Program-made: the position numbers and the translations under genes | Shown: piece by piece, positions 1 to 63,747 of the stretch | How positions within the stretch are numbered: position 1 is the stretch's first letter | Layout: each line of letters opens with the position of its first letter | Assembly: GCA_010093995.1 (NCBI GenBank) | Contig: ML992501.1 | Coordinates: 2,930,244 to 2,993,990 of the forward strand | DNA from: Elsinoe ampelina | Taxonomy: Eukaryota | Direction: 5' to 3' | Length of the DNA stretch: 63,747 bases | Notes under the pieces: model-generated | Told to the model about the DNA's origin: nothing | The model's database searches: none | The model's input: only the letters and a program-made list of their open reading frames with translations

Positions 1-3000
1 GTAGTAGCTTACTTAAGCCTATATAAGCCCTTTATAAGAATAATAAGCTTGTCCTATTTACTAGGAATTAGTATATCTTCTAGGTAGGAGATATAGTTCT
101 TAATATTAATGTCTAGTCTAAGGAATATAGTAACTGCATCTACTATTATAATAACCTAGTTATAATAAAGAGTATATACAAGGATTACTCTTCTAGTTTT
201 AGCTCTTAGTGTTAGTGTAAAGGTTCTAACAAAGTTAATACCTACTCTTTAAGTAAAGCCCCTTATAGTCTAATAAGCCTTATATCTTTTAACTTTGCTA
301 TTAGTAAGCCTCTTAGTCTTAAAGACCTATTTACCTGTTATTAGCCTAATACCTCTTAGTGCCTAAGATTTCTTAATAATTAAAAAGGTTTTAGAGTTAG
401 TTAGAGCCTTCTACTCTATCTCTATTATAGCTTACTAGTAATAACCTTTAGGAGAGAACAGTATATCTCTTACTATTTATAGGTCTAGCTTAAAATTAAC
501 AGCTATAGATCTAATAATCTTACTATTATTAAGTTTCTTATAATTAATCTAGCAATATATTCTAAGGGACCTTCTAATAGTTTCTTATAGTAAGAGAGAT
601 CTCTTCCTTTTACTAGTTAGAGGTTATATATTAAATAGTATAATAAGAAAGTTAATATCCTTATTCTATATATATATTAGTAGTTAATTAACATTAACTA
701 TAGGATTAAAGGTTAAATATAGTTCACTAATAACTTTAGGTAGTAGTATTATAAGGTCTTTACCTTTATAATTAGCAACATTAAGTTACTCCCCCTGTTT
801 ATTAATAGGTTAAGGATCTAGTTTAGGATATTAGTGTTACTTCTTCTATTCTTTAATAAGAGTAGATAATTGTTATTTATATCTAGGGATAGAAGGGTAG
901 TTAGATATTAGTTGTTTAACTTAAAGTTATTTAGCCTAAGTAGTTTATAGATTCTTATAACTAAAGAGTAGTTAGTTATAGCTATAGCCTTAATTATAAT
1001 TATTACTAAATGTCTACTCCCCTTAAAGCTATAAAGCCTTAGGTTGTTATACCTATAGGATATATAGCTATTTAATAACTTATATTACTTAGTCTTTATA
1101 GACTATATTCTTATTAAATGTTANNNNNNNNNNNNNNNNNNNNNNNNNNNNNNNNNNNNNNNNNNNNNNNNNNNNNNNNNNNNNNNNNNNNNNNNNNNNN
1201 NNNNNNNNNNNNNNNNNNNNNNNNNNNNNNNNNNNNNNNNNNNNNNNNNNNNNNNNNNNNNNNNNNNNNNNNNNNNNNNNNNNNNNNNNNNNNNNNNNNN
1301 NNNNNNNNNNNNNNNNNNNNNNNNNNNNNNNNNNNNNNNNNNNNNNNNNNNNNNNNNNNNNNNNNNNNNNNNNNNNNNNNNNNNNNNNNNNNNNNNNNNN
1401 NNNNNNNNNNNNNNNNNNNNNNNNNNNNNNNNNNNNNNNNNNNNNNNNNNNNNNNNNNNNNNNNNNNNNNNNNNNNNNNNNNNNNNNNNNNNNNNNNNNN
1501 NNNNNNNNNNNNNNNNNNNNNNNNNNNNNNNNNNNNNNNNNNNNNNNNNNNNNNNNNNNNNNNNNNNNNNNNNNNNNNNNNNNNNNNNNNNNNNNNNNNN
1601 NNNNNNNNNNNNNNNNNNNNNNNNNNNNNNNNNNNNNNNNNNNNNNNNNNNNNNNNNNNNNNNNNNNNNNNNNNNNNNNNNNNNNNNNNNNNNNNNNNNN
1701 NNNNNNNNNNNNNNNNNNNNNNNNNNNNNNNNNNNNNNNNNNNNNNNNNNNNNNNNNNNNNNNNNNNNNNNNNNNNNNNNNNNNNNNNNNNNNNNNNNNN
1801 NNNNNNNNNNNNNNNNNNNNNNNNNNNNNNNNNNNNNNNNNNNNNNNNNNNNNNNNNNNNNNNNNNNNNNNNNNNNNNNNNNNNNNNNNNNNNNNNNNNN
1901 NNNNNNNNNNNNNNNNNNNNNNNNNNNNNNNNNNNNNNNNNNNNNNNNNNNNNNNNNNNNNNNNNNNNNNNNNNNNNNNNNNNNNNNNNNNNNNNNNNNN
2001 NNNNNNNNNNNNNNNNNNNNNNNNNNNNNNNNNNNNNNNNNNNNNNNNNNNNNNNNNNNNNNNNNNNNNNNNNNNNNNNNNNNNNNNNNNNNNNNNNNNN
2101 NNNNNNNNNNNNNNACTTCTATATTAAGTAGCTTCTTTATACTAATAGCTTATTTAAATTTAAGAACACCTTTATATACCTTAATTGTTAAGAACTATAA
2201 CCTGTCTTTAATAAAGTGCCTTAACGCACTAGAGTTATAGATTACTCTATTCTTACTATAGGTTAAGGATAATAATATAGATACTACTACTGCCCTATAG
2301 ACTAGTATAATAATATTAATATTAGTGTTAGAGCATTTATCTAATTTACCTACCTTAGTAAGTTCTCTAGATTCTTTAATAGCTACTTAACCTTTAACTT
2401 TCTTAGTCTTTAACTTATTACCTTTACCTTTAGCCTTTATGCCTTTATTATTTAACCTGTCTTTGTTATTTCTTTTACTTTAACTCTTTAGTACTTTCTT
2501 AGGGTGCTACTTAAAGTAATCTATATTAGAGTAGACATAATAAGTNNNNNNNNNNNNNNNNNNNNNNNNNNNNNNNNNNNNNNNNNNNNNNNNNNNNNNN
2601 NNNNNNNNNNNNNNNNNNNNNNNNNNNNNNNNNNNNNNNNNNNNNNNNNNNNNNNNNNNNNNNNNNNNNNNNNNNNNNNNNNNNNNNNNNNNNNNNNNNN
2701 NNNNNNNNNNNNNNNNNNNNNNNNNNNNNNNNNNNNNNNNNNNNNNNNNNNNNNNNNNNNNNNNNNNNNNNNNNNNNNNNNNNNNNNNNNNNNNNNNNNN
2801 NNNNNNNNNNNNNNNNNNNNNNNNNNNNNNNNNNNNNNNNNNNNNNNNNNNNNNNNNNNNNNNNNNNNNNNNNNNNNNNNNNNNNNNNNNNNNNNNNNNN
2901 NNNNNNNNNNNNNNNNNNNNNNNNNNNNNNNNNNNNNNNNNNNNNNNNNNNNNNNNNNNNNNNNNNNNNNNNNNNNNNNNNNNNNNNNNNNNNNNNNNNN

Positions 3001-3563
3001 NNNNNNNNNNNNNNNNNNNNNNNNNTCTAGAAGTTTCTTTAAAGTCTTCTAAGTTATACTATAGTAAGGTCTAATAGATTTATAAATCCTTATTATAATA
3101 ATACTATAAGTAATTCTATTATTCTTATACCAGGTCTTATTCCTAACCTTATAGACTACCTTAGTACCTTTACTAGTATCTAGAGCTAGTTCTTTAGGCT
3201 TTATAACTACTAGTATCTAGTTAATGTTATAAATTACATATCTAAGTATATCCTTTTTAAGGAGGGCTACCTTAAGGGTTAATCTCTAAGCATTATAGTT
3301 GCTTTCTCTCTTAAGAATCTAAGTCTCGAGCATTTTTACTAATCTAGATATAATAATAGTAATTAGCTAAAGGCCTATTAATTTAATTAATATAATTAGC
3401 TTGTTTAAGCTGTTTAAACTGTTTAATTAAAGGGTTAATACGGGCTACTATAAGTGTTTATCTTAATGTAGCTAGTCTAGAATTTAGTGTAGGCGGCTTA
3501 GTAATCCTTTTAATAATAACACGCTTAATTTACTATAGCTTTAAGTGCTTTTGTAGAAGCGCC

Positions 3564-3575
3564 GGGCTTATAACC
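3564..3575 (-). other. Copia-type primer binding site (RIP-mutated GGTTATGAGCCC)
   Basis: Plus-strand gggcttataacc immediately abuts the LTR terminus tgtt at 3576. Confidence 0.7.
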
Positions 3576-3717
3576 TGTTATAACTAGCAAATCGGATCGA
3601 GAGACATATATTTCATTCAGAGAGTTACAATAACCGATTTATCTACTGTGCGTGCGCTGACTCATCAGTACCAGTTCTTCAGTACCAGAGAAGCTGTACC
3701 AGCCTTCCATTACAACA
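3576..3717 (-). repeat. 5' LTR (~142 bp) of the left copia element
   Basis: Bounded by TGTTATAA (3576) and TTACAACA (3710-3717), inverted termini TGTTGTAA with one RIP change; adjacent to the PBS. Confidence 0.6.
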
Positions 3718-3858
3718 CCTCCTTGCCTGATCATCGCCCGCTCCTGCATACCAACAGCAACTCCTCCAGTCGCCATCAGGAGCCTCACCCTGTCTCTCCC
3801 CTCCACATCCAACGTCAACCACAACCCACCTCATGCCCACCACCAGCATCACCACACC

Positions 3859-4689
3859 ATGATCTCCCGCGCCCTCACCCTCCTCTCAACCCCCATCATC
3901 CTCCTCCTCTCTATCCCCCTCACCCTCTTCGCCCTCCTCACCACCACCCTCGCCCTCCTCACCCTCCTCCTCCGCGTCTCCGTCATCTACCTCGAACTCC
4001 TCCTCGCCGTCCTCCAATCCTTCCTCCTCCCCTCCCCACCCCCAACAAAACCCCTCTCGCTCCGCCCCTCCTCCCCCCTCCTCCCCACCAACCAACCCCT
4101 CCACCACCACGCCCGCCGCCGCACCTCCTCCTCCTCCAGCGCAACCTCACTACACACCCCCAACCCCGGCCCGGGGCCCCAGCGCCTCACCAAACCCCCT
4201 TCCCTCGCCAGCCTCCTCGGCACCACCACCCCTCGCGACTACGAAAGCGTAGGCGGCTGGCGCCTCACCTCCGCCGACTCGGACGAAGAAGCCCTCTGGA
4301 CGGGCATCAACTCCCGCCTCGAACTGCCCGCGCTCACGGTGCCGAGTCCGGGCAACTTGACGCGGGACAACAACCACGGGGTTGCGGGCGGGGGCCGCTA
4401 CCACCATCGGAGTCTGACGGGGGGCAGTAGGAGGGGGAGCACGCGTGCCGGGACGGTGAGTGGGAATGGGAGTCCGGAGTTGGTCGCGCAGGGTGCCGGG
4501 GGGAGGAGGAGGGGGAAGGGGAGTGGGGCGGTGAGTCCGGAGGGGTATTTTTCTGGTCAAGGGGTGGTGGGGGTGGAAGGGGCGAGGGGGTTGGGGATGA
4601 CGAGTGCTGAGGGAGGGCAGGGGGGGAGGGGGACGAGGGAGGGGAGTAGAAGGGGGAGTGTGAGTTTGGTGAAGGTTAGGGGGGAGTGA
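3859..4689 (+). CDS. Hypothetical fungal protein, 276 aa, with an N-terminal hydrophobic/TM region and an S/P/G-rich tail
   Basis: Intronless ATG-TGA ORF; long hydrophobic N-terminus; a structured-looking segment RDYESVGGWR...ALWTGINSRLELP. Confidence 0.75.
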   Translation: MISRALTLLSTPIILLLSIPLTLFALLTTTLALLTLLLRVSVIYLELLLAVLQSFLLPSPPPTKPLSLRPSSPLLPTNQPLHHHARRRTSSSSSATSLHTPNPGPGPQRLTKPPSLASLLGTTTPRDYESVGGWRLTSADSDEEALWTGINSRLELPALTVPSPGNLTRDNNHGVAGGGRYHHRSLTGGSRRGSTRAGTVSGNGSPELVAQGAGGRRRGKGSGAVSPEGYFSGQGVVGVEGARGLGMTSAEGGQGGRGTREGSRRGSVSLVKVRGE

Positions 4690-5007
4690 GGCTCCGCTAT
4701 TGGGATTGAGCAAAAGAGGGGATCTGCATGTGGACTGGGAAAGGGAAAGATTCGGGATGTGGATGGGGAGGTGGGATGATACCCTTGTATGCTACTATGG
4801 CTGGCGCACAGGCTCGGAAAGGCAAAACGACCGGACCATTGGCTATATTGTACAACCTCATGTATCGGTATAGCAAGAGCCTACCAGCGCTCTCTGAATG
4901 AGATCTTCACCATCAGGTAGGTCCAGCCTGGTCCTCCCTTGCACCGTGACATGTACTACCGGTAGACCAATCCTTGCATCAGCCTCGCTCATCGCAGTGG
5001 TCCAAAT

Positions 5008-6030
5008 CTAACCTTCCTTCTCAAGCACCTCCTCCTTCCCGACCACCTCCTCCTTCCCATTCATCCCTTCCTTAATCGCACTCATCCGCCTCCTCTCCCT
5101 CCCCTCTCTCCTCAACCTCTCTTTCTTCCTGATAGCGAACCATGCGTACAGACACACTCCGATGGCAGTCAACAGCACACTACCAGCCACGAGGACCGCG
5201 CGCCAGGATTTATCCTGGTGGGCATTGTTCTGGTAGGTATTCGCGGCGGAGGGGTGGGTGGGACTGTCGGTGGCGGAGGGAGGTGGTGCCGGGGAGGACG
5301 GGGGCGGTGTGGCTGGTAGGGTTGGTTCGGTGGAAAGGCCGGCCTCGGGGAAGGAGAGGGTCGAGGAGAAGGGGGTCGAGGAGGGGGTCGAGGAGGGAGA
5401 GAGCGCTGGGGAGGGGGCTGGTAGGTATCAGATCTTGTGGGTCATGAGGCCAGAGGGCGAGAAGGGGACAGGGGAGGGAGGTCTGACGCTAATATCTCGA
5501 AGTTTTTGCAGGCATCAGAGCGCCATTCATGTGTTCAGGTATCATCGTGCAGGTTGGTAGGAAAAGGGGAGGGGGAACTTACGGTATGCTTCTGTGCTGT
5601 TGATGGTGATAGGACCTGAGGTAAGGGTACTGATTGCTGATAGGTTTTAGTTCAATTCACGAGGAGTCTGGCTGTCTTCGGGGAGGAGAGAGATATCAGA
5701 AGGACAAGATTGTGCGCATGAAGAAGGAATCACCCCATCTCTTTCACATAGACCAGGAAAAAGTCATCAGGTTCGGTACACCAGAAGGCAGGAGGAATAA
5801 GAAAGTAGGAAAGCAGACAACTCACCGCTCACACCACCCTCCTCCCTCCCGATGGTACCCAGCGTCGTCTGAATCACAACCACACTACCACCAACAGCAA
5901 CACTGGTAGTCATATCTCCAACCAGCATCGTAGTCGTCGGGACACTGGCGTTGCTAAACGCAGGCACGTCTCTAGCCCGGTAGTACCTAGCTCGATGGCG
6001 CATGGCGTGACGGTGGTGGTGGAGTGCCAT
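5008..6030 (-). CDS. S/T/P-rich single-pass membrane protein, 3 exons (6030-5826, 5636-5583, 5417-5008)
   Basis: GTGAGT and GTAAGT donors with CAG acceptors join the three exons in one frame: MALHHH...SG/AISTLTSGPITINSTEAY/PPSP...AVLVAGSVLLTAIGVCLYAWFAIRKK; the TM segment is followed by a basic stop-transfer. Confidence 0.65.
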
Positions 6031-6834
6031 ATTGCGAGACGAGTTATGTGGAAAGCTAGCGACAAGGTGAGGTTGTGCTTGGTGCGGGCTGGTGGTATTC
6101 AAGGCGATGTGCTGATGCTGCTGCCAGCAAGAGAGAGGTATGAAGAAGGAATGGACGCCGACGGACGGCGATGAGGAGGTATGCTTAGTATGGAGAGAGG
6201 GGGGAGGAGCGTGGAAGGAGGAAGAGGTAGGAGAAGAAGAATCTGCAATGCGTTGGCAGAAAAAGAGATGTGAGTGGCATGTGAAGATGGTCTTGAAGTG
6301 GATGCCAAGACTGATATCAGGGGCGGGATGGTCCATCCGGGCAACGTCACGTCATGAGAGCACAACCAGACCTTCGCAGACATCGAGTAGAGTACACAGG
6401 ACTAACACTGGTAGTCAACATATCTCTCATTCACCATCACTATCAAGCTATGAGCCATGTTCATATCCTTTCCTCGCTCGTCGCCGAGCGACTTCTCCTG
6501 GTCTTATCGAAACAACGACAAACTTCAATCGTGGGATCGTGAAGGCGGCCTGGAAAGGCAAGAATCGAACGTGGCCGCGAATCATAATGCCTTCAGTGTC
6601 GTGGGAAAGGACCTTTGTCCTTCAAAGAGCAAACCGTATTGGTATTTCCATCGTCTTTCGCTGCATGTGTGAATCGTATCGTACTTGCTTGTTGGAATTC
6701 AAAAACCGGCGTCATAGTATACAGAAAAGCATCTGTTTGGAGACTCGCCAGGGGCCTCTTTCGTTTCTTGGATCAGAGCTTGCTCGATGTCGATTGTGGC
6801 GATGTAATCGGCGGGAAGCAGTCCTCCACTTCGT

Positions 6835-9800
6835 CTAGTCGAAAATCACTTCGCGGTAATCCAGCAAGGCGCGGACGACATCCCTCTGAGACTGCATGTC
6901 GGTCATCTCACGCTCGATAGAGGTGGGGCGCATGATGGTAGGAGCAAAGACGACTGCAAGGTTCAAAGGCGTCATCTGGGAATCATTAGCAATTATTAAA
7001 CCAATCAGGAACGGATAGCATACCAAGTTCAACGACTCCTTCTCAACCACCTTTGCCAGATGTGTCGCCAAATACTCCAGAACGCCGCGATGGACTGGCG
7101 GCAAATTACCAAGAGCGGCCTTGAGTGCAATACCTCTCATGTCCTCCGGGACCGCAGCAGCCTCCAGCACACTCTCATACACATCGTACGTGATGAGCGG
7201 GTTCGGCAACTTGCGGAAATACTGCTTCAAGCAGCTCGTAACGGCGTGAATATCCAGATCCGGGTCGGAGATGTCGTAAGTGCCTTCCTTCTCAAAGCTG
7301 GCCTGAACCTGCTTGACCTGTCCAGCACCACCAGATTTGCGGTAGATACCCTCAGCGTCGATACCGCGAGCTTCGACCTCAGCGATGCACCTCGACACAA
7401 TGGTCGGGATGACGTTCCTTTCGTAATCGCAACGGGCGACGAGATCAGAACCAAAGAGCACTACAGAACGGTCAGCATAAAAGGACATTTTCTTCGCAAT
7501 GCGACTGCGCCTACTCGAAGGATCATTCCCTCCGAGCAAGTTGGAACTGCTGCTGTTCTTCAGCGTGGTGCCAATCTGCCCGGGCTTCAGGCCATTCTTC
7601 TGACTGGAGAAGAAACCGAGACCACTACGTCCAGAGTCGATACTTTGACCTGTTTTCATGGAGCTGTTCTCGGTTGTAGCGCCGGACATGGCTTGTGGTG
7701 GACCGATTGGCATGCCGTTTAGGTCGTACTGCCCGTCTTTGACGAATGCGCCTTTCATGCCACGGGTAATATTCTTGGCCACGTCACGACCGCCCTTCTT
7801 CCAGTTGAAGCGTTTCGGCTGGCCTTTGCGGATGTTGACAACTTGTGGAGCCGTCAGGATGTGAGCTTCGCCGACTTCGTGATGATCGTTGTGCTGAAGC
7901 GAAGTCATCGACCCAATATCATTGCCGATACTAGGCTGAGATCCAGCGCGCAAGTCGATCATGCTATTGCCATTCGGAACCCTGTTCGCCTTGTACATTT
8001 CCTGAATATTATGGACGAGCTGTCCGTTGAGTTCGTTCAGCTGTGCATTCTTGCTTGACAGACTCTCAAACTCCTGCAGGCCCTTATCCTTGACCTGAAT
8101 GAGATTTGCAATATCGTCAGTGAGCTCGTTGCGCTTGTGCACGAGATCTTCAATCTGGGCGGCGATGTTATCCTTGAGACGATTGAGTGAGTGCGCAAAG
8201 TCTTGCATAATATCAGACTTGAGCCCGGAAATGTCAAGGGGCTGGTTAGTATCTTTTGCTCTGGTTAGATGTTCCGTCATGACTTCCAGTTCACGGACGA
8301 CCATTTCGCGCTGCGTGTCGAGGAACGCCATGGTGGATCGCTTCTGCTGCAGCTCATTGTTGACATGCTTGAGCTCGCCAGAACTGTTCATCGTCTCCTG
8401 CAGCCCCATCTTCTCGCTCTCAAGCTCGGCAATGCGTTGTTGAGCGCGGCGTAGGTGTGCACGTAATGAGTCCACATCGTCTCTGACGTTGGGTGAGGCA
8501 GGATTGCTGGGGTTGAGCGGACTACTGATCTCGAGATGTGTAGTCGATGTTGGTGTGCGTTGCGCGAGTGGGACTGCTCGGTCGCTGAAGCTGCGTCCAT
8601 GGCGGACAGCATTGCTCACGCGGCGCAATACCGAAGAAGCCGACTCGCCAGCCGTGCTATCCTTTCGTCCAATAATACGGGACATTTCCTCGTCCATCGA
8701 AAAGTCTGCACCCAAGCTAGGTTTATGGAAATGACCACGTGAAGGTGAGACAGGATCGTTGCTGGTGAAGGAGGTGACAGACTCATTGCGGCGTTCGTGG
8801 CCAGTCACGGGTGGAGCTGGTGGTGCTGCCCTCGGCGCAATGAAATCGCCATTCGCCACAGACTTGCTTGGCGCACTTGGTCGACCAGCCGCGCGAGGTG
8901 GTATATCCATGGTCGGTCTCGATGGTGAGTCCAAGCTTCGACCATTCGTACGTGGAGTGGATGTTGAGACCTCATAGTTGGAGCCTGACATTGATGCCGA
9001 TGACGGCGAGCGCATATGTCCGGCGTAGCTGTTCGTTGATGCGGTAGCTTCCGAGCCTGATCGATCGGGTCCAGTGGACACTGGCTTGCGACCCGAAGCG
9101 GTGAGGGAGTCGCCACGAGCGGGATGTCGATTGTGCGCCTCTTGCAACTTGGGATCATCGAACGGATTGACGCCAGAATCAGGAGTCGGAATATCCTTTT
9201 GCGCTGGGGACATGCCCGAAGCGTCGCGAGATTGGGGGTAGCTGGGCTTTGTCTCGTATGGCTGCTCATTATCGCGCGAGGTCTCCAATTTCTCGGACCG
9301 CAGTGAGCCTTTGCGTGTCCTCGGAGCATCCTGCAGCTTGAAGCCTTCTGGTTGACCCAAGGAGAATGATGTCGAACTTGCTTGCTGTATCTGTGGTCGC
9401 TGCTGTACATGTTGCGGTGTGTTTGTGACCGAGGAGTTATCCTCGGGTACCTCTTTGCGACGGGTGCTTGACCTCCCTTTGTCCTGTTGCGCAATATGCG
9501 GACTCGTTGGTTTGTCCCTCTCGGCAGACTGCGATCTCGAGGATGGTCCTTCGCGCAAGACCTCTCGGTGATTCGATTTCGAGCTTCCTCTTGCGTTGAA
9601 ATAATCGCGCTGGTTGTTCACCTCTTTCGCCTTTGGTGTCTCGGTGTCGATTCTTTCAGACTTGCGATTGGCATGGGAACTGAGAGCAGTTGGCGGGGTT
9701 GGGTCGAAAGCCATTGGTAAGAAGCCGCGAGAGTCGTCATCAATGTCGGATGCGGCTGCTGATGAGACGCTGGAAATGCGGCCTTCGCGGTATGTGCTGG

Positions 9801-10655
9801 CGGGTAAGGTGAGGTTTTCTAAACAGTGGTCAGTCAATCCAGGCAACCTCTTTCTTGTAAAGGACTCACCTTTCTGCTTGTCATCCGGCGAGACCTCACG
9901 ACGACTTGTGTGCGACTCTGCTCCGAATCTTGCTGGTTGTGTAGATTTTGGTGACTTCTCGTCGTCGAAGCCATTGGGCTCGAAAGTTGCCGGTGGGTTC
10001 GCATTCGGAGGAAGGGCGGGCAAGCTCTTATCAAGCACCACCGGTCCAGTGCCCGTCCCTGGTGTTGAAGCCTTTGATGATTTTCCTTTCTTTCGTCTTC
10101 TCTCCATAAGACTCTCGTGACATCGCATACAGAATATTCCTTGACTAGTTCGCGCGTATCTCAGATTCTCAATCTTGCGTTTGCAATTGCGACACCTGAA
10201 ACAGGCAGCGCAAAAAGCTTGGTCACCGGTGAGAATTGCGAGGTCTTCGATCTTGTTGCCGCAAGCGTTGCAGCTGTAGGTGCAGTTGTTGCATATTAAG
10301 GAACCATCTCCAAGCAGGAGTAGGTTGGCGTCGGAGTCGAGAAGGGTGCCGCAGGTGTTACAACGGAAGCAATCAATGTGCCATCTGTTCCCAGCTGATT
10401 TCATGTCAGAAATGGTTCGCTTTCTCTTTCAATTATGAGGCAGTCGGTGACGTAGGGTATTTGCTGTGCAAGTCGTCGACATACCAAGTTCGAAAGCCTT
10501 GCCCTCTTCAAGGATCTGTGAGCAAATGTCAGGATATGCGCCAAATGTATGTGAGTATGTGTTCTCACCTCTCCACATCCTTTGCAAGGATAAACCGCAT
10601 CGCTATCCTCCATTGGCGACTCGGGATAGCTCGCCGGTGATTCGACGGCAGCCAT
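6835..10655 (-). CDS. RGA1: LIM-domain Rho GTPase-activating protein (Rga1/Rga2 family), multi-exon
   Basis: Two N-terminal LIM domains (CKGCGE...WHIDCFRCNTC; CNAC...CFRCRNC), a coiled coil, and a C-terminal RhoGAP domain (EGIYRKSG, LKQYFRKLPNPL, NLAVVFAPT). Two 5' introns plus introns at 9819-9869, 7461-7514 and 6976-7023. Confidence 0.93.
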
Positions 10656-11939
10656 GTTGGTGAAGACAGGTGGGTGCGCGTTCGATATGATGAAACGATT
10701 GTGGTGACGTGATGATCAGTGTCGTTTGCGCATGCGACAGTCTATCTGTGTCTGGTTCTTGTCGTGCTATCTGATGGTGACGAATTAGCCCTTGTCCGCA
10801 TACAGCGCTTCAATTCGAGCAGCTGCAAAGGTCCAGCAGCAGCAGCAGTCGCAGGGTCGTTGACATGGCCAGACGGAGCGAATGTGAGGTGAGGTGAAGT
10901 TGCGTGGGTGAGTTTGTTGGAGCACGACCTGCGTGGAAATGAGGTTAGAGGGTTTGTGGTGTATAGAGTGGGTGACAGAGTTCGTGATGTCGCTCTGCCG
11001 GAGAAGGGTCCGTGGGAGGAAGTCAAAAGTGTGTGAAGTGAAGTGAAGTTGAGTGCCAGTCGGAGTGAAGTGACGGGAGAGGTGGATCCTCCACTAAGTT
11101 TGATCTGAAACCACCACTATAATTTCACCACAGAGGCACAAGGATCAGAGGGCCCAGGCGAGATGCTCAGAGACTTTTCCCTTGAGCTGTTCTGGTGGTC
11201 ACTAGTTCAATGTGATGATGGGACCTTTGTCGCTACATCATAATAATCAAATTGCTATCGAGCATGATGCATCCCCATACTTCAACGGGCCTGAGCAAAC
11301 CGCGTGAAACTCTAGCACGGACTTGCTACGACAGCTGGTCTAAAAATCCATCTCAGACATGTCTGCGTCCTGCGCACGCGATGGTCACTTCAATTGCTGG
11401 GTCTCTGTCTAGCGATCCCTCGATATGAGACAGCCGCCACCGTACCAGCGATTAGGCGGAGAGCCTCCGACCGAAATAATTGCTGACTTTTGCACGAGTC
11501 GATAAGCAGGGTATAGTCGATCTGGCCTCGATGAAGAAATTAATATGGCTGTCTCGCCGAACAGTCTGCTATTCTTTCAGGAACAGGATCATCTCGCACA
11601 AAAGACCGTCGCCGACGGATGGGAGCTTTGGCTTTTGGACACCAATGAATGGGAGCTCTCCAGATTGGCGGCTTTTGATCTGCGCATGGCAAAGGTGAGC
11701 TTGGTGAGGGGCAGTCACATTTTCGGTGGCACGGCTGGCTTGATTTCTATCAGTGGGGGACGATTCGGTATGCGTAGACGGTACGAACGAATTCGTTGAT
11801 GATTTCTGCAATAGCTAGCTAACATGTCATATCTGACCGGAGGGGTATCTAAATATTTCAACGACTCCTGTGGTTATGCTTCCTGTGCTCCTGGTAGTAT
11901 ACAGCCTCTGTGGTGAAGCGAAGCAAATGCGAAACGACT

Positions 11940-13652
11940 CTATCGGTCCGTCATGCCGGCGAGCTCGGTGAGACTGTTCATGAACTCGGCCCATGCAGAC
12001 TTTCTGCGGTGCGCTACCTCGTCTTCGTCGTCCTGTTGTTTCCGCGCAGTATTCTCATCCTCGAGCTCGTGCTGCTCTGCAGATATATCATTCCCTTCGG
12101 AGTGTTCCTGGAATATTGTCTTGACAGTCGAGCGATGACTCTTGGAAGGCATAACCGAGTCCTGCTCGAATAAGACAATCATGCCGGAGTGCTGAAGAGC
12201 AGGAGGCGTTGGCAGTGTGTCAGCCTGACAACCTTGTGAAGCCACGGCCACAAGAGGCTGCTCGATGGTAGGTGTCGTGGGAAGATCATCAGTCTGCATG
12301 CCGGTGGCGTTGAACGTCTTCTCAGCCCAGTCCATCGGCGACGACCGCTCCTTGCCCTCAGCGGAGCCATTCGTCGATCTCGGTGTGGGGGGTGCCTCTC
12401 CCAACGCTTCTGGTTCCTGGACCTCCACTTCTCTGTCATCGCTGGCCCCGTCGAAACCAAACGAGCTGCTGAAGCGACGTATGGTGATTGATTGGACTCT
12501 GCCCTGCCTCTTCTTGCACAAATCCAGCTTCCAGTCTCCTTCTTCGTCGGGGTTCCTCCCGTCTTCACGATGCCTGACAATATCGGAAGGGGTTGAGGAT
12601 GTGACCCTATGCTTTGTCCTCCTACCTCGTTGCCGAGCATCCACATCGTCCCAGTCGCTCTTCCACTGATCTATACCACCGTCCAATGTCACTCGTTTCT
12701 CGCGCTCTTGCTCCGTTTCCTCCTCGTGTTCACCCTCTGCTTGCACCTCGAGAGCCTTGAGTTGTAATTTGAGAAAGAGCAATTCCGAGTGGTCGAAAGC
12801 GATGGCTGACTTTAGGGACTCGTTCTCGGACCGCAAGCTGAGAGCTTCGCGAGTGGATTCTTCCACCTGGTATGCATGCTGATCATTGAGCTCGCGCATC
12901 TCCTCGAAACGTTGTCGAAGGTCGACATTGGCTTTCGAAACTCGTTCCAGTATAGACGTCGCCTGGGCTAGGATACGTTCGCGGTCGACCTGGTGAATGT
13001 CTTCGTCCTCCTCTTCTAGCGGGACTTTCGTACGCACGTCGGTCGGAAGTGGAGTAAATGTCTCGTGACGCTTGCCATTCATCTCTGGCGAGGTAGCCTG
13101 TTGTGAGAAGTGATCATCGTCAACGAATCCCGAGTCACTCATGGTGCGACGATTGCGAGGGGACAGCTCCATGCCGACAAGTGATCTCTCCAGCTCGTCT
13201 AACCGGTCGCTAATCGAGTCGAAATTACTCTGTGAGGGTTTCTGTCGTAGCATATGTGCGCCGAGGTTGTTCAGTCGCAGCAGGACCCGTTGGACCTCTG
13301 GAGGTGTCATGTCGTATGCTCCAGTCTTGGAAACAGACCTTGACTCGTCCGTGAAATAGTCTGAGAAAGGCGAGTCGTGTGGTATTTGGATAGTCGAATC
13401 CCGCAAAGGCGTCAGGGGGTCTTGTCGCTCCATTGGCGCCGTGTGCGACCGAACGAGCGACGTGAAATGTGAAAGAGGTGAGTTATTGCGACTGTGGTGG
13501 GGTGGATTGAAGATGTGGGAGCGGGCCAGGTCGGCGTCGGGCGTCGAGAATCGTGGTTGATGCTTTGGTCGTGAGTACTCGCGTTTGTGGTACTTTGAAG
13601 ATGGTCCCGGGACGTGCCAGAAGGTAGAAGTTGAGTCCTTGGGCGACGACAT
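11940..13652 (-). CDS. Hypothetical coiled-coil protein, 570 aa
   Basis: Long intronless ORF with a central heptad-rich region (LRQRFEEMRELND...ELLFLKLQLKALEVQ). No family recognised. Confidence 0.75.
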   Translation of the reverse strand: MSSPKDSTSTFWHVPGPSSKYHKREYSRPKHQPRFSTPDADLARSHIFNPPHHSRNNSPLSHFTSLVRSHTAPMERQDPLTPLRDSTIQIPHDSPFSDYFTDESRSVSKTGAYDMTPPEVQRVLLRLNNLGAHMLRQKPSQSNFDSISDRLDELERSLVGMELSPRNRRTMSDSGFVDDDHFSQQATSPEMNGKRHETFTPLPTDVRTKVPLEEEDEDIHQVDRERILAQATSILERVSKANVDLRQRFEEMRELNDQHAYQVEESTREALSLRSENESLKSAIAFDHSELLFLKLQLKALEVQAEGEHEEETEQEREKRVTLDGGIDQWKSDWDDVDARQRGRRTKHRVTSSTPSDIVRHREDGRNPDEEGDWKLDLCKKRQGRVQSITIRRFSSSFGFDGASDDREVEVQEPEALGEAPPTPRSTNGSAEGKERSSPMDWAEKTFNATGMQTDDLPTTPTIEQPLVAVASQGCQADTLPTPPALQHSGMIVLFEQDSVMPSKSHRSTVKTIFQEHSEGNDISAEQHELEDENTARKQQDDEDEVAHRRKSAWAEFMNSLTELAGMTDR

Positions 13653-14136
13653 GGTCGGGGTAACTTGGAGATACTCTCGCTACTGCGCCATTTGAGGCGG
13701 CAAAAGCAGCAATGGCTGGTAGGATGACCTGCTTGCAGGGAATAGCATCCGAAGGGAACCAAAGGAGGAGGGGTGATCGGGCGATGATGTAGGCCGTCTC
13801 ATGCAGTCTCATGCGAGCTCTTCCGCAAAGGAATGGCTGGAAAGTGGAACCTTTTGGGTCGGTGCGGCTCTGCTTTGGCGCTAGGAGATCTGATTTGAGA
13901 TGGTCTGTGCCATTTTGCTCTTCCGCTCTCTCTTGGCTCATTTTCCTGCCTATTTTGGTTTGGCATGGTCTAACCCTAACCCTGGGTATTAAACTCCATG
14001 CCCTTGAATACACATTTCACATATTGATCTGTATCTACGGGACACTGGAAGTGTGTGACAATCCTTAGCTGTTTCTTGACATACTTCCAGACCCGTCATT
14101 CATTCATTGGCAGATCCTGGACTTCACATAGCCGTC

Positions 14137-15844
14137 ATGGCTGGCAAGGTACCCGCAAAAGATCTCCGTGGTATTTTTGGTGACTAATAATTGGCAAAGG
14201 TCAAAGTACTGCCGTCGATTCAAGACGTACAAGAGATCTTCGAATCAGGCAAGGCTCTCCAGAACCCACCAAATCTCATACCTCTCTGTGCTTCATTTCC
14301 GTCAGAGTTTCTCACACCTTCTGCGATATACCTAAAAGTTTCCGCCGCTTCCAAGTCAGACCATTCATTTCTCTTCGAGAGTGCCGCCACAACAGAGACG
14401 ATTGGCCGATATAGTTTCGTCGGAGCTGGTATGATCCACCATTCAGCCAGAGGAATCAACCTGACCCATCGCAGCTCCCCGCAAAGTATTGACAACCGGA
14501 CCTGGCCATGGACCTGAGGAAGACCCTATGCCGTTGCTCGATGCGGAGCTTTCAAAGTACCGAGTGGCAAGTATCCCTGGCCTACGACTACCACCAATGA
14601 CTGGTGGTGCCGTTGGGTATGTTGGGTACGACTGCGTCAAATACTTTGAGCCCAAGACGAAACGACCTATGGAAGACATCCTCAAGGTTCCCGAATCACT
14701 ATTCGCTTTCTACGACGAGATCGTCGTACTAGACCACTTCTTCCAAAAGATAATGGTCATCACCTATCTCAAAGTCCCCTCAGACGCTTCCGGCCTTCAA
14801 TCCGCCTACGACGAAGGCACCGCCACCATAAACCGCCTCCTCAGAATCCTCCAATCCCGCAGCCCCATCCCCTTTCCCCCTCAAGGCCCCATCCTCCGCG
14901 ACCAAAAATACACCTCCAACATCGGCCAACCCGGCTACGAACGGCACGTCCACCGCCTCAAATCCCACATCGTCAAAGGCGACATCATCCAAGCCGTCCC
15001 CTCCCAACGCATCGCCCGCCCCACCTCCCTCCACCCCTTCAACATCTACCGACACCTCCGCACCGTCAACCCCTCCCCCTACCTCTTCTACCTCTCCTGC
15101 TCAACCTTCCACATCATCGGCGCCTCCCCCGAACTCCTAGTCCAATCCTCCCAGGGGCGAATCATCACCCACCCCATCGCCGGCACCGTCAAACGCGGCC
15201 TCACCCCGGACGAAGACGAGCGCCTCGCCTCGGCCCTCCGCGCCTCCCTGAAGGACCGCGCAGAACACGTCATGCTCGTCGACCTCGCTCGCAACGACGT
15301 GAACCGCGTCTGCGACCCCCTCTCCACCCGCGTGGACAAACTCATGATCGTCCAGCGCTTTTCCCACGTGCAGCATCTCGTCAGCGAAGTCTCCGGGGTC
15401 CTCCGCGACGGCAAGACCCGCTTCGATGCGTTCCGCAGTATCTTCCCCGCCGGCACGGTGAGCGGTGCCCCCAAGGTGCGGGCCATGGAACTCATCGCCG
15501 AGTTGGAGGGGGAGAAGAGGGGCGTGTACGCTGGCGCGGTGGGGTATTTCGGGTACGGGAGTGTGGATGTGCGGACGGGCAAGGAGGAGGAAGGCGCGAT
15601 GGATACGTGTATTGCGTTGAGGACGATGGTGGTGAAGGACGGGGTGGCGTATCTTCAAGCAGGTGGGGGGATTGTGTTTGACTCGGACCCGGAGGAAGAG
15701 TATGTGGAGACGTTGAATAAGTTGAGGGCGAACATGACGTGTATCGAGACGGCGGAGGAGAGGCATTGGGATGATTTGCTGGAGGATACGAATGGGGAGG
15801 AGACAAAGGGGGAGAAGGTACACGTCGATTTTGCGGCGGGATAG
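14137..15844 (+). CDS. TRP2: Anthranilate synthase component I
   Basis: Motifs FLFESA, GRYSF, SPELLV, HPIAGT, EHVMLVDLARND, FPAGTVSGAPK, QAGGGIVFDS. Introns 14149-14199 and 14429-14474. Confidence 0.96.
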
Positions 15845-15955
15845 AGAGCTTAGTTAGGTAGTATGAATGAAGCTAGTCGTAAGGATATCTATGCATCTCA
15901 GGAGCACAGCACCATGTATGGTTCCATCTCAGGACTTCACCCTTCCATCCAGACA

Positions 15956-18913
15956 TCAACGAATCACGATCCCCCTCTCCCTCCCCAACCCAAAGCCCTC
16001 AACTTCCTCTAAAACCTCACTCCCCAAACTTCCCGGCCCGCCTAAACTCCCCACCACCCTCGCCCCTCCCGGCCCCTCCCCCCACACCTCATGAAACTTG
16101 ATACTCGCATCACTCGTCGCCACAACCAGACACCCCTCCCTATCCGTCCTCGTGCCCCTGCCCGTTCTCCTGCCTCGTCCCTTCCACTTTCCCCTTCCCC
16201 TCCCACCTACTCCTGCCTTCTCCGGCCCACCACGGAACGCGATCCCCCACAACGCCCTCTCCTCGCCTGCCCACTCGATCTTGACCCTTACTACACAATC
16301 AGGCCAACTATACACCGCTACTCGGACTTTATGCTCTGGTTGCGCGAAGCCGAATGTAGCTGCGATCTCCCGCCGGGTGGTACTCCACGTCAAACTGGTG
16401 ACTTGGGCGGCGCAATCGATGGCTGCTAGTTTTTGGCCGGACAGAGCGTGGTGGAAGTGGATCCCGCGGTCGTTGGAGCCGGCGCCGAGGGCGAGGAGGG
16501 AGGGTGCCCAGGGAGAGTAGGTCAGTGCTTTGACGGCTGCGGAAAGGGTGATGTGGTGTCGTGCTGAGGAGGAGGGCAGGGTGTTGTACGAGGAGGAGTC
16601 GATGTGTGGTCGCGGGGAGGCGAAGGGATAGGATCTCGCTGGTCTTAGGCTCGTCGGTATGCTGATGCGAGGGTGAGCATTGCCAGAAGGACCAGTGGCA
16701 TTCGGAGCTCGTCGAGACGATCGGCCGGAACGTTTGCTGTTGGGAAAGATTGTCCTGGCCTCAAATATGTAGACGCTGTTGTCGTTGCTACCGGTGGCGA
16801 GAAAGGCAGCATCGATCGACCAAGCTAAACCACAGACTTGTTGGCTGTGGGCTTCCAATCGGACAAGGATATTCAGAGCGCCATGCCAGTCATACAGACT
16901 TCGTTCGTCTTGATCAGGGTACTCAACAGCATAGACGTAGATGTTGCCAGCTTCGTCTCCGACCGCAAGTAGTTCCATCTCCGCCTTGACGGTGGAGTCG
17001 CGATAGGAGTGTCGCCTGATTTGTCGCGGAGAGAATGATACGCAAGACACTGGCGAGGGCTGATCAGAATCGAAGCAAGGTTCTCTGGCAAGCGTGTTCC
17101 ACAGCGTTACCCTACCATCGGCTCTTCCAATCGCCAGTATTGATTTCTGACCTGCCTCTGAGGAGAAGGAAAGAGAAGTGATGTGGCTTGAGAATGGTGA
17201 TGTCAAGCTCTCTGGCGTCTTTACGCCCTCTGCTTCCGACTAGAAATACACATTCGATCCAAGGCCGACTGCTAGGCATTGAGCGTTTGAACAGTAAGAT
17301 AGAAGTGAGCAGTAGTAGTCGTCTCGTAGACCAGGCGCATCCAGCACTGTATGGTGGGTCAGTCATGTCCCCGGCGTATTCTAGCTTGGACTCATCTGAA
17401 GGGTATGGCTGGCAGAGTTGGCTTCCGGACCATTATACCATGTGCTGAGAGGTTTGTCAGCATGTCAGAAGCGGACCTGCTTGACATACTCACGACTCGA
17501 TGGTGAATCATAGGTCCAAGCATTGTCTTTCCAAGCGGGCTTTGGTCGAGCAACGCTGAATCTGTCGTAATACCACGGCAAGCCTGACGATGGCCGGAGT
17601 AATGGCGGATTCAGGATCTTCTCGCATAGATGGTAGTCAAAAGCTACAGCGAGACGCTCTTTGAACATGTCTCGTTCCTCTGTCGGATCTCCTTTGCCAA
17701 AGAAGTCTGAGGCATGCAGTGGTGCATTTGTACCACTCGCGACTCGACGTCCCCTTCCATCCGAAATGCTGTGGACACCGTCGGAAAGAATTGTGTTGCC
17801 GTCCATGAAAAAGTTCGATCCTGTACTGACTGATCGTCGTGGGGCAGTGTATCTGTCTGCCCTCGGAAGAGCCGCTGCCATACCTGGCGTGCTGATTAAT
17901 CGCGAAGGGTAAGATCTGAATACGTCCAGGATGCGCTCGCTTGTCCTCGTACTCCGTAATGGGATAGCTCCGAAAGGGTCCAACGTCTCTGAATCTTGTC
18001 TTGTAAGTCGCTCAAATGTACTGAGCTCTCGAGGTGGCGTTGACAGAAGAGACTGGGTCCGTCCATCCCTCTCTCCGGATCTTCCGGGTACAAATCGGTC
18101 ATCCAACCGGAGACGCTTGCTCCCAACGCCAACGGTCCTGGGAGATCGATACTGCTTTGGCTTTGGATGCAAGACATGAGCATCTTTCGACTCTATCTGG
18201 TTCGTGGTGAGCCGAGAATTAGTGCTAGACGTGGTTATGACAGGCTGTGCGTCCGCCTTTTGCGTGACTACTGCCTCTGCTGTGTGTGATCGGGTCAATG
18301 ACGCATGCGTGTGATCTTCGGGATAGGATCCTGTCGATGGTTGTGCATCGTGATTGTTCAAGGAATTGCCTTCCTGACTGTGGTCCTTCCTGCTCTCTGC
18401 ACATCCGTCGAATGTTCCCGAGAATCTCAATGATACGTCGCCCTTGTTGCGGTTGTGAAGGACTCGAGTCTTGCTTACCACTCGACGTCGAAGTCCAGAG
18501 TCCAAGCAAGAATCTGACTTTGGGCGTTCTCCAGATGCCTTTCGATCTGTGACTGGTCCCTTGAGCGCCTTCCCTGTGCTCTTGTGGACTCTTAACTTTT
18601 CCCTTCCAGCGAATAGGTCCGACGGTAGTCGTTGTCGCTGGTGCTTTGGCGGGTCGTTCTCGCAGCTCGAGGATGACTTGTGACGACGATCCGGGTCGAG
18701 GATCAAGGTCTCGCCTCTGCTGTCCGTAGTTCGAGATTGAGCCTCAGAAAGCACACGGCCATGTTCCAACATGTACCCTGAACTTGCTCGGTGGTGCTCT
18801 TGGCCAACCGAAACATGTGGTGAGGCTTCCTCAGCATGGTGACCCGCATTGTTGCTCAGGGCGAGCAGAGGTCCAGAGACAGGCTCCTCCGATAGTTTGC
18901 GAGTGACCATCAT
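15956..18913 (-). CDS. AMA1: Cdc20/Fizzy-family WD40 APC/C activator, Ama1-like (meiotic), with an in-frame TAG at 17240-17242; start codon uncertain
   Basis: C-box DRFVP; PFRVLDAPGLRDDYYCSLL; HSQQVCGLAW; ATGSNDN; AAVKAL; GAGSNDRGIHF; AQVTSLTWS; C-terminal IR tail. Introns 17445-17493 (GT-AG) and 17349-17395 (AT-AC). The Ama1 subfamily call rests on recalled similarity to Pezizomycotina Ama1-type proteins. Confidence 0.8.
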
Positions 18914-19264
18914 CCGAGTCACGAGTTCGACGATCCGCGACTACAGCCATAGGTGTCGGTCGCTCTTTGGGCTCGTTGATGAGATCTAGCAAATCTCCAT
19001 TATGGCTAATACCACATCCAGACCGAACGATACTAATATGATTGAGAGCAGACTTCCAGATAGAATGGAAGGCTTCCCCCAAAAGAATACACTCTATTTT
19101 CGTCAAGATGAAATAAGATGAGATGACCTCGTCCGAACCGATATATGACAGCTTCGCCGCGGGAAAGCCGGACAGAGCCATCGCTCTTACCTTGTTCTAC
19201 AGTAGGCACTTCAACTTCACCACGTCATCTGAAGTCTGCATCCTCCTTACCAGGCTGATCCCGG

Positions 19265-20547
19265 ATGGCCAGTGTGAGTGTCAGGTATCTGCAAGGTCAA
19301 GTTCCCTTCTGACCACCCCGCAGCATGGCGTCGCCCGCTCTGCCCGCCGCGAGCTCTCCGCCAGTGAGAAAGCAAAAGAACAGAAGCACATATCACAGTA
19401 CCAGTCACTTGTAGCACAAGTCCAAGATCTTGTACGTATCTCTAGCCTTCATTCCTCCTAAACTCTCCTGATTGATCTCCAGTACCGCCAAAACGACTAC
19501 ACCTCCTCCTCCCTGCAACTCACCACCGCTCTCCTCTCCCAGAACCCTGAATTCTACACAATCTGGAACTACCGCCGTCAGATCCTGTCCTCTGTCTTTA
19601 GCACCGAGCTCTCTTCTCCTGCTCGCCCCGCCTCGCCATCTCAAACACCCGACGCCGAGGCCCTCAATTCAGCTCAGCGCGAGATTTCCCTCCTCATCCG
19701 CGAAGACCTCGCTTTTCTCCTACCACTGCAAAAGTTCAACCCTAAGGTCTACTGGCTATGGAATCACCGGGCATGGCTGCTGGGACAGGCTTCAGCGCAT
19801 CTCCCAATCACAACGGCGAGACAATTCTGGCGTGAAGAGCTAGGCTTAGTGGAGAAGATGTTGGGAAGGGATGAGAGGAACTTTCATGGTTGGGGGTACA
19901 GGAGGGAGGTCGTGGCAGCTTTGGAAGAGCTGAGGTACAGGGAACTGGTTGCTGAGAAAGACACGGACTCGGAGCAGGAGCTGGGAGAGGAAGCCAGAAC
20001 GGGTCTGAGGAGGGAAGCATCACTAGCGAAGCAGGAGTTTGAGTATGCGGATCGTATGGTCAGGGCGAATTTGAGCAATTTCTCGGCGTGGCATCATCGG
20101 CTACGACAGATATATCGACTGCTAGAAGGGAAGGGGGATACAGATGAGGCAAGGAAGGGGATGTTTGATGCCGAATTGGAACTCGTCACAGAAGGACTCT
20201 GGGTGTGTACAGGACCGAAAGATCAGAGTCTATGGTTCTACCACTTGGATCTCATGGCTACGCTGGATCCGGATGCAAGAGAGGAGTTCCGGATTTTGAA
20301 GGGCATCAATGATCAAGAACGAAGAGGGTATGTCGAGAAGCAGACGGAAGCGGTCAAGGAGATCCTCGAGGACAATGAGGATTGCAAGTGGGTGTACCAG
20401 GCGCTACTCGACCTCGCCCAGCTATACAAGCGGATAGGAGGGCAAGCCGATGATGATGAGATGAGGAACTGGCTCGATCAACTGGAGAAGCTAGATCCAC
20501 TACGAAAGCTGAGATGGCTCGACCTCCTTAAGAAACTAAATTTATGA
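19265..20547 (+). CDS. BET4: Rab geranylgeranyltransferase (type II) alpha subunit
   Basis: MAS/HGVAR start; PPTA repeats NPEFYTIWNYRR, PKVYWLWNHR, RNFHGWGYRR, SNFSAWHHR; DPLRKLRW tail. Two short 5' introns. Confidence 0.92.
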
Positions 20548-20571
20548 CTTCGGCCGACCCGATATGCCTTT

Positions 20572-22340
<1,769 letters not shown>

Positions 22341-23417
22341 TGTGTGTACTGTCTTTCTTTCTCCCTCGGCTGTCTACCTGTTTTATTTCTTTACAAATCT
22401 TCACCGACTCTGGAACCCCAAGCAATCATCAGTAATCTCTGATCCGCGTTGAGAGACCCAGCAACCACTGGTGATGCTGTACCGGACCCACGAGTCCACA
22501 TGGCAGGCGACATCTCAAGTGGGGGAGTAGAAGTGGGGTCCGACGGTCCCGGTGGGTAAAGGACGAGAATTGAAATGAGGCAAATTTTTCCTCGCTGAGA
22601 ACCGCTGGGAGGCTCTGCCAAAGTCGCGTCATTTGTTCCTCTTGAGACGCCTCCGAATGCCGGCACGTTGCGGACGGAAAATTGTTATTGTCATCAAGCT
22701 TTTGTGTCGAAGGCTGGCTAGTGGCTAAATCACATGCAGGAATAGAGCTCCAAGATGAGCAATGCGAGGCAAGCTTGGATGAGCATGAGTAATTAAGGGC
22801 ACAGGTCGGGATGAGGCTCTGTCCATACCATGAAATTATTCCAGTCATCGTGATCTAAACAAATAGTCCATGAGCCGCAAGGTAAGCTTTTGAATAATCT
22901 TATGCTATTCATTCTGGTTCTCTACGATCTATTGTGGTAGTTTCTCCACGCCCTGCACATGTTTCAGGACATCTTTCTCCTTGGAGTTTGACCGAGGCTG
23001 GCAAGGCTCAGTAGTTGGTTCTCCATGTCATGCACTCCACGCGGCGAACGGTGGGGGACCCTTGAGGGCACCCGGGGGTCAGACCCGGGAAGATCAGATT
23101 GGAGCTCATCTGCAGGGCAGAGACAGCAGAACCAGCAAGCCATGCACATCACCTGCCGCAACCGAAAGCCCCGGCGGGGGACCACCCATTCGATTCATCT
23201 TTTCTCCGAAACTCTCTCTGTCAGGCCCAGTTTACAGATCATTCGACAGCGGACGGACTCCCCCAGACGATCAGCTCTGCATGTGCGGCACTGGTCGAGC
23301 CCACCCTGTGCAGTGGTATATATGAATATGCTCTGATCCCCACATGATGATCGTGTTTGGTTTGTACTCTAATCTCTCTTTGCAACGGATTAGTTTTGCT
23401 TTCAGATTGCTTCCGTC

Positions 23418-25158
23418 ATGGCTCTTCCACCAAAGTGGTACCAGGTCAGCACACACTTTTCGGACTTGTTATACATATCTCTAACGCATAGATAGTTTCT
23501 GGTGTCCACCTTCGCCTCCATCGGTTCCATCCTCTATGGATACGATCTAGGAGTCATAGCAGGCGCCATCGGAGCCCCTTCATTCAAGGCCGAGTTTAAC
23601 CCAACAGCTAACGAAGTCGGTGCCGTGGTCTCTGTGTTCACTGGCGGGGCTTTCTTTGGTGCGGCTTTCTCAGGACCGTCCGGTGACTACCTCGGGCGTA
23701 GATGGACGATCGTGCTTGGTTCCATCGTGTTCATGCTCGGGGGTGGTCTCCAAGCTGGCGCAACCAACCTCAACTTCCTCTATGCTGGCCGTGCTATCGC
23801 TGGACTCGGTGTTGGATTCTTGGTAACCATCATCCCGCTATTTCAGAGCGAATTGGCGCACCCGAGCATCCGTGGACGTGTCACGGCTCTTCAGCAATTC
23901 ATGTTGGGTATCGGGGCGCTTGTGGCGACGTGGACGACCTTTGGTACCCTCAACTATAGTAACGACGATGATCTTCAATGGCGTCTACCATTAGCGATTC
24001 AGGTCATCCCTGCCGGTAAGAGAATCTCACCATAACATAGCCGAAAGAAGTATACTGACGAGATGATCAGGAATTCTCGGACTCCTTATCATGCTGTTCC
24101 CCGAATCTCCAAGATGGCTGATTGATCACGGTAAGCCCGAGGAGGGCCTCAAGACTCTCGCAAGGCTCCATGCCCACGGCGATGTGAATGATCCATGGGT
24201 CCGCGCCGAGTATGAACAAATACAAGAAGCCATTACCTATGAACATGAGCATGAAGCCAAGTCATACTCGGAGCTGTTCACGAACAGGTCCAGTTTCAGG
24301 AGGCTGTTCCTGGCTACCGCTATCCAGGCATCGGTTCAGATGGTGTGTTGTTTCCCCCTCCCCCCCACCTCTCCCTTCCAAACCTCCCCCGAGACCTTCA
24401 AGTTTATCAGCTTATTTTGCAAGACTGGCGTAAGCTCGATACAGTACTATAGCGTCACCATCTTCGAACAGATCGGTATCGCTCCTCAGGACACTCTCAA
24501 GTATCAGGGCATCTCATCCGTCCTTGCTCTCATCGCTCAGTTCATGTGTATACTGGTTATTGACTACACTGGACGTCGCTGGGTCCTGATCGGAGGCAAC
24601 TTCGTCAATGCTGTGACCTTCATAATCGCCACGATACTTCTCGCAAAGTATCCGCCAGGTGCTACAGACAATACAGCGGCAAGCTGGGGCTTCATATCAA
24701 TGACGTCGGTGCTTCTGAGTGCTGGCGTTACACATGCTAATTATAATTCCAGATGGCTGTTCAATATCTCATTCTCCTTTGCCTGTGGACCCCTTTCTTG
24801 GATCATTCCGGCCGAAATCTTCGACACACGCACTCGTTCAAAGGGCGTGTCCATTGCCACCATGGTGTCCTTCGCCTTTAACACTATGATCGGACAAACC
24901 ACCTCTGTAGCCATGGAGACTATCAGATACCGCTGGTACATTCTTTTTGTGGTCTGCAACATCACGAACGCCCTTTTCTTCTGGGCATTCTTGCCGGAGA
25001 CTCGGAAACGGCCTCTGGAGGAAATGAACTACCTGTTTACGAACGCTCCTCTTTTTGTACCAGGAATGAAGCCGGGAGACTTCGTTTCAAACGATCTTGA
25101 GAGGCGTGCTGAGGAGAAGGCACAGGCGCTGAGTACTGAAGATGTTGAGACCAAGTAG
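23418..25158 (+). CDS. MFS sugar-porter family transporter (possibly pentose/L-arabinose)
   Basis: GYDLG, GDYLGRR, PESPRWL, PAEIF, PETRK motifs; about 12 TM segments; start MALPPKWYQ. Four introns, including 24343-24423 and 24705-24752. Confidence 0.92.
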
Positions 25159-25875
25159 GGGCCATGTCGTCGGTGCTTGGGGACACAATACACAATTCTC
25201 TATTCGGTTGTCTTGCTAAGTACCTCTGGAGACTAGATTGTCGATTGATTGCGCATAAATTATGGATTACCATGTCAGGGGTACACCTGATGTGAATGTT
25301 CTGCGCCAGGGGAGGTCGGCTCGGCCGAAACTTTACCGAGACGTCGGACTACCACCTTGCCACCATCACCACCACTCGCGAGCAACACACAATGACATGT
25401 AATGACTCGATGCGAAAAAGCTCAGCGATGTGGTAGTGCTCTGATCGATTATTGCGTGATCAATCACTACCAGAAGACTCAGGTAGCCTGGTTGTCTCTT
25501 GTTGTGGCACTGTTCAGAATGACACAGGCCGTATGCATGATCAGACTAAATCTTCACGGACAGTGTAACACAAGTACGCATTCACATACAAATCAGATCG
25601 GAAGAATTAAAATAGTAACCTGATGTTCTTTGCTCTGTGGCGACGCCTATCCAAGCAATCGAGCATTTTTTCGGAAATTTCGGCTCCGCTTCCTCGTTTG
25701 GCCGCTTTCACATGCCAGGCACGCCAGGCTGGGGTAGCCGACGATCACATCTCTGTCTGTCCCAAGGCCGCGGCCTCGTGCCTCAAGCTCCAGAACTGTA
25801 ATCCAAACGTCTCTTTCGATATGACAATATCCACTTCCTCCCCATAAGACCACACCGCTATCCTCCGCGCCTGTC

Positions 25876-28175
25876 ATGGCGGCGCAATCAAAATTACTGG
25901 TCTCTGGAATCTCGGAGAAGTCGATCAAATCACTCATCAACGACCTGACCTCCTTGTATTTGCGCAACCGATCGCGCATCAGCAAAGCCATCTACATCTC
26001 GCTCTTCGTCACATTACTCAATCGTATCCGAGTCGCCGTACAGTCACAAAGCCCGAGCGCTCGGAAAGCCAAAGATGGAAAGGCAGGTGCCGAGTCGACG
26101 GACACCACAGGGAAGAAGAAGCGCGTGGAGCTGAATAGGGAATTCTTCCGGAGTCTGTTCAAGTTGTTACGGATATGCATACCTGGATGGAAGAGCAAGG
26201 AGTTACGACTGTTGATCAGTCATACCATATTCCTGGTGCTACGAACATTGATCTCATTGTACGTAGCGGAATTGGACGGCAAGCTGGTCAGCAGCCTCGT
26301 ACGGGGCAAGGGTAGGGAGTTTCTGGGTGGGCTGGTATGGTGGATGGCAGTCGCTGTGCCCGCGACTTTCACAAACTCAATGGTAAGCGTCAATGCGTTA
26401 GAAGTGATGAAGGCTGTCGCTTACGCTCGCAGCTATCATATCACCAGTGCAAGCTATCATTACAATACCGAGCACGACTTACGCAGCACATCCACAGCAA
26501 GTATCTCTCCAACATGACCTTCTACACATTATCCGCATTGGATGACCGAATCAAGAACGCCGATCAACTCATCACAGTCGACGTATCACGATTCTCAAAC
26601 AGTCTAGCGGAGCTATACTCGAATCTTGCAAAACCTGTACTGGACATGGTAGTGTACAACTGGTCATTGTCTCGATCGGTCGGTGGCGAGTCTCTCTTTG
26701 CCATGAGTCTCCTGATTCAGGCTTCCGCTCAGCTGATGCGAGCACTCACACCTCCTTTTGGCAAATACGTTGCAGACGAAGCACGACTTGAAGGCGAGTT
26801 CCGATTCCAGCACTCCAGGCTGATCGACTACTCGGAAGAGATCGCACTCTACGACGGAGCCGAAGCGGAGAAGGATACACTCGACAAAGGCTACTTCACT
26901 TTGATCAAGCATGTTAATCGCATCTTGCGAAGACGATTCTACCATGGGATTATGGAAGACTTTGTCATCAAATACTTCTGGGGCGCTCTGGGTCTGATGC
27001 TCTGCTCGGTACCTGTCTTCTTCAAAGTACCTGGTGCGAGCGGATCTACAGGCGACAGGGCGGAAGGTCTCGTAACAAATCGTCGACTCCTGGTCTCTTC
27101 ATCCGACGCTTTCGGTCGTCTGATGGCTTCTTACAAGGAAATCAGCCAGCTGGCCGGCTACACATCTCGCGTCTCCAGCTTACTCACTGTCATTGATGAC
27201 ATTCAACGAGGTCATTTTGAGAAAGCGCTGGTCTCATCAGCAAGCACTGAGGCCAACAAGGCTGTTCTGGCTGGTCGTGGGGAATTGACCGAAGGCGAAG
27301 ACATTCAATTTGTCGACGTTCCAATCGTATCTCCAAATGGCGACGTACTCGTACCGAAGCTCTCCTTTTCAATCGGACCTGGCGACCATCTGCTCATAGT
27401 CGGACCCAATGGCTGCGGCAAGTCGTCTCTATTCCGCATTCTTGGTGGTCTGTGGCCAGTGTATGGCGGCAAAGTCCGCAAGCCACCAGCCGAAGATATC
27501 TTCTACATTCCTCAGCGACCATACCTCTCGCGCGGTACTCTCCGTCAACAAATCATCTACCCAGACAATCTTGCCGACATGCGCTCACGAGGCGCCACGG
27601 ACGCCGACCTAGTCCGAATTCTCGAAAGCCTAGACATCGCCTCCCTTCTGAACGTACAAAGCAAGAACATCGACCCACGCAGCGAGCCTAGTAGCCCTAC
27701 GCACACGCGAAGAGGACCCAAGCAACCTTCCGGCTTGGACGTCGAAGCAGAATGGCCCGACGTCCTGTCCATAGGCAACCAACAACGAATCGCCGCCGCT
27801 CGCCTCTTCTACCACCGCCCCAAATACGCCATCCTGGACGAGTGCACATCCAGCTTGACCCCTGACATCGAGCGGACGATGTATACCGAGGCGAAGAAGC
27901 TCGGCATCACCTTGATGACGGTAAGCCACAGGAGGAGTTTGTGGCAGTTCCACAGCTGGATCCTGCAATTTTCTGGGATGGGAGGGTATGTGTTCACGAA
28001 ACTTGATGCGGAAGGTCGGTTGAGGTTGGAGGATGAGAGGGATGAGATCGATGTTCAGCTAAGGAGGGTGCCGGAGATTGAGAAGAGGATCAGGGAGTTG
28101 GAGAGCGGGATGGTCGGAGGTGAAGGGGAGGTGGAAGAGGTGGCTGATGAGAAGGTGGAAGAGGTCGTCGCGTAG
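25876..28175 (+). CDS. PXA2: Peroxisomal ABCD half-transporter for long-chain fatty acyl-CoA
   Basis: EEIALYDG (EAA-like motif), Walker [17 protein letters not shown], degenerate signature LSIGNQQR, Walker B ILDECTS. One intron near 26383-26432. Pxa2 rather than Pxa1 is from recalled similarity. Confidence 0.88.
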
Positions 28176-28333
28176 GCGGATGTTGGTGCTGTACTTTTAC
28201 GCCCAGACTTGGTAGGGGATAGATGGTAGAAGAATTGTGTCGTCTCCATTGAAGCCCATTTCTAATCGTCCTCTCTCTCGACGATCTGCCTGGTGGTAAT
28301 GTCTCCCTCACTACTACAGCGACCTGATCCTGT

Positions 28334-29868
28334 CTATATATTCGTCGCGTTCGGCCTACCAGCATACTCCTCCAAGCCATGCTCAAACCAATGCAACCTC
28401 TCCAAAACCCTCTGCACCTTCTCAATCCCTCCAAACACCATCGCCGCCGCCGCCCTGGCCAACTTCAACACCTCCCCCCTGCTCAACCCAAAATGCTCCA
28501 TGACCAAGGCATACTCGTTGCTCAACTCACTCTCGAAAATCCCCACATCATCCGTCTGTTAGCGTCAGCCCTCGTCACTTCCCCGTTCCCTCTTCTCCTT
28601 CCCCTCCCGTCCCACCCCTGGTAGTGAGCGGTGAGCAATGAAAAGCGATACTTACACTCAAAGCAACCGCATTCCTCCTCTCCCCCTCCCCCTCCTGCCC
28701 AACCCACCACTCCCCAAAATGATGCTCCCCCGTCCCTCCCCCCGTCATTCCCGCCAACGTATTACAACTGACACACAACTCCAACCCCACCTCCTGCCTC
28801 CTCACCTCCCCCTTCACCCTCTCGCTCAAGTGTATCACATGCCCTATCCGATTCGGCCCCCAGGAGAGCAGCTCCTCCAGCTCCGCATCGACCCAATCAC
28901 CTGCGACTTCCCCGAAATGCACCGTGATGCCCAACCCTGCACTTTTGGCGCGATGAAAAGCAGAGCGGAACAGCGAGGGTGCGCCGCGCGTGGGGTCGCC
29001 GCAGAGATCCACCCCCACCACGCCTTTGCCGTGGTACTTGATAGCCAGATCCACAGTGTCCTGCGCGTCCTCGACGGTGCCGCGGCGGTCGACGGAGAGG
29101 ATGAGACTCGCGTGCATGGACTGGTTGGGGGTGGCGTTCCAGGTGGCGATGAGGGAGAGGAGGAGGGCGATGTACGCTTCTTTGGAGAGGGAGGGGGAGG
29201 GGGAGCGTGGGGTCGTGCGGAGCTCGAGGTGGGTTACGTTGTCGGATGCGAAGGAGTGTAGGACGGAGAGGAGGACGGTGGTGATGTCTTGTGGTGTGGT
29301 GAGGAGGTGGTAGAGGTTGTGGGTGAAGAGGGGGAAGAAGCTTGGAGGTTAGCTTGGGGTTGTGGAGGGGATGGTGGTCTTGGGGGGATGGGGTGCAAGG
29401 ATGTAGGGGAGGAGTGGGGAGACGGGACAGAGAGGGGCGGGACTACGGAGGAAATCCGCAGGGGAACGGGGAGATGCTTCCGCTGGGGGCGAGGGAGGTG
29501 ATATTGGAGTGAGATAGCTGCTTGAGATACTCGTGGTTGGGCAGATGCTCGCAACGAAAGGAATGAGGAATCGTCATGCGATCTTGACAATCTTGTGGAG
29601 ACCACAGTGGAGAATGAAGGAACAGTATGATAGGCTCTTTGGTGTAGCATGTAACTCACGTAGTAATGTTGATACCGTCCCCTGCAGGTGGTAAAGACAC
29701 TAGAGGATCCTCAAGTGCATTCTCGCCTTCCAATTCGCCGGCATCCTTTTTCCGCTTCCATATCTCGTGTAATGTCTGTCTGCTTATCGAGCCGGTGAAA
29801 TGAGCGTGCAGCTCGACTTTGGGCAGAGCCTTGCAGAAGGCACGGTCTGCTTCGGAGAGAGTGCTCAT
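28334..29868 (-). CDS. Adenosine deaminase-like protein (ADAL/MAPDA type)
   Basis: LPKVELHAHFTGS, LELRTTPR, GVDLCGDP, TVHFGE, RIGHV, ELCVSCN, TDDVGIF. Introns at 29341-29659 and near 28556-28654. Confidence 0.88.
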
Positions 29869-30159
29869 GTTGGAGGTGGCGAGGAGGTGGCGATCATGTA
29901 AAAGTAGCAAGAGAAAGGACAAATCACAACATTCATACTGCACTACATTCCCTTGGCATGTATGATACTGGTAGTACTAGGGCAAATTGGGAGCGAACTT
30001 TTAAGCTTCATGTCTTTCATTCGCATCTCTGCATCAGCAGAACTTGTTCTATATATGCACTCTTTAAACGCCCAAAACGTGCATGGCTCACTGCATAAGC
30101 CTACCATTCGTCTACCGCATTAGACTGCCTTCATCATTTCCATCACCGCAGTCGATCGT

Positions 30160-32579
30160 CTATGCCTCGTCAACACCGTCTGGCTTCGCGCCGCCCTCGG
30201 CGGCATCAGTCATCTCTTGGTCAGCGGGACCCTTGGCCGCCTCCTCGACCTTCTTCTTCTCGTCTTCGGCCTTTCTCCTTGCCTCATCCTCAGCACGCTT
30301 CTTTGCAGCAGCTTCCTCTTGTGCCTTCTGTGCGGCCTGTCGTTCCTCCTCGAGCTTCTCATTACGGCGACCGACGATGGGTCCAACGACTGATCGGATC
30401 TCGTCAATCTTTGACACGTAGACAGCCTTGGTTGCATCTTCGCCTTCGTCGTAGAGCCAGTCCTGCGATATGTCAGTCAAGGGGATTTGATGTTAATGTC
30501 GTTGATCTTACCTCGAGCTGCTCGAGCTTGGCCTTGACCTTGGCCTTCTCCTCATCAGACGAGAATTCGGCGAGAACACCATCAATCTTCTCGCGGTATT
30601 CGTAGATGGACGACTCCAATTCGTTCTTCTTGTCTTCGGTGTCGGCCACCAACTTGTCCTCCATGATCATCTGACCTTCCTGCTCGGCAAATTTGCTGAC
30701 AAGGGAGGGGTCGAGAGAGGCAGTCCCAGCAGACAACGGGAGCTCTCCTTTCCGGACCTGCTTCTTGACCTTGCGAGTCTTGACTGGAGCGTCAGTGTCC
30801 ATGGCCTGCTGTTGGTCAGTTTGAACCATCTTTGCACGTTTGTATGCGCGATGAGCGTCGGTCATGGAAGGCTCTTCAAATTCAGACGCGGATGCGAGCA
30901 TGGAAGGACTTACATCGCCGTCCTTCTTCTCGCCGTCTTCTGGAATCGGCTCCTCTACCTCCTCGTCCTCAACATAATAACCCGACTCCACGTTCAGGAT
31001 ACCGTGCAAGTTCAATCTAGCCTTCAGTTTGCAGATCATGAAGTCTTCGGGACCATCCGCCTTGACACCCTTGACGCTAAAGCGGCCGATCCATGGATTG
31101 ATTTTTCCGGGAAGCAATTCAGGCTTTGCGTATTTCGCCTCCAGGTCGAAAGGTTGTCGGCGGTAGAATGTCAGAATCTTGGTTGAGGGCATGACGTTGC
31201 CACGGTTAAATACTGTGAGGTTGGTGTCTTCATCCGGGATATCTGGGCTTTTTTCCCACGTGAACTCTATGGGAAACCCGACTACATCATGGATGCTGAA
31301 ATCTCTCACTCTGAACACAGGAGAGAGGATAGCACAAGCGAAAGCGCATCCTCGAGCAATCGCCTCATCGGCGTTGAGGGTGAAGCTGAGTTGCTTGTTG
31401 AAGAAGCTCTGGATCGTAGCCTTGAGGGCGGGGACACGGGTGCACCCTCCGACGAGTTCGACGATATCAATGTCCTCGGTCTTCAATTTCGCCTCAGCCA
31501 AAGCCTGCTCGAGAGGTGCGGAGGAGCGATCCAGCAAAGGCTTGACCAATTCCTCCAGCTCTTCCCTCTTTAGCATGCCGCGGACATCCGTGTCGTTGAG
31601 AAGTGATTCAATGTTGATCGGGGCGCTGGCGTTCGCACTCAAGACCTTCTTGAGCTTTTCACATGCGGCAGCCACTCGGAGCCTAGCCTTTGGATTCTCG
31701 TTGATGTCGATCTTGAACTTCTCCTTGAACTCTTTTTGAAAGTGATTTACCAGCGCCGTATCAAAGTTGCGACCGCCGAAATGACGATCATATGCTGTGG
31801 AGAGGACCTTGAGTTCACCCTTCTTGAATTCGACGATCGAGCAAGTGTAGTTGCTGTGACCAATGTCGACGAAAGCGACACGGCGAGGCTTCTCTTCCGG
31901 GGTAGGCAGGTCCGTCTTGGTGATGCCCCAAGCAAGTGCTGAGGCTGTGGTCTCATTGATCAGGCGTAGGACCTTCACACCAGCAATGTCCGCGGCATCC
32001 AATATACTCCGTCTCTGTGCGTCGGTGTACCAGGCTGGCACAGATAAAACCATGTCGTTGACAGGGAGCTTGAGCTCAGCGGCTGCTGTCTGACGAGCTT
32101 TGGTGAGGAACATGGCCGTCAGTTGTGTGGCGGTGAATTTCTCTTTTTTGCCCAGGTAGTTGACTTCGGCTCCAACCTGGCCATTGATCTCGACAAGAGG
32201 TGCTGAGACATAATCCTTCTCGATCTGAACGTCTGGGTCGTTGAGAGACCTGCCGGCCAGGCGTGTGAGAGAGCCGACGGTGTTCTTCAGGTTCGAAATC
32301 TCTTGTGTCTTTGCCGATTCTCCAAGATATCGCGCCTTAGGACCAAACCCGACCAGAGACGGAGTCGCACGGTTCGATACCTCGTTCGTGATAACGTCAA
32401 CACCCCTGTTGCGTGCGACGGCCTGTTAATCGGATTAGTGTCTGTTGAACTCCAAGGGGGTGGTCGGGGGTGTAGAAATACAATAACCGCGTTTTGCGTG
32501 CCGAAATCCAGCCCAACGACCCTATACACATGTCAGCCTTCAAATCGGTGACGATAGTGGGGCTCGAGACATACGACAT
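30160..32579 (-). CDS. HSP88: Hsp110-family chaperone / nucleotide exchange factor Hsp88 (Sse1)
   Basis: VVGLDFGT, FVDIGHS, GGRNFD, ELVGGCTRVP, LNADEAIARG, DWLYDEGED. Four introns, including an in-frame one at 30806-30913. Confidence 0.96.
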
Positions 32580-33135
32580 CTCGCTGGCGATCAGTACTGA
32601 ATATTGAGTGTGTTTCGTTCAGTGTGGGTTGAAGTTGATATTGAAGTTGAAATGAAGGAGGCGCGGCGTTGTGGAAGTGTTTCGTTGTGTGCCTGCGGGC
32701 AAGGCAGAGGTCAACACAAAAATTGTAGGTCGGCGTTGCAGTGACGAAAAAATCCGATAGAGGATTCGAGTGCTTTCCAGTCAGTGGTGTGGTGCCAGCA
32801 ACGCACACACAAGGCAGCCCGCCGCCAGCTCACCGCAAAGAATGAAGATCATGCGTGCTTAGTCAGCAGTAAACCTCGACGGTCCCTCGATATTGTTCTC
32901 AATACAACAACCGGCGTGGCATCTATTTCACCAGAACCGGTGACGTGTGAGCATTGATAGGCCGCAAGGGTACTGAGTTACCACAAAAAGGCACAGGAAG
33001 GCCAGATTTGTTAAATGCTTCACCATATTAGATGCTTGTCACTATCTAATTCTACCAGCAATCCATGCTGCTTGAAAGATTGTCGATGCCCACCGTGCCA
33101 TTCCGTTAGGCAGCTTTGAAAGAGACTATCAGAAA

Positions 33136-34437
33136 TCACTCGCTATACCTAATATTCTTGTTGCTGGCACGCTTCGGGCGTCCAGTATTGGCACGATCCA
33201 CGGCAACGACCGGCTCCAGGTAAGAATAATCGTCCATCGCCTCGTCCCTCTTCTGCTCCGCCGCGATCTTCTCCTGCTCTATCTTCTCCTTCGCGAGCTG
33301 CTCAGCTTCCCTCTTCTCGTCATCGCTCTCCAGCTCCTTGGTCGCCTCTTTGTAGAAGTCATCGATCGCTTCAGTCAGCTGTGTCTGCCCAATGGTGCAG
33401 TGAGTGGCGTCTCGCCAGTGGATACCAGTCGAACAATCATCACAGGCTTCGCCTGCACGGTTGAATTTGATCATCTGCACAACGGCCGAGATATCAGGCC
33501 TGGTGGCGTGCAGAGCACGGAGTACCGGGAATAACACGCGTGCCAAGACGGCAGGGGGGTACCCACTGCTACGCCAGAAGGTTCTGCGATGACCGCGCTT
33601 GGGAGTACCTATCCAATTCCGCGAGAGCAGAGTGACAGTCTCGAGCCGGGTAGATGCCTCCTCCAACAGCCTCATTGCGTCAGGTTGCGAGGAGAAAGTA
33701 CCAGAACGGACGGCCTCCAACTCTATAGTTCGGATCTTGTCTACCATAGCTGAGCCAGATACCACCAGAAATTCAGCCAGTTTGTTGATGTTTGGAGTCA
33801 CTACAGTGTTCAGGCCAAAGAACATGCTGGTACCCTCCTCGTAAAGCTGACGACAGGTCGAGAAGATCGCAGTGCGACGGATAGGTGCGATCACGGAGGT
33901 GCTATGATGTCTCTTCTCACTTGTGACTTCAAGATAGGATCGGAGCTTCCCCTCTTTTCTGTGAGCTTGGATTCGAAGCTTCCCGTCGACAGTACCGAAA
34001 AGCTCCTGATACACTGCATTGCGAATTTCTGCAGGTAGATCGAGGAAACTGGATGATGAACGTCGTTCGGGCTCCGGCTTGATCAAGATCGCCTGGTAGC
34101 CTTTGAAGAGTCCTTCATGAATGACCATCTAAGAATGTTAGCATATACAACATTGGATGATAAGTGGTACCTACTGGTGTCAGAGAGAATCGTGATTCGG
34201 ACTGGAAAGTGATGGCGTGAGTATGAGTCGATTTGGCATTTTTGCGCTTTGACCTGTCAGATTGCATGTTGACGGCAGGATATGGTAGCCGACAAACCTT
34301 AGAATACGACTTCTCGCCATCAAGAGACGAGTAGACCTCATCGTCGTCCGGCGGGACGTCATCGTCGTCACGTTTCTGTTATCCAGGTCAACGCCCCATA
34401 AACTCGCATCTTGGAGTGTGCTCACCCTCTTCGGCAT
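33136..34437 (-). CDS. Hypothetical protein with an F-box-like FLDLPAEIRNAVY motif; 5' exons uncertain
   Basis: 330-aa terminal exon ORF with FLDLPAEIRNAVY and IFSTCRQLYEEG. Upstream ATG at 34437 is followed by a GTGAGC donor. Confidence 0.6.
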
Positions 34438-34761
34438 GTCGCATGTACTACCCGAGTGGTTGCCGGTCTGATAGTTGAGATGTGGACCGTGAGGTGGGTT
34501 GAATGGATCAATTGAAGAGGAGGACTGTGAGGTGGGTGAGGCAAGTGCGTTCTGGTAGCCACGGCAGTGCCAAGACCACCCCAAATCTTGCAACATACGA
34601 ACATGCGATGTGAAAAGGGATAATTCATCAGAGAAGACTCGCTTGTTTGAATTTCGCAGTAAGGTAGAGGAGATACGACCATAGCCCAGCGCTGTGGCAA
34701 ATGATCCTAACCTTTGAATCTGTCTGCTCCGCCCAGCAAACCTTCTTCCAAACTCTTAAAA

Positions 34762-36402
34762 TTACAGAAGCAACGACAGAGGGTTCTCGATCGCGCCCTT
34801 GAGCTCCCTCATGAACTCTCCACCAACAGCACCATCGACAACCTTGTGGTCAAAGCTTCCCGATAGCACAATCTGCTCGTCCCATTCAACGCCAGTGGTG
34901 CCATCATCATTCTCCACCGGTACCGCGACCTTCTTGACAGCGCCTACGGCGAGGATGGTGGCTTGAGGTGGGTTGATGACAGCGGTGAATCGGTCAATGG
35001 CGGGGTTCATGCCCATGTTCGAGATGGTGATAGTGCCTCCCTGGTATTCCTCTGGCTTCAGCTTTCCGTCCCTTGCCCTCTTGCCAAGGTCCTTGATTTG
35101 ACTTGAGATGCTCTCCAATCCTGTACCGTTGACGTTCTTCACGATCGGGGTCATGAGCCCTGCCGGCGTAGCAACGGCCACGGATACGTCTACAACATTG
35201 TTTTGGCGAATGACCACGTTACCTCCATCTTCTCTCCAGCTCGAATTCGCAGCGGGCACCTTGCGAGCAGCGAATGCGAGAGCCTTAACCATGAAGTCGT
35301 TCACGGAAAGCTTGTACTTGCCCTCAGCAGATGCATTGAGAGCCTGTCGAAGCTTGAGAAGTTTGGAGACCGAGACGGATGATTGTACGAAGTAGTGCGG
35401 GTTTTGGTTCATCGACTGTGTGAGGCGAGCAGCGATAGTCTTGCGCATCGATGTGGCAGGGATGTCCTCGAAGGTCGGTGCACCTCCTGTTGCCGCGGGT
35501 GCAGCAGCAGCGGATGTAAGCTTGAACTTCTCGACATCCTCCTTTGTGACCCGACCACCGGGACCAGAGCCCTTGATCTGCGATACAGGAACGCCCTTCT
35601 CCAATGCGAGCTTCTTGGCTGCGGGACTTACAGCTGGTTGACGATCCAAGGAGGTCTGAAGACGTTCGCCGGTTGACTCTGACTCTTTCGCCTGTGGTGT
35701 TGACGGCTCCTCCTTCGGTGCTGGTGCTGATGGGCTATCCTCTGATGGTGGCTCGGACGCGTCGGCTGCCTCTTGCTTTGTACCCTCCTTTGGCGCAGAC
35801 TTGTCACCGCCAGCATCTTCCACTGAGAAGGATTCAAAAGCCGAGACGTCGGCACCCTCTTCGACCAGAACGGCGATGGGCTGAGATTATTGTCAGTATA
35901 TGATTTTCATGGCGGCTCTCGTGAAGCTCACGTTTCCGACAGCGACATCCTTTTCACCCGATTCTTTCAAGATCTTTGCAAGGACACCCTCGTCTTGAAA
36001 TTCAAAGTCCATTTGCGCCTTGTCCGTTTCGATCTCAACAAGTACATCACCTGGTGCAAGCGAGTCGCCAGGCTTCTTTTGCCATGTTCCGATATTACCA
36101 GCCTGCATAGTAGGACTCAGTGCTGGCATAGTGATGACCTGATGTGGAGGGTATGCTGCTCGATCATGTTAGTATAGTCGGTCGAGTGTTGGAATGTGTC
36201 CAGAACATACATTTGGCGGCATAGTACCGCGCAAGAGGTGCGACACCTGCAATTCGTCTGTTGGATCAGAGTCAGATCGTGTCTCCTCCCGAGGGAACCA
36301 TTCGACCCCTTACGAAACATTGTCATAAGCTCTGTAGCTTGCTATGGGTCTCCGCAGGCACAATCTCCCCGAAGATCGCGACAGCACCGCCGCAGCTGAC
36401 AT
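34762..36402 (-). CDS. LAT1: Pyruvate dehydrogenase E2, dihydrolipoamide acetyltransferase (mitochondrial)
   Basis: Arg-rich presequence; lipoyl domain MPALSPTM...EIETDKA; E3-binding domain [13 protein letters not shown]; catalytic FDHKVVDG. Two introns. Confidence 0.96.
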
Positions 36403-36890
36403 GATGATGGTGGTTCAGCCGGGGGTGGAAGAAAATGACCGAGAATACTAGTTGTATCAAGAAGGTAGAAACAGGTATTGAGGTGAAAACGCGAATGTCC
36501 TCAATGCCCCCGGACAATGTAGGATCAGGCCGGTTGAGGTGAGCCCAGTAAATTTTCCCGACAAAGCTATGATCCCCACGGTTGAGAGCCACGCCAAAGC
36601 AATGCTCCCCAAGCTCCGGCGTTTCTTTGCACCAAGTGCACCGACGCGGACGACCAGGATTCGGAAGCAGCCGTGGACATCTGGCACTAGGCCGATTTAG
36701 GGTCAAAAAGGGTATCGTAGCTTTCCTGACATGCATGAACTATTCGTCAGACAGCTGTACATTACCTCGAAAATCCAATCGCTCGTCTGATTGACTTGTA
36801 CCACTGTGGAACCGACTCGGCTCGATCCCAATACTGCAGCATGGTAGACTGAAACCTCTGCAAAAGTCACTGGGGAGACACAGCATAATC

Positions 36891-39800
36891 ATGGCAGATC
36901 CGGAGGTGGTCCGCAATGAGGAGGAGCAGGATACCTCGAGTATACCTCCTCAAGCTCCGGAGACGCCATCGGAAGTGGACCATGACACAGAGTCTGCACC
37001 AATCCCAGACCATGAAGATTCGCCTGTCAATGGCCAATCACCGACCCAGGCAGAAGTCGAAAAGAGCGCAGCTCAGCCGGGGCAGGTCGAGGATACTAAG
37101 GCACAAGAGACGGATGTACAGCAGACACCAATTCAGGATAGACCTCACATATCTACGCCCGCAACTCCCGCGACTCCGAATGGGGATCGAAGACCTACAC
37201 CTACACGAGAAGAGTCCAATCAGTCTAGCGAAGTACCAGTCCGATCTTCCAGGCAGACGAGTTTATCACAGACAATTGATACTGGAAGGCGGCGGACCGA
37301 CTCCGCCTCAACATCAGCAACAACCGCGACTACCAGATCAGCTCCTCGAACATCCATGGTCTTTGTGCAGGCCGCGCTTGAGACTATCGCCAACTCGAAA
37401 GATGCAAGGAAGAGGAAACCACTACTTGACGCTTCACAAAAGGCATTGAGCTTGATCAAAGGACAGGGAGATCTTTCTCAGACACCCCCTGAGATAATAT
37501 TCCTGCCCCTGCAACTCGCGACCGAAGCGTCTACCATCTCGATTGTCACAACAGCGCTCGATTGCATCGGCAAGCTGATATCCTATTCATACTTTGCAGT
37601 GTCTGGCGATACACCGGGTGAAGAGCAGAAGGCGCCTCTGATAGAAAGAGCTATTGACACAATATGCGACTGTTTCCAAGGGGAGGCCACACCGAACGAG
37701 GTCCAGATGCAGATAATCAAGTCACTTCTGTCCGCAATTTTGAATGATAAGATTGTGGTACATGGAGCGGGTCTACTGAAGTCGGTTCGACAGATCTACA
37801 ACATCTTCCTCCTGTCAAAGTCAAGCCCCAACCAGCAAATTGCTCAGGGTACATTGACGCAGATGGTAGGCACAGTCTTCGAGAGAGTGAAAGTACGGCT
37901 GGCATCAAGATCCGCAAGATTCAATTCCTCGAAAACTTCGCTGAATTCGGGCCCTTATGCAGACCCTGCGATGTCTCCAGACACGCCCCTCACAGCACAT
38001 CCAGACATGGAAAATCGACCTAGTACCAGCGGTGCACCCTCGGAAGCGGACGATGACGGCGCAAGCGTCACAGATGCTGGTGACGACGAACCAGAGGGCA
38101 CAAAGATGACGCTGCAGACGTTCGAAACCCGAAAGAGCTTCGATGATGCTCGAATAGCAGACAATGCTCCTACCATGGTCACACGAGTTCGCAGACAAAG
38201 AGCAAGCACGCGAAGCGTTTCTGGACCAGAAATACCAGCGATCACTATCGGCGATAGCGAAGAAAGTACCGAAGAGGACGAAGAGGATGAGATCTACATC
38301 AAGGACGCATTCCTCGTCTTTCGTGCCATGTGCAAACTCAGCACTAAAGCTCTCACGGTAGAAGATGCTGTGGACGTACGATCGCAAGGCATGAGATCCA
38401 AGCTTCTATCCCTCCATATCATCCAAAACGTCCTCCACAACCATCCCATCATTTTCACATCTCCGCACGCCACCATCAGAAGCAGCAACAACAACGATCC
38501 GACGTCTTTCACACAAGCCATCAAGCAGTATCTGTGTCTCAGCTTGAGTAGGAACGGATCAAGCTCCAACAATCGAGTATTCGAAGTGAGCGCTGAGATT
38601 TTCTCACTAATGGTGCAACACTTGCGGGTCATGCTAAAGCGGGAAATCGAAGTCTTCTTGAAAGAAATCTACCTCGCCGTACTGGACAAGCGGTCTGCCC
38701 CTCCCTTCCAGAAGCAGTATATCATCTACGTCTTCTCTCGCTTGGTAAAAGACGCCAAAGCGCTTGTCGAAATCTACCTCAATTACGATTGTGATAGGGC
38801 TGCACTTGACAACATGTACCAAAGGATCATCGAGCACATATCACGTCTTGCGAGCTCACCAGTCACCGTCTTAGCGGAACAGGAGCATTTGTATTTTGAT
38901 ACTCTCAGCCAGTACCGGAATGGGCCTTCAGAATGGCAGAACAAATCTGTATTGCCTCAATCTTTGTCGTCAGCCACTATTACTTCTGCACCGGACCTCG
39001 ATCGTGGCATACCGACCGATTATATGCTCAAGCAAGAATCCTTGGATTGTCTCGTCGAATCCTTGCGGTCAATGGTCTCATGGTCGCAACAAGGTATTGC
39101 CTACACGGCAGCAACTATGGCCAACGGCGGACTTCGAAGTTCCACAGACGAAATTCGAGATTCAATAGACACCAGGGACAATGGAGGTACTTCGGCGTCA
39201 TCACCTCTACCACTGTCTGCTGAAAGCGGCCCACCCATCTCCCCAGCGACGCCTATAGCAGAGGATGACCCGGCAGAGCTGGAACGTGTGAAGCAACACA
39301 AGACGGCTTTGAATAACGCTGTACGACAATTCAATTACAAGCCCAAGAGAGGCATCAAGTCGCTCGTCCAAGGTGGATTTATTCCCTCGAATTCTCCACA
39401 AGACATTGCACGTTTCATGTTCACGAATGAGAAGATCGACAAGAAGGCTCTCGGAGAGTTTCTAGGAGAGGGAGATGCCGAGAATATCGCCATCATGCAT
39501 GCTTTCGTGGATCAGATGGAGTTTGCTAAGACTAGATTCGTTGATGCTTTGCGGAAGTTTCTGCAGTCGTTTCGATTGCCTGGCGAAGCTCAGAAGATTG
39601 ACCGCTTGATGCTGAAATTTGCCGAGCGATATACATCTGGAAACCCAAATGCGTTTGCCAACGCTGACACTGCGTACGTACTGGGATATTCAGTGATCAT
39701 GCTGAACACGGATCAACACAGCTCGAATGTCAAGAAGAAAATGACGCCAGAAGACTTTATCAAGAACAATCGCGGTATCAACGACAATGCGGATCTTCCC

Positions 39801-42800
39801 GAGGAGTATCTCAAGGGCATTTTTGAGGAAATTGCGTCCAACGAGATCGTACTGAACACGGAGAGAGAGACTGCGGCTAATCTTGGACTTCTTCCGCAGC
39901 CCAGCGCCGGATTCGCTGCGGGACTTGGACAAGCTCTCGCGACTGTTGGACGAGATCTACAAAGAGAGGCATACAACCAAGCATCAGAAGAGATGGCAAA
40001 CAAGACCGAAGCTCTGTTCAAGAACCTTTTGCGGGCACAAAAAAAGGGTTCATCGAAGAGCCATACCTCTCGTTTCATTCCTGCTCAGTCGTTCCGGCAT
40101 GTTGGTCCAATGTTCGAGGTTGTTTGGATGTCCTACCTTACGTCCTTATCTGGCCACGTGCAGGAGACCAACAACATCGAAGCCATCAAGCTTTGCATGG
40201 AGGGCCTGAAACTCGCTGTCCGTATTACTTGCTTGTTCGATCTTCAAGATCCTCGTCAAGCATTCATCTCATCGCTCACACGATTTACAAATCTCTACAA
40301 CCTCAGCGAGATGAAGGCGAAGAACCTCGAAGCTCTCAAGACATTGCTTGACACTGCGTACATCGAGGGCAACCTGTTGAGGGAATCTTGGCGAGATGTC
40401 CTGACCGCCATCAGCCAGCTGGATCGATTCCAGCTCATATCTGGAGGTGTCCGTGAGAACGAAGTGCCGGATGTTATGCGAAGACAAGCACCGCAGACAC
40501 CATCGAGCGCCCGGAGAGGTGCTGCTAGACGACCAGGTCGGACAGAGTCAGGATTCCATGCCGACATCGCAGAGGAAAGCAGATCTGCCGATATGATCAG
40601 AAGTGTCGATCGAATCTTCACAAACACTGAACATCTGTCGGGTGAAGCTATTGTACACTTTGTCCGAGCTTTGACGCAAGTCAGCTGGCAAGAAATCCAG
40701 TCTTCCGGCCAGAGTGAGTCGCCGAGAACATACAGCTTGCAGAAGATCGTCGAAGTCAGTGGCTACAACATGACGAGAGTCCGATTCGAATGGACAAACA
40801 TCTGGCATGTTCTGGGAGACCATTTCGTCCAGGTGGGCTGCCACAACAACACGAGTGTTGTGTACTTTGCCATGAACTCTCTCCGTCAGCTATCGATGCA
40901 ATTCATGCAGATTGAGGAGCTACCTGGTTTCAAATTCCAGAAAGACTTCTTGAAGCCTTTTGAGCATATCTTGAGCAATGCCACTCAGGTGCCAGTCAAA
41001 GATATGGTGCTGAGATGTCTCATTCAGATGATCCAGGCACGAGGTGACAATATTCGATCAGGTTGGCGGACCATGTTTGGTGTCTTCACGACTGCAGCTA
41101 AAGAACCATACGAGGCGATTGTCAATCTCGCATTCGACAACGTCACGTCGGTCTACAATGACCGTTTCGGCATCGTCGTCTCGCAAGGTGCCTTTGCCGA
41201 CTTGATTGTTTGCCTGACGGAGTTCTCCAAGAATGGCAAGTTCCAGAAAAAGTCGTTGCAGGCTATCGAGACACTCAAGGCGACTGTCCCAAAGATGCTG
41301 CGAACCCCTGAATGTCCGCTCAGCCAGAAGTCGGATACGTTAAAGGACCATCCCACTTCAGATGCAGTACCGAAGCAACCGACGAGGCAAACCTCGGAGG
41401 AGCAATTTTGGTTCCCTGTCCTCTTCGCCTACCACGATGTCTTGATGACAGGCGAAGATCTGGAGGTCCGATCACGAGCTCTCACCTACCTCTTCGAGAC
41501 CTTGACCAGATATGGACGAGACTTCCCACGGGACTTCTGGGACATTCTCTGGCGGCAGCTACTGTATCCGATCTTCATGGTTCTCAAGTCAAAATCGGAA
41601 ATGTCAAAAGCACTAAACCATGAGGAGCTCTCGGTGTGGTTGTCAACAACCATGATACAGGCTCTCCGAAACATGATCACCCTCTACACTCACTTCTTCG
41701 ATTCGCTTGAGTATATGCTCGACCGCTTTTTGGATCTCCTTGCTCTCTGTATTTGTCAAGAAAATGATACCCTCGCGCGCATTGGCAGTAATTGTCTGCA
41801 GCAACTGATTCTTCAGAACGTCACCAGATTTAATCAAGCCCATTGGGAGAAGATTGTGGGCGCCTTTGTAGAGCTGTTCAACAGGACAGAAGCCACCGCA
41901 CTCTTCTCCGCCGCCACCTCTGCGCATTATCGCAAAGAGTCGGCATCTTCAATTAATGCTCCAACGAGCCCGCCAGCGGACCTCACGAATGGAGAAGCCG
42001 CCAAAGGGTCAGAGACAAGAGAGAACGGCACTGCAGACCTCCAATTAGAACCAAAGACGAACGGAGATACGCCAGACAAGAGCCATCTTGATGTCGGGAA
42101 CGCTTCGGCAGACCCGCCCCGAGCATCTTCTGTCTCATCCTACCAGCGGCCGCCATCACAACATCGGAATGAGCCTGATCTGGAGTCATTCCACCCGGAG
42201 ACCACTCAGCAAGCACCTGTCGTGGTCACTGCCGCCCGTCGCCGCTTCTTCAATCAGATTATCACGAAGTGCGTCCTTCAATTACTTATGATCGAGACCG
42301 TCTCCGAGCTCTTTAGCAACGACGCAGTGTACGCTTCTATCCCATCTCACGAGCTTCTGCGCCTTATGGCACTCCTCAAGAAGTCCTACCACTTCGCCAA
42401 GCGCTTCAATGAAGACCGCGAGCTGCGTAGCCGGCTCTTCAGAGAAGGCTTCATGCGACAACCACCAAACTTGCTCAAGCAGGAGAGCGGATCAGCTAGT
42501 GTCTACGTCTCTATCCTGCTGAGAATGTACAACGACGAGGGCGAAGAGCGCAAGGCTTCTCGTGGCGAGACAGAGAAAGCGCTCATCCCTCTCTGCGCCG
42601 ATATTCTGAGCAGCTACATTGAGCTGGACGAGGAGACTCAGCAGCGGAACATCGTCACATGGCGACCTGTAGTCGTGGACGTTCTAGAGGGTTGCACCGC
42701 ATTCGACGACCAGGAATTCGATCGCAACCTGGAAACATTCGCACCACTCGCCGTGGGTCTGATGGGCAAGGACATGGGTCCTGAGCTGCAACGGGCGGTG

Positions 42801-42926
42801 CAAGGTCTGTGGGCCAAGGTCACGGAGGTGAAGATTGGGGTCAAGGTGCCGGACAATGGTAGGTATCTCATGTCACCGGTAAAGGCAGGGTTTGGGAGGC
42901 GGGGAAGCAAGGCTAGTAGGTCGTAG
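36891..42926 (+). CDS. SEC7: Sec7/BIG-family ARF guanine nucleotide exchange factor, 2011 aa, intronless
   Basis: DCB and HUS regions (YLNYDCD), Sec7 domain FRLPGEAQKIDR with the glutamate finger, IMLNTD, and HDS domains. Confidence 0.97.
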   Translation: MADPEVVRNEEEQDTSSIPPQAPETPSEVDHDTESAPIPDHEDSPVNGQSPTQAEVEKSAAQPGQVEDTKAQETDVQQTPIQDRPHISTPATPATPNGDRRPTPTREESNQSSEVPVRSSRQTSLSQTIDTGRRRTDSASTSATTATTRSAPRTSMVFVQAALETIANSKDARKRKPLLDASQKALSLIKGQGDLSQTPPEIIFLPLQLATEASTISIVTTALDCIGKLISYSYFAVSGDTPGEEQKAPLIERAIDTICDCFQGEATPNEVQMQIIKSLLSAILNDKIVVHGAGLLKSVRQIYNIFLLSKSSPNQQIAQGTLTQMVGTVFERVKVRLASRSARFNSSKTSLNSGPYADPAMSPDTPLTAHPDMENRPSTSGAPSEADDDGASVTDAGDDEPEGTKMTLQTFETRKSFDDARIADNAPTMVTRVRRQRASTRSVSGPEIPAITIGDSEESTEEDEEDEIYIKDAFLVFRAMCKLSTKALTVEDAVDVRSQGMRSKLLSLHIIQNVLHNHPIIFTSPHATIRSSNNNDPTSFTQAIKQYLCLSLSRNGSSSNNRVFEVSAEIFSLMVQHLRVMLKREIEVFLKEIYLAVLDKRSAPPFQKQYIIYVFSRLVKDAKALVEIYLNYDCDRAALDNMYQRIIEHISRLASSPVTVLAEQEHLYFDTLSQYRNGPSEWQNKSVLPQSLSSATITSAPDLDRGIPTDYMLKQESLDCLVESLRSMVSWSQQGIAYTAATMANGGLRSSTDEIRDSIDTRDNGGTSASSPLPLSAESGPPISPATPIAEDDPAELERVKQHKTALNNAVRQFNYKPKRGIKSLVQGGFIPSNSPQDIARFMFTNEKIDKKALGEFLGEGDAENIAIMHAFVDQMEFAKTRFVDALRKFLQSFRLPGEAQKIDRLMLKFAERYTSGNPNAFANADTAYVLGYSVIMLNTDQHSSNVKKKMTPEDFIKNNRGINDNADLPEEYLKGIFEEIASNEIVLNTERETAANLGLLPQPSAGFAAGLGQALATVGRDLQREAYNQASEEMANKTEALFKNLLRAQKKGSSKSHTSRFIPAQSFRHVGPMFEVVWMSYLTSLSGHVQETNNIEAIKLCMEGLKLAVRITCLFDLQDPRQAFISSLTRFTNLYNLSEMKAKNLEALKTLLDTAYIEGNLLRESWRDVLTAISQLDRFQLISGGVRENEVPDVMRRQAPQTPSSARRGAARRPGRTESGFHADIAEESRSADMIRSVDRIFTNTEHLSGEAIVHFVRALTQVSWQEIQSSGQSESPRTYSLQKIVEVSGYNMTRVRFEWTNIWHVLGDHFVQVGCHNNTSVVYFAMNSLRQLSMQFMQIEELPGFKFQKDFLKPFEHILSNATQVPVKDMVLRCLIQMIQARGDNIRSGWRTMFGVFTTAAKEPYEAIVNLAFDNVTSVYNDRFGIVVSQGAFADLIVCLTEFSKNGKFQKKSLQAIETLKATVPKMLRTPECPLSQKSDTLKDHPTSDAVPKQPTRQTSEEQFWFPVLFAYHDVLMTGEDLEVRSRALTYLFETLTRYGRDFPRDFWDILWRQLLYPIFMVLKSKSEMSKALNHEELSVWLSTTMIQALRNMITLYTHFFDSLEYMLDRFLDLLALCICQENDTLARIGSNCLQQLILQNVTRFNQAHWEKIVGAFVELFNRTEATALFSAATSAHYRKESASSINAPTSPPADLTNGEAAKGSETRENGTADLQLEPKTNGDTPDKSHLDVGNASADPPRASSVSSYQRPPSQHRNEPDLESFHPETTQQAPVVVTAARRRFFNQIITKCVLQLLMIETVSELFSNDAVYASIPSHELLRLMALLKKSYHFAKRFNEDRELRSRLFREGFMRQPPNLLKQESGSASVYVSILLRMYNDEGEERKASRGETEKALIPLCADILSSYIELDEETQQRNIVTWRPVVVDVLEGCTAFDDQEFDRNLETFAPLAVGLMGKDMGPELQRAVQGLWAKVTEVKIGVKVPDNGRYLMSPVKAGFGRRGSKASRS

Positions 42927-43249
42927 AAAGACCAGGGACGTCTTGGGGTTATGGTGTAAGGGAGTAGAAGGAAGGAAAAGCCATGGCATCATGTAGCGAG
43001 CATTTGTATGAATTACTTCTATGAAGGCCGCGGCCCGACTCGCGCAGCACTACGCAAATGCGGCGACTCCATTGGTCGATATCGAGTTTTGCCGCCAGTA
43101 CAATGCTACTTCGACGCCCTCAGCTTGCCTGAATTCACCATGCGGCACAGTGCAGTCGTCACAGCGCAACCTGAATACCTGGACAGATATCAATTCACGA
43201 TGCCGCTGCCACTTTCGTCTAGCCTTCTGTCACTCCGTCGTTTGTGCAC

Positions 43250-46200
43250 ATGGATCCCATCACCACTTTGAGTCTTGTGGCGAACGTTTTCCAAATTATA
43301 CAGGCAGGTCACGCAGCCATTCAAATATGCAAGAAGATCCACCGTGGAGAAGATGTCAAAGCGGGCGCCACAGCAAGTGCTCGTCAGCTCACTAGCTCAA
43401 CTGAGACGATCACTTCGACCCTTCGGAAAGGAATGCAAGCTGATGCTAATGTCTGCGAGGATGACAGATCCCTGCTGGAGGCGGCGGGAGCTTGTTCCGA
43501 AGTCGCAAGACAGCTTTCACAACATTTGAAAGCTTACAGTCAGGATGCATCACAGTCGGGCCGCAAATTCCATTCAATCAGATCGGCAGTGAAGCTGTTC
43601 TTCGACCAGGAGATACCAGCGCTGCAGGAGACACTTCATCGGCATGAACAGCTGCTGCAGACCGAGTGCTTGACCAATACTATGTCAGTGAGCCCCGCCT
43701 TGCGGGAATGAGGTGAGACCTCTAACATCCTCCAGTACGAAGCTCAAATCAATACAAGCAGTACTTGACAAGCACACTGCTTACCATGAGAGAACACACT
43801 CAGCGGTGATTGATCTGCAGGATAACATGAATCAACAAGCGGTAGCCCGAGATCTGCAACATCGTCGACAACATCTGCTGGATTCTCTGCGCTCCAATCA
43901 AAGTCAAGACCGTCGTGACCAGATACTACCACCTCTCGAGGGGACATTCCAATGGATCTTCTCGCTTGTCAAGAAGTGGGAACCTTCCCATGGAGCCTTG
44001 GAGTGGTATGCATCTAACGAGACGGTGTATTGGATAATCGGCAGGCCAGGCAGCGGTAAGAGTACCTTGATGAGACTTCTTGACGTGGATCAGAGGACTC
44101 GTGATCTATTCAAATATGCCAGCGCAGACGACGAACTCCTACGTATCTCGTTCTACTTTGACCAAGCAGGTGTCGGGTCTCAACAAAACATACACGCTAT
44201 GCTGAAGTCGCTGTTATCCCAATGCTACAACCAGATCGACGGCGCCACATTGGACAAGCTGTGCTCATTTCCGAACCTGGTCCCGGAATGGACAATTTTC
44301 ACACTTAAGAAACACCTCGAAGAGGTACTTCAGGAACTTGCAGCAACAAGACCAATACTCATTCTTGTCGATGCCGCGGATGAAAGCAGGAATGGCGCCG
44401 AGGAGGTTGCAGAACTACTAAAGTCGCTGGCTGAGCGAACTAAAGTGCGTCTCATCTTAAGCTTGCGTAGCTTCGAGATATACAAACATCTGTACTCGGC
44501 CGATACACACCTGGAGCTACAAAGTATGACCGCGAAGGATGTCCATTTGATAGTTGACAGCAGAGCCAAAGCTCTGAATGAGCAATTTGAGAAGGCTGGA
44601 GTCTCTGAAGACCAGATGAAGGAAATATGCAAAACCATCATTCAGAAGTCCGAGGGCTCGTTGCTGTGGGTTCATGTTGCCATTCAGCAAATCAAGTCCG
44701 GACTCGCTCATGCAGAATGGCCAACCCAACTGATTCGAAGGTTGCAGAGACTGCCGGGAGACCTTGGAAAAGTGTTCGGACATATGCTCAATCAGATCGA
44801 CGACAACCATGTGGACCTTGTGATATCTTGTTTTCGGTTGATGCTCATGCGAAGGGAACAACCTCCACTCATTCTCAGCTATTTCGCATTCATGGATCCG
44901 GAGCTGGTGGTCTATCTGGATGAAGCTTCACCGTTCACTCGAGGGACAGTCTTGCGGCGCCTGCAGCGATTCAAAACTCAACTGCTTGCTCAGTCAGCTG
45001 GACTCCTGGTCGATAAGACCCACTATGTCAGCCCACACATTACATCATTCTCCATCTGGTTTGAGACAGATGACAGTGAGTTAGTACAAGCTGCAAGCAG
45101 CACGATCTATTTTGTGCACTCAATGGCGCAAGAAGCAGTGCGGCGATATCTGATCGAGCGTGGACACGATGCAGACACTCTGGACACCAACTGGGGCCTA
45201 CTCCTAGCCTGTAAGATTCGTCATCTGCGGTTCGAGCAGGCTTACGGTACATTTGCAGGAGTCTGCAAAGCCTTTGATTCATGTCTCGTTACTTTGGATT
45301 CTATGCCCACCAACCTCCAAGCGCATGCAATCAAAGCCATTCAGACCTTGATGGAGAAGTACTGCACAAAGGTTCGCACTCCAGAGTCTGAAACCTCAAA
45401 GATGCACTGGACATCATACCTGCTTTCTCGCGGATTGACCTCATCCCCAGACATGCGCACCAGATACGGACGTGAGCCAATCGATATGAATAGTGCGGTC
45501 GAGGACTTGCGGTATCTCTTCAGCTTGACGGCGCTTGTACCATGGCGTTGGATGCCTGATCTCTCGGACACCTTGTCTCTGTGCGCCTTTATAGGCTTCC
45601 ACTCGATCCTTGGAGAAGAGAACATCTCAGAGTTGGAGAGCTCTGCTGGCAGTGTCGTCATAGGACTCGTGGCTGGGCTATTACTGACGAATTACGCAGA
45701 CGACCTGGATCAGTACCTCCGTAACAGCGTGAACCTTATCGGCCGTTATGTCGACATGCTCGTACCGAGCTCATTGCAGGAAAACTTGACTATCAGGGGC
45801 TGCGGAGATGATAGCATCAGCTGTGCAGAGGTGCTTGTCTTTGTTCTCACCACTTTGGTAGTGCAGAACTCAAAGGATGACAAAAGCGCTGGCTATATGG
45901 GGACCTTTCATGGCGGCCGGTTTCATGTTCACGATGACATCCTCAAAGCCCTGTCAAGGCTGATCACGAATCTTATCAACTTTGACAGCTCAATCGGGCG
46001 GATGAGCTTCGATTTCTACATCAAGATGCCCGTACAGGTCCCTGAAGGCGATCCTGATCTCGACAAGATCTATCTCAAGCTGCGACTGAATTTAGCAGCA
46101 CTACTGGAGTGGCTCGAAGGATACGTGACCGGAGATACTTTGGAGGCACTATACGTCGCCATATCAGCCTTGGGCTTAACGCCATCTGCTCAGATCTGTC

Positions 46201-46670
46201 ATGTCGGTATCATCAAAGAGAGTACCAGACTACGCTGGACACCATCCGAGGAGCAAGTCATCGCGGGAGAGTACCTAACCCTGCTCCTTCGACCTCGGCT
46301 CTCCAAAGGACCAGAAAAGCTCAGTCTCATCCCTGAGCATGTCCAGGACTGGCTGAACGAACGCATCAAACATTGGGTTGCTGAAGCTGTGCACGGGGAG
46401 CAAGGTGACCGTCACCGTCAGACGATCATACCACGGGAGGGACCTTCACAACACTGGTACGAAGAGTTTGGAGTCCTGGACTGGTTCGCCGAGGACGAAA
46501 GACTTGCCCACAAACATCGAATGGCGTCCACAGCGAAACGAGGAGATGAGCTACCAATAGAAGAGAAGTCGGACACAGTCGACTCGGGAAATTCAATCGA
46601 GCGTACGAAGCTGGTCGACGAAGAAATTACCTGCGGAGATGAGGGCACTAGATTATTTCGCTACTACTAG
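43250..46670 (+). CDS. Fungal STAND/NLR-like protein: SesA/HeLo-like N-terminus, NACHT NTPase, unrecognised C-terminus
   Basis: MDPITTLSLVANVFQII N-terminal motif; GTFQWIF; Walker A GRPGSGKST; Walker B ILVDAADE; KSEGSLLWV. Intron 43684-43735. Confidence 0.85.
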
Positions 46671-46712
46671 TCTCATACCCAACGTACCCTCCTACCATCT
46701 GCCTCGGCCGGG

Positions 46713-48497
46713 TCACTTCTCCACCGCCGGCTTCTTCACCGACCTCCACTCCAATCCCAGCGACGCCACCAAAGCCAACACTCCTCCCCCAATCCCTACA
46801 TAAAACACGTTTCTCACACCCTTGTTATACGCCTCCAACACCAACCCCATCTGGCTCTCGGGCACTAAACGTCTAATATCCGTCGCCCCCACCCTCGCGA
46901 TACTCGAGGTATCAAACCCGGGCAAGGACGCCGCCAGCTCGGAGGATAGGGTCTGCGTCAGTACAGCCTGGCAAATGCTCACGAAGACGGTGGAGCCGAG
47001 GATCTGGCAGAAGGTGATGAAGGTGATGCCCGTCGGGACGTCGGTGTCCGCGAGAACGGTTTGGGCGGCCGTGATGGGTTGCTGCAGACAAAGACCGATA
47101 CCCGCGCCGACGAGGATCTATCGAAACGTGAGCGGGGACCGGCAGTGTGAGATAGGGGAACAAGTTGCTTACCTGGAAGCCGATCCAGCCTGCCTTCCCC
47201 GTGTCTGGTCGCAGGGTGGTGAAGGCTCCGCTGGCGGCGATGAGGATCGCGGAGCCGAGGATGAGGAAGGGCGTGTAGTAGCCCACTTTTGACACCGCGA
47301 CGCCGCTGATGATAGCGAAGAGGACGGTGGACAGGAAGTAAGGGATCAGCCGGATGCCGGCTTCGCTGGCTGAGACGCCTTGGACTACTTGGAACCAGAG
47401 GGGTAGGTAGAAGGCGGTGATGACGAGTGCTCCGCCGATGCCGACGAAGGAGATGGCTGCTGCGGCGATGGTACGTTGGCGGACGATTCGAGGAGGCGCG
47501 GTGCCGTTTTCTTGGACCCAGAGCTGGGCGAGGGCGAAGGCGATCATGAGGAGGACGCCGACTACTAGAGTTGCGATCACGCGGGCGTCGGTCCAGGGGT
47601 AGATGATGCCGCCCCATTGGAGGGCGAGCAAGAGGCAGAGAAGGCCGGGGAAGATACATGCGTTACCGAGAGGGTCGAATTTCTTTGCGACGTCGAGCCA
47701 GGTGCCTTCGATTTTGTCCAGAGCTGGTGAAGCTGGTAGAACAAAGATCAGTCCGATCAGAGCGATCGCGCCTACTGGTAGAGAGATGTAGAAGCACCAC
47801 CGCCAGCTGACGTGCGTGGTGAAGGCGCCCCCGAGGATCGGCCCGACGACCGACGATAGACCGAACATGGCACCTAGCAGACCTTGCCACTTTGGTCGCT
47901 TCTCTAGCGGCAAGATGTCTCGAACGATGATTTGCGTCCCGACGAGGATGCCCGCAGCCCCAACACCAGTGATGGCGCGGCCGATGATGAAAGCGACTGA
48001 GTTAGGCGCTGTAGCGCATACTACGCTGCCGATCTCGAAGATGATGACGCTGGTGACGGTAGTCCATTTGGCTGGGAAGTACTTCTGGAGGAGTGTCAGC
48101 GGATGTTGGAGGACAACGCAGGAGTGGCGTGCGTAGATCTTTCCCATTGGAAGCTGGAAGACGCAATTGCAGAGTGTGAATGCTGTCTGGTACCACGAGA
48201 TGTCACCGAAGCTTTGGAACTCGTCTGAGATGGCTGGGACGGCTACTCCGACTATGGTGCGGTCCTGGTAGGCGTGTTAGTGTGGGGAGGGAGGAAGAGT
48301 GTTAGGGATGGTGATGGAGAACGTACGAGAGCGGCTAGGAAGAAGGCGAGGCAGATGCTGATCATGGTTGGTAGGACCACCTTGAGGGGCGGATAGACTC
48401 GCTCGGGAGTGTCCTTGCTATGACAATCATGATCTGGCTCTTTCTCGATATCCTTTGGGATATTGCTCGGCCGAATATTTTCCGCTGGTGAAGCCAT
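46713..48497 (-). CDS. MFS DHA2 (14-TM) drug/toxin efflux transporter
   Basis: FFLAALDRTIV, IFEIGSVVCATAPNS, GRAITGVG, GPILGGAFT, WRWCFYI, YLPLWFQ, GLEWRSVK. Three introns, one of them GC-AG (48085-48132). Confidence 0.92.
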
Positions 48498-48789
48498 AGA
48501 TTGGATTGGGCGAAGGGTAAAGCAGACTGTTTCCACGAAAGTGTGGGAGATAGTATCATTCAATGACCAGAGACACTGTCATATATGTAGTCCTAATCAT
48601 CTGTGACGTGTGCATGTCTTTTCCTGGTGGCCATTGAACCATGCTCGGTCGTCCGCGCGAGCTCTATATATCGGGCGCGGGCCCGAGCCCGAAGCGCTTC
48701 TCTCCTCAAAGCTGACCTCCCCTCTAATAAGCTATGCATACACACCACAATGTGATCAACATGGTCTTTCTTTTGGATCCTATGATCAT

Positions 48790-50982
48790 ATGGAGTCGTC
48801 ATCACTCGCACTTGCAAACACAAGCTGCATTCATTGCGCGAAGCGCAAGGTAAAATGCGATCGCCAGATCCCCTGCTCGAGATGCAAGCAAAGGGGTGGA
48901 CCACGGTGCGAGTATGCTGCTGGTGATGGGGCTGTCAAGGGCCAGACAGGCCAGGCTCTCGTCAAGTCCCAGCAGGACAGAATCGCTCAGTTGGAGAACA
49001 TCATTCGTGAATCTGGTGGAACACTACCAGGCGGTCTCTCGATCAGCTCGCCAACAGTGGCTGCAGAAGTGGAAGCACCTGTACTACAAATTGACCAGGG
49101 CCTAAGTGATCGGCAACATGGCAGTCGTAAGCGAGCGAGACTCTCCGCCCTTGAGGGCGATGGAACACGTCAAGGACCAGACGGCGGCCTTGTCGAGCGC
49201 GAGGAAGACACGGCTTACATTGAGGCGTGAGTAGTCATCTGCTCGTGACATAGCAGCAAAACGCATTAACATGTACAACGTAGACCCATATGGTTCGGAT
49301 GGGATGAGACAAAGCAGCAAAGAGAGCACTCGACGAATGCACAAGTCGCTGTGGGACCAATCATCGATATGGCAGACGATAATCCCAAGGGGTACTACCA
49401 CACTCTACTCCAAGCTACCGACCGATTCGAGACTTTTGATGCGTTGCCTACACACGTCTCGCGGCAGCTTTGGCAGGCATACTTGACCAATGTACACCCC
49501 CTGACTAAGTTGTTCTTTGATTGGGACAAGGCGACGCTCATGGAGCGTGCAGCTGCGGATTTTGGTTGTCTGAGCGATGGTCAGCGGGCATTCGTGACAG
49601 CGATGTACTTCCTCGCTACGCTGAGTCTGTCCGAGGATGAGTGTACCTCGACGTTTGGCAACACAACTCCAAGCAAGGATGAGCTACTGCTGAGCTTGCA
49701 ACGGTCGACCGAGTCGGCTTTGCTGGCCGCAAGGTATGCCTCCACTGGAGAGCTGCAGGTCTTGCAAGCTATAGTCATGTACATCGTGAGTATCCCCCGC
49801 TCACTAAGAGTACTCTTGCTGACAGGGAACAGCTCGCTATGCGCAATCGCGCTCGCCCAGCTGAATGCTTCTCTCTTCAGGGCATTGCCGTTCGCATCGC
49901 TCAAAGAATAGGCATTCACCGTGATGGGGACGAGCTGGGCCTCCCGCCAGCCAAAGCTGAGGAGCGACGTCGCACATGGTGGCAGATGCAGTACATGGAG
50001 ATCATGATCAGCCAGCTCCTGGGATGTATTTCAGTCACACTGTACTGCAACTGGGACGCAAAGCTGCCTTCCAATCTCGACGACGAGGACGTCAAAGCCG
50101 ACACGAGAGAACTACCACCAGAACGTGAAGGTTTGACGAGCATGTCCTACTGCTTGTGGAGGTATGAGATTCCTCATATCCAGCGACAGAACTGGAATCC
50201 CACTCACGGAGCCATCTGGGGGTCTTCGAGCAGACTATCATCCGAGAAGAAGAAGATGCTGATGGAAGGGTTGCGGAAGCACTTTGGCGAAAAGTACCTT
50301 CAGTACTGCGAGCTCGTAAACCCTCTCCATGTCCAGATCCAGATAGGGCTGAACAGTACGCTGTTGGCATTACAGAGGGCTATACTGCAGCCAACAGTCG
50401 GGGTCAGTAGACTGTCTAGTATGGCTCCAGAAGACCGCGAAGAGCTGTTGAAGATCTGCAAGAAGACCATGGACTACTATCTGCTCACGCAAACGGATGC
50501 CTCCCTGGTAGGATTCCGCTGGCATAACGAGTGTTGGTTTCAATGGACAGCTTGTAGGTCCCTCCATTCAGCGAATGATCATTAGCTTACGTAGCACAGT
50601 CGTCTACCTCCTCGTGGAGACAGAACGCCGGGCCTCTGCACCAGAAGCCGCTAGTCTCTGGACACTGATCGAGAAGGTCTGCAATGCTCACCCTAAGATC
50701 ACAACCCACACGGCTCGTCCAGACGTCTCAGCCATCGGTCGTCTGATCCTGCTCGCCTGGCAGAGGCGGACCGAGTATCTGCTCACAGAGGGCAGACAAG
50801 AAGCCAAACCGTCTTGTGTTGAGATTTTCGAAACTGCCTACGGCAACGCTACAGGGCCTGGAGAGACCAATTTTCAAGACAACGGTCTCCTCGGTGACGC
50901 CGACTTTGACCTCGACCTCATAGATTGGTCAAGCTGGGAAGTGGGGGAGTTCTGGCCTGATACCTACGAAAGCACAACTTGA
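48790..50982 (+). CDS. Zn(II)2Cys6 transcription factor with a fungal-specific middle homology domain
   Basis: CIHCAKRKVKCDRQIPCSRCKQRGGPRC; YLTNVHPL; IAQRIGIHRDG...EERRRTWW; KLPSNLDD; acidic C-terminus. About three introns. Confidence 0.88.
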
Positions 50983-51049
50983 GACAGTGTGCACACAGCT
51001 ACCCTCAATCTACCCTCTCACTCCACTCTCCCCACGCATCCCCCAAGCC

Positions 51050-51719
51050 TCACTGTACTTTCAACACAACCCTCCCCAACCCCTCATCCCGCTCAAATGC
51101 TCCCTTCAACCCCTCCAACTCCCCCACATCCCACGAATTCATCACAAAACTCCCCTGCAAAAACGCCCCCTGCTCACTCGCCAACCAAACCGCCAACCCC
51201 GCCGGCAGACTCACATCATCCCAATCCAGACTCCCCTCGTCCAGCCCCGCATCCCTCGCTGGGTCCGTGAGGACTGTGCCTGGGTTGAAGGAATGCACCC
51301 TCACACCCTTGTCCTGATGCTCCTGTGCCACGTGGCGGAGCCAGGAGGAGAATGCCCCCTTTGTGGCGCCGTAGAGGGAGAGGAAAGGGTACAGCACGTG
51401 AGAAGCGTTGGTGCTGACGTCGTGGATGGTTCTCTTTACCGCAGGGTCGGCGGAATTGGAAAGGAAGGCGCGCACGACGTTGATGTTCCTCGACGTGGCC
51501 AGGAATTGCCACGGGTGCCAGCTCACTGTTCTGGGTGGTAAATCCTGCTCCGTCGTCATCGACCATAGATGTCCCAGGCTGCTGTGCCCTTTGCCGGCCA
51601 ATATAACGGCAAATAGTACCTTTCGCGATGCATCTTTGGCATTGCGGCGTTGAGCGATCACACTTTCGTTTAGTCTGAATACAGGCCAAGCATGACTTGT
51701 GTCGGGATGGCCCAGGCAT
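51050..51719 (-). pseudogene. Out-of-frame chimera: 5' fragment of a Zn2Cys6 TF joined to the 3' half of a short-chain dehydrogenase (SDR)
   Basis: One frame from ATG 51719 gives CLACIQTKRKCDRSTPQCQRCIAKGTIC. A different frame from about 51490 gives NINVVRAFL...YGATK...SFNPG...WLASEQGAFLQG...NSWDV. The SDR Rossmann TGxxxGxG motif is missing. Confidence 0.75.
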
Positions 51720-52240
51720 GTCGATACATTGTGTCCGCTATGCTTGGCTTTGCCTGGCCGCGCGGCAACGATGAGAACAGTAAAGTTCCTGACGGTACGA
51801 CAAGATGCAACATGGGCGGGAATGAAGGTCCACTGGCGTCCGCAAGCCCCAAAAACTCCGCTTCGTCATCCATGGATCAGCACCCTTTGCTCCCGAGCGG
51901 TGCCGGGGTTTGGTTCACAAGCCTTTTGATGACATTTCTCTCACCGTCCTGAAAGCCCAACGCCCGCTGCCTCGGGGCGGACAACACCATCGAGATGTGG
52001 GATCCGACACCTCATGCATAGTCGTCCAAGTCCAACGGTGGCGGTTTAGGGTGGAGGGGGGTGAGGCGGGTGAGGCGGGTGGCGCAGCGCGGAGAACATC
52101 CTGACCTTTTGCCGAAAGCAGATTGTGGCTTCAGCTCAATCCGTCCTACTCGTACCATCCATCTCAGCTGCGAGTACCACTTTGCCCATTCGCACCTACG
52201 TCGCCATATTCGCGATGCACCATGATCCGGGACAGGCACT

Positions 52241-55200
52241 ATGGCGGACCAGGAACAGCTTGGGAGTGCCCATTTTTACACGATCGGCTGGATCGCTGCA
52301 CTCCCCATGGAGAGAGCAGCAGCGCTTGCCATGCTGGATCAGACGCACAGGCAGCCAAAAGGGTTCATGAAGCATCACAGCGACTCTAACCAGTATGCTT
52401 GGGGCTCGATTGGCGGGCACAATATTGCCATCGCGTCACTCCCTTCCGGAAGGTACGGCACAGTCTCTGCAGCTGGGACCGCACATTGTATGCAAGCTTC
52501 ATTGCCCAGTGTGAAACTCGGTCTTTTGGTAGGAATCGGTGCCGGCATACCGCGTCTCGAAAAGGGTCACGACATCCGACTTGGTGATGTCGTGGTAAGC
52601 ATGCCAACCAATCAAAGCTCTGGAGTGATACAATACGACCTTGGGAAGGCTCAGAAGAATGGCGTATTCAAAATTGTCGGACATTTGAACAGTCCTCCTG
52701 AAGCTCTGCTGAAAGCTGTCGCTGCTCTAGAGGCTGAGTATTTCCTGCGCAAGCCGAGAATATCCCGATATCTGGAAGAAATGTTGCAGGCGTATCCTCA
52801 CATGTCAATGGGCAGCTCCAGCACGCCAGCTGGGTTTGTCTACCAAGGTCACAACCACGACAGACTATTCACTCCAGATGCACTGCATGTTGAACCGACC
52901 GGAGAGCCTATCAGCTCGACTGACGACACTCGAAGTTGTTCAGCTTGCAGTCCAGCAGCTGAAATCTTCCGGCAAGCACGAAAGACATCCGACCCTAGCG
53001 TACATTATGGCATAATCGCATCTGGAGATACCGTCGTCAAAGATGGTCTCAGCCGTCAAGCAATTCTCGACCGACTCGGCGACGATTGCATGTGCTTTGA
53101 GATGGAAGCTGCCGGACTCATGAACACGTTTCCATGCTTGGTGGTACGAGGTATTTGTGATTACGCAGATACACACAAGAATGATAGATGGCAGCCATAT
53201 GCGGCGGCCACAGCAGCAGCCTACGTCAAGGAGCTACTTTCGATGGTTGATGCTCAGGACGTAGATCCGACTCCCACAATCGCTAATGTGATGCATCGAG
53301 GTAAGTCTCTAGCCCTCTGACAATTCTTACAACCTGACGGCTACAGTTGAAAGAATACAGGAGTCAGTCATAACCCTTCAACATTCGATTCTAGAATCGA
53401 AGCGACCATTATTGCTACCGGGGCTACCCGATGTCAGAGCCGCCGCCTTCGACTATGAGGATGACGAGAAGAATGTTGTTTGTCTTGAAGAGACAAGGGT
53501 CGATCTCCTCCAAAATATCTACAACTGGGCGAACAACGATGAAGACAAACCGATTTTCTGGCTCAATGGCATCGCAGGCACTGGTAAATCGACTATCGCT
53601 CGGACAGTTGCCCTACGATGGAGCAAACAAGAGAGGCTCGGTGCAAGCTTCTTCTTCAAGCGAGGAGAAAGGCTGAGAAGCTCCGCGCCGCTGCTGCTCA
53701 GCACTGTTGCTTCACAGTTGGCTCAACGTTTTGACGAGATTCGCGAGTCGTTGAGAGAGATCCTCGCTACCAACCCTCAAGCTACTACCAGGGGTTTGAC
53801 CGAGCAGTTTCAACTCTTCCTTCTCGAACCACTGAAAGCATCGGGCATTACAACACTTGAATCCCAGATCTTGGTCATAGATGCCTTGGATGAGTGTGCA
53901 GATGAGAACGACACGAGTACTCTGATCAAACTGCTTGCAGCTACGAGCCATCAGACACGATTGCGTTGCTTCGTTACTTGCAGACCTGAAGCTACCATCC
54001 TGGAGCGATTTGCTAGCATTGACTCCAAGACCTACCACAATATTGTTCTGCATCAAGTGACGGAATCAAGCATCGAATCCGACCTAGAGACATATCTGTG
54101 GCACGAATTTGACTTCCAAAAGTCCAAGGTACGCAACAAGTCAAGAGCAGACCTCTGTGATCCGACTTGGCCGGCAGCAGGCGACCTCAAGAACCTAGCA
54201 AGACTTGCGAGACCTTTATTCATTTTTGCTGCTACTGTATGCCGGTACATTTGGGGACAAGGAGCAGACCCACGCGAACGCCTTGACGAGATCCTTAACA
54301 GCCCAAGATTTGACAGCCTACCACAAATGGAGAGAACATACCTACCAGTCGTCGATCGGATTGTGCGGAACGGCAACGCGGAGCTGGCCATGAAAGGATG
54401 GATCCGCGACCTCTTAGGAACGATTCTGATCTTGTTCCAGCCGCTGTCAAGATCTTCCCTCTGCGACTTCGGTCTGAGGGATCAATGTTCTCTTCTGCCT
54501 GATCTACATTCGGTTCTCGACATTCCCACATCCGAAAATGCCCCAATTCGTCCCCTTCATCTATCATTCCAGGAATTTATCATAGCACAATCGGGTCATA
54601 TCAACGACAAAGACTGGTACCGTGTCCCAGAAAAAGAAGCCCATCTTGAAATGTCCAAAAGATGTCTCCAATATCTCATGGTACCTGGAAGACTTTCTCG
54701 AAACCCACTGCGCCTGGCAAGGCTCGACACCACCAGACAAGATGTCAGCAGAGACTTGCTGAAGAACGTCATCGGGGTGGAGCTATCATATGCCTGTAGA
54801 TACTGGGTCGATCATCTTTTGCAAAGTCGAGACACTACGTTGTATCAAACTTCAGTCCTCGGTTTCTTGGAAAAACATCTGCTCCATTGGATCGAGGTAC
54901 TATTGTGGCTGGATGAGTGCGAGAAGTGCTTGACACAGATCAAGACAATTGCCGCTTCTGCCCTGGTAGGTATGCCCAGCCATCTTGATCATCCTGAGTC
55001 TGACGGGCCCAGCCACTGGGTAATGACAATCTCAACGGACTTCTCTACGATGCTAGCAGACTCATTGGGGTTCATTACCACGCCATCGCCTCATCTCCAC
55101 TACAACTCTATGCTTCAGCCCTGTTGTACAGTCCCACTACCAGCATAATCCGTCACAGTCAACAGCCTGAAATGCCTCCGAGTATCAGTCTACAGCCATC

Positions 55201-57418
55201 TACCTCATCACATCCTCGTGGCCCAAGGCAGCAACACTTGGTAGGTCACATTGACACCATCATTTCGGTACTTTACTCAAGAAGCGGCGAGTGTATCGCA
55301 TCCGCTTCACTTGACCGCACTGTTCGATTATGGAATGCTACGAACGGTCTTCTAATCCGATCTTTCCGGTGCGACCAAGCGAGGCTTTCGAGGAATCAAT
55401 CGACTAATCGGGGGTCCCGAACAGCGTCCGATCTTGCGATGGACTTCTCTTCAGACGGTCAGCTTTTCGCAGCTTCGCCAATTGACGCAATGATACAGAT
55501 CGTACGTGTTGAGGATGGTATCACTACAGTATCGCTTCATGATGCAAATCAGCACGTAGTGAAAGTCTACTTCAGCAGGATGGGGAACAACGAAATCTTG
55601 GCCGCAACAGCTTCCGGTTGTGTACTTTTCTGGGATGGGGACAATGCTCAACTACTTCACTGCTTGGATACGGGACAAGGCAGCTTACAGACCGTCATAC
55701 TCTCGCCAGATGGACGATTGTTGTCAACGATGTGTCCACGAGGTTCGTTGCGGATTTGGGACACTTGCACGAAAGCAGAAATTTACCCAGAAGTAGCCAG
55801 CATCGATATAATTGAGATGACCGGCGGGAAGGTACATGCAAGACTCACATCAGTCGGTCCACTCCAGTATGAATCACGCCGTCTTGTCATCTTCTCGCCA
55901 TCATGTCATGTCGTAGCACTATCTAGACATGGCACGCAAGTCGAGGTATGGAAGCTCTTCGCCCGCGGATCGAAATTGAGAAGAGGACCCTCAATTACTG
56001 GCATCCAGGACCTTTCATTCTCCGCAGATGGAGAAATGCTTGCGGTCAGATCTGTAGATAAGATCGTGGTACTGGACTCTGAGCATGCCCAGACTCTGCA
56101 CACCTTGACTCTTTCTCTGGCAAACTGCGCATTCATGCCGAACCCAACACTTCTGCTGCTGCTGACACACGATAACACTTTACACCTGTGGTCTCTAAAA
56201 CCCTCTGCCATTCCTGAAATTACTTCGCGCACACGCTGGAATGCCGAGACGATCCGGAGACAGCATGATTTGCCACTAGAGATCTCACCTGGCGGCTTCT
56301 GGTGTTGCACAACATCGACAGAAACCTACGATATAGTCAAGCAACCTATTGGGCAAGACCGTGAGCCCATGCACGGCATATTGGCCATTATTTTTGCGCC
56401 AGATGGCGCGTCACTATACACCACCGCTCGGGACTCTGGGTCCGTGAATGAATGGGATACCGCCACTGGCAAGCTCGTGCAGCAGCTGCATCCGCACGGA
56501 GAATGTTCGCTCGATCTCGACCACCTAGCTATGTCCCCGGACGGAACCTGGCTCGCGGCTTCGTCGTCGAGACCTGACAGACCCACGGGCTCACTTTGGA
56601 ATCTGCAAACCTCGGAATTCGTGAAAACTTTTCACCCACGCGCAAGAAAAGTAGTTTTTGGCTTTGGTAGTTTCCACGCTCACGCTGCATTTTCGAGCGA
56701 TAGTGCCAGCCTCGTCTACGCCAACGATACTGCAGGACTCGTGCAGTACGATTTACATTCGAGATCGAAACATTCTCGTTGGCACTCGTTCTTGAAGAAT
56801 TGCAGTCTTGTCGCATGTGCACCCAACAATAGCAAGACCGCTTCAGTATGCACCAGACTCATGTTCGGTACACCGGAATACATCGAGATATTCGCTAGTC
56901 CTGGTGGTCGCAAGTTGTTCTCCAGTGTGACAGAACGCAAGCTGTGTAGACTGACGTGGCCACAATGGAAAGTCACAGACGAACTCTGGCTCTCGAATGT
57001 ATGGACTAGATCTGCCCCGATGTACCTGATCACAAAGATGGTATTCTCAGCCGATAGTACACTCCTCGCAGCCCTCTGGGAAGACAAGAAGATCAGCGTC
57101 TGGAATACCGACACCGGCACTTACCTCTCTACCTTGACGTGCAGCAAGCAACCTCACATCCTCGACTTCTCGCCCACAGCGCCATGTGTGCTGCAAACCG
57201 AGTACGACTCCTGGCATATGGACTGCTTATGCACGGTACAAGATCATGATTGGAAGCTCGATAGGCTGGAGAGGTTCTTCATCGAGGATAACTGGCTGGT
57301 ATACAGAGGGGAACGGCAATTGTGGATCCCGCCTGAGTATAGAGGGCTCGTCGCGAGGTCGAAGACTGGCAAGATGGCGATTGGGCAGGCGAATGGGAAG
57401 GTGAGCATCTATGGCTGA
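52241..57418 (+). CDS. Tripartite fungal NLR: PNP_UDP nucleoside-phosphorylase effector, NACHT, WD40 (HET-E-like)
   Basis: YTIGWIAALPME, LVGIGAG, FEMEAAG, RGICDYAD; CLEETRVDLL, GIAGTGKST, VIDALDEC; PLQLYASALLYSP; GH...ASASLDRTVRLWN. Introns 53301-53346 and 54966-55012 join the three ORFs in frame. Confidence 0.93.
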
Positions 57419-58210
57419 ACGGGATGTCACTTGAGGAGAGGGCGGGGGAATTACACGGCGGGCAGGGGCGTGGAGAGAGAAGGCAGCATTGCCGAGTTGG
57501 TGGAAAGTTGAAGAACACACCTCCGGTGGACTGCAGAGCATGTCATGCAACAGGCTAGTCCTAGGTGGTAGATGCAGAGCACACTTCCGGCAGTGCTGCA
57601 TGAGCTGCCATGACAGACAAAAGATCTACCAATGCCCTCATCTGGGTGATACATTCCACGACCACCCAACGACGTCAACGCACCATCCCCAGCATCCCAC
57701 AACGTCCATCAAAGGTGTGTGTAAACGACCACACCCCGTCCCTAGCCCTGCGCACGGGACACGCCGTTTCTCTCGTTCGACGCAAACCTCGCTTACACAA
57801 AGCCAGCCAGGATTGGGGGAGAAAAATCGCGCGTGTGATTTAAGGATGGGATCGAGTGGGACCGTCACACCAGCGCGTAGCATGCAGCAGGATCCACTGG
57901 GTTGGAGTTCGGGCCGAATGGACTTCAGCCAGGGACTACTTCCTAGGGCATCGGAAGGTCTGACCAACGAGGTGGGTGTTCGCTGCTGTTTGGGCATGCT
58001 GGTTTGTTTACTTCTTGAAGGGCATGGTAGTGAATTCTTCGAGTCTGATAGTACCTTCGCAAGTCTGGTAGTACCATCCAAAGCATTACTACCAGAGCAA
58101 ACCCAGGTATGTAGAGCATGTACACAGAACATGGTCAATGAAGTGGTAGTTTCACCTACACTATCCCTGGAGAGACATCTTCTTCTACCAGAGCTCTCTC
58201 TTAATCATAT

Positions 58211-59874
58211 CTACAACCTCACCCTCCTCCCATTTCCCGCCGCCCCCGTCACCGTCCCATTTCCCTTGGCCTTCTCCAACTCCCCTCTCACGCCGCTCTC
58301 CAACGCCTCTGCAATCCTCCCGAACTGCGCAAAGATCCCATCCAACACCTCCTGCCTTTTAACATTCACCAGGGTCCCCGCAATATTGCCGTGAAGATTG
58401 ATCCTATCCTGCTCACCCAGCACCTTCTCATAGAAATACCTCGGCTGCTCGTAATCCTTCTCCTCATCCATCTCGCTCTGCCACCACACCGTCTGCCCCA
58501 CCAACTCATCCTGCACCACCGCCTTGCGCTCCGGGATCGCCAGATCATCCCACTCGGCCGGGAAGTTGGGTCGGGACCCCTGGTTGCCGTGCACCGCGAT
58601 GTGCCCGTCCCGATCCCAGTTCGCGACGCTGCTGAACGGGCAGTTGACGGGTATGTCCTCGGCGTTGGCGCCCAGACGGTAGCGGCCTGCGTCTTTGTAG
58701 GCGAAGAGGCGCGCCTGCAGGACTGGGTCGGCGGATGGGGCCCAACCTGGCACGACGTTGGAGGGTGCGAAATGCGCTTGTTCTATCTCGGCGAAGAAGT
58801 TCGAAGGGTTCTGCGTGAGGACCAGCCGCCCGACGTCGGTCCATTCGGCGTCGAACCAGTCTTTTGTCAGGTCGAGGACGTCGTAGCGGTAGGCCCGCGC
58901 CTCTTCGGCGGTTTTGATGGACATTTGCACCGTCCAGGAGGGGTAGTCGCCTGATGCGATGGCGTTGTGGAGGTCGAGCGTGGACCAGGCGTCGTTGGAT
59001 GAGGCGTGGGTGGCGGCTTCGGCGGCGGTCATGTTGCGGACGCCTTGATCGGAGAGGAACCGGACTTTGACGTAGACCCAGCTGCCGTCGGCTTGTACGA
59101 GGCGGTAGGTGTGGCCTGACCAGCCGTTCATGTGGCGGAAGCCGTAAGGGGTGCCGAGGTCGGAGAAGAGGCGGAGGAATTGGTGGAGGGATTCGGCGAA
59201 GCGGGCTGGCCATGACCAGAAGACATCCCTGTTGGAGAGGTCAGTATGAAGCTTTGAGTGTCTTTGGAGCTGTCTTACCAGTCTCGGGTGTTACTACCAG
59301 GGTGTGTCTTCTGGGTATGGATAAATCTTGGAAACCGGCTCGGATCTCGCAAGAAGAAGATCGGGGTATTGTTCCCCACAAGGTCTAAAACTCCTTCCTT
59401 CGTTCTGAACTTGACTGCGAAACCCCTAGGATCTCTTGCCATGTCTGCACTTCCGGACATCCCGCCCACGGTACTGAATCTGACGGTGACAGAGGTGCGT
59501 GTGCCCTTACGGAAGACGTCGGCGACAGAGTATTGAGAGGCAAAGTCGGATGTAGCCTCGAAGTATCCATGGGCACCTGCGCCTCTTGCGTGAACCACTC
59601 GTTCTGGTATGCGTTCTCGGTTGAAGTGGGCCAGGGTGTCGAGCAGATGGGTATCCTGCAGCAACAGCGGACCGTTCGATCCAGCCCTCTGAGCTCCGAG
59701 TGGTAGGAAGTGTGGTGCACCATTCTGAGTGGTGTAGCTCAAGTCGGAGGCATTGAGGGTTGACTCTTCCTCCTTGCGTCGGGTACCGGTGAAGAGGTCG
59801 GTGTTGTAAGCTGAGTTGTCTTGAGCGGACACAGAGGCAGCAGTGCCTAGTAGGAAGAGTATAAATGAATGCAT
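58211..59874 (-). CDS. Small-subunit monofunctional heme catalase with a predicted N-terminal signal peptide
   Basis: [15 protein letters not shown] (distal His), VRFSTV, DLVGNN (Asn), RLFAYKDA (proximal Tyr). N-terminus [17 protein letters not shown]. Intron 59229-59278. Confidence 0.93.
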
Positions 59875-61184
59875 AATGCTGGTGGTGCTCCTCAAGGTCA
59901 GGGATGAAGAGATCAGAGCGAGATGAAGGAGATGAACCTCCCGCTCTTATAGCACTGCACTCCACCTACCTCGAACAACCGCCCTTTCTTGCCCTGACAT
60001 ATCCCCAACCCCAGACCTGTCTATCGACCCATCACTCAGCCTTCATCCAGATGGTACGGCACAAGTTCACATTGTCGGGCATGGCTCGGAGACCCACCAC
60101 GGAGCTTCTTGGCGAGACGGTCGCTGTAACAAGCCGGGATGGGCCAGATGTGCGCAGATCAGTAGGGTTTGGTCTCCATACGGCACTTGCAAGAAGCAGT
60201 CAGCCCCAACTCGTCGGCTTGTCGATGAGATGAAGTCGGGAGGGGACGAAGGTCCCTGCGTCGAGAATCGATAAATGTGCCTGCCAGGCCATGCAAGGTC
60301 GATCCGGATCGTTCTTGGGGGAGTTAGTGGAACGAGATCAGTTCTATTTTTACAATCGCTAGAGTGGCGTGGTAGTACGTTGCTTGCATGGTGATTGTAG
60401 ATAGAGGCCGAAGTGGTGCTGTCGGGAGCTGCCCCGTCATTGGAGACGTTGCCGCCCTTGGTATGCTTGGTAATGGGTTTTTCGTGCCAACGTCACCCGG
60501 CTTGCTGGTAGTCAATTTGCCTTATACTTTGGCAGCCCTAAGACCATCCAGGATTACGCAGACATCTCCATATTGTGGTTAATTGCAGTGGTCTTGATTG
60601 GAGACGTTTACCGCAGATGCTATCAGGGCAGAAGAGTCTAAACAAGACGGGCCCGGGGCGGGTGTCATGGACGGCATTGCGAAATGATTCAAGAAGCTAA
60701 CAGGGAATCATTCCGCCATGATTGCTGTTTGATCGGCGACCTTGTGGTGCGCCGTGTCGCCGGGTCGAGTACGTGATGAAGAGAATGAGAACATCCAGTC
60801 AGACTGCAAGATCCAAAACTTCATTCACATGCCAAGCAGCCACCACGGATACATGCATCGTCCATGCCAGTTGTCCCCATCAGATGCAGTCTACTTGACG
60901 AACTATCGAATGTGACTACTATGTTCTATTTTGAGGGCATCAGCGCCTTAGCGAACTACCACTACATGTTCTTCTTCGGAGATGTCAGGAGCTTCGACGT
61001 GCTAGGGCAGGTCAGATATCTGACACATATTGTGGAGCACTCGTGTACTATTCTCGTCCCTGGAAAAGGACGCTGATGGGCAAGTCTTCAGGCACTACCA
61101 GGTCATGGCACCTTACTAAAGCAATCGTGGACTGGACCACCGCCTTCGATGCTGTCGATGATAGCTTGACCATACGAAAGTCTT

Positions 61185-62319
61185 CTATCCATCGTCTGAG
61201 ACGGCAAAGCCTGCCGATCCTGCTGTGATTGTGTGGCGCTTGATATATCGCTGCTGCATATGTAAACCAAAGTGGTCACATATGTGGAGGTCTTTACCCT
61301 GGTATTCGAAGCCTTCAATACGCACCGGCTTCGCATCGTATGGCCAAATAAGTCGAATTTCTGCTCGATCCATGATTCTATCAGAGAAATCTGGATGCAT
61401 TCTAGCGCTCAGCCCCCCGCCCGGGTCTTCATCGCCTGGCCAAGTGGCAATGTATCCATAGCTCCAAACACAAATGTCCCGAAGACCATCCATGGCTGTC
61501 AAGACACTCCACATATCCTGCCAAGTTGAATAGCTTATCGTGCAATTGCACGCCCGTCGCACATCCCATGCTTTGTCTTCAGACCAGTGGTCCTGTAAGA
61601 TGCGAAGTCGCATCGTTCGGATGGCGTTGCACCGCTGTGGTAGTAAAAATGTCGGCAGCCTATCAAGCACGCATGACTGCAGGATGATGAAAGTGTTAAG
61701 GCCGTAGACCATGTCGATCGTCTCGAGATATCTAATCACATTAGTGCTGGTAGTAGGTGGAGGAAGTACTACCATACACGGCGCGACAGCTATGCAGCAG
61801 AGCCAGGAAATGGGCAGGTCGAGTCTTTGCGCTGGCACATACTGCAATCTCTTCCCATCGTATTGCCAAAGATTCCTGGTCGGCGGGGTAGAACTTGTGG
61901 ATAGCCCCGAAGAGGCCTGGTCGTTGGGCCACTATGTCTCCATTCCGGGCATCTCGCTCGTTCCGCCAGCCCAGGGTCAACACGATGTTGTGGCCGCCGA
62001 GAACATATCGGTAGACTTCGTGACGTATCTCATAAGGGAGCGAGAACAATGATGGTGTAAGCGTATCTTGATGGCATGTGTGTTTAGCAATCGAGAGCCG
62101 CCTTGGCCGTGGCAAGAGAGGCGTGGAATTCCGTATGAAAGGTCGCCACATGAGTAATCTCGTCAAGTTGACCCAAAAACGCTCGAGCCCAGCATCTGGA
62201 AGAATTACAGGCTTGACTCCCTGCCGAGGTGTCTTTTGAGGTGGAGGCGGATTGGTGACTGGTCGAAGCGGCCTCAAGTGATGCAATGGTAGCAATGGTT
62301 CATCTGTGAATGGCCACAT
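61185..62319 (-). CDS. Hypothetical fungal protein with an F-box-like LFSLPYEIRHEVYRYVLG motif, 2 exons
   Basis: LALLHSCRAV/YLETIDMVYGLNTF is joined by a GTATGG...CTAAT...TAG intron near 61732-61778. Confidence 0.7.
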
Positions 62320-62695
62320 GTTTGATCTACCTAGTCGGGGCCAACGAGTGGATCGATGAGACAAGCAGCCTGCGAACGTCCTTGTCCTTGTCTTCTGCAC
62401 TCACGGATAAGAATGAAAGTCGTGCTTACCGACAAGTCCATTCAGTTTTGAACTTGATTGGATATGGGAGCCTGCAATCAGGGGCATGGTACTACCAGAG
62501 AACAGCTGTCAAAGACCACGATCGAATATAGAAGCCTGAAGGGGAATCAGGTATCGACGCAAAAGTAGGATATGCAATTAATCAAGGCCGAATTCCAAGC
62601 GGATATCTTCTTCCCGCATGGCGACCTGGTGGCGGGGCCCTATCCAATGACATCGCAGCTTGAGCCGAGCTTTTGGTCATTTGGTGCTGGGGAAA

Positions 62696-62955
62696 TGTTG
62701 ACTTGTGTAGGGGAGGAAAAAGGATTAATTACTGCCTGATCCACCAAACTAAGGTGGATTGTAACTACATAAATACTCAACCTAGTATACTAAAAGATAG
62801 CTAAATCAAAAGAACTCCTTAATAGCAACAGATTAAGACAATAACTATCTAATTTAATTATGAATTAGTAGAGTAGTAGATAAGTGTTTAGTTCCACTAG
62901 GGGATAAACTAAATCAAGGTCCTTCTTAGCGCTCTAGCTTATACCTCAGTTAACA
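62696..62955 (-). repeat. 3' LTR (~260 bp) of the right copia element
   Basis: Termini TGTTGACT (62696) and AGTTAACA (62948-62955) are inverted repeats with one RIP C>T. On the minus strand the LTR is preceded by a polypurine-tract-like AAAGGGGTG (62956-62964). Confidence 0.65.
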
Positions 62956-63747
62956 CACCCCTTTACTAAATAGCTATAAGGCTGTTATAGCTAGTTAGTA
63001 GACTACTAACTCAAGGGATAGCTATTATAAGAAGGCCTTATACCTTCTAGATAGCAATAACTTAGTTAAGCTATTAGCTAAGGTATCTACCGATAGTGTC
63101 TATGTTACTAAGATAGGGCTAGATAGATCTCTAGCTAGGTTAATCTCTTGTCTTAGCTAGTAATAATAGATATTAATATAATAAAGGCGTATATTAAGCT
63201 TCTTAATTAGACTAGTAATAAGGCTAATTGTTTACTAATTGTTATACTAAATACTAACATGTTTAAGGGGATAGATAAAGGCTATTAGCCTCCTCTACTA
63301 TATAGCTTGCTTAGTAGTCTCTATAAGAGTAAGTAGCTTAGCCTCTATAGTTAATATTATAACTATTAGTTACTTTATAGCCTTCTAGTTAATTAATCCT
63401 TAAAATATCTTAAAGAGATAGCCTTAAAGGCTCTTCCTTGTTAGGTAGCTACTAAAGCTAGCATCTAAGGAAGCTTAAAAGATTAGTAGTAGCATTAAGC
63501 TATTAAAGGTAAGAGCTAAATTCTTAGTTTTATAGAGATATTAGATTACTCTATTTACTATCCTCTAGTAAGTTAGTAATAGATTTATTAGATGCTCTAA
63601 CAATCTAGAAGTAGCAAAGGCTATATTAGGCCTTATAATAGCTGCTATAAAGTTAATAGATTCTACCTTTTACTAATATAAGTAGATCTCTTATAGTAAT
63701 ACTTAGCCTTTATAAGGTTAGAGTATCTTAATTAGTAGTAGTGTTAA
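62696..63747 (-). mobile_element. RIP-degraded Ty1/copia retrotransposon, 3' part (RNase H, PPT, LTR)
   Basis: The minus frame reads YINIYYY*LRQE and VT*TLSVDTLANSLTKLL. Reversing RIP changes gives the copia RNase H motifs HIDIHHHWLRQE and W...ADGLTK (63061-63078). Strong TpA excess. Confidence 0.85.

Follow-up and report, generated by a model that had tools for sequence, protein, structure and literature searches.

The DNA analysed here, referred to as the window, is a stretch of 63,747 nucleotides from the genome of Elsinoe ampelina, a grapevine pathogen belonging to the Dothideomycetes; a source outside the Sordariomycetes had already been suspected in the first-pass annotation. On its minus strand lies a gene for an APC/C activator, probably of the AMA1 type. 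The three hallmarks of the Cdc20/Cdh1/Ama1 coactivators, a C-box, a Cdc20/Fizzy-type WD40 propeller and an IR tail, were all found, which bears out the family assignment proposed earlier. The protein matches Pfam PF24807 with E = 4.8e-57 and 193.9 bits, 6 bits below the curated cut-off of 200, with a long insert interrupting the domain. Among solved structures, the PDB chains of Slp1, Cdh1 and Cdc20 match the propeller at E values of 6e-33 to 8e-23. In terms of sequence similarity, the solved chains of the paralogues Cdc20 and Cdh1 are far weaker matches. The features of the locus are as follows, with coordinates given in the window.

17494..18913, minus strand: coding part of exon 1, a long and poorly conserved N-terminal region with its predicted start ATG at 18913..18911
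18100..18086, minus strand: C-box DRFVP within exon 1, identified as a DR[FY]IP-like sequence motif
17445..17493, minus strand: intron 1, 49 nt, GT..AG, defined by a joint in RNA contig X3
17396..17444, minus strand: exon 2, a micro-exon coding for ..HGIMVRKPTLPAIPFR, defined by RNA joints and absent from the public annotation
17349..17395, minus strand: intron 2, 47 nt, non-canonical AT..AC (TG..CA if moved by 1 nt), defined by a joint in RNA contig X3
15956..17348, minus strand: exon 3, the last, containing VLDAPGLRDDYY..., TAG, 427 sense codons for WD40 propeller and IR tail, and TGA
17240..17269, minus strand: 30-nt GT..AG stretch treated as an intron by the public model, which thereby skips VGLGSNVYF and the stop; unspliced in RNA contig X3
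17240..17242, minus strand: in-frame TAG in the region of the first WD40 blade, codon 526 of 953 counted from the first in-frame ATG (predicted start, 18913)
17239..15959, minus strand: open reading frame after the TAG, 427 sense codons, ending ...VIR
15964..15959, minus strand: IR tail, with the protein ending ...GIVIR
15958..15956, minus strand: terminal stop TGA

When the three exons are joined at the junctions seen in RNA, they form one frame, interrupted only by the TAG before it ends at the terminal TGA. Apart from this stop the gene is intact, as the first-pass annotation had held: the spliced frame carries a single internal stop, and C-box, propeller and IR tail are all in place. The micro-exon is supported by its PFR|VLDAP junction, which agrees with the homologues. 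The boundary of exon 3 is given here for the AT-AC reading of intron 2, and the alignment permits a shift of 1 nt; a branch-like CTGAC motif is located close to the 3' end of this intron. At 17242..17240 the frame reads ...CLAVGLGSNVYF-TAG-SEAEGVK..., so that the stop replaces the Trp of a VY[LF]W motif.

The residue lost to the stop is otherwise invariant. Trp occupies the column in 237 of the 240 aligned database homologues; the remaining three lack any residue in it, two of them being annotations from the Elsinoe group and one an ORF that begins 5 residues later. Among 80 environmental loci, 10 stop short of the site; the other 70 cover it, and every one of these has TGG and none has TAG. 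Schizosaccharomyces pombe Slp1 (PDB 4aez) reads NVYVW at the equivalent place. The minus-strand reading together with these counts confirms the earlier statement that the TAG sits at a conserved Trp, and the ancestral codon is TGG. As it begins only 5 residues past the site, ORF P0107, which shares 79% identity with the TGG-bearing locus L009, was dropped as evidence.

The stop is present in RNA. Contig X3, which derives from another sample and another study and was recognised as RNA from its splice joints, is 1279 nt long with a word depth of 16.2 and has both introns spliced out. It reads across the site without a differing letter, and its TAG is unedited; the sample is unstaged, and contigs drop minority variants. 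In this contig, the sole RNA contig over the site, no A>G change was seen at the TAG. A second X3 RNA contig spans 17676..18250 and continues past the examined stretch, and X4, X5 and X6 cover 16240-16568 only, outside the stop site. The gene is transcribed and correctly spliced. A sequencing error, which had been raised as an alternative, is contradicted by the identical letters of the X3 contig from a second sample and study.

The public gene model hides the stop behind its 30-nt "intron". Because the X3 contig is continuous across these 30 nt, this intron is an annotation artefact. Both Elsinoe models, P0242 and P0002, show a gap of 10 residues at the site. The latter is a protein of E. batatas, 90% identical, and the 10 residues it omits are precisely those missing from the E. 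ampelina model. The false intron of the E. ampelina model ends in the AG of the TAG, and the E. batatas codon must therefore be NAG; since TAG is the only NAG codon that can be reached from TGG in one step, E. batatas most likely has TAG as well. Judging from this annotation footprint, the stop is probably common to the two species. Protein database searches returned no further Elsinoe AMA1 proteins beyond the E. batatas, E. ampelina and S. murrayae models, and a query with the N-terminal region gave 4 matches, none of which is informative on the stop site. False mini-introns in public gene models hide such stops, and protein databases therefore under-report them.

Of the 427 residues downstream of the TAG, 33 differ between E. 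ampelina and E. batatas. These differences avoid conserved positions: they fall in 5 of the 170 columns with conservation of 80% or more as opposed to 19 of the 120 variable columns (Fisher p = 1.3e-4). Of the columns conserved at 95% or more, 90 of 98 are kept, and the sole departure private to E. ampelina is F282Y. Against a set of 116 outgroup homologues, identity averages 0.514 for E. ampelina and 0.510 for E. batatas, compared with 0.526 and 0.521 for two relatives that carry TGG. By this comparison of identities, an acceleration of rate is absent, and the region past the stop still looks constrained. None of the signs of a decaying pseudogene (more stops or frameshifts, relaxed constraint, faster evolution) was found. 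The open frame alone is weak evidence, because 19% of the runs of a neutral simulation at the observed 33 differences acquired no new stop; its use as proof of selection was set aside for the same P = 0.19.

A closely related situation is known in Fusarium graminearum. The first-pass annotation named AMA1 of this species as a gene corrected by sexual-stage A-to-I editing, and the literature agrees: FgAMA1 is PSC33, with proven UAG>UGG editing that reaches 21-63% in perithecia (Qi et al., 2024, PMC10776026). As in Elsinoe, it is the orthologous AMA1 that carries a Trp-derived in-frame TAG in its WD40 part while being otherwise intact. The two cases differ in that one belongs to the Sordariomycetes and the other to the Dothideomycetes, and in that editing is proven in Fusarium whereas Elsinoe is a candidate. 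The same study describes six independent origins of TAG at the PSC33 site within the Sordariomycetes, and stops at PSC sites in single species of other classes; its tables give the PSC33 site as a chromosome coordinate only, chr3:5461540 in gene FG3G26160 (PMC10776026). In the present alignment, the products of six Sordariomycete-like ORFs end in ...CVS, just ahead of N. crassa W513. It is N. crassa W435, 78 residues before W513, that lines up with the Elsinoe stop; Dothideomycetes have F at the W513 position. Taking the truncated Sordariomycete-like ORFs as a guide, the Elsinoe site is probably not the position that is edited in Sordariomycetes.

Two other systems are instructive. Sexual-stage A-to-I editing in Pyronema confluens (Pezizomycetes) is held to be independent in origin, and this species is described as having an extra copy of Ame1 (PMC11156358, PMC11087585). 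It would provide a precedent for editing outside the Sordariomycetes, while Elsinoe is a candidate from sequence alone. In Saccharomyces cerevisiae, the AMA1 intron undergoes meiosis-specific splicing (Cooper et al., 2000, as cited in PMC10776026), so that the same gene is made unreadable outside meiosis by a gate at the RNA level. That gate is an intron, however, whereas in Elsinoe both introns are already spliced out of the RNA that carries the stop.

The surroundings of the TAG were compared with the preferences described for A-to-I editing, which are U at -1, A or G at +1, +3 and +4, C or U at -2 (PMC9600606), and a location in a hairpin loop. Within the primary context CU[A]GUCG, the bases at -2, -1, +1 and +4 are preferred ones, that at +2 is neutral and that at +3 is depleted, so that 4 of the 6 neighbouring positions are of the preferred kind. 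In the predicted fold of the ±30-nt region, the candidate A is placed in a 2-nt bulge and not in a hairpin loop, and shuffled sequences fold just as well (z = -0.2). According to a recent review, A-to-I mRNA editing is reported only for Sordariomycetes and Pezizomycetes, and it was not found in fruiting bodies of A. nidulans and B. cinerea (PMC11156358). According to another paper, the Tad3-Ame1 interaction on which editing depends originated in the Sordariomycetes (PMC11087585), and our searches found no published report of A-to-I editing in Dothideomycetes. [quoted passage not shown] A scan of the window for pairs of long ORFs split by one stop gave 17 pairs, all resembling non-coding frames; the scan misses short exons and does not list the AMA1 site itself.

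These observations suggest that AMA1 of Elsinoe may be a conditionally readable gene and a credible candidate for stage-specific correction of a stop, a reading to which we give serious weight short of calling it probable. With a UAG at the invariant Trp codon, ordinary translation would end after the N-terminal half that bears the C-box, and the uncorrected product would have neither WD40 propeller nor IR tail. Synthesis of the full-length activator would depend on conversion of the UAG into a Trp codon. The most likely route would be deamination of A to I during development of the ascus, giving UIG that is read as UGG, as for FgAMA1/PSC33. We infer both that a correction step would exist and that it would consist of sexual-stage-specific A-to-I editing. 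Counting against this reading are the unedited TAG of the X3 contig, the bulged position of the A and the depleted base at +3, the taxonomic range of the editing described so far, and the environmental relatives, among which the TAG is not widespread (0 of 70). A more tentative and rather doubtful extension is that at least some Dothideomycetes, Elsinoe among them, may have their own sexual-stage A-to-I system, with AMA1 having become stop-gated and dependent on editing by convergence, at another Trp than the one affected six times in Sordariomycetes. If true, the Elsinoe system would be the third fungal lineage with sexual-stage A-to-I mRNA editing, and it would hint that AMA1 is generally under pressure to be silent except in the sexual stage.

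Nearly as likely as correction of the stop is a young loss-of-function allele, that is, an ordinary nonsense pseudogene that arose by G>A in a mostly conidial lineage and whose decay has not yet begun. Such pseudogenes share with the Elsinoe gene the creation of the stop by one G>A transition, and TGG>TAG belongs to the most frequent kind of change. The described rarity or absence of the sexual stage in many regions (PMC8295512) fits relaxed selection. The TAG of the RNA contig is unedited, no editing system is known in the class, and a frame left open by chance is not improbable at P = 0.19. The lack of more Elsinoe AMA1 proteins in the searches could reflect either poor retention of the gene across the genus or just poor annotation. 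Unlike in an ordinary pseudogene, however, the stop is probably present in two species, with the matching 10-residue skip of the E. batatas model implying that the TAG predates the species split. Moreover, the sequence downstream appears constrained, later differences avoiding conserved columns (p = 1.3e-4) and showing no acceleration relative to the TGG-bearing relatives. A second lesion is absent, and the gene is transcribed into an RNA that is accurately spliced, even at the non-canonical intron.

It is unlikely that the stop is bypassed without editing, with low-level UAG readthrough or a suppressor tRNA giving enough full-length protein. Constraint past the stop would demand some route to a full-length product, and since the TAG is in the last exon, no exon junction lies downstream of it. 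Through near-cognate decoding, however, Trp would seldom be placed at a UAG, and this is the residue found in 237 of 240 homologues; the window contains no tRNA genes. To our knowledge, the UAG-UCGGAA context matches no recognised readthrough motif.

A functional truncated product, consisting of the N-terminal half with the C-box and lacking the propeller, is quite improbable; conservation downstream would then have to be maintained otherwise, for example by internal initiation. The mRNA that carries the stop is present at fair depth and its N-terminal half retains the C-box, both of which such a product would need. What is conserved downstream, however, is the Cdc20-family propeller and the IR tail, and in APC/C coactivators these work only together with the part that contains the C-box. 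In addition, the first Met past the stop sits within the propeller.

Repeat-induced point mutation (RIP) as the source of the change, a proposal that concerns the origin of the stop and not its present function, is very improbable. The earlier suggestion of a RIP origin holds with regard to context, as TGG>TAG is a G>A change in the TpG/CpA context used by RIP. Furthermore, the non-N parts of the first 1 kb of the window are AT-rich and have RIP-like dinucleotide indices. It fails on the gene itself, whose TpA/ApT of 0.59, (CpA+TpG)/(ApC+GpT) of 1.14 and GC of 0.55 show no RIP signature (thresholds are about 0.89 and 1.03 for the two indices, respectively). A single transition is seen where many would be expected, and over 12 kb separate the AT-rich block from the gene. 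The count of RIP windows, 9 of 126, is unreliable, as some of the flagged windows hold runs of N. Hardly conceivable, finally, is an error of sequencing or assembly, or a genuine short intron that removes the stop, since the GT..AG intron placed over it by public models is opposed by RNA that reads without a break or a differing letter, and its excision would remove 10 conserved residues.

Which fungal classes edit their mRNA is treated as an open question in recent reviews (PMC11156358, PMC7306014). The TAG in Elsinoe AMA1 offers one exact nucleotide to examine in the fruiting-body RNA of a Dothideomycete, and the gene concerned is the same one that is stop-gated in Fusarium. If the site is edited, restorative editing and the idea of a survival-reproduction trade-off would reach past the Sordariomycetes and converge on AMA1. 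If it is unedited, the locus would be a clean example of how a crop pathogen, about whose sexual stage little is understood, begins to lose a gene of the sexual cycle.

The gene for the AMA1-like APC/C activator reads ...AQCLAVGLGSNVYF-TAG-SEAEGVKTPE... on the minus strand of the window sequence, with the TAG at 17242..17240. Upstream of the TAG lies a 491-codon open frame containing the C-box DRFVP (18100..18086), and downstream of it 427 sense codons run to the C-terminal end ...GIVIR. When the message is spliced at the observed junctions, a single frame is obtained, interrupted only by the TAG and closed by the terminal TGA. Counted from the first ATG (the putative start), the TAG falls at codon 526 of 953. 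If the TAG is translated as Trp, the Pfam CDC20/Fizzy WD40 domain is recognised in the last exon (E = 4.8e-57) at 193.9 bits, which is 6 bits below the curated cut-off, the domain being split by an insert. The solved chains of Slp1, Cdh1, and Cdc20 are matched as well (E = 6e-33 to 8e-23). The first-pass annotation had described an in-frame TAG at a conserved Trp in an otherwise intact AMA1-like gene of a host apparently outside the Sordariomycetes. The stop was confirmed in the window sequence and an RNA contig, it is the only lesion in the spliced frame, and Elsinoe ampelina belongs to the Dothideomycetes (Myriangiales).

The RNA contig (1279 nt, word depth 16.2) comes from sequencing run X3, one of four runs, out of eight, that were compared with the window; this run carries the same species label but derives from a sample and study other than the probable source of the assembly. 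The contig lies on 16255-17347, 17395-17444, and 17494-17629 with zero differing letters. It represents spliced minus-strand RNA in which intron 1 is GT..AG on the minus strand, a micro-exon of 49-50 nt is present, and the junction between ...PFR and VLDAP... agrees with the homologues. By this contig the three-exon model proposed earlier was right, micro-exon included. The second intron has the following form:

Intron 2: 17349-17395, minus strand, 47 nt, AT..AC (ATGAGT...CATAC), or TG..CA if shifted by one base, from the X3 contig

It resembles the rare U2-type AT-AC introns. The RNA contig joins ...TTCAG to AGTGCTGG... here, and environmental loci with an intron at this place read ...CAG followed by T before the Val codon, a normal acceptor. 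Runs X4, X5 (other organism label), and X6 each gave one contig of 203-261 nt within 16240-16568, 100% identical to this part of the last exon and matching nothing else in the gene.

KAF2228183.1 (P0242), the public E. ampelina protein model, equals the window translation at every aligned residue and differs only where it omits residues, which identifies the window as E. ampelina. This model and that of E. batatas (P0002) are wrong in three ways across 15956-18913 (minus strand): translation begins at an internal Met, so that the C-box is lost, the micro-exon is left out, and a 30-nt GT..AG false intron masks the stop. With gene models of this kind, genes interrupted by a stop do not show up in protein databases. 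Because the X3 contig is continuous through 17240-17269 with TAG retained, the stop is present in the mRNA and the 30-nt "intron" is unspliced. Contigs lose minority variants, so the TAG in X3 means that the majority of molecules are unedited, not that editing is absent.

Among 241 aligned proteins, including the query with an inserted W, the Trp column holds W in 237 of the 240 database entries. The column is empty in the remaining three: 10 residues are missing here from the E. batatas model, the S. murrayae model begins beyond this point, and the unnamed ORF P0107 begins 5 residues past it. Since genes with stops are under-represented in protein sets, DNA of environmental loci was added; 80 loci encoding relatives were examined, and all 70 that cover the site have TGG. 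The equivalent position of S. pombe Slp1 reads NVYVW. Judged by these alignments, the Trp is invariant and TAG is rare.

The E. batatas model is 90% identical, has its own substitutions nearby, and lacks exactly the segment missing from the E. ampelina model, VGLGSNVYF together with the stop position. The last two bases of the false intron in E. ampelina are the AG of the TAG. Because the intron of the E. batatas model ends at the same place, its codon would be NAG, and with an ancestral TGG this leads to TAG, the sole one-step derivative of TGG. The TAG is therefore very probably common to both species, as read from an annotation in which the second model was possibly guided by the first. After the stop, 33 of 427 residues differ between them: 5/170 at columns at least 80% conserved among other homologues, 9/137 at intermediate columns, and 19/120 at variable or sparsely aligned columns (conserved versus variable, Fisher's test p = 1.3e-4). 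The consensus residue is kept in 90 of 98 columns at least 95% conserved; most departures also occur in TGG-bearing relatives, and one, F282Y, is found in E. ampelina alone. Against 116 outgroup homologues, over 300 shared columns, the mean identity of E. ampelina is 0.514 and that of E. batatas 0.510, compared with 0.526 for Myriangium and 0.521 for Dothideomycetidae sp. 11243, both of which have W. The open frame by itself is weak evidence, because 19% of neutral simulation runs with ~33 amino-acid changes gained no new stop. If the TAG predates the species split, selection on the propeller continued after the stop arose.

The first-pass statement that Fusarium graminearum AMA1 is an editing target was borne out. 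According to PMC10776026, this gene is the premature-stop-corrected gene PSC33, in which the level of UAG-to-UGG editing is 0% at the four earliest stages and 21-63% in perithecia. TAG at the equivalent site has six independent origins within Sordariomycetes, and stops at several PSC sites occur in single species of other classes (PMC10776026). In N. crassa the residue aligned with the Elsinoe stop is W435 (LLYGW). The N. crassa protein was used to query a representative library, and of the 386 proteins then scanned none ends before W435, and six unnamed ORF products, which form three clusters at 90% identity, stop exactly before W513 (CLSW-KP):

ORF products ending in ...CVS: P0359, P0362, P0372, P0374, P0377, P0378; unnamed, Sordariomycete-like AMA1

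These ends probably reflect the recurrent premature TAG known from PSC33. At the W513 position, 159 of the motif-matching proteins carry F and 56 carry W. Dothideomycetes carry Phe there, including E. ampelina (CVSFSP), and TAG is not one step from F. Since six ORFs end before W513 and none before W435, these unnamed proteins suggest that the Elsinoe stop is probably a separate event at another Trp of the same gene: the edited Fusarium site would be W513-equivalent, whereas the Elsinoe stop is W435-equivalent.

Stage-specific correction of the stop by editing is a plausible and unproven reading, which we hold tentatively. PMC11156358 gives Sordariomycetes and Pyronema as the fungi with reported editing; in fruiting bodies of A. 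nidulans and B. cinerea none was found. PMC11087585 places the origin of the Tad3-Ame1 interaction in Sordariomycetes and treats Pyronema as a case of independent origin. No report of editing in Dothideomycetes was found in the available text of the literature searched, including papers of 2023-2026, and one review regards the matter as open. The RNA context at the stop, C U [A] G U C G, has preferred bases at -2, -1, +1, and +4, a neutral base at +2, and a depleted one at +3, by the neighbour-base preferences of A-to-I sites (PMC9600606). In the predicted +/-30-nt fold, the A is not in a hairpin loop but in a 2-nt bulge, and the fold (-14 kcal/mol) is not more stable than shuffles (z = -0.2). 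The fit to known editing signals appears moderate and decides nothing.

The main rival, that the gene is a young pseudogene, is nearly as likely. In its favour, the sexual stage is rare (PMC8295512), the sole RNA over the site shows TAG, and the case for a shared TAG depends on an annotation. The remaining weight is spread across other routes. Translational readthrough of the UAG would also yield full-length protein, but near-cognate decoding seldom inserts Trp, and we know of no readthrough motif that matches the stop context. A sequencing error or a real mini-intron is excluded by the X3 contig.

As for the origin of the mutation, the TGG>TAG change lies in the RIP dinucleotide context, and a RIP signature is absent in the gene when TpA/ApT (0.59) and (CpA+TpG)/(ApC+GpT) (1.14) are set against commonly used thresholds. 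Elsewhere in the window, AT-rich stretches at 1-3500 and about 62500-63500 (GC 0.24-0.29 where letters are present) flank N runs. N runs were seen at 1201-1500, with GC 0 at 1501-2000. Within the first 1 kb the TpA/ApT ratio is about 1.7-1.8, RIP indices of N-containing windows being unreliable. These AT-rich stretches look RIP-like, and this would imply that the lineage once had a working sexual cycle.

Follow-up and report, generated by a model that had tools for sequence, protein, structure and literature searches.

An AT-AC intron of probable U2 type in the AMA1-type gene of Elsinoe ampelina and its orthologues in related fungi

U2-type ('type II') AT-AC introns have been described in animals and plants, where, according to excerpts of two published accounts, they are rare and well conserved where present (PMC7072748, PMC1557818). 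Natural introns of this kind are very rare in fungi, and the available part of PMC7072748 counts very few AT-AC introns in fungal annotations. The RPL30 gene of S. cerevisiae contains an AT-AC intron without minor-intron features, which the accessible sections of PMC11585973 explain by an interaction between its first base A and its last base C; the same sections give experimental precedent for the compatibility of these two bases. As to minor introns, excerpts of PMC10639083 report none that is convincing in the Ascomycota, find most minor snRNAs missing there, and describe both minor introns and the minor spliceosome as absent from the Dikarya. A second body of work concerns AMA1, a cell-division gene active in spore formation, which in S. 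cerevisiae is gated by Mer1-activated meiotic splicing (PMC11585973, PMC10776026, in part) and in Fusarium graminearum carries a premature TAG (PSC33 of FgAMA1) that is edited in the sexual stage; excerpts of the latter source (PMC10776026) also describe six independent stop-codon origins at the PSC33 site in Sordariomycetes and place the origin of editing in that class. AMA1 is thus under post-transcriptional control in two fungal groups, through splicing in one and through editing in the other, and the odd intron described here might play a similar part.

Here we analyse such an intron in a Dothideomycete, within a 63,747-nt stretch of the Elsinoe ampelina genome (contig ML992501.1 of assembly GCA_010093995.1, positions 2,930,244 to 2,993,990), hereafter the window. 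Positions 17349-17395 very probably constitute a genuine AT...AC spliceosomal intron, removed in the U2-type manner and belonging to an old set of orthologous introns. No prior description of an AT-AC intron in AMA1 was found in open-access PMC papers and bioRxiv preprints, among which a yeast review was the one source to touch on both subjects, and the AT-AC literature on Dothideomycetes, as far as its titles and abstracts tell, deals with polyketide synthases or genome reports and not with introns.

The intron, its gene and its transcript

Judged by its sequence, the minus-strand gene is an AMA1-type APC/C co-activator of an Elsinoe-like Dothideomycete, and its protein is 90% identical to a protein of E. 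batatas over 463 aa. A C-box (DRF[IV]P) and a C-terminal IR tail are motifs of APC/C co-activators (the CDC20/Fizzy family), and both are present in the window protein, as DRFVP and as the terminal ...GIVIR. The putative WD40 propeller matches the Pfam entry PF24807 (WD40_CDC20-Fz) with an E value of 4.6e-57 and 194 bits, the curated cut-off being 200, and precomputed PF24807 matches are present on nearly all homologues. Four sequencing runs (X1 to X4) were available, their kinds being guessed and X1 being taken as RNA; coverage of the AMA1 gene comes from X1 contigs only. The parts of the gene are as follows, in the direction of transcription:

17494..18940, minus strand: long upstream coding exon, in open frame (ORF 17465..18940); no joint in X1 record 4, which spans 17676-19070
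18086-18100, minus strand: C-box-like DRFVP inside the long upstream exon
17445..17493, minus strand: upstream intron of 49 nt, GT-AG, phase 1 (GTGAGT...CTGAC...CAG); X1 joint from 17444 to 17494
17396..17444, minus strand: micro-exon of 49 nt, coding for (P)HGIMVRKPTLPAIPF plus 2 nt of an Arg codon, with X1 contig joints on both sides
17349..17395, minus strand: AT-AC intron of 47 nt, phase 2, within the Arg codon of PFR/VLDAP; donor AG/ATGAGT, acceptor ATAC/AGT
17358..17362, minus strand: branch-site-like CTGAC, the branch A being 17359, 10 nt ahead of the intron 3' end
15956..17348, minus strand: last exon, coding for a predicted CDC20/Fizzy-type WD40 propeller from (R)VLDAP to ...VIR (IR tail), with the stop codon
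17240..17242, minus strand: in-frame TAG, VYF(stop)SEAEG versus VY[LFT]WSE in relatives

Across the intron the minus strand reads ...CCC TTC AG / ATGAGTCC...ACTGAC CCACCATAC / A GTG CTG GAT GCG CCT. Retention of the intron gives AGA TGA, and ORF 17392..17610 (minus) stops right after ...RKPTLPAIPFR; removal joins ...PAIPFR to VLDAPGLRDDYY. An earlier, sequence-only reading of the window had claimed a 47-nt AT...AC sequence at 17349..17395, an immediate stop upon its retention, and rescue of the conserved PFR-VLDAP junction by its removal. Re-reading of the letters and an X1 contig that skips 47 nt bear out the first claim, the ORF 17392..17610 confirms the second, and the third likewise holds.

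The contig in question (X1 record 3, assembled, 1279 nt) covers 16255-17347 with no letter differing from the window and then joins 17347 to 17395, skipping 47 nt, the shorter flank of the joint measuring 50 letters; it also joins 17444 to 17494, skipping 49 nt with GT..AG ends on the minus strand. The 47-nt joint is reported as TG..CA on the plus strand with an ambiguity of 1 nt, and AT..AC on the minus strand fits it equally well. The 47-nt AT...AC intron is excised from RNA: this joint bridges it in vivo, in one assembled contig of one run, X1. Contigs of the same runs skip nine more GT..AG introns of neighbouring genes over the 12 kb compared. A splice from the donor at 17493 to the CAG ending at 17347, the alternative that the public E. 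batatas model adopts (junction SPSS/LLDAP), is not what the X1 contig shows.

The in-frame TAG of the last exon occupies a codon that specifies Trp in all 79 related loci covering it (TAG in 0/79). Its context, TTC TAG TCG, has U at -1 in addition to the conserved Trp, as expected from sequence for a premature stop codon subject to fungal A-to-I editing. The X1 contig carries the unedited A at this site and no other letters, contigs being prone to drop minor variants. Hairpins around the TAG or the intron gave folding energies no better than those of shuffled sequences (z +1.8, -0.2 and +0.9). The E. batatas model excises a segment containing the stop, which suggests that the TAG is perhaps common to two species, with no further decay.

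Orthologous introns and splice signals

From 309 relatives in metagenome contigs 80 loci were kept, 77 of them informative for the intron position: 37 have AT..AC at the same phase-2 Arg position, 38 are intronless, and 2 have GT..AG shifted by 2 nt. AT..AC ends that recur within one codon in 37 out of 77 informative loci are more than chance would give. Whether orthologues keep AT..AC or have GT..AG, a point that the sequence-only reading had left to comparison, is answered clearly in favour of retention: among the 39 related loci that carry an intron at this place, AT..AC stands in 37, and the other two bear GT..AG in the 2-nt-shifted register.

Together with the window, the AT-AC introns amount to 29 distinct sequences. 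In the 28 that were tabulated, A1, T2, R3, G5, Y-3, A-2 and C-1 are each found in 28/28 and T6 in 27/28. These homologous introns are 44-53 nt long and have unrelated interiors, in which no shared motif stood out (top 5-mers in at most 6 of 29). Of the 28, 26 contain a strict NCTRAY 10-12 nt ahead of the 3' end, and so does locus L012. All distinct AT-AC loci keep a micro-exon that codes for ...VP.(I/L/T)(P/A)F and ends 2 nt into the Arg codon, and the following exon begins A GTN, a coding logic that is sensible only if splicing falls exactly at the AT..AC ends. Among 31 distinct contexts in relatives, the micro-exon measures 52 nt in 15, 55 nt in 7 and 49 nt in 2. Each of the 29 distinct introns is followed by an A (AGT in 28/28 tabulated), and this invariance means that the comparison leaves the 1-nt ambiguity of the cut (TG..CA versus AT..AC) standing.

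The ten RNA-supported GT-AG introns of the 12-24 kb region are 46-71 nt long and have CTRAY 10-12 nt before their 3' end. With its 47 nt and its CTGAC at 10 nt, the AT-AC intron is built like these neighbours except for its end bases, and its donor AG/ATGAGT follows the U2 consensus except at +1. The U12 donor /ATATCCTT (ATATCC) was found in 0/28 tabulated introns, the window having ATGAGT, and the U12 branch site TCCTTAAC at 10-15 nt from the 3' end in none of the 28. The sole CCTTAAC among them (L062) is found at position 7 of the intron, well away from its 3' end, and the other branch sites are of the CTRAY type. The ten local introns and the 28 relatives thus bear out the earlier claim of an ordinary U2 donor and branch point without U12 signals. 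From these motifs, and from the report that Dikarya lack a minor spliceosome, we infer that this is a U2-type AT-AC intron removed by the major spliceosome.

Taxon labels were given to the metagenome loci by their identity with named proteins and by their place on a rapidly built, unrooted gene tree, several of whose branches are long. Among the AT-AC carriers, L007 shows 98% protein identity to Aureobasidium pullulans and L027-L030 show 99-100% to Alternaria conjuncta, and further AT-AC loci fall near Zopfia and other Pleosporales. L073, L075, L077, L079 and L080 group with Lecanoromycetes, and L035 and L036 form a separate clade on the gene tree, for which protein comparisons gave taxa at the level of the phylum and, with L036, no names that define a class. 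By these labels AT-AC carriers occur in two classes, Dothideomycetes and Lecanoromycetes, and in one or more clades besides, and the intron appears to be old. The loci yielded no DNA identified as Eurotiomycete, Sordariomycete or Leotiomycete, which bounds the depth of the intron's origin from one side only. Among the database proteins compared, the precise junction expected from splicing was present for 0/37 AT-AC metagenome loci, so that splicing outside the window's species is inferred from DNA.

Gene-finding software usually misses an AT-AC intron, and annotation is affected. Of 53 named public gene models, 26 are without the conserved PFR segment before LDAP, two read the intron through as protein, and one is odd. 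In Alternaria-, Aureobasidium- and Zopfia-like fungi the DNA shows the AT-AC intron where the models lose PFR. Xylographa-like loci have no intron at this place, which means that a missing PFR is not always due to the AT-AC intron.

Taken together, the orthologous intron lies in phase 2 of the Arg codon before VLDAP, behind a micro-exon of about 50 nt and a normal GT-AG intron. Its ends AT...AC have stayed the same across clades, exact losses of the intron have been frequent, and one lineage has it as GT...AG shifted by 2 nt; the gene tree, quick and unrooted as it is and with several long branches, implies at least seven changes of intron state. During splicing, U1 and U6 would pair with the otherwise consensus donor AG/AURNGU and U2 with the CTRAY located 10-12 nt upstream of the 3' end. 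At exon ligation an A-C pair between the first and last bases may stand in for the usual pair of two Gs, and such a pairing would explain why AC is used rather than the AG two bases downstream. The yeast background that the sequence-only reading had invoked (compatibility of A1 with C-1, and Mer1-dependent AMA1 splicing) matches what excerpts of PMC11585973 report. The simplest reason for the retention of AT...AC would be that both ends must change together, single changes breaking splicing; with the ends so coupled, the usual escapes would be loss of the intron or a coupled shift.

Regulation and other readings

The strongest competing explanation, which we nonetheless regard as improbable, is that the intron is a weak one, spliced efficiently only in sexual development or ascospore formation, so that AMA1 protein would be confined to this phase of the life cycle. 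For Elsinoe the proposal adds stage-specific A-to-I editing of the TAG further downstream, weak intron and TAG together being the 'two-step lock' of the sequence-only reading; the present data neither support nor refute this combined proposal, to which we give the same low credence. The yeast and Fusarium precedents for gating of AMA1 recommend the idea, as do the persistence of AT..AC across classes, the disruption of the frame or encounter with a stop upon retention in 26 of 29 distinct sequences, and the position of the window TAG at an otherwise invariant Trp. On the other hand, the single contig has the intron removed together with an unedited TAG, and TAG and intron occur together only in Elsinoe, the intron being widespread and the TAG found nowhere else in the loci covering its codon. 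The Mer1 enhancer AYACCCUY (motif from the accessible text of PMC11585973), sought in the 29 distinct introns, was present in 0/29, and no interior motif is common to them. The outright loss of the intron in many lineages (38 loci; at least seven state changes) shows it to be dispensable, and the constraint of coupled ends accounts for its retention without regulation.

A still more speculative proposal, to which we assign slightly less weight, is that AMA1 acquired in this intron a third post-transcriptional gate, one that evolved independently of Mer1-dependent splicing and Sordariomycete TAG editing. If gating were real, a slow U2-type AT-AC intron would have been conserved for hundreds of millions of years, a factor or condition of the sexual stage would permit its splicing, and the APC/C activator would be kept off in vegetative cells, with an edited TAG stacked on top in Elsinoe. 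A bolder extension would derive the present U2-type intron from an ancestral AT-AC intron of U12 type that passed to the major spliceosome upon loss of the minor one in Dikarya; a search of open-access PMC papers and bioRxiv preprints for a literature link between a minor intron and FZR1, the lead for this idea, found none.

The second alternative, much less probable than gating, retains the intron and moves the cut by one base, to 17348-17394. The ends would then be U...A, read as TG..CA in the window and as TA..CA in most of the relatives. The X1 joint was reported as TG..CA and its 1 nt fits on either side, and the invariant A after the intron (28/28 AGT) compares with A at that codon position in only 11 of 28 intronless loci. 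Read as AT..AC, however, all conserved positions match the U2 consensus CAG/(A)URNGU ... YA(C), and A-C pairing has the experimental precedent cited above (PMC11585973, in part); the shifted cut puts every one of these positions out of register. Such U...A ends would be a splice-site pair without known precedent.

Less probable still in our estimate is the case that the locus is a decaying pseudogene or an assembly error, its odd ends and TAG being lesions and the intron non-functional. Two unusual features within 110 nt, a TAG left unedited in the contig, and a WD40_CDC20-Fz score just below the curated cut-off would fit such decay. They are set against the excision of the 47 nt in RNA, the same ends in 28 other distinct fungal sequences, and a gene that is otherwise open, highly similar to its E. 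batatas counterpart and intact in C-box and IR tail; the E. batatas model, which also drops the stop segment, suggests in addition a TAG present in two species without further decay.

Least credible of all is a U12-type intron removed by a minor spliceosome, an identity suggested by the AT..AC ends and by the start ATAT, which agrees with the U12 donor over its first four bases and is shared by 17 of the 28 introns tabulated, and largely refuted by the motif test of donor and branch site, with ATATCC in 0/28, CTRAY in place of TCCTTAAC, U2-consensus G and T at +5 and +6, the same build as the neighbouring GT-AG introns, and the reported lack of minor introns and most minor snRNAs in Ascomycota (PMC10639083, in part).

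Comparison with described systems

The U2-type AT-AC intron favoured here shares its terminal dinucleotides with U12-type AT-AC introns and differs from them in donor and branch motifs. Among regulated AMA1 genes, it resembles the Mer1-activated intron of S. cerevisiae AMA1/SPO70, which resides in the same family of sporulation-related APC/C activators and likewise has a non-consensus 5' splice site (excerpts of PMC11585973 and PMC10776026). It departs from that intron in the absence of AYACCCUY from all 29 distinct sequences and in having AT-AC ends where the yeast intron has a weak GU donor. With FgAMA1 PSC33 of Fusarium graminearum the window shares the gene and an in-frame TAG, preceded by T, that replaces a conserved Trp (excerpts of PMC10776026 and PMC4817773); unlike the intron, however, this likeness concerns the neighbouring TAG, whose A is unedited in the X1 contig, and the window comes from a Dothideomycete, outside the class to which PMC10776026 assigns the origin of editing.

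The RPL30 intron of S. cerevisiae offers a closer parallel, being a fungal AT-AC intron without minor-intron features. It sits inside an annotated intron, whereas the window intron interrupts the coding sequence, is needed for the frame and is kept in many genera. The 29 natural variants, the many precise losses and the shifted GT-AG form provide a comparative series on the constraint that ties first and last intron bases and on the escape from it. The U2-type AT-AC introns of animals and plants, finally, have in common with the present one AT...AC ends combined with ordinary major-spliceosome donor and branch signals (PMC7072748, PMC1557818, in part). They differ in that the host here is a filamentous ascomycete lacking, by the literature, a minor spliceosome, and that the intron is very short (44-53 nt). 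The present case is further set apart as one orthologous intron that can be followed through two or more fungal classes, has repeatedly been lost and has a GT-AG form shifted by 2 nt.

Gene structure and removal of the 47-nt AT-AC intron

The minus strand reads ...CCA GCC ATA CCC TTC AG/ATGAGTCCAAGC...GACATGACTGACCCACCATAC/A GTG CTG GAT GCG CCT, where the slashes bound an intron running from 17395 to 17349 (47 nt, AT first, AC last), whose internal CTGAC puts the branch A 10 nt before the 3' end. Among the stop-to-stop reading frames, the first reads ...RKPTLPAIPFR and then TGA, TGA within the 47 nt; the second, (..T)VLDAPGLRDDYYCSLLSYCSNAQCLAVGLGSNVYF, ends at a TAG; and the third (427 aa) extends from SEAEGVKTPE... 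to the C-terminal ...GIVIR. PFR is joined to VLDAP once the 47 nt are taken out, and the coordinates and content that the sequence-only reading had assigned to the intron proved correct.

Features in and around the gene
17349-17395, minus strand: AT-AC intron, 47 nt
17396-17444, minus strand: micro-exon, 49 nt
17240-17242, minus strand: in-frame TAG
18086-18100, minus strand: C-box-like DRFVP, in the upstream exon
14465-15844, plus strand: neighbour gene, transcribed in sequencing runs X1-X4, short ordinary GT-AG introns; product presumably an anthranilate-synthase/chorismate-binding enzyme
19462-20547, plus strand: neighbour gene, likewise transcribed and with such introns; product presumably a prenyltransferase alpha-subunit repeat protein
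1-4000: very AT-rich block (GC 0.15-0.25 versus 0.50-0.60 elsewhere in the window), which looks like an AT-rich isochore as left by repeat-induced point mutation

In the homologue search the last exon, translated with the TAG read as Trp, showed 90% identity to an Elsinoe batatas protein and 61-62% to proteins of Myriangium and a Dothideomycetidae species; in Pfam it matched the CDC20/Fizzy WD40 domain (E 4.6e-57; 194 bits, slightly below the curated 200). The C-box-like motif and IR tail we take to be APC/C co-activator motifs; it is the source names that point to AMA1, in preference to CDC20 or CDH1, as the putative orthologue.

None of the four runs (X1-X4) is recorded as RNA, but their contigs over 12000-24000 behave as transcript assemblies: ten of their 11 joints are GT..AG introns of the AMA1 gene and its neighbours. 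Splicing of the AT-AC intron is documented by one assembled contig from one run, X1 record 3 (1279 nt), which matches 16255-17347 with 0 differing letters. At its joint 17347->17395, whose shorter side has 50 letters, 47 letters are skipped with plus-strand ends TG..CA. Since one letter could belong to either side, the joint is equally compatible with minus-strand AT..AC. Extra letters between the joint sides are possible, as for most of the ordinary introns. A second joint, 17444->17494, skips 49 letters (GT..AG on the minus strand). Together the two joints imply that the micro-exon is kept and the 47 nt removed, exactly as had been predicted, within the 1-nt ambiguity of the cut.

The ten RNA-supported GT-AG introns nearby measure 46-71 nt and carry CTRAY 10-12 nt ahead of the 3' end; only its first and last bases set the AT-AC intron (47 nt, CTGAC at 10 nt, AG/ATGAGT) apart from them. 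The intron is real and of U2 type; the proposal of U2-type rather than U12-type signals was upheld by this comparison and by that of motifs across the homologous introns.

A U12 type was rejected: this intron and all its homologues lack both an ATATCC donor and, close to the 3' end, a branch site of U12 type. The accessible text of PMC10639083 describes no convincing minor introns in Ascomycota and places Dikarya without them.

The intron in related loci and in public gene models

Scanning metagenome contigs with an alignment of 32 relatives gave 391 matching stretches, 309 of them encoding a relative; the analysis used the best 80. Intron state was scored per locus from the DNA upstream of the first Val codon of VLDAP, three loci being uninformative (L024, upstream DNA absent; L074, match start missing; L066, starting at residue 145). 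The orthologue comparison suggested by the sequence-only reading yielded both AT..AC and, with shifted cuts, GT..AG forms.

Intron state in the 77 informative loci (from the best 80 of 309)
AT..AC intron at the identical site, between bases two and three of the Arg codon: 37
Intronless, PFR or PYR straight into VLDAP: 38
GT..AG intron at the same protein junction, both cuts 2 nt downstream (TTT CGA G/GTATGT...CGCAG/TA CTT): 2 (L047, L078)

Collapsing identical sequences left 29 distinct AT-AC introns, the window's included; base tallies refer to 28 of these, the other being that of L012 (ATACGT...GCTGAC...GCAC). Among the 28, which span 44-53 nt, the donor has A1, T2, +3 A or G and G5 in all, and T6 in 27; the acceptor has a -3 pyrimidine, A-2 and C-1 in all. 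The preceding exon ends in CAG (18), TAG (6) or TCG (4) and the next begins AGT in every case. In 26 of the 28 a strict NCTRAY precedes the 3' end by 10-12 nt; the other two have CTCAC or CTCAT. A search of the 29 interiors for a shared motif returned top 5-mers in at most 6/29, several of them from near-identical Alternaria-like copies. Fixed ends, U2-type signals and free interiors are the expected product of purifying selection on working splice sites.

In most loci a second, ordinary intron lies upstream, and its 3' end sets off the micro-exon, whose product is always a basic stretch followed by VP.(I/L/T)(P/A)F.

Micro-exon length in 31 distinct contexts (first script candidate per context)
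52 nt: 15
55 nt: 7
49 nt: 2, the window being one
54 nt: 1 (L047, GT-AG form)
48, 46 and 44 nt: 1 each
No candidate: 3

The 54 nt of L047 equal 52 plus the 2-nt shift, which argues that its GT..AG intron is the same intron in another register and was not gained anew. Speculatively, a 2-nt indel at the donor (GAG/GTATGT versus G/ATATGT) might switch the intron between registers, given an ACAG acceptor, although L047 reads GCAG. The stretches L047:2900-3010 and L078:2900-3010 represent one Capnodiales-like lineage with a natural AT-AC/GT-AG register switch.

Loci were placed by comparing their proteins with 53 named proteins and by a quick unrooted gene tree (111 rows, several long branches, 31 weak forks).

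Placement of intron states
AT-AC, Aureobasidium: L007 (98% identity to A. pullulans), L005/L051 (91-92% to another strain)
AT-AC, Alternaria: L027-L030 (99-100% identity to A. conjuncta), L025, L026 and L062 (87-91%)
AT-AC, other Pleosporales: near Zopfia, Coniothyrium and Exserohilum
AT-AC, Myriangiales group with the window: L044 (long branch)
AT-AC, singletons: L001, L008, L034
AT-AC, Lecanoromycetes: L073, L075, L077/L079, L080 (nearest named proteins Psora and Teloschistales)
AT-AC, separate starred clade: L035, L036
Intronless: Mycosphaerellales/Capnodiales-like, a Venturia-like locus, Xylographa-like Lecanoromycetes, several other groups

On this unrooted tree the 58 rows with a state (28 AT-AC, 28 none, 2 GT-AG) require at least seven changes. 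Of the 28 distinct intronless contexts, 18 have an upstream frame open for at least 200 codons and have therefore lost both introns; in the remaining ten it stays open for 30-49 codons only, and there the upstream intron was probably kept and the AT-AC intron alone lost. The most economical history starts from a single old AT-AC intron that predates the split of Dothideomycetes and Lecanoromycetes, dated to several hundred million years ago, after which precise losses recurred; the loci surveyed include no DNA assignable to Eurotiomycetes, Sordariomycetes or Leotiomycetes.

Treatment of the junction in 53 named public models
PFR directly before VLDAP: 22
Intron translated (PFR-YV...T-VLDAP): 2
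Odd junction: 1
PFR absent before LDAP: 26
Region missing: 2

The AT-AC intron stands at this junction in the DNA of loci near-identical to Alternaria, Aureobasidium and Zopfia-like fungi. A missing PFR is not always due to the intron, since Xylographa-like loci are intronless and yet Xylographa models lack PFR. Within filamentous ascomycetes, of which at least two classes carry it, the intron is an old, widely conserved and widely mis-annotated part of AMA1; this conservation and mis-annotation go beyond what could be seen from the sequence alone. We found no earlier description of it in the open-access PMC papers and bioRxiv preprints searched.

Among AMA1-like public models, P0002, P0062, P0086, P0116, P0119 and others either leave out the micro-exon or read the AT-AC intron as coding; in the E. 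batatas model the exon is skipped as far as the CAG that corresponds to 17347.

A possible regulatory gate and the in-frame TAG

The sequence-only reading had proposed that the intron, together with the TAG, may form a two-step gate on AMA1 after transcription, restricting the protein to the sexual stage. The idea is attractive because AMA1 is so gated elsewhere in two ways: by Mer1-dependent meiotic splicing in S. cerevisiae (available text of PMC11585973) and by A-to-I editing, in the sexual stage of F. graminearum, of a premature TAG in FgAMA1/PSC33 (available text of PMC10776026, whose authors themselves name the yeast splicing a parallel solution). We nevertheless consider such a gate unlikely here. 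The X1 contig has the intron out and A at 17241; the Mer1 enhancer occurs in 0/29 distinct introns, which share no interior motif that we could find; and many lineages do without the intron. If retained, the intron would disrupt the frame or run into a stop in 26/29 distinct sequences and simply add residues in 3/29, and the A. pullulans and Trypethelium public models add residues by reading the intron through. A regulatory role is possible, if unproven.

Since each of the 79 related loci covering the TAG codon has Trp there, the stop is specific to the Elsinoe lineage. In the E. batatas model, ...AQCLA is followed directly by SEAEG, dropping exactly the ten codons that would hold the stop, which suggests that two Elsinoe species share it. 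The TAG (context U-A-G) is unedited in the one transcript contig, and local structure predicted around it was no better than in shuffles. It is a candidate for A-to-I restorative editing as in FgAMA1, or could be a recent lesion. PMC10776026 gives a maximal FgAMA1/PSC33 editing level of 63% (supplement table), six independent origins of that stop in Sordariomycetes, and an origin of editing in the same class; editing of this TAG would thus be notable, the fungus being a Dothideomycete.

The exact cut and the probable mechanism of splicing

In each of the 29 distinct intron-bearing sequences A is the last base of the Arg codon, as against 11 of 28 intronless contexts (CGA 9, AGA 2), sequences whose relatedness precludes a clean statistical test. 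This invariant A puts the 1-nt ambiguity of the cut beyond resolution by comparison, and makes the 3' region always YAC/AG, a canonical YAG overlapping the AC site. With A as the first base of the intron, AC would be the site chosen for ligation, while the overlapping CAG may aid early 3'-site recognition or be a remnant of a GT-AG ancestor in shifted register.

Behind the demonstrated removal, the conserved ends and the U2-type signals we would place the major spliceosome, with U1 tolerating the mismatch at +1, U6 presumably pairing with +4 to +6, and an A-C non-Watson-Crick pair replacing G-G in exon ligation, as suggested by the splicing biochemistry in the accessible part of PMC11585973, which cites Parker and Siliciano 1993 and cryo-EM work. 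Either single end change should block splicing, so that the pair is trapped and exits mainly by intron loss, a pattern that the loci bear out. Long-term retention of AT..AC does not need a special function, and PMC7072748 similarly describes AT-AC pairs as conserved between species more than GC-AG. U2-type AT-AC introns are an already known kind, to which the AMA1 intron adds a further case.
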